24,868 bases of DNA from a virus (lineage: Duplodnaviria; Caudoviricetes): positions 1 to 24,868 of IMG/VR virus record IMGVR_UViG_3300033562_000527; one strand, written 5' to 3'. The position numbers and the translations under genes were made by a program. The notes under the pieces are model-generated. The model saw nothing but the letters and a program-made list of their open reading frames with translations, made no database searches and was not told where the DNA came from. This document shows, piece after piece, positions 1 to 24,868 of the stretch (its first letter is position 1; each line of letters begins with the position of its first letter).

Positions 1-166
1 AGTTGTTAACGCAATGCTGGATGTAGGCTATGGCTTGCTCTTGGTCTTTCATTGTTAAGCCTGATAACGACTTAAACTTACCTTCGTACTCAAAATCTAC
101 CTCGAATCCGTGTGAATAACAAAGTCCTACTTGCCAAGGCAGCGGCATTGATTCTGGTGGTTTCAT
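1..166 (-). CDS. hypothetical protein, partial (runs off the window)
   Basis: ATG at 166 preceded by a GAGGGGG RBS; open frame MKPPESMPLPWQVGLCYSHGFEVDFEYEGKFK... to the edge. Confidence 0.6.
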   Translation of the reverse strand, partial: MKPPESMPLPWQVGLCYSHGFEVDFEYEGKFKSLSGLTMKDQEQAIAYIQHCVNN

Positions 167-181
167 TTTATCACCCCCTCA

Positions 182-447
182 TTAAGCTTTTACAATTTTC
201 CAATCGTACAACCAATTAAACCAAGCATTGCTCAAGTTGGCGTCTCTCAAGTTGGTATTGCTCAAGTTGGTATTGCTCAAGTTGGCATCTCTCAAGTCGG
301 CCTCATTCTCAAGTCGGCCTCATTCTCAACACCCCATTTAACAGCCATACCAAGCTTGATTGATAAAGGAGTGTATTCTGCACTATCAATATCAGCTTCA
401 AACTTAACTTTATCAGTCCATCTGTTTTTTATAGGTTGTTTAATCAT
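182..447 (-). pseudogene. pentapeptide-repeat protein frameshifted by a 17-nt tandem duplication
   Basis: MIKQPIKNRWTDKVKFEADI...AVKWGVENEADLR then TGA at 294-292; removing one copy of ctcaagtcggcctcatt (291-307/308-324) restores ADLRD-ANLSN-TNLSN-TNLRD-ANLSN and an 82-aa ORF ending at TAA 184-182. Confidence 0.75.
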
Positions 448-465
448 TTTCTTATCCTTTCTTTA

Positions 466-774
466 CTATTTCGTCGCATCATTAATTGCATCATAACACT
501 GCTTTTCAAATTTACCAGCACCTTTACATATTTGACTTGCGTTTAATGCCGCGCTTTCATCGTATTTACCACCGACATACTCCCCTGTCCTAGGATCATA
601 ATGTGCGAAGTCTTCCGCAACCATCTTTTGCCGATGTTGTAGCGTACCGACAAAAATACCCAATTCTAACACACCTACCATAATAAAAGGCAAGAGTAGC
701 GCAATTTTTACTGTATTGTTCTTTGTATTTCCAGACCCACCAATTGTTCTTGGTTCCAATGTTCTAATCTTCAT
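466..774 (-). CDS. hypothetical single-pass membrane protein
   Basis: Hydrophobic segment IALLLPFIMVGVLELGIFV; start overlaps the denV stop; AGGAG RBS. Confidence 0.7.
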   Translation of the reverse strand: MKIRTLEPRTIGGSGNTKNNTVKIALLLPFIMVGVLELGIFVGTLQHRQKMVAEDFAHYDPRTGEYVGGKYDESAALNASQICKGAGKFEKQCYDAINDATK

Positions 775-1133
775 TTTATTCTCCTTTTGAACTGACTAAT
801 ACGTTCGGCTATACGGGTGCGATTAAGTGCGATGGCTTCTGGTGTTGGAATGTAGTCGTTATGTAAAGCTGGGTCGATAGTTGTATAATACGGCTCTTGG
901 TATTGTGGCTTAAAACCGCGCTTTTCAAGCTCAATCACAAGCTGGTAAAACCTATCAATCAAGTATTGCAACTTATCATAGAAAAACTTCACATGACCTG
1001 TGCCAAGGACGTATTCTTTCGGTGCGTCGGGGCAAGACCTAGCTAAGGTGAACACGCGAGGCAACTCACGATACTCAGCCAGAAGGTGTTTGTCACAAAG
1101 CTCTTCTACAGGCACAACATTAATTCGTGTCAT
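771..1133 (-). CDS. denV: pyrimidine dimer DNA glycosylase / endonuclease V (T4 DenV family)
   Basis: MTRINVVPVEELCDKHLLAEYRELPRVF and YVLGTGHVKFFYDKL match the T4 endonuclease V signature. Confidence 0.95.
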   Translation of the reverse strand: MTRINVVPVEELCDKHLLAEYRELPRVFTLARSCPDAPKEYVLGTGHVKFFYDKLQYLIDRFYQLVIELEKRGFKPQYQEPYYTTIDPALHNDYIPTPEAIALNRTRIAERISQFKRRIK

Positions 1134-1135
1134 AA

Positions 1136-1597
1136 CTACACCTCGTCTATTTTTGTAAACATTACTTCGTTTACTTTATCGCCGTTTTTATCAAACCAAT
1201 ACTCATTGGCCTTTATACCCTCCTCTATGTACTCGGTAGAAGTGACACTATCGTACTCTGCTTGTAATAATTTTAAAACAAATATTTCCAACTTCGTTTT
1301 AAAATTATTTTCGGCGTTTTCAACAGAAGCGTCGTAATTTTTACAAAAATCCAATTCATACAACTGATACAACGCCTTTGCTGCTTCCAAAAAGTCATAA
1401 CGCAACACGATGTTAATATCGCGACGGTCTAAATCAAAACAACTACAAAACACGCCGCATTCATTCAAGTCCGTACAAACACTATCCCACCAAGTGTCTT
1501 CTGACACAACTCGTTCATACCACAGGCGGGCTTTTGCACGGGCGGGGGGTGTTAATTCATTGTACTGATAAAGAAGGATTTTAAAGGATGTAGGCAT
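1136..1597 (-). CDS. conserved phage hypothetical protein
   Basis: AGGAGA RBS directly downstream of a promoter; YQYNEL..ARAKARLWY...IKANEYWF pattern recalled from other phage proteins; function unknown. Confidence 0.75.
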   Translation of the reverse strand: MPTSFKILLYQYNELTPPARAKARLWYERVVSEDTWWDSVCTDLNECGVFCSCFDLDRRDINIVLRYDFLEAAKALYQLYELDFCKNYDASVENAENNFKTKLEIFVLKLLQAEYDSVTSTEYIEEGIKANEYWFDKNGDKVNEVMFTKIDEV

Positions 1598-1630
1598 GTT
1601 TATCTCCTATTTTGTATCCCTAACTAAAAC

Positions 1631-1659
1631 ATTATAACACGTCTTCACGTTTCTGTCAA
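1631..1659 (-). promoter_or_regulatory. sigma70-type promoter (early promoter copy 1)
   Basis: Minus strand TTGACA(1659-1654)-N17-TATAAT(1636-1631), with TGTGT-like extension (cgtgt). Confidence 0.9.
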
Positions 1660-2126
1660 GTGTCTGTTGGAACTTTACGCTTAATAGTCATAGTGCGGTG
1701 CAATTCACAATAAGGGGAACCATCCACTACGACCCTGCCGCAACACAAAGGCACCCCTGCCTTTTCATACCCTTCGGGCCAACGGCAATGATAACGGTCG
1801 GCATCTTGTAAACGTACGGGACCTTTATAATCCTTTCGTTCATTTATAATCCTTTCGATGCGTTCTTTACGCTTGTCCACGATTTTTTTAATACGCTCTT
1901 CTAAGATTTTCCCTTTGGGCAAGACGACTTCCTTCCTTCTACCGAATTTTATATTATTTCTATTCGCGTATCCAGCAACCGCGTTGCGTGAAATACCCAA
2001 TAACATACCAACTTCAGTGTATGTTTTACCTTCTTGTGCACACTGTAACATAAAAGCATACTTTTCTGCTTTTGCTTTAGACAACAAATCTACAACTGCA
2101 ACACTCGTAACTATTTCGCTATTCAT
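1656..2126 (-). CDS. gcrA: GcrA-like cell-cycle regulator / sigma70 co-activator
   Basis: N-terminal HTH EGKTYTEVGMLLGISRNAVAGYANR and C-terminal L..ADRYHCRWPEG...CG......SPYCELH, the two GcrA-family hallmarks. Confidence 0.85.
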   Translation of the reverse strand: MNSEIVTSVAVVDLLSKAKAEKYAFMLQCAQEGKTYTEVGMLLGISRNAVAGYANRNNIKFGRRKEVVLPKGKILEERIKKIVDKRKERIERIINERKDYKGPVRLQDADRYHCRWPEGYEKAGVPLCCGRVVVDGSPYCELHRTMTIKRKVPTDT

Positions 2127-2341
2127 GAATTAAACCCCCTATTGATACGTGACGAAGGCCGCAACTCGCCTAATTTATACGATAACACCCAAGTGCGTAA
2201 TTCGTCCTCCGACATATTGTGAAGACGAAGAAACCGACAAACATCAAGCTTGTTTTTAGACAAACGCCTCACGACATACGCTTTGTAAGATTTAACATAC
2301 CTTACGCGCTTAGTGTATAGATCTTCAGGAAAGTATTGCAT
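2123..2341 (-). CDS. hypothetical basic protein
   Basis: ORF in operon context; probable start MQYFPED at 2341; stop overlaps the gcrA start. Confidence 0.55.
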   Translation of the reverse strand: MQYFPEDLYTKRVRYVKSYKAYVVRRLSKNKLDVCRFLRLHNMSEDELRTWVLSYKLGELRPSSRINRGFNS

Positions 2342-2343
2342 GT

Positions 2344-2424
2344 TCACCCCAAGGCGCAACGCGCCACAACAACAATTAACAATATAAAAACGGCAAAGTC
2401 TGTTATTCTAAGTTTAACCCCCAT
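2344..2424 (-). CDS. small hydrophobic peptide (26 aa)
   Basis: MGVKLRITDFAVFILLIVVVARCALG; GGAGGA RBS; fills the gap between neighbours exactly. Confidence 0.45.
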   Translation of the reverse strand: MGVKLRITDFAVFILLIVVVARCALG

Positions 2425-2754
2425 TTAATCCTCCACACTTTCTATTTGATAATTAGGGTCTTCGTAATTAGGACACAATGTCCATTCAGAATCTTGAGCA
2501 ACATACGCCTTTTCATATGCCTCGTCCTCGCTACGCGCTTCCACCACTGTATTATACACAAGAAACGCACCACGAGAAATTATATACTTTCGCTTTTTGA
2601 TATTCAGCGCATTGTAAGCTTGTTCGGCACTACGCACCAAAAAATAAGGGGGTTGAAATAATACAGTCTCTCCTGTCTCTCTTGCCTTTTCTGATTCTAA
2701 AAAAGCCTCCAAAACTTCTTTAATATTTTCAAGTGTTTCTTCATTTATTTCCAT
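2425..2754 (-). CDS. hypothetical protein
   Basis: AATAGGAGA RBS; C-terminal VEARSEDEAYEKA motif common in small phage proteins. Confidence 0.75.
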   Translation of the reverse strand: MEINEETLENIKEVLEAFLESEKARETGETVLFQPPYFLVRSAEQAYNALNIKKRKYIISRGAFLVYNTVVEARSEDEAYEKAYVAQDSEWTLCPNYEDPNYQIESVED

Positions 2755-2770
2755 TTTACTCTCCTATTTG

Positions 2771-3049
2771 TTAAACTAGTTGAATCACATTGCCATAACG
2801 AAAGTAGGGGTGGCCGTTGACACAACCATCCGGAGTCGAAAAATCACAAGCCTTTTGACTAAAAACTTCTTTCACTCGTTCCGTAGCAAGTAAAACTTCA
2901 TTATCGGTCAACCCTTCAAAAGGTACATTATTAGCAAAAGCAGACAACTTTTTATTGAAAACAGCTTGCTCAAGAGCAGCACAGTGAGCCTCGAAATAGT
3001 CATCGATAGGCTCGAAAAGCCAACTCGGATCGTCTATAAACTCAACCAT
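2771..3049 (-). CDS. hypothetical protein
   Basis: ORF in operon; probable start MVEFIDD at 3049 after GGGGG. Confidence 0.6.
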   Translation of the reverse strand: MVEFIDDPSWLFEPIDDYFEAHCAALEQAVFNKKLSAFANNVPFEGLTDNEVLLATERVKEVFSQKACDFSTPDGCVNGHPYFRYGNVIQLV

Positions 3050-3146
3050 ATTGCCCCCGTCATAACAGTTGTAAAAAGACCGATAAACCATATTGAGCAC
3101 CAAGCAGCGATACAAAACAGGTAAAACAATTTCTCATACGCGCCAA

Positions 3147-3362
3147 TCACACCTGCTCTCCTTCTTTGTATTTGGTTTGCAGTGGCCGATAATTGTCACC
3201 AGCCGTTTTTCCACATTCGGGACAAGGCATCGTAGGGATTACATTCTGATAATAATTAGCATCATCGTAACCTCTTCCCTTTTTTGTTGCCCCGCAATGT
3301 TCGCACTCATAAATTGCATGAAAGTCGCGCCTACTTTGATCTATTATTTCCTTTATTCTCAT
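3147..3362 (-). CDS. small zinc-ribbon protein
   Basis: CEHC...CPEC; GGGAGA RBS. Confidence 0.8.
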   Translation of the reverse strand: MRIKEIIDQSRRDFHAIYECEHCGATKKGRGYDDANYYQNVIPTMPCPECGKTAGDNYRPLQTKYKEGEQV

Positions 3363-3383
3363 TTTGTTCTCCCATTTGTCAAG

Positions 3384-3584
3384 TTAATCCGGTTGTTTTA
3401 CCAAGTTTGCGTGTGCCAAGGCCGCAAAAATATCGTCCAATACTGCTTTTATTCCAGCGATGACTTCTTGCTCACTAGTAACGGGCAAGGACTGTAACAA
3501 ACTATCCACATCAATCAGTGTATTAATGCACTGAAACAAATAAGTGTCGGAGTCAAAACAAGAAGTGATTGTGGAGTCGGACAT
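3384..3584 (-). CDS. hypothetical protein
   Basis: Start MSDSTITS at 3584 with CAGGAGA RBS, downstream of promoter copy 2. Confidence 0.7.
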   Translation of the reverse strand: MSDSTITSCFDSDTYLFQCINTLIDVDSLLQSLPVTSEQEVIAGIKAVLDDIFAALAHANLVKQPD

Positions 3585-3623
3585 TTTGTTCTCCTGTTTA
3601 GTAGTGGTATCTCTTACTAAAAC

Positions 3624-3652
3624 ATTATAACACATTCACAATCGTCTGTCAA
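3624..3652 (-). promoter_or_regulatory. sigma70-type promoter (early promoter copy 2)
   Basis: TTGACA(3652-3647)-N17-TATAAT(3629-3624). Confidence 0.9.
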
Positions 3653-3849
3653 GTGTCTGTTGGAACTTCTTCCAAATAATCATTGTGTAGGGAATAAGGG
3701 GTCACTAGTCCGTCCCATAACACTTGAGTATAATTTTTATGGAGGTATGGACTGCGCCAAGGAATAACCGTACCTTGTCTATTCGGGTCACTCCTGACAA
3801 AAAGTCCTACACTTAATGCTCTTTTTGATAATTTAACCCGAATAGACAT
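3649..3849 (-). CDS. hypothetical protein
   Basis: ORF with GAAAGG RBS in operon context. Confidence 0.65.
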   Translation of the reverse strand: MSIRVKLSKRALSVGLFVRSDPNRQGTVIPWRSPYLHKNYTQVLWDGLVTPYSLHNDYLEEVPTDT

Positions 3850-3854
3850 GTTGA

Positions 3855-4040
3855 TTACCTTTCTGTAGGTTGAGAATGAGCGGCGTACGTGGACCGACGA
3901 ACCGAAGAACGAGAATGCTTGAGATATAATAAACAGGCCACCACTACCGAATGAGAGCGACGCGTGCCACGGGCGCGTTCGCGTAACAACGTATTTATCG
4001 TAGAGCGGCGCGTTTCCAAAGTAGTAAAAAGGTCAGTCAT
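3855..4040 (-). CDS. hypothetical Arg-rich protein
   Basis: AAGGGGGG RBS; operon context. Confidence 0.5.
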   Translation of the reverse strand: MTDLFTTLETRRSTINTLLRERARGTRRSHSVVVACLLYLKHSRSSVRRSTYAAHSQPTER

Positions 4041-4056
4041 GAAAACTACCCCCCTT

Positions 4057-4191
4057 CTATTTTTTCTGTGTTACGTGTAATCTAGCCACGTATCCCTGTT
4101 CCCACCCATCACGATAAGCACTATTTACGGATATACTAATCACGAAAAACGAGACGACCGCGCCAATTATCACCCCAAAAAGAAATGTCAT
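4057..4191 (-). CDS. small membrane protein (44 aa)
   Basis: MTFLFGVIIGAVVSFFVISISVNSAYRDGWEQGY...; AGGAGG RBS; not in the supplied ORF track. Confidence 0.6.
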   Translation of the reverse strand: MTFLFGVIIGAVVSFFVISISVNSAYRDGWEQGYVARLHVTQKK

Positions 4192-4192
4192 G

Positions 4193-4378
4193 TTAATCCT
4201 CCTTCATTTTAATTAATACCGACAAACTTTCGATGGCAATGTCTAATTTGGACTCGATGGCATCAAGTCGTTTAGGGATAGTTACTTCATTTAAGTATTG
4301 CTGCTCTAATATATTCATTTTCCGAAGGTGTTCTGCTTGGGCCTCTCTATTCCGTGCTGTCGATTCCAATTCAAACAT
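4193..4378 (-). CDS. hypothetical coiled-coil protein
   Basis: GGAGGGAG RBS; helical heptad pattern. Confidence 0.65.
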   Translation of the reverse strand: MFELESTARNREAQAEHLRKMNILEQQYLNEVTIPKRLDAIESKLDIAIESLSVLIKMKED

Positions 4379-4411
4379 CGTACTGACTCCCTCCAGTTAA
4401 GAATTCCGGAA

Positions 4412-5041
4412 TTACTCTGTGGGAATTACCTCGCCACAAATCACCACCCGCTCCTTGCGGCGCAATTTGGCACGTAATACATTGGCTAAATTCATACGCT
4501 GCATACCGCGATTAAGATGTTGCCAAACGAATGGCAGGCCATTCTCTACCGCAATAGAAGAAAGAACAGATTCGTTGCCGAGAAGAGCAGTGGATAGGGC
4601 ACGTGCCAAGACGTCACCGTTGCTCGTGCCACTAAGCCCCGCGTACCGATCTTTAAATTCCTTCTTTACAACAGAGCGGTTCAAAGAAGATACTTCGGGT
4701 GCGTCTTCGTCGGTCGGGGGCACCGATACAAGAGAAGAAGAGACAGGAGGCACGGAAAATACCTTAGCAGACCCAAGAGAGGGTACCGACATAAAGGGGG
4801 CAGGTGTCTCGTCCCCCGCAGATTTGAGTTTACCGAATCCTGCAGTATCGAGAGGGGTCAAATGTAAAGTTTTAATAAAACTGTCCATTAAAACAGGCAA
4901 ATCGTGACCCGATGCAAAACGGTTACTAGGATCATGTGTCACGCGCCAGCCATTCTTGATAGGTTGGATAGAAATCCCGTATGCCGTGGCACGAGCCGCA
5001 GTCTTATGATGGATTGTAGGTTTTAATGTGAGGGTCGCCAT
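4412..5041 (-). CDS. hypothetical protein
   Basis: 209-aa ORF, AATAGGAGA RBS, directly downstream of promoter copy 3; Ser/Pro-rich linker between two domains. Confidence 0.8.
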   Translation of the reverse strand: MATLTLKPTIHHKTAARATAYGISIQPIKNGWRVTHDPSNRFASGHDLPVLMDSFIKTLHLTPLDTAGFGKLKSAGDETPAPFMSVPSLGSAKVFSVPPVSSSLVSVPPTDEDAPEVSSLNRSVVKKEFKDRYAGLSGTSNGDVLARALSTALLGNESVLSSIAVENGLPFVWQHLNRGMQRMNLANVLRAKLRRKERVVICGEVIPTE

Positions 5042-5076
5042 GGTTATTCTCCTATTTGTTGTCCTATTACCAAAAT

Positions 5077-5105
5077 ATTATAACACATTCGAAAGCGTCT
5101 GTCAA
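5077..5105 (-). promoter_or_regulatory. sigma70-type promoter (early promoter copy 3)
   Basis: TTGACA(5105-5100)-N17-TATAAT(5082-5077). Confidence 0.9.
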
Positions 5106-5131
5106 GTATTTGTAAAGAGAAGAGGAGAAAC

Positions 5132-5160
5132 TTGACAAAGAAAAGAGGGTATGGTATATT
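5132..5160 (+). promoter_or_regulatory. sigma70-type promoter with extended -10, pointing into the non-coding region
   Basis: TTGACA(5132-5137)-N17-TATATT(5155-5160), with TG at 5152-5153. Confidence 0.85.
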
Positions 5161-5165
5161 GAGAC

Positions 5166-5905
5166 ACTGGCTGAGATAGTGTAGAAGACAGTCCAGATTA
5201 CAGGCGTAATACAAAAGCCTCTATGCTGCCCTGATTTAAGGTGGTTGGTGACGAAGAGATAGATGCGTATTTAGGTAAGTAGCTCCGAAACATCTGTTGA
5301 ACGCTCATAGGGCCTGATAACTGTAGTAAAAATAGCTTCGGCTATCGCGTAGAAGAGACTGAATAAAGATGCAGCAAGCGTAGGGATTTAATCCGGATTT
5401 CATTAAGACGTCCATCCTCTTAATGCGGGATACCGAGGAGAAACCCAACCGGTGATGTATTGATCCGAGATAACGGACAACCAGTGGTCATTATTGCTCC
5501 TGCATCGCACGACCCGACCCTACAACAGTCAAATTTACGTAGTAACTGGCACGGGGGGCGCATGCGCTATGTGAAATAGCTATTCCCCTTAATTGTGAAA
5601 AACATGTCGCGGTTTTGCGTCGCGTAGACAAAAGAAATTGAAAGCAAACCCATGTGGTGTTAAGGGTATGAGTGTCAGCATCACCGGATTGAATCCGTCC
5701 CAAAGCATATAAGAGTTGTAAGTTGTATCGTGGATAACGCCCCTTGCTTGAACCTACCATATCATGTGATAGATTTCAATGCCGGAAAATGGTAAATCGG
5801 AGACCCTACGAAACGATATAAGACTGCAACACTGAGAGACCGCTCTGACAACGAGGAACCCCCTCGGAATCGGAGCAAAAACTTGCGTAAAAAACGAAAT
5901 TACGG
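5166..5905 (+). ncRNA. candidate large structured non-coding RNA (~740 nt), family unassigned
   Basis: Own promoter, no credible ORF, many nested long-range helices, a C(UUCG)G hairpin at 5332-5345 and two putative pseudoknots (see findings); ends approximate. Confidence 0.7.
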
Positions 5906-6146
5906 GATTTAAATAAGAAAGAGAAGAAGAAAGTAAGAAGAGACACGTGCCACGAGCCACCGTCGAAAAAAAACTTAAGTGCGGTGCACAATGAAATTTC
6001 TTTTTTCCCCTACTTTCTCTCTTAAAAAAAGGAAAGGAAAAATAATTTAACACAAAAAAACGGGTCATCTGTCAAGTATTTGTCAAAATGACGGCTAAAA
6101 TGACATTTTTTACACAACGAGGTCCAGTAAACTTTAGAACCTAAGT

Positions 6147-6198
6147 AAACCGAGAAAATACGTTTCACGCCTTTCCCCGACGGGCTTCTCGGTTTTTT
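6147..6198 (+). terminator. possible intrinsic terminator / stem-loop
   Basis: aaaccgagaa(6147-6156)/ttctcggttt(6186-6195) stem running into a T-tract; the 29-nt loop is atypically large. Confidence 0.3.
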
Positions 6199-6318
6199 CT
6201 TATATTTTGTTTCACGAACGCAACTAAGTCGAGTAGGGGCATTAGGTATCGGGATACCGCATTGTTGCTCTCTTGCCACATATCTCGTGACATATTTTGC
6301 GGTATCTCCAATTGTTTT

Positions 6319-6549
6319 TCAGCCCCCTCCCTGATTACAACTTTCAGTTGTAGGGCCTATTTCGGGGTTGTCACTTTCCATATATCTCCAAGTTGTTTGT
6401 CCTCCGAATTCGGGATACTTGGCCCATGGCGGACAATTCGGACACGTGTTGTGGTGTCCCCAGCTCCAAGTTTCTCCATAGTGGTTTGTGTTTTGTTTTC
6501 CAACATACCCGCATCGGGTGCACTCGTAGCGTTTTTCTGTTATTTCCAT
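6319..6549 (-). CDS. small zinc-ribbon protein
   Basis: CTRC...CPNC; GGAGGA RBS. Confidence 0.75.
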   Translation of the reverse strand: MEITEKRYECTRCGYVGKQNTNHYGETWSWGHHNTCPNCPPWAKYPEFGGQTTWRYMESDNPEIGPTTESCNQGGG

Positions 6550-6622
6550 TTTATCCTCCGCTATATTAATAGCTTGGCATACGCCAAGACGTTTCGGGAC
6601 TACCTCCTCGTGGCACGGGACA

Positions 6623-6811
6623 CTATTCGCTCATGTACCATGACCCGCAATCGTTGCCGTTTATGTCCTTCAACGTGTGTTCTATTCCCGCCTCTGCTCC
6701 TTGTACAGTTATGGAATTAGCTAATTGCCTCAAGATTCGTGCCACTTCCCTTTCTGGTTCACCTTTGAATGTGTCGTTGTCTGTGTCGATTATCACTGTA
6801 AATTTAGGCAT
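6623..6811 (-). CDS. conserved small phage protein
   Basis: Start MPKFTVIIDTDNDTF at 6811 with CAGGAGGA RBS; EVARILRQLA...LKDINGNDCG pattern. Confidence 0.8.
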   Translation of the reverse strand: MPKFTVIIDTDNDTFKGEPEREVARILRQLANSITVQGAEAGIEHTLKDINGNDCGSWYMSE

Positions 6812-6848
6812 GTTCTGTTCCTCCTGTTTGAGTGTTTCCAACGTCTTT

Positions 6849-7034
6849 TTAACGTGTCGCGATTGTTCCGTTCCGGAATGTGCGAAACAAACCGCCAGAC
6901 CCGTAAACGAGTATGTCGGTCTCGTCGTAGTCCAGCGATTCTTGCGTCGCAAATTCCTTCATGTCGGGCCAGTGGTCCGTTTGGAACACGACACGCGGAG
7001 ATGGGGTGTTTGTGTTAAGAGCTATGTAAGCCAT
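6849..7034 (-). CDS. hypothetical protein
   Basis: ACAGGAGA RBS within a repeated leader. Confidence 0.7.
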   Translation of the reverse strand: MAYIALNTNTPSPRVVFQTDHWPDMKEFATQESLDYDETDILVYGSGGLFRTFRNGTIATR

Positions 7035-7041
7035 AGGGATT

Positions 7042-7299
7042 CTCCTGTTGTGTTAAGGGGTTACTGATGTGTGGTTAAGAAGGCGGAGAGTGATGAGCTG
7101 ATGACGCGTTCTACTTCCTCCATTTCTACTAGCTCGTTTGCCAGCGTCGCGATGTCTGCTGGCGTCTTGTCCTTGTCTTCCTCTTCTCGTTGGTCTAGCC
7201 AGTCTTGTCCTAGGCGACGAGCTACCTCGTCTAGTAGCTCGTGCCACGTGGCTTCTGTTAGGGTTGTGGGCATGGTCGTGTCCTCCTGTTGTGTTAAGG
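7042..7299 (-). repeat. 17-bp direct repeat leader containing the RBS (ccttaacacaacaggag on the minus strand)
   Basis: ctcctgttgtgttaagg at 7042-7058 and 7283-7299, each just upstream of a small gene. Confidence 0.85.
7061..7273 (-). CDS. small acidic hypothetical protein
   Basis: ACAGGAGGA RBS; D/E-rich helical protein. Confidence 0.75.
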   Translation of the reverse strand: MPTTLTEATWHELLDEVARRLGQDWLDQREEEDKDKTPADIATLANELVEMEEVERVISSSLSAFLTTHQ

Positions 7300-7337
7300 T
7301 GTAACGGGTCTCGATGTTTTCCGACGCTTTTTGTGGT

Positions 7338-7544
7338 CTAAAGAGCCAAGATGCCTTGGGCTATCGCCTCTATCTTCTTGGTTAGGTCCAAGGCTAGCAT
7401 CGCGCTGGACTTCCGCCCAGCTTGGTTGCTGTCGCCCTTTGCGTAGTTGGTTGCGTCGTCTGCGATTTGTTGTGCGATCTCGGCGATGCAGATCAGGGAA
7501 AAGCTAGCTGCATGGTCTGCGTAGGTGTGTTCGGTCATGGTCAT
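7338..7544 (-). CDS. hypothetical protein, first gene of the leftward arm
   Basis: Start at 7544 or 7538 after AAGAGGA, downstream of promoter copy 4. Confidence 0.7.
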   Translation of the reverse strand: MTMTEHTYADHAASFSLICIAEIAQQIADDATNYAKGDSNQAGRKSSAMLALDLTKKIEAIAQGILAL

Positions 7545-7587
7545 ATCCTCTTGTTGTGTGTCGGGCTTGATTGCCCCTTGATTCCTT

Positions 7588-7616
7588 ATTTTAGCACAGC
7601 GGAATCCGTCTGTCAA
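7588..7616 (-). promoter_or_regulatory. sigma70-type promoter (early promoter copy 4)
   Basis: TTGACA(7616-7611)-N17-TAAAAT(7593-7588). Confidence 0.85.
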
Positions 7617-7683
7617 GCGTCTGTGTAGATCTCGCTGCACGCGACGCTTGATTGTTGCAGCTTAGCCACATATACGCGACGCT

Positions 7684-7776
7684 TGGCACGTCGTTTGCTA
7701 TGCAAGAAGCGTGCCAACTCGTAGGGCTAGTCGTGTGTTCTGTGGCACGTCGTTTGCTATGCAAGAAGCGTGCCAA
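7684..7776. repeat. 34-bp direct repeat x2, each an inverted pair of sigma54 -24/-12 consensus motifs
   Basis: tggcacgtcgtttgctatgcaagaagcgtgccaa at 7684-7717 and 7743-7776; + strand TGGCACG-tcgt-TTGCT and - strand TGGCACG-cttc-TTGCA. Confidence 0.9.
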
Positions 7777-7964
7777 GCGTCGCACCAGAGCCAAGCGCAC
7801 ATCGGGTCCCCCGCCATCCGCCGCCGGAGCCAACCGCGTCGCGCCACGGGCCCCCCGCCCCCACACAAACGGGCACAAAATATATACCCTATTACGGGTC
7901 CCCCTTTTATTCGTTGTGCGGGTCCCCTCTTGGCTTTCTCCTCCGTCTGTGTTTTATTTGTTTC

Positions 7965-8594
7965 ATGTCAGTAGATGTAGATTGGACTGTTATAGAACAA
8001 GATTATCGTGCCGGGGTCCTCTCGCAGTCGGCTATTTGTGCCAAGTATAACATATCTATCGAACAATTGAAGAGTAAAGTTTCTAAGTATAGATGGGAAC
8101 GGGTCCCTCTTGACCCTTTGGCAATCCAAGCAGCGCACGGTGTTATTTCTTCCCCTTCTCCTCCTAAATTTGGAATGGATTCCCATCTAAATGAATTAGA
8201 TTTACGTGATATGGCGGTTATTACGGCGGCGTCTGTCATTTCTATTCATCGCAAAGATGTTTATCGGTTGCGCGAAGTGGCTGCTCGTGTCTCGTGTTCC
8301 ATTGTAGATTTTGTTGATGCAGTAAATTCCGGTGACACAGAATCAGAAATGTTTAAAAGAGCCTGTATGATAATGGGAAAGGATTCTCCTGCCGATATGC
8401 TTGTAAAATTGTCGAACGTTATGACAAAATTAGTCGGTATCGAACGTCAAGCATTCGGTTTGGATATTCTCCCTCCAGACCCCGCTGCTGGAGAGTCTAC
8501 GGCCACTATCCAAACCGAAATGAGTAATATATGGACAAAAATGAAGGAAATTCAGGCGGTCAAAAATCAAGCGTCATTGAATCGAGAGGTATAA
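7965..8594 (+). CDS. terS: terminase small subunit (putative)
   Basis: N-terminal HTH DWTVIEQDYRAGVLSQSAICAKYNIS...W typical of TerS-like proteins; overlaps the TerL start; probable start ATG 7965. Confidence 0.75.
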   Translation: MSVDVDWTVIEQDYRAGVLSQSAICAKYNISIEQLKSKVSKYRWERVPLDPLAIQAAHGVISSPSPPKFGMDSHLNELDLRDMAVITAASVISIHRKDVYRLREVAARVSCSIVDFVDAVNSGDTESEMFKRACMIMGKDSPADMLVKLSNVMTKLVGIERQAFGLDILPPDPAAGESTATIQTEMSNIWTKMKEIQAVKNQASLNREV

Positions 8595-10969
8595 AATCTT
8601 CAGAACAGAAGTTTGCAGACAATCACTTTAAAACTGGTTCGGCACGGCTTGATATGATAGCTTGTGAGGCCCGTTTAAAATGGTTAGAGCAAGCTCGTTC
8701 CACGCAAGTAGCCCCTACGGGTGATTGGAGTGTGTGGGCACTTATTACCGGAAGGGGTTTTGGAAAGACTCGAAGTGCTGCTGAAGAAGCGTGGTGGCAA
8801 ATGATAGAAGATCCTGGTCTTCGTGCTGCGGTAATCGCGCCTACGAATGATGACGTTCGGCATACGTGTTTCGAAGGTGAATCGGGTCTCTTGGCTTGTT
8901 GTCCTGAAAAATTAATTAAGGCGTATAATCGGTCCATGTTGACCCTTGAATTAGTGAATGGGTCCATTATTCGCGGTTTTTCATCGGAAAAGCCAGAACG
9001 TTTGCGCGGGCCGCAGCATGGTCTTTGTTTAGCAGGAAATACAATTGTTACTATGGGGGATTATTCTACTAAATTATTAAAAGATGTTTTAGTTGGGGAT
9101 TTTGTGTTGACTCGTGTCGGTTCCCGTCGTGTTACATATTCCGGAATGACTAATTCTAATACTGAAGTATTCCAAATTACTTCTTGTAAAACAACTATAC
9201 TTGGCACGAAGGACCATTTAGTGTATACTATTAATAGGGGATGGGTCCCTCTGGGTAGTGTCATTAAAGGGGATACGTTATGCCATTTGTCGAATACGCA
9301 AACAAAAAATGGTGGAAATGTAAAGACGGGTATTATTGCGAAAATTATGGGAAAAGGTTGCATCGTCAAATTTACGAAGACAATTTTGGCACAATCCCAA
9401 AGAGTAAAATTGTTCACCATAGAGATGGTAATAAAGATAATAATGACCCTTCAAATTACGAACTTATTTCGTGGGGCGAACATTCTAAATTACATGCCAC
9501 AGGACGACAAAAAACAGAAAATGAAAGAAGATTACTGTCAGAGTCAAACAAAACTGTATGGGAAAAATTGGAGCCCCGAATTGGTAAGTGTAGGTTGTGT
9601 AGTAAAGAGTATAAAAGAAAATGTTCGGGAAAAATTAGTCCATTTTGTAGTAAACATTGTGAAAATTTGTACCGGAGTAATGCCTTCAGGGAAGAAAGGC
9701 ATTGCAAATATTGCGGCAAAATGTTTATTGCAGACGACAAACGGCATTGGTTGTGCAGTGACTTATGCAGACGACAACATTATAAAGAAAATAGGGGTAG
9801 ACAACAAGAACGAGAATATAATTGTGATCAGTGCGGCAAATTGTGTAAATCAAAACAAAAACGAGCAAGATTTTGTTGTCACGAGTGTGGTAGATTGTAT
9901 CACAGACATAGTGCAAAGCGTAGAAAAATATCCGATTTGTATTCCAGTGTATGATATAAGTGTAGAAGAGGAACATGAATTTTTTGCGAATGGTGTAGTG
10001 GTTCATAATTGTTGGTTAGAAGAATTCGCCGCGTGGTCAAATATTGAAGATACGTGGGCCATGATGAAGTTTGGTCTTCGTCTCGGCAAAAATCCACGCA
10101 AAATTATTACTACCACTCCTAAACCTATTCAGTTAGTACGGGACGTTATAGCCGACCCCGGTACTGTGGTGGTTCGTGGCTCGACATACGACAACAAAGC
10201 TAATTTACCGGAAAAGTTTTTTGAGGATGTTGTTCAGTACGAAGGTACGGCACTAGGTAGACAAGAGCTTCATGGGGAGCTTATTAATCTTGAGGAAATG
10301 GGCATATTTAAACGTTCATGGTTTAAAGTGTGGCCCAAGACAAAACCGTACCCCATTTGCGAACTTATTGTTCAGTCGTGGGATACGGCATTTTCGGAAA
10401 AACAAACAGCGGATTTTACAGTATGCACTACATGGGGCCTTTTTCCGTCCACAGAAGGTACCACGGGATACGGTGCTATTTTATGGGACGCATGGGCGGA
10501 CCAAATAGCATACCCCGACTTACGCAAAAAGGCGATAAAAGAGTACGGTACAAAGTATGGCCCCAATGAGCGTCGGCCAGATATTGTACTGATAGAAGAA
10601 AAAGCGTCGGGTCAGTCTCTTATACAAGACCTTCGTCGTGCGGGGATTCCGGTGCGAGCATGGAATCCAGGGAGGCAGGACAAAACGCAACGTGCCCATA
10701 CTATTTCGCATTTAGTTAAAGACGGATTAATATACATTCCAGAATCTCAACAGTCCGCTCGTTCGGGGCAGTTTATGACATGGGCAAATGAAATGATAGA
10801 GCAATTAGTCTTCTTCCCCAATGTGAGAAATGACGACTATGTAGATAGTTTTGTTCAGTTCATTTCTCTGATGCGGGATACGGGATGGATGACATCCCAA
10901 CGTGCGGAGTCAGGGGAATTGACATACTGGAGAAGGTTAATGAAAAAAGGCCAAGGGGCGTACGGCTAA
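8531..10969 (+). CDS. terL: terminase large subunit, intein-containing (812-aa precursor, 484 aa after splicing)
   Basis: Walker A GRGFGKT, RLRGPQH, Walker B CWLEE, coupling motif TTTP, nuclease motifs QSWDTA, IEEKASG, DDYVDS. Confidence 0.95.
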   Translation: MDKNEGNSGGQKSSVIESRGIKSSEQKFADNHFKTGSARLDMIACEARLKWLEQARSTQVAPTGDWSVWALITGRGFGKTRSAAEEAWWQMIEDPGLRAAVIAPTNDDVRHTCFEGESGLLACCPEKLIKAYNRSMLTLELVNGSIIRGFSSEKPERLRGPQHGLCLAGNTIVTMGDYSTKLLKDVLVGDFVLTRVGSRRVTYSGMTNSNTEVFQITSCKTTILGTKDHLVYTINRGWVPLGSVIKGDTLCHLSNTQTKNGGNVKTGIIAKIMGKGCIVKFTKTILAQSQRVKLFTIEMVIKIIMTLQITNLFRGANILNYMPQDDKKQKMKEDYCQSQTKLYGKNWSPELVSVGCVVKSIKENVREKLVHFVVNIVKICTGVMPSGKKGIANIAAKCLLQTTNGIGCAVTYADDNIIKKIGVDNKNENIIVISAANCVNQNKNEQDFVVTSVVDCITDIVQSVEKYPICIPVYDISVEEEHEFFANGVVVHNCWLEEFAAWSNIEDTWAMMKFGLRLGKNPRKIITTTPKPIQLVRDVIADPGTVVVRGSTYDNKANLPEKFFEDVVQYEGTALGRQELHGELINLEEMGIFKRSWFKVWPKTKPYPICELIVQSWDTAFSEKQTADFTVCTTWGLFPSTEGTTGYGAILWDAWADQIAYPDLRKKAIKEYGTKYGPNERRPDIVLIEEKASGQSLIQDLRRAGIPVRAWNPGRQDKTQRAHTISHLVKDGLIYIPESQQSARSGQFMTWANEMIEQLVFFPNVRNDDYVDSFVQFISLMRDTGWMTSQRAESGELTYWRRLMKKGQGAYG
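9201..9229 (+). promoter_or_regulatory. internal sigma70-type promoter inside the intein coding sequence
   Basis: TTGGCA(9201-9206)-N17-TATACT(9224-9229), about 50 nt upstream of the nested HNH ATG. Confidence 0.6.
9280..9954 (+). CDS. HNH homing endonuclease with C-terminal Cys-rich zinc-finger repeats, nested out of frame within the intein
   Basis: RLHRQIY...IVHHRDGNKDNNDPSNYELISWGEHSKLH (HNH_3-type) plus three CxxC...(F/L)C(S/C)xxC units; AAAGGGG RBS before the ATG. Confidence 0.9.
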   Translation: MPFVEYANKKWWKCKDGYYCENYGKRLHRQIYEDNFGTIPKSKIVHHRDGNKDNNDPSNYELISWGEHSKLHATGRQKTENERRLLSESNKTVWEKLEPRIGKCRLCSKEYKRKCSGKISPFCSKHCENLYRSNAFREERHCKYCGKMFIADDKRHWLCSDLCRRQHYKENRGRQQEREYNCDQCGKLCKSKQKRARFCCHECGRLYHRHSAKRRKISDLYSSV

Positions 10970-11031
10970 TCTTCCATTCCTCCTTTTTGTGTGTTATTAT
11001 ATAATATTTTATCTGTATGGTGTAGGTCAAA

Positions 11032-12423
11032 ATGACTCAAAATCGCATGTCAGCGCGTACGACGCCCTATAAAGTAGATATTAATACTATTTTACAAAAT
11101 TCTATTAGAGATCCTGATGTGTTGGCAATGATACTGGAATCTGATCCCCAATTATCCAAAATGTTTAATTTAAATAATACTGCACAACAAGCACAAACAA
11201 AAAACAAAATGTCGCAAGCGCAAATAGATAAATTGTTTTCCAGAATGGAACAGGGGGTCCAGAAAAAAGCTAAGGGCGGAATGGTGGATTCGGTATATGA
11301 TATGGCAGAGGCCGACGATGAAGAAACGCTGCCCGAAAGAATGAAGAAATGGGCGCAAGGGGAAGAAGGGACAGAATATGCAGAAATTCTGCCTATTGCA
11401 CGTAGAGGGGATGATATCAGTTTTGCAGCACCTAAGGCTGTAAGGTCGGTGGCACGTGGCACGGCGGAATTATTGGAGGGCGCACACGGCAAGTTACCCA
11501 TCGGGGAGAACATTTCGCCCGACGCTTTTGATGCATTGATGGGTATGTCTGTACCAGGGCTCTTGACCAAAGACCGTGGTACGCTTGGTATGTTTGCGGG
11601 CCAAAAAGCACGTGGTGCGGACTTAGAAAAACTAGCTGTGGCCAAAAAGTTTACTGAAGCGGGGGGAAAGCCAGAAGAAATTTGGAATTTAACCGGATGG
11701 ATGCGCGGTAAAGATGGTAAATGGCGTTTTGAAATTCCAGACGATCAAATGCAATATATTCCAGAAGGTATGCAGTATATAAAAAATCCCCCTACTGGAG
11801 GGGCCCCTGCCTTGGCCTTGGATCAAGTAGTAGACCATCAAAAATTGTTTGATGCGTATCCCGAACTTAAAGGGCATGCTATTATGACAGACCCTGAACT
11901 ACCGCACGGAGCAGGGGTATATGACCCTAATATCAATGTAATTACTATGTCCCGTAGTAATATAAATCCGGATGGTACGCATGTGAATTTGCGTGGTGGA
12001 AATGTGCCGTTACACGAAATGCAACATGCTGTACAAGAAATAGAGGGATTTGAGCCTGGGTCAAATATGGAAATGTATTCGGCGGGTAATATTTCAGAAC
12101 GCGAAGCGTATGATATGTATCGTAAAAATTTAGGTGAAGTAGAAGCACGTAATACTGAAGCACGTAGGAAAATGAGTGCGTTGAAACGCAAGCATTCCTA
12201 CCCCGAATGGACGCAAGACGTAAAACCAAAAGACACGACTACTAAGCCAAAAATGATGGCTTCTGAAGACATTGAGAAGTTTGCCGATGGTGGATTAGTC
12301 TTGTCTCGTTCGAAGAAATTTGTTAAAGATTGTAAGCCTATTAATAAAGAACACTATCGTCAGTCACTTGGTGTGGATTCGTTATCAAAAGTTAGAACCA
12401 AAGTAAGGAAACCGTTTAAATGA
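11032..12423 (+). CDS. LPD23-like (large polyvalent protein domain) protein with an HExxH motif
   Basis: TGWMRGKDGKWRFEIPD, HQKLFDAYPEL, LHEMQHAVQEIEGF, YRKNLGEVEARNTEARR. Confidence 0.75.
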   Translation: MTQNRMSARTTPYKVDINTILQNSIRDPDVLAMILESDPQLSKMFNLNNTAQQAQTKNKMSQAQIDKLFSRMEQGVQKKAKGGMVDSVYDMAEADDEETLPERMKKWAQGEEGTEYAEILPIARRGDDISFAAPKAVRSVARGTAELLEGAHGKLPIGENISPDAFDALMGMSVPGLLTKDRGTLGMFAGQKARGADLEKLAVAKKFTEAGGKPEEIWNLTGWMRGKDGKWRFEIPDDQMQYIPEGMQYIKNPPTGGAPALALDQVVDHQKLFDAYPELKGHAIMTDPELPHGAGVYDPNINVITMSRSNINPDGTHVNLRGGNVPLHEMQHAVQEIEGFEPGSNMEMYSAGNISEREAYDMYRKNLGEVEARNTEARRKMSALKRKHSYPEWTQDVKPKDTTTKPKMMASEDIEKFADGGLVLSRSKKFVKDCKPINKEHYRQSLGVDSLSKVRTKVRKPFK

Positions 12424-14990
12424 AAGATATAATTGGTACAAGTGTGGACGACGAAGAGATAGATGTCCCCGAAGAAATTATGTTTGATGATGAATCTGAT
12501 GTCACTGAAAATGATGACGGTACAGCAGAGATTGATCTTGGGGAAGATCAGCCGGATGAGTCAGATTTTAGCGAAAACTTAGCCCTTTTGTTAGACGAAG
12601 AAACATTAGATGAATTGGCGTCTAAATATTTAGAATTAATAGAAAAAGACAAAGATGCGCGGGAAAAGAGAGACGAGAAACAAGAAGAGGGTATGACCAA
12701 AGCGGGTCTCGGTTCTCCTGCTTCCGGTGGAGCTACATTTGATGGTGCGTCACGTGTCACACATCCAATTCTTTCTGAAGCGTATGTGGATTTTGCGGCG
12801 TCTTCTATAAAAGAATTGTTTCCTCCTAATGGTCCAGTGCGTACGCAAATCATGGGCGAAATTACCCATGAGAAGTTAGACCGTGCAAAACGCAAAGTAG
12901 CGTATATGAATAAGCAACTTACGAAAGAAGTTGTTGAGTATCGGCCCGAACTTGAGAAGTTATTAACACAATTGCCTAATGGTGGTTCACAGTATATGAA
13001 AGTGTACTGGTCACAAGAGTACGGTCGTCCTACAGTGGATTTTGTGCCTATTGATAAAATGATTTTGCCCTATTCAACAAAGTCATTTTATAAAACTCCT
13101 CGTAAGTTTCACGAGCAAAACCCTACGCAGTGGGAGTACGAAAATAATGTGATAAATGGCACGTATCGCGATATTGAAGTCGTTATGTCTTCTACTTTGC
13201 CCGAAGAAACAAAATCCGAAGTTCAATTAGGAAAAATTGAAGGAAAAGTTTCTAATTATTATAACGACGATGGAGTACGTACGGTATACGAAGGGTGTGT
13301 GTACGAAAAATTAGAGGACGATCCCTATACCGAAGATATTAAAAAAGCATGCCCTTATATTTTGATTTTAGATGAAGTGTCACAAAAAATTTTGGGTTTA
13401 TACCGAAATTGGTCCGAAGATGATTCATTACATCGGGAATTAGAATATATAGTAGAATTTACGTTTATTCCGTGGCGCGGTGCGTATGGCATTGGCCTAC
13501 CGCACTTAATTGGTGATTTGTCTACGGCGATGACAGGAGCACTTCGTGCCTTGTTAGACAGTGCCTTCATTTCAAATTCCACCGCGTTAGTAAAATTTAA
13601 AGGTAGGCCTGGCGGCGAATCCATAGACATGTCTCCGGCACAAGTCACGGAAATAGACGCTTTAGGGGATGACATTCGCAAACTTGCTATGCCGTTGTCC
13701 TTTAATGGCCCGTCTCCAGTGCTTTTGCAATTGCTTGGATTTTTGACGGACGCTGCTAAAGGTGTTGTTACTACATCCGAAGAAAAAATAGCCGACGCGT
13801 CTAATAATATGCCAGTTGGTACTGCAATAGCTCTTATTGAACAAGGAGCGAAAATATACTCTTCTATTCATGCTAGGTTGCACGAGTCTCAACGTAAAAT
13901 ATTAGAAATTATTCATCGGTTAAATTACGAATACGTGGATGATCGGATTGTTTTTGGGGAAGATGAAAATGATTACGTGGAGCCAAAAGATTTTAGAGGT
14001 CCAATAGACGTTTATCCAGTTTCTGATCCGAACATTTTTAGTGAAACGCAAAGGATGGCCCAGGTTCAGGCATTAATGCAGCTTGCTTCTGCTGCACCTC
14101 CCGGAATGTACGATATTCGGAAAATTCATGAACGTATCATGGAAGTAATGAAGATTCCGAATTATAAAGAGGTTTTACCCGATCCTCCTGCATCGAAGCC
14201 AATGAATCCCGCCGCAGAAAGTATAGCTATGGCCATGGGTACTCCTGTTGCGGTATTTCCGGATCAGGATCATGTTTCACATGTGAAAGTGCATCTTGGT
14301 TTTGCTATGAATCCGGTGTTGGGACTGTCTAAAGCTGTTGCCGCAGTTTATATCCCTGCAGTAATAGATCATATCCAGCAGCATATTATGTTTTATTACG
14401 CCGCGCTTATGCAAATGGAAGGTTCAAACACTTTGGGTACTAAGATTGAGGATTATTTACGTAAGGACAAATCTTGGGAAGCAGATCAGAATGTCTCTGA
14501 AATATTGTCTAGGTCTTCAATGGTAGTGAACGCAGCTGTAGTTAAAGAATTTGGGGATACACCAAAATTAATGGAAAAAGCTCTTCAGTTCTTGCAATCT
14601 ATTCAACCTCCACCTGCTGTTGATCCTATGATACAGTTGGGTCAACAAGAAATACAAATGCGTACAGAAAAGAACAAACAAGACGGAGAAATTGCATTGC
14701 AACGTTTGACGGCGCAAACGGATAAGCAGCAAGCTGATGTTATGATAAAGATGAAAAATCTTGAGCAGCAGATGCAAAAATTAATGATGCAAATCGAGGC
14801 TCAAAACAGTCGGACGGCGGAAGAGTTGAATACAGAAGTTGTTGTTCAAAAAATGAAATCCGAGTCGGATCTGGAGGCTCAAAACATCAAAGCGCAAACG
14901 AGTTTGCAGATTGAAGGCGGTAAAATAGGGGCGGACATAGGAAGAGATGTGTTAAATAATTTAGTACAACCCAAAGGAGAAGTACAATGA
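12420..14990 (+). CDS. portal protein
   Basis: 856 aa, downstream of TerL; HPILSEA..FAA...KELFP..GPVRT, GAYGIGLPHLIG and PVSDPNIFS motifs; acidic N-terminus and Q-rich coiled-coil tail typical of podoviral portals. Confidence 0.9.
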   Translation: MKDIIGTSVDDEEIDVPEEIMFDDESDVTENDDGTAEIDLGEDQPDESDFSENLALLLDEETLDELASKYLELIEKDKDAREKRDEKQEEGMTKAGLGSPASGGATFDGASRVTHPILSEAYVDFAASSIKELFPPNGPVRTQIMGEITHEKLDRAKRKVAYMNKQLTKEVVEYRPELEKLLTQLPNGGSQYMKVYWSQEYGRPTVDFVPIDKMILPYSTKSFYKTPRKFHEQNPTQWEYENNVINGTYRDIEVVMSSTLPEETKSEVQLGKIEGKVSNYYNDDGVRTVYEGCVYEKLEDDPYTEDIKKACPYILILDEVSQKILGLYRNWSEDDSLHRELEYIVEFTFIPWRGAYGIGLPHLIGDLSTAMTGALRALLDSAFISNSTALVKFKGRPGGESIDMSPAQVTEIDALGDDIRKLAMPLSFNGPSPVLLQLLGFLTDAAKGVVTTSEEKIADASNNMPVGTAIALIEQGAKIYSSIHARLHESQRKILEIIHRLNYEYVDDRIVFGEDENDYVEPKDFRGPIDVYPVSDPNIFSETQRMAQVQALMQLASAAPPGMYDIRKIHERIMEVMKIPNYKEVLPDPPASKPMNPAAESIAMAMGTPVAVFPDQDHVSHVKVHLGFAMNPVLGLSKAVAAVYIPAVIDHIQQHIMFYYAALMQMEGSNTLGTKIEDYLRKDKSWEADQNVSEILSRSSMVVNAAVVKEFGDTPKLMEKALQFLQSIQPPPAVDPMIQLGQQEIQMRTEKNKQDGEIALQRLTAQTDKQQADVMIKMKNLEQQMQKLMMQIEAQNSRTAEELNTEVVVQKMKSESDLEAQNIKAQTSLQIEGGKIGADIGRDVLNNLVQPKGEVQ

Positions 14991-15118
14991 AAGAGGGTCC
15001 AATGAATCGTCATAAAGCTATGGCGATGGGAAAGAAGCTTAGTAAAACTGCAAATCCCGGCGTGAAAATGAAGTCGGGCGGTGTGTGCAAAGTTCCGGCT
15101 AAAACAAAGAAGAAATAG
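14987..15118 (+). CDS. small basic protein (43 aa)
   Basis: MKEGPMNRHKAMAMGKKLSKTANPGVKMKSGGVCKVPAKTKKK; AAGGAGA RBS; ATGA overlap with the portal stop; not in the ORF track. Confidence 0.7.
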   Translation: MKEGPMNRHKAMAMGKKLSKTANPGVKMKSGGVCKVPAKTKKK

Positions 15119-15129
15119 ATTCTTGACAG

Positions 15130-15336
15130 ATGGAACAAATTGTAGTAAATTTGCGTAAAGAACAACTTAATCTGCAGGAGGACGTGTTTAAGCACCCTCC
15201 TGCAGATTATGAAACGTTTTGTAAATTGTTAGGTAAATGGCGGGGAGTAGAAGCCGCTATTATCATAGTAGAAGAGGTAATAAATGGAAGACGAAATGCG
15301 GAAGATACACGTAGTAGCGGCGTCAAGTTTAAATAA
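15130..15336 (+). CDS. conserved small phage protein
   Basis: DYETFCKLLGKWRGVEAA pattern; usual position between portal and GroES-like gene. Confidence 0.7.
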   Translation: MEQIVVNLRKEQLNLQEDVFKHPPADYETFCKLLGKWRGVEAAIIIVEEVINGRRNAEDTRSSGVKFK

Positions 15337-15775
15337 AACAGGATTAAAACTTGCTAAGAAAAATTTAGAAGAAGCTTTTCCAGATGTGGAGCCCGGCTTC
15401 AAACCTTTGGGGTCTCGGTTGATAGTTCAAATTCGTACCCCCTCCCCTAAAGTTGGTAGCATTTTGTTAACTGATGAAATTCAAGAAGTAGAACTTTGGA
15501 ATACTCAAATAGCTAAGGTCAAAGAAATTGGACCTCTATCGTTTAAAGATCGCGGCACTTTGGAGCAATGGCCCGAAGGTGCCTGGGTCGCGGTCGGGGA
15601 TTACGTTCGTATACCAAAGTATAACCAAGATAAATGGTTTATTGAATACGAGACCAACAAATTAGACGGCAATAATAATAAAATTAAGGCCAAAGCGTTA
15701 TTTATGTTGATTAACGATTTGGATGTATTAGCTGTAAATGTAGGGGATCCTCTATCAATTAAGGCTTATATTTAA
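15284..15775 (+). CDS. GroES/Cpn10-like co-chaperonin
   Basis: KPLGSRLIV...GSILLTD...AKVKEIGP...VAVGDYV..PKY...LINDLDVLA follows the Cpn10 fold pattern. Confidence 0.85.
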   Translation: MEDEMRKIHVVAASSLNKTGLKLAKKNLEEAFPDVEPGFKPLGSRLIVQIRTPSPKVGSILLTDEIQEVELWNTQIAKVKEIGPLSFKDRGTLEQWPEGAWVAVGDYVRIPKYNQDKWFIEYETNKLDGNNNKIKAKALFMLINDLDVLAVNVGDPLSIKAYI

Positions 15776-15816
15776 CGGAGCGTGGCGGGAAAGCTGCTGT
15801 AGAAAGGGAGTGCACT

Positions 15817-16800
15817 ATGTTAGAAGACAAAGAAAATAATACTGAAAATAACGAAGATTTTGATATCATAGAAGAGGGCGTAGAAGAGGCAGGGAGTAAA
15901 GACGACGACGGTGAAGACAAAGCTGTGTCTAATGCTCGCGATGATGACGATGAAGGTGATAGCGAAAGTACGGATAGTGATAGTGAAGCAGACGGGCATA
16001 AGTTGTCTAATGCTGAAAAGCGGCGCGTACGGAAGAAAAGATTAAAAGAAAAATTAGATAGTAAAGATTCAGTTATAAGAGCGCAAAATGAACGCATTCG
16101 TATGCTTGAGGATCGTTTTGAGGCAACTGAAAAGAAAGTCAGCAACCACGATTTATTACAGTTGGATAAAGCAATAAATGACACTGCGGATGTTGTGTCA
16201 CGAGCTAATGATCTTTATCATCAAGCGTTAAGAGAAGGCGATGCAGAAGTAGCAAAAAAATTAATGCAAGAGATGTACGATGCTCGTCAGCGTCATGATA
16301 AATTAGTAAATGTTAAAAGTAGCATTGAGGTCACATCTCGTCAACCGTCTAAATTGGATCCTGTTTTACGGAATAACACAAATTCGTGGATGACGCGTAA
16401 TCCATGGTTTAAACCAGAATCTAACGATATTGACAGTAAAATAACTCATACTATAGATGTTAGTGTTATGAATGATGGATATGATCCCCGTACAAAAGAG
16501 TATTGGAAAGAGTTAGATCGTAGACTAGCAAAACATCTACCTCATCGGTTTAAAGGGAATAATATTGACGAAGATACCGATGATGATGTAGAATATGAAG
16601 ATGAAGTCGTAAAAAAGAAGCTGCCTAAATCTGTAATCAGTGGGGGTGGTGCATCTTCAAGTGGAGGACGAACCAAGGTGGTACTATCTAAACAGAGGGT
16701 ACAAGCATTGAAAGACGCGGGGTATTGGGATGATCCAGCCGCGCGTAATAAAATGGTTAAAGAATACCTTGCGTATGACCGTCAAAACAAAGGGAGATAA
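15817..16800 (+). CDS. putative capsid scaffolding protein
   Basis: Acidic N-terminus, long coiled coil, W..RNPWF motif, upstream of the capsid genes. Confidence 0.7.
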   Translation: MLEDKENNTENNEDFDIIEEGVEEAGSKDDDGEDKAVSNARDDDDEGDSESTDSDSEADGHKLSNAEKRRVRKKRLKEKLDSKDSVIRAQNERIRMLEDRFEATEKKVSNHDLLQLDKAINDTADVVSRANDLYHQALREGDAEVAKKLMQEMYDARQRHDKLVNVKSSIEVTSRQPSKLDPVLRNNTNSWMTRNPWFKPESNDIDSKITHTIDVSVMNDGYDPRTKEYWKELDRRLAKHLPHRFKGNNIDEDTDDDVEYEDEVVKKKLPKSVISGGGASSSGGRTKVVLSKQRVQALKDAGYWDDPAARNKMVKEYLAYDRQNKGR

Positions 16801-16802
16801 TT

Positions 16803-17348
16803 ATGACTACAGATAATAGACTAATTTCAGGCGCGTCGCAAGTAAATAAGATGCGCGAAAATAGGGCTGGCACGGATCGGCCCGCGTCTCAAAATCGTGA
16901 AGTGACTGATAAAACGAGGGCTGCAGAAATGTTGTCTCGTTTAGCAGAAATAGATACGGTTTTACCCAATCCACCTGTAATTTCTGGATACCATTTGGTG
17001 TGGTTGAGTACTAATAATCAAAATGATTCTTTGGAACGACGCATATCGTTGGGGTATGAATTAGTAAAACCGGAAGAAGTTCCGAATTTTGCTTTCCCGA
17101 CGTTAAAATCTGGTAATGTGGTGGTAGACCGTGTACAGATTAATGAAATGGTGTTGTGTAAAATTACGGATGATTTGTACCAAGCATATATGACTTATAA
17201 TCACCATACACGTCCTCTTGAAGAAGAAGTCCGGATGAAACCGGATATTACTGAAATCAAAGATGGTCGCGGTAATCCTATTGGAATGATAGACGGGGAC
17301 GGTTTTGTAGACCTCGGTAAAAATGTGGCCCCTGCTAGTTTTAGCTAG
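16803..17348 (+). CDS. conserved head-module hypothetical protein
   Basis: LPNPP..SGYHLVWLS...GYELVKPEE pattern; operon position. Confidence 0.75.
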   Translation: MTTDNRLISGASQVNKMRENRAGTDRPASQNREVTDKTRAAEMLSRLAEIDTVLPNPPVISGYHLVWLSTNNQNDSLERRISLGYELVKPEEVPNFAFPTLKSGNVVVDRVQINEMVLCKITDDLYQAYMTYNHHTRPLEEEVRMKPDITEIKDGRGNPIGMIDGDGFVDLGKNVAPASFS

Positions 17349-17377
17349 GGGATAACTTTAACTCTAAGAGGTGATCA

Positions 17378-17953
17378 ATGACTACTACTTCTAAGCCTTT
17401 TGGTCTACGTCCAGCGTTTCATAAATCAGGCTATGTCCGTCCTACGGCGTATCCCGATGGAATTCTGTCCACGTATGCTACGGGCATTCTAAAATATCAG
17501 CCTGTTACGATTGTAACATCTGGTAAAATTGAGGCTGTTGCCGCTGGAACAAATGACTGGATTGGTGTGTTTGCTGGTTGTGAATACGTTACGACTGATG
17601 GTCGTCATGTAATTTCTAATCGGTGGCCCGCTTCCACGACGTATGTTGCTGGAACAATGGTTGCGTATATCTGGGATGATTCGAAAATTGTATACGAGGT
17701 TCAGGCCGACGATACATTGGCAATCGCCACAATTGGCGACGAAGCGGATTTCTCTGGTGTTACAGATGGTTCTACGACTACGGGGTTGTCAGCTGCTATG
17801 CTTGATGCAACTGTCAAGACAGTAGGCGTACAGGGTCAAATGCGTATTATAGGTCTTGCCCCCGATGTTGATAATGCTTGGGGTGATACTTATACTGTTG
17901 TTCAAGTTTTGAATGCTCGTCCTTTGTACGATGCAATCAAAGTAGCCATCTAA
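17378..17953 (+). CDS. putative capsid decoration / minor head protein
   Basis: PFGLRP...IGVFAGCEY...DD...YEVQAD...GSTTTGLS; immediately upstream of the major capsid gene. Confidence 0.7.
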   Translation: MTTTSKPFGLRPAFHKSGYVRPTAYPDGILSTYATGILKYQPVTIVTSGKIEAVAAGTNDWIGVFAGCEYVTTDGRHVISNRWPASTTYVAGTMVAYIWDDSKIVYEVQADDTLAIATIGDEADFSGVTDGSTTTGLSAAMLDATVKTVGVQGQMRIIGLAPDVDNAWGDTYTVVQVLNARPLYDAIKVAI

Positions 17954-17968
17954 TAGCGGGGGTCTAAT

Positions 17969-18883
17969 ATGTCTAATCCAATGAGAAATACTGACTTCCG
18001 TTCGATTGTTGAGCCTATCATCAACAAAGAATTTGATGGTGTCTACGATCAACGGGACGATGAGTTTAAGCAGGTTTTTAAGGTTCAAACGGGCATTGCT
18101 CGTGACCGCCACGAAGAGCCTGTTTTGTTCGGTTTCGGTGCTGCGCCGGAATTGCCTGATGGCATGCCTGTCACGTACCAAGCTGGCGGTGTATTGTTTC
18201 TAAAGCAATACATTTATAAGCAGTACGGCTTGGCCTTTGCCTTGACGAAAATCTTGATCGAAGACGGTGATCATATCCGTATTGGTCAGGTGTACGCTCG
18301 TCATTTGGCGCAGTCCTTGATCGAAACGAAAGAAACGCTTTGCGCTAACATTCTTAACCGTGCGTTCACGTCCGGTTATAATGGCGGTGACGGTGTAGTT
18401 CTGAATAGCGCGTCTCACCCAATCGCGGGTGGCACGTTCTCCAATGTTCTCACAACGGCGGCGGCTCTTTCGCAAACATCTGTGGAGCAAATGCTCATTC
18501 AGATTCGTTCAGCGGTGGATAATAATAGTAAGAAGATTCGTTTGAAAGCGAAGAAACTTATTGTTGCCCCACAGAATGAGTTCCAAGCTGAAACGATCCT
18601 GAAGTCTGTTCTTCGTAGCGGTACTGCGAATAACGACATCAACCCGATCGTTTCACGTGGCATGCTAAGTGAAGGCGTAGCGGTTATAACCCGTCTCACG
18701 TCTAATACGGCATGGTGGATCCAAACTGATGCCCCCGAAGGGTTGAAGTTGATGATGCGTCGCAATTTGACGAAATCGTTCGAGGGGGACTTCGAGACAG
18801 ACAGTATGCGATACAAAGCTACGGAACGCTACATCCCTGGATGGACCGATCCACGAGCCTGTTATGGAACTAGCGCGACTTGA
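17969..18883 (+). CDS. major capsid protein
   Basis: LAQSLIETKE...NILNRAF...GGDGV.L.SASHP, LIVAP, DFETDSMRYKATERY..GWTDPR..YG, typical of this HK97-fold capsid family. Confidence 0.92.
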   Translation: MSNPMRNTDFRSIVEPIINKEFDGVYDQRDDEFKQVFKVQTGIARDRHEEPVLFGFGAAPELPDGMPVTYQAGGVLFLKQYIYKQYGLAFALTKILIEDGDHIRIGQVYARHLAQSLIETKETLCANILNRAFTSGYNGGDGVVLNSASHPIAGGTFSNVLTTAAALSQTSVEQMLIQIRSAVDNNSKKIRLKAKKLIVAPQNEFQAETILKSVLRSGTANNDINPIVSRGMLSEGVAVITRLTSNTAWWIQTDAPEGLKLMMRRNLTKSFEGDFETDSMRYKATERYIPGWTDPRACYGTSAT

Positions 18884-18901
18884 AGTGTAATTAAAGTGTA
18901 A

Positions 18902-18961
18902 TTGACACTTTGTTTTTGGTGTGTTAAGTTGGGGACTTCTTTAACAAAAAGGAGTCCCCAA
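18902..18961 (+). promoter_or_regulatory. promoter plus RBS-sequestering hairpin for the endonuclease gene
   Basis: TTGACA(18902-18907)-N17-TAAGTT(18925-18930); 14-bp stem 18929-18942/18948-18961 covering AAGGAG and the A of ATG. Confidence 0.8.
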
Positions 18962-19665
18962 TGCTTATTTCCGCCAAAAAATGTTCTGTAGTAGGTTGTA
19001 ATGAACCCGTATGCGCCAAAGATTTATGTAATACGCATTATAAAAGATTGAATCGTCATGGACACATTCACAATACTCGACCTATGGATTGGGGTAGTAG
19101 AGAGAAAAGTCCTTTATACACTACGTATAACTGGATAATGTCGAAATTGAGTAATGATATTTGCGAGGAATGGCGGCAAGATTTTTGGCAATTTGTTAAA
19201 GATGTAGAATGTAAACCGAAGAATCACGTTCTAGCCCGTGTGGATATTAATTTGCCTTTCTGTAAAAATAATTGTTATTGGCAAGAAAAAAAGACGTCTG
19301 GTAATTCCGAAGAAAGGAAAAAAAAGTTAAGAGAATACCAAAAGCTTTGGAGAAATAATAATCCTGAAAAAGCGTTAAATACTTCTTTAAAAAAACATTA
19401 TAATATGAATGTAGAAGAATACAATAGTATGTATATTTTGCAAAAAGGCAAGTGTAAAATATGTGTAAAGGAAGAGAGTGCAGTGGATAATAGGACTAAA
19501 AAATTGCGTCGTTTAGCGGTTGATCATTGTCATAAAACAGGTAAAATTCGCGGGTTATTATGCTCGTCGTGTAACGGTGCGTTGGGTAGGTTTTATGATG
19601 ATCCTTCCCTTGTTCGTCGCGCCGCAGAGTATGTCGAGAAAGATGGGGACATTGCACTTTTGTAG
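18961..19665 (+). CDS. free-standing endonuclease VII-type HNH (putative homing) endonuclease
   Basis: QKGKCKIC...LAVDHCHKTGKIRGLLCSSCNGALG; N-terminal CSVVGC...LCNTHY Zn motif; AT-rich insertion after the capsid gene. Confidence 0.9.
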   Translation: MLISAKKCSVVGCNEPVCAKDLCNTHYKRLNRHGHIHNTRPMDWGSREKSPLYTTYNWIMSKLSNDICEEWRQDFWQFVKDVECKPKNHVLARVDINLPFCKNNCYWQEKKTSGNSEERKKKLREYQKLWRNNNPEKALNTSLKKHYNMNVEEYNSMYILQKGKCKICVKEESAVDNRTKKLRRLAVDHCHKTGKIRGLLCSSCNGALGRFYDDPSLVRRAAEYVEKDGDIALL

Positions 19666-19680
19666 GGGTTGTGTTATAAT
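19652..19680 (+). promoter_or_regulatory. sigma70-type promoter at the end of the endonuclease gene
   Basis: TTGCAC(19652-19657)-N17-TATAAT(19675-19680), with TGTGT extension as in the early promoters. Confidence 0.7.
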
Positions 19681-19728
19681 TCTTGCATTCTCGGTTTCCG
19701 AGTACTTTTGATAAAGGGAGACAGTACA

Positions 19729-20721
19729 ATGGGTACAACTAATTTTTCAGCCCTCCAGGTCGGCGGGGTTCCTACGCAGGGCATGGGAGGTGCTCCCTTT
19801 CTCACAGGTAATTGGTATTTTGTTGATGCGGTGTCTGGGGCAGACGGTAATCCTGGTACAGCTGATCTACCTATGGCGTCAATCACAGCAGCGTATAACC
19901 GCTGCGTAGAAGGTAAAAATGATGTTGTTGCTATTGTTTCTCGGCCTACTACAGTAGGCGCGACGCTTGGCACACAACGTTTGTCAACTTCACTTACGTG
20001 GGCAAAGTCGGCTACTCATTTAATCGGTGTTGGTGCTCCTACGATGATTGGTCAACGTGCCCGTATTTCTACAGCCACGGGTGCTACGGCTAACCTTGCC
20101 CCTTTGATGACGGTTTCGGCCCAAGGGTGTATTTTTTCTAACTTCTCGATCTTCCAGGGTGTTGGTGAAGCCGCCACGGATGAAAAGTTGATTGACATCA
20201 CAGGACAACGTAATTACTTCCATAACGTCAACTTCCAAGGTATTGGTTCTGCTGCTGGAGCCGCACGTGCTGGAAGCTACAATATCTACCTTAATGGCGG
20301 TTCGGAAAATACATTTGATGGTTGTACAATCGGGGTTGATACAGTCACACGTACGGCGGCTAATGCAAGTGTTAAATTCCGCTCTGCCGCTACGCGTAAT
20401 GTCTTCAAAAATTGCTTATTCCCGTTGATGTCAACGGGTGGTACAGCGTTGTTTGTAGATGCGAATGCAGTTGGTTCTGTTGATCGCTTTGCTTGGTTTA
20501 AGGATTGTACTTTCTTAAATGGCGGCATTAATTCTTCCGGTGCAGTTGTGGCTGCGGTGGCTGCATTCAATGCTGCACAAGGCGGTACGCTCTTGTTTGA
20601 TAATTGTTCTGCGGTTGGTTGTACGGATTGGACTGCTACTGATACCGCTACTGTTAAAATTACGGGTGCCGTACCTAATGGCGATACATCCGGCATGGCG
20701 GCTTCTTCTGATGCTACATAA
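19729..20721 (+). CDS. structural protein with a probable right-handed beta-helix (head fibre/spike-like)
   Basis: Start MGTTNFS at 19729 with AAGGGAG RBS; YFVDAVSGAD.NPG...P.ASITAA and repeated N.F.NC/GC motifs. Confidence 0.7.
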   Translation: MGTTNFSALQVGGVPTQGMGGAPFLTGNWYFVDAVSGADGNPGTADLPMASITAAYNRCVEGKNDVVAIVSRPTTVGATLGTQRLSTSLTWAKSATHLIGVGAPTMIGQRARISTATGATANLAPLMTVSAQGCIFSNFSIFQGVGEAATDEKLIDITGQRNYFHNVNFQGIGSAAGAARAGSYNIYLNGGSENTFDGCTIGVDTVTRTAANASVKFRSAATRNVFKNCLFPLMSTGGTALFVDANAVGSVDRFAWFKDCTFLNGGINSSGAVVAAVAAFNAAQGGTLLFDNCSAVGCTDWTATDTATVKITGAVPNGDTSGMAASSDAT

Positions 20722-20731
20722 ATAGAATTGG

Positions 20732-20765
20732 CAGAACGGGAATAATTGTGTTTATTCCCGTTCTG
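20732..20765. repeat. perfect 14-bp inverted repeat (intergenic hairpin)
   Basis: cagaacgggaataa / ttattcccgttctg with a 6-nt loop; no clear U-tract. Confidence 0.75.
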
Positions 20766-20826
20766 TGATATATTATTGGGGGTGCGGGAAAGCTGCGCTA
20801 GAATTTTAACCGTATTGGAGTTCGAT

Positions 20827-21879
20827 ATGGCCACTTCTGGCACAGTAGGTACTACATCATTGGATGTTATCGGCTTAATAGAGAAATCTATAAAGAAGTG
20901 TGGTACCCCTGTCGGCACTGTTGGTTCCGAACAATTAGATTCTTTCAAAACAGAATTATTTTTACTACTTAGTGAATGTGTTAATGTTGGCGTTCCTCTT
21001 TGGACGATTACTAAAAAAGTTTTAGGATTAAAAGAAAACCAATTATACGTAGATATGCCTGTGGGTACTATAGACGTCATGAATGCTTTGCACAGGTATA
21101 ATGTTCTTCCATCCGGTGGTACGCCCGCCAGTAGTTCCGGTACTTCGGCAAGTGCTTTTGACCAAGATTTAACAACTTCCTGTACCCAAACGGCTTCGGA
21201 TGGTTGGATTTTATACGATTTTGGTTCTGATGTAGTGGTTACCACATTGGGGCTTTTACCTGCTACTACTCAAGCTTTAAATCCCGTTTATGAACACTCT
21301 AGTGATGGGGTTGTATGGATTACGTCGGTCGCGGTGGGGGTTACATCTACTTATATAGGGGGACAATGGTACTGGAAAGACGTTGATGCTCCTGCGTCTG
21401 CTAGGTACTACCGTATTAGAGAAACAAGTGGCGGTACACTGAACTTGACTGAACTTGTTTTTGGTCAAAATGCTAATGAAATCCCCATGGCCCGTATCAA
21501 TAGGGACGATTATCAAAATTTGCCTTTTAAAAATAATGTCGGTCGTCCTCTTCAGTATTGGTTTGATAGGCAAATAACTCCTAGGATGGTGTTGTGGCCC
21601 ACATCTGATAGTAATTTTAATACAATAGTTGCATGGACGCGTAGAGAAATACAAGATATTGGAAGTTATACTAATATTTTAGAAATTCCTAATCGATGGC
21701 TGAATGATGTAACACTTGAATTAGCCAGTAGAATTTCATTAGAGATTCCTGGTGTGTCGGATTCTAGAATAGCTACGTTAAAAGCGTTGTCACAAGAATC
21801 TAATCTAAGTAAATGGATAGAAGAAAGGGATAATAGCCCCGTCAGTATATCCTTTGGGACTAGGGGGTATACACGATGA
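20827..21879 (+). CDS. putative head-tail adaptor with an inserted discoidin/F5-8-like beta domain
   Basis: Start MATSGT at 20827 (GGAG RBS); GVPLWTI, ARINRDDY.NLP.K...GRPLQYWFDRQ; central SAFDQD...WILYDFG...ARYYRI segment. Confidence 0.65.
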   Translation: MATSGTVGTTSLDVIGLIEKSIKKCGTPVGTVGSEQLDSFKTELFLLLSECVNVGVPLWTITKKVLGLKENQLYVDMPVGTIDVMNALHRYNVLPSGGTPASSSGTSASAFDQDLTTSCTQTASDGWILYDFGSDVVVTTLGLLPATTQALNPVYEHSSDGVVWITSVAVGVTSTYIGGQWYWKDVDAPASARYYRIRETSGGTLNLTELVFGQNANEIPMARINRDDYQNLPFKNNVGRPLQYWFDRQITPRMVLWPTSDSNFNTIVAWTRREIQDIGSYTNILEIPNRWLNDVTLELASRISLEIPGVSDSRIATLKALSQESNLSKWIEERDNSPVSISFGTRGYTR

Positions 21880-22193
21880 GTGGTTATGCTTCTGGTTGTC
21901 TTTCTAACGCGATTTGTGATCGCTGCCGCCGCAAAGTGCCTTATCGGGACTTACGCCCCGACGGGAATTCACCGGGACTAATGGTTTGTCAAGATCCTGG
22001 TTGTTGGGATCCAAGAGATCCCTGGAGATTGCCTCCAATTCAACCGGATAATATAATATTAAGACACCCTCGTCCTGATACTAATATAAGCTCTGCACCT
22101 CCCGAAGAAGAAGGCACAGCATCTTATTTGGAACTGGAGCAAGGTGGCAGTTTGGAACTGGAGCAAGGTGGCAGTTTGGGGTTAGAAGGATGA
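21876..22193 (+). CDS. conserved small Cys-containing virion-module protein
   Basis: YASG...AICDRC...GLMVC..C.DP..P....RHPRPD; C-terminal LELEQGGS repeat. Confidence 0.75.
   Translation: MSGYASGCLSNAICDRCRRKVPYRDLRPDGNSPGLMVCQDPGCWDPRDPWRLPPIQPDNIILRHPRPDTNISSAPPEEEGTASYLELEQGGSLELEQGGSLGLEG
22127..22179 (+). repeat. 24-bp in-frame tandem repeat (2.2 copies)
   Basis: tttggaactggagcaaggtggcag at 22127-22150 and 22151-22174. Confidence 0.9.
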
Positions 22194-22984
22194 AAAAATT
22201 ATTATTTTTATTTTTAGTGTTTCTGTCTTTCCCCGTTTTTGCGGCTAATTCCACTTTGTCTAATTTGACTTCGGGCGGCGCGTTACAGGACGATGATTTA
22301 ATACTTATTTCTAGAGATGGAATTAGTTACAAAGCTATTTGGGCAAACCCCACTTCTCAAGTTAATGCTGATTGGAATTCTTTTTCGGGTCTGTCGCAAA
22401 TTTTAAATAAGCCTATTCTGGGTACAGCATCCGCGTATAATGTAGACACAAGTGGTAGCAATATCCCGTTATTGAATGGTATTAATACATTTTCGGGGTT
22501 AAATAATTTTACGGGTGGCTTACGACTGAATAACGTAAGTGTAATAACTGGAAACCAAACCATAAGTGTTACAGGGGATTGTTCTGCCACAGGTACTACT
22601 ACTCTTGGTGTTTCTTGTACAAAGACAGCTGGAAATGTTTTTGTGGCATCTGCCACGGTGGATACCACTAACGCGTCTAATATTTCTTCTGGTACGTTGC
22701 CTGTTGCTCGTTTGCCTTATAACGCGTATCTTAGTGTTGCAGTAAATACGGTGCTCACTACGAACAATAATTTTGTCGAAGTTACCGCGTCGGGTAAAGT
22801 TATAACTTTACCGACTGCTGTCAATATTCAAGGTAAATCGTTTAACATTGATAATTCTTCTACAGGAAATATAACTGTAAACACTACATCTAGTCAAACA
22901 ATTCAAGGATCATTAACACAAACTGTACCTTCGCAATCATCTATGTCCGTTATAAGTAATGGTACAAATTGGAGGATATACTAA
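22190..22984 (+). CDS. fibre-like protein with an N-terminal signal-peptide-like sequence
   Basis: MKKLLFLFLVFLSFPVFA then fibre-type motifs QVNADWN, NASNISSGTLPVARLP, ITLPTA, SNGTNW. Confidence 0.7.
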   Translation: MKKLLFLFLVFLSFPVFAANSTLSNLTSGGALQDDDLILISRDGISYKAIWANPTSQVNADWNSFSGLSQILNKPILGTASAYNVDTSGSNIPLLNGINTFSGLNNFTGGLRLNNVSVITGNQTISVTGDCSATGTTTLGVSCTKTAGNVFVASATVDTTNASNISSGTLPVARLPYNAYLSVAVNTVLTTNNNFVEVTASGKVITLPTAVNIQGKSFNIDNSSTGNITVNTTSSQTIQGSLTQTVPSQSSMSVISNGTNWRIY

Positions 22985-23955
22985 TGACGTATTTTTCAGA
23001 AGTTAAAATAGTGGATGGTTATGGGAATAAGGTAGAAGCTACACTTCTCGATCAACTTAAAGTAACAGAATCTCGTCGTGTTGCAGGGGGGGTATTCAAT
23101 AGTACAACATTAGATTCTAATTATTTTACGTCTACTGTAGGAGCCAATGGCACTGCAACAGTTACTGGCAGTGTGTTAGCGGTTACTACTACTACGGATT
23201 CTGGCTCGAACGCCGCCGTTACTACGAGCTCTTTAGCGCGTCATGTGAGTGGTAATTCTTATTATTTTAGGTCTGCCGTAATAATAGAGGACGTTGGTGC
23301 GGCTAATAATGTAAGATTTTGGGGTGCAGCAACGGGTGTAGTACCTACAGATGGCTATTGGTTTCGATTATCAGGGACCACTTTTTCTATAGTGACTATG
23401 AATTCTAGTAACCCTACTGTAGTTTCAAGTGGTAGTTTCAATGGAGCATCTACAACTTACGCCTTGGATACTAATTACCATACATACGAAATATACTACA
23501 CTACAAGTAAAGTATTGTTTGTCATAGATGGTGTACTTATACATACAGTAAGGGCGACTACAGCCTCTATAGTAGGAATAAGACATTTAAAACCAACAAT
23601 ATCAAATGTAAATACAGGGGTAGGTTCTGCTGTCACTATTTCTTCGATGTTTCTAACTATAAATAAGTTAGGTGTGGAAAATTCTCAAGCTAAATTTTTG
23701 CACGTTAATGGAGCAAATGCGGGAGTACTTCTGAAAAGGGGTCCCGGTAATCTTCGCGATGTGTTGGTTAATGCGTCGGCCAATGGTTCGACTGTAAGTA
23801 TTTATGATGCATTAAGTGCGACAAACGCTATAGCTTTGTTATCTTTTGCTACCGCCGCCGATGCTGTAGCTATGAGATACGACGTTTTATTTAATATAGG
23901 ATTGTATCTTGTGACAACAAATGCGGCAACGGATGTGACGATAATTTATGAATAA
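22984..23955 (+). CDS. structural protein with a ConA-like lectin/beta-sandwich domain
   Basis: Start MTYFSEV (TAATG overlap); DTNYHTYEI......FVIDGVLI motif; T/S/G-rich. Confidence 0.65.
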   Translation: MTYFSEVKIVDGYGNKVEATLLDQLKVTESRRVAGGVFNSTTLDSNYFTSTVGANGTATVTGSVLAVTTTTDSGSNAAVTTSSLARHVSGNSYYFRSAVIIEDVGAANNVRFWGAATGVVPTDGYWFRLSGTTFSIVTMNSSNPTVVSSGSFNGASTTYALDTNYHTYEIYYTTSKVLFVIDGVLIHTVRATTASIVGIRHLKPTISNVNTGVGSAVTISSMFLTINKLGVENSQAKFLHVNGANAGVLLKRGPGNLRDVLVNASANGSTVSIYDALSATNAIALLSFATAADAVAMRYDVLFNIGLYLVTTNAATDVTIIYE

Positions 23956-23977
23956 CGAACTCTAAAGGAGAAATGAA

Positions 23978-24316
23978 ATGCGTCCAGTTACAGTTACGAC
24001 ACCAGCGGCTACGGGCCCTTCGGCACCAGTTGTGCTTGATCAATATTTAACACCTACAAATGTTTCGTTAAATGTGAAATTTGGCACAGCGGCGGCTACT
24101 TGTTCGGTTCAGTATAGTTTTGATGATCCTTGGGCGGTGTATGCAACGGATTATAATACTAATGCAACGTGGTATTTTCATCCAGACATGAACAATATGC
24201 TAGTAGATAGGCAGTCAACCCTTGACGGATTGACTCCTCGTGCGGTTAGGTTAAATAATATTTTGTGGACATCGGGTCAACCAACACTTACGGTTATTCA
24301 GGCAGGTATAAAATGA
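23978..24316 (+). CDS. small structural beta-sandwich protein
   Basis: AAGGAGA RBS; MRPVTVT...VQYSFDDP...PRAVRL...LTVIQAG. Confidence 0.75.
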   Translation: MRPVTVTTPAATGPSAPVVLDQYLTPTNVSLNVKFGTAAATCSVQYSFDDPWAVYATDYNTNATWYFHPDMNNMLVDRQSTLDGLTPRAVRLNNILWTSGQPTLTVIQAGIK

Positions 24317-24684
24317 CAAATACAAATAGAAATGTCTTCGCAACCGCGACTATTGCTAGTGGTGCGTCTTTGTCGGGTGCGGTTAATTTTGATTCTACCA
24401 TCAATATTAATAATGTTCGTTTGTTTGGCGTTGATATGCCTGACCCCTGGACAACAGCGAATATTGTTGTGTATCAAAAACATGTGGACGGCACATATAA
24501 ACCTGTAAAAGATGAAGACGGGAATGATTTAACTATCGCAACTATCGCTGGCGGCATATGTCGATTTAGTAACCCATCGCAATATTCTGCTTTGACAGAT
24601 ATTAAGCTACTCTCTGGATCGGTTGCTACCCCTGTTAATCAAGGGGCTGATCGTATAATAACATTGGTGTTGAGGGCGATTTAA
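24313..24684 (+). CDS. small structural protein
   Basis: Probable start MTNTNRNV at 24313; ATIASGASLSGAV...MPDPWTTANI...NQGADRIITL. Confidence 0.75.
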   Translation: MTNTNRNVFATATIASGASLSGAVNFDSTININNVRLFGVDMPDPWTTANIVVYQKHVDGTYKPVKDEDGNDLTIATIAGGICRFSNPSQYSALTDIKLLSGSVATPVNQGADRIITLVLRAI

Positions 24685-24868
24685 TGGGCCTTTCTGACAA
24701 CTTACCTATTTGGCAATCTGGGATGTTAAGGCCAAAGATCAACTGGTCATTTATCGGAAGCATCCCGTCTAACTTGACCTTCACCCGCGCAAGCACTGGC
24801 ACGTATTTTGATGCCGAGGGTGTTTTGCAGACAGCGGCAATTGATGCCCCACGTTTTGACCATGATCC
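24684..24868 (+). CDS. tail/fibre structural protein, partial
   Basis: TAATG overlap; MGLSDNLP...LTFTRASTGTYFDAEGVLQTAAIDAPRFDHD, a motif common at the N-terminus of phage fibre/lectin proteins. Confidence 0.75.
   Translation, partial: MGLSDNLPIWQSGMLRPKINWSFIGSIPSNLTFTRASTGTYFDAEGVLQTAAIDAPRFDHD

Follow-up and report, generated by a model that had tools for sequence, protein, structure and literature searches.

Positions 5166-5908 (+ strand) of a phage record in IMG/VR are predicted to be a stand-alone gene for a folded RNA of ~740 nt, which is very likely a real, rare and undescribed large non-coding RNA of the kind known as large orphan RNAs of phages. The window is the entire IMG/VR record, with a length of 24,868 bases; it represents ~43% of the genome by estimated completeness, and the full phage would measure ~58 kb. 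The original prediction was of a structured + strand RNA gene with its own promoter and an elaborate fold. The gene is supported by compensatory and G-U-tolerant changes in homologous fragments, a cUUCGg loop and a lack of coding constraint, whereas the detailed fold is mostly hypothetical. We are confident that this is a real structured RNA gene, and only slightly less so that its family lies outside Rfam.

The phage and its candidate transcription unit

The leftward arm of the window holds small genes, including those for a pyrimidine-dimer glycosylase and a GcrA-like protein, and the rightward arm carries the genes for terminase (with an intein), portal, GroES-like protein and capsid. The capsid protein shares 72% identity with its counterpart in Caulobacter phage RW and 41% with the one in Pelagibacter phage HTVC023P, and phages of the RW group and HTVC023P-like phages have a similar gene order, terminase-portal-GroES-capsid. 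The portal protein reaches at most 52% identity to any other protein among the matches listed, and in a tree built from 53 of the 120 matches listed it stands alone on a long branch. Judged by these proteins, the phage is a lone lineage and kin of Caulobacter phage RW. The GcrA-like cell-cycle regulator (1656-2126; PF07750, E 1.9e-9) hints at an alphaproteobacterial host, and on account of this gene and the likeness to RW we infer such a host.

Several other genes were observed in the rightward arm. The terminase large subunit gene (8531-10969) contains its intein at residues 207-493 (Pfam PF14890), a 463-aa protein with an LPD23 domain is encoded between terminase and portal (11032-12423), and an endonuclease VII / HNH gene follows immediately after the capsid gene (18961-19665). 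In Caulobacter phage RW (L002, 42117-44919), the large terminase is annotated as two pieces, which are separated by a gene for a SAM-dependent methyltransferase.

The candidate RNA lies in 5042-6164, the longest gap in the window that is free of a credible open reading frame (ORF) under the rule set for this analysis; the ~1 kb without a credible ORF that had been described downstream of a promoter is thus borne out. The strong dedicated promoter said to point into this gap is also present. It is of the sigma-70 type, TTGACA(5132)-17-TATATT(5160), occupies 5132-5160 (+), matches 11 of 12 consensus positions and has an extended-10 TG. Exact TTGACA-17-TGnTATAnT sites occur four times in the contig and not once in 100 shuffles. 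The other three face leftward early-type genes; one of them (5077-5105, -; 12/12 consensus) stands back-to-back with 5132-5160 and faces a 209-aa ORF (4412-5041). Because this form of promoter is common to the early-type leftward sites of the phage, the host sigma-70 polymerase is predicted to transcribe the RNA early in infection. On the - strand, a recurrent early-type promoter cassette (TTGACAG...TGTGTTATAAT) is found ahead of small leftward gene groups at 1631-1659, 3624-3652, 5077-5105 and 7588-7616, and the cassette segments 3611-3660 and 5064-5113 are 84% identical.

The start of the RNA at ~5166 is placed from the -10 box, and its end at 5908 is a candidate only, next to the last hairpin before an A-rich tract (5886-5904, +; ensemble probability 0.67). 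Between these limits there are 10-23 stops per + frame. A possible terminator, formed by a 10-bp stem and then a U run (6147-6202, +; z -2.8), was missed by a consensus terminator scan, and one change in a relative breaks a pair of the stem; if the primary transcript runs on to this stem and U run, it would possibly be ~1,030 nt long. At 6039-6086 (-) the leftward promoter region 5072-5116 recurs in degenerate form, its spacer being 20 nt through a T run, and the two regions form a direct repeat that brackets the RNA gene. This bracketing suggests that the gene may have arrived as a cassette.

Three further observations concern the downstream flank. If active, the promoter copy at 6039-6086 would fire antisense across the RNA. 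The segment 5910-6045 consists of a purine tract, a pyrimidine tract and a second purine tract, has a long predicted stem on the - strand (z -2.1), and resembles A/T-run regions close to genome ends in related phages. Beyond it, 6220-6339 (-) folds much better than shuffles (z -4.8); it lies just beyond the stop of ORF 6319-6549 and overlaps a possible ORF of 41-48 codons at 6165-6311.

Base pairing and predicted fold

Three public DNA runs (X1, X2 and X3) contain the stretch or part of it, and two more (X4 and X5) give no cover of it; no RNA run was listed among the holders, which bears neither way on expression. The first, X1, holds 96% of the sampled words and may be the source of the record, and for this reason it was counted solely for a two-letter variant. 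The covariation set consists of three 151-nt contigs from the other two runs at a depth of 2 to 3.5, covering ~400 of 745 nt, with 5166-5381 outside; differences near contig ends are absent from the change lists, and the listed changes are therefore fewer than the total.

The wastewater run, X3, supplies one 151-nt contig on 5522-5672, which is 90% identical to the phage and carries 15 differences, of which 11 are listed. All 11 fall in 5553-5588, and none in the 52 nt that we refer to as conserved block B (5591-5642, +), set beside 11 in the adjoining 39 nt (p 3.5e-5). Six of the changes make up three double changes in the helix 5566-70/5576-80 (G-C to A-U, A-U to G-C and U-A to C-G), which had been named before the variants were known, and a fourth compensatory double change is found in the lower stem, at 5555/5588. 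The remaining changes are one from G-U to A-U, one in the loop and one that fits a pair added post hoc. In total, the hairpin at 5553-5590 (+), which has a GUGAA loop, shows four compensatory pairs, one or two tolerated one-sided changes and no broken pair. When 11 transitions were placed at random over the listed range, three compensated and no broken pairs in the named helix were obtained in 1 of 200,000 placements (5e-6), and with placement confined to the 36-nt cluster in 319 of 200,000 (1.6e-3). Base pairing in hairpin 5553-5590 is under selection.

The lake-water run, X2, contributes the other two contigs. On 5382-5532 there are 4 differences, 2 of them listed, and no listed change falls within the 62 nt of conserved block A (5441-5502, +). 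The second contig, on 5720-5831, shows 13 differences, of which 6 are listed, along with 3 gaps and a loose end; the density of changes differs between 5412-5502 and 5750-5801 (Fisher p 0.002). A hairpin beyond the earlier list (5746-5782, +; helix 5748-5779) keeps its pairs in all four listed changes at paired positions. In the loose end, which was aligned by eye, U5846-G5872 becomes C-G, and because of this change the local helix 5842-48/5870-76 is favoured over the pseudoknot 5282-88/5870-76. Pairing selection on hairpins 5748-5779 and 5842-5876 is thus more weakly supported by sequence than that on 5553-5590. Five one-sided changes, from A-U to G-U or from U-G to C-G, leave pairs that are stable on the + strand; since the A-U to G-U changes hold on that strand only, they agree with the + strand promoter and with the cUUCGg loop at 5336-41.

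In the predicted fold, a 5' domain (5166-5361, +) contains this loop (5336-5341) and an E-loop-like UAGUA/GAAG pair at 5324/5352, a pattern that is reached by 71 of 2000 shuffles. A central domain (5370-5828, +) is possibly closed by the long-range ladder 5370-5396/5782-5828 and the helix 5449-57/5679-87, and a stable 3' hairpin (5841-5877, +) is built from helices 5842-48/5870-76 and 5852-56/5862-66. Block B includes a hairpin (5605-5630) whose loop is able to pair with 5643-50 or 5875-80. All 18 strand pairs of the original prediction are complementary and lie where they were placed, but 5194-5204/5313-23 and 5219-25/5306-12 require a mismatch or a G-U pair, and the helices at 5379-85 and 5385-90 both claim G5385 at once. 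The proposed pseudoknot 5282-88/5870-76 has complementary strands, but the local helix 5842-48/5870-76 shares its 3' strand and takes an ensemble probability of 0.98 against 0.01; 5494-5500 is a third possible partner for 5870-76. The other proposed pseudoknot, 5521-26/5715-27, is a putative one, predicted from the complementarity of its strands. Covariation among homologues was found in one of the 18 named helices, 5566-70/5576-80. Elsewhere, 5370-74/5824-28 has one tolerated change, the change at 5797 in X2 breaks a pair of the ladder helix 5385-90/5793-98 unless an unlisted partner change repairs it, and the rest of the fold is mostly without such support. Because only fragments of homologues were found, the global structure is not yet drawable from covariation, and the overall fold is a modelled one.

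Relatives and known RNA families

No full-length homologue was found in any collection searched, and blastn of named phages and plasmids gave no full-length match. DNA patterns found 0, 75, 2, 6 and 1 loci in IMG/VR, 0 and 12 loci in JGI metagenomes and 21 loci in GTDB genomes, all of which were chance matches by nhmmer and blastn; it is important to note that exact-pattern scans overlook diverged homologues and do not in themselves show absence. Five metagenome pattern matches proved to be one eukaryote-like protein-coding gene, and a lone 30-nt match among 401 genomes of one phylum, located on a 323-codon open frame, was taken as chance. The flanks of 160 related phage loci among the matches listed (15/64 and 47/64 parts) gave no full-length homologue, and the RNA was not found in 49 whole related viral records (16 of them at least 90% complete) or in phage RW. 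Two single-sequence covariance models, a weak type of model, gave no full-length homologue over the 49 related records and 62-66 loci. No publications on such an RNA in this phage group were found, with few subscription papers covered.

The X3 run also holds flank pieces of the phage, which differ at 2 positions in 176 nt and at 16 in 266 nt, and a close relative of the phage therefore exists. The X3 fragment of the RNA is no more conserved than these flanks, which may come from the same genome. Given that no full-length homologue was found, that conservation is at the level of the flanks and that the bracketing is cassette-like, the RNA looks rare and accessory, as far as sequence comparison goes.

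The earlier statement that the RNA can be assigned to no family is supported, since Rfam 15 gives nothing and dedicated searches are negative. A cmscan of the whole window against Rfam 15 at gathering scores gave no match for the stretch, and at E 10 there was no relevant match over 5000-6300, 5160-5560 and 5820-5930 (OLE, HEARO/omega RNA, RNase P, tmRNA and ARRPOF included). GOLLD (RF02032; conserved 3' domain) did not match at E 10, where its controls ring weakly in 5 of 14 genomes and none above the cut-off. ROOL (RF03087) was negative by cmscan at the gathering score and at E 10 and in a dedicated search, the controls of which rang nowhere. For self-cleaving ribozymes, no CUGANGA (hammerhead core) was present and cmscan was negative.

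According to the accessible parts of the sources, the phage-borne RNAs GOLLD and ROOL measure 580-830 nt and assemble via kissing loops into cages made of RNA only (bioRxiv 10.1101/2024.12.08.627333; PMC12990946). GOLLD is described there as large (700-830 nt), phage- or prophage-borne and non-coding, like the candidate, and as having separable 5' and 3' domains; it rises at lysis, whereas the candidate's promoter looks early. ROOL, in the part of its description that is available (PMC5737381), is a large ornate phage or prophage RNA with pseudoknots and few invariant bases; it averages ~580 nt, compared with ~740 nt for the candidate. Both RNAs often adjoin tRNA genes, whereas the window, from a record that is 43% complete, has no tRNA gene and no tmRNA by ARAGORN. 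Large phage RNAs of the GOLLD/ROOL size class do exist, as had been stated, but the candidate resembles them in size and phage context only.

Possible roles and alternative readings

By analogy with GOLLD and ROOL, the RNA may be a trans-acting structural scaffold that would assemble through loop-loop pairing. This reading is proposed because such assembly is known from the best-studied phage RNAs of similar size and because there is no partner enzyme gene beside the candidate; as a mechanism, an RNA-only trans-acting scaffold is held tentatively, at somewhat less than even confidence. In its favour, long unchanged blocks adjoin variable hairpins, and several single strands carry competing partners of 6-7 nt, as an assembling RNA would need. 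On the other side, a sequence of 745 nt is expected to contain 6-7-base complementarities by chance, so their presence does not demonstrate intermolecular pairing, and the covariation comes from three short low-depth contigs only. Palindromes were rejected as dimer sites: three 10-mers overlap the stretch, and the palindrome at 5558 is broken in the homologue.

A monomeric RNA that binds a host or phage protein, as an early decoy, a sponge or the core of a ribonucleoprotein for takeover or counter-defence, is a serious if rather unlikely alternative to the scaffold. The early-type promoter amid small early genes, including that of the GcrA-like regulator, would suit such a role, the long invariant blocks could be protein-binding surfaces, and OLE, in the available part of its description, is a large ornate RNA with protein partners. 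However, no recognisable RNA-binding, nuclease or reverse transcriptase gene was found adjacent to the candidate, and the neighbouring 209-aa ORF has zero homologues among 5.8 billion proteins. A protein partner could lie elsewhere, since 57% of the genome is missing from the record.

It is improbable, though worth weighing, that the RNA is structured in part only (e.g., over 5370-5905, or as a string of independent hairpins), with the 5' domain and the ladder being chance. Much of the comparison with shuffled sequences bears on this reading. Folding energy had been expected to be better than that of shuffles and is not: over the whole length, the + strand has a z of +0.36 and the - strand one of +0.26. 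Likewise, the 184 Watson-Crick stems of at least 5 bp are at chance level (180.9 +/- 12.4 in 100 shuffles), and both results speak against the preferred explanation of a folded ~740-nt RNA. For long pseudoknotted RNAs, z-scores of folding energy have little power as a test, and for this reason they neither support nor kill the RNA claim. Sliding-window z never falls below -1.03 across 5140-5780, and 5836-5908 is the only part that folds better than shuffles (z -4.1, 0/200 shuffles). In a first test, none of 100 shuffles equalled the nested 22-bp ladder; when overlaps were trimmed and several window sizes were tried in a retest, 8, 30, 83 and 126 of 1000 shuffles reached its score, so that its excess is limited to tight, post hoc window sizes and its significance depends on the parameters, wide windows not being significant. 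The ensemble probabilities of the ladder helices are at most 0.03, compared with 0.87 for 5449/5687 and 0.87 to 1.0 over 5449/5687, 5566/5580, 5842/5876 and 5852/5866. There is also no homologue over 5166-5381. Against a partial structure, transcription from the promoter would begin at ~5166, and the two lake-run fragments both lie within the candidate and extend to both strands of the ladder.

Less probable still is a group II-like ribozyme without an ORF, strongly diverged or rearranged, in which 5841-5877 would be the catalytic hairpin. This hairpin fits a relaxed domain 5 (D5) pattern, with CGC, exactly 5 bp and a 2-nt 3' bulge, and is the sole such site on either contig strand. The pattern was composed after the hairpin had been seen; 62 of 2000 shuffles have a site, and 5/5 real D5 controls pass. 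A strict D5 pattern (AGC/CGC triad, G-U at the middle base, first base paired) finds 0 sites, with 5/5 controls passing, and the bulge is AA, not AY or UN, and the loop AACCC, not GNRA. The loose end of the X2 homologue retains CCGC and the 5' strand of the 5 bp. In the accessible part of one report, the first triad base of circularly permuted group II RNAs is unpaired, as it is in the candidate, and these RNAs have a UN bulge and the order D5-D6-D1-D4 (PMC8637638). The domain order of the candidate fits neither this nor D1-D6. Large group II-related RNAs without an ORF are described in partly available sources, HYER1 at 637 nt and the circularly permuted forms at ~900 nt (PMC8637638).

By eye, parts of the candidate looked similar to domain 1d, the E-loop and D5 in real group IIC introns. 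They were compared by colinear blocks with introns from 12 + 65 matching genomes (38 of 50 loci used), and the window scored 5.7 versus 10.5 +/- 3.6 for shuffles, 937 of 1000 of which reach 5.7, and ~150-200 for the 12 real introns scored; because its score is below the shuffle mean, a sequence likeness to group IIC is rejected. A profile from 39 group IIC loci gave no match, and neither did RF00029, RF01998 and RF02001 at E 10, for which controls ring. Between 5834 and 5841 there is no room for domains 2-4, no GUGYG occurs within 5166-5908 and there are no GUGYG/AY boundaries, and the hairpin after 5877 has no D6-type bulged A in the predicted fold. Placing D5 at 5216-5315 instead would need a 76-nt insert and an extra bulge. 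From its sequence, the D5-like hairpin is a weak lead only. For group I introns, RF00028 gave no match, with controls ringing. GAGACUG (5355-61) and CAGUCC (5189-94) could form what we take to be a P7-like helix with a bulged A, but its strands are in reverse order compared with group I introns, the S motif is absent, and inspection by eye revealed no J8/7 or P3-P6 elements. On the negative RF00028 result and the reversed strands, a permuted group I intron was rejected.

A cis-acting element is very improbable, whether as antisense or transcription interference on the converging early operon 6319-7640 or as an origin-like region of DNA. Its grounds are that the 5132-5160 promoter points toward the leftward-transcribed genes starting at 7611-7616 and that related phages have ORF-free, repeat-rich gaps near the terminase. 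Those gaps, however, share no sequence with the candidate and were rejected as the same element, being genome-end- or origin-like; the candidate and the converging genes do not overlap, and the compensatory and G-U-tolerant changes indicate selection on one folded strand. Near the terminase, four related phages (L037 2935-4165, L047 2384-3720, L053 6295-7063 and L084 1-609) have a common non-coding motif, GATACCCC...GACCCCC...GGGGGCCCCACAG...GTTTTT, followed by A/T runs and short iterated repeats, which is possibly a packaging or replication signal.

Small - strand proteins, of 89 aa at 5491-5760 (a product predicted in the contig by the gene caller) and of 104 aa at 5754-6068, are scarcely credible, as 9 of the 11 X3 changes alter the 89-aa protein, the homologue has a net +1 indel within the end of the 104-aa frame, a Shine-Dalgarno motif precedes most flanking genes but neither of these ORFs, a search of 5.8 billion proteins found no homologue of the 89-aa product, and none of the four ORFs of the gap matches Pfam. 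In the 89-codon ORF, 2/11 changes are synonymous and the best of any frame is 4/11, set beside 2/6 in two flanking ORFs, a thin control. To judge from these sequences, there is a lack of coding constraint and the changes do not fit a protein.

Elaborately folded bacterial and phage RNAs longer than ~500 nt are few in number. Those that have been solved are ribozymes, ribosome-scale scaffolds or RNA-only cages, and in the accessible parts of the sources the job of GOLLD and ROOL is still unknown. It is possible, although on the unlikely side, that the present RNA founds a new class of large phage RNAs, being ~740 nt long, made early, exchanged horizontally and carried between duplicated early promoters. 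It would then be either a third type of nanocage built of RNA only or a group II-like ribozyme that lacks an ORF, is rearranged and has its active hairpin at the 3' end. If true, a new family of this size, in a small (~58 kb) phage and under an early-type promoter, would widen the set.
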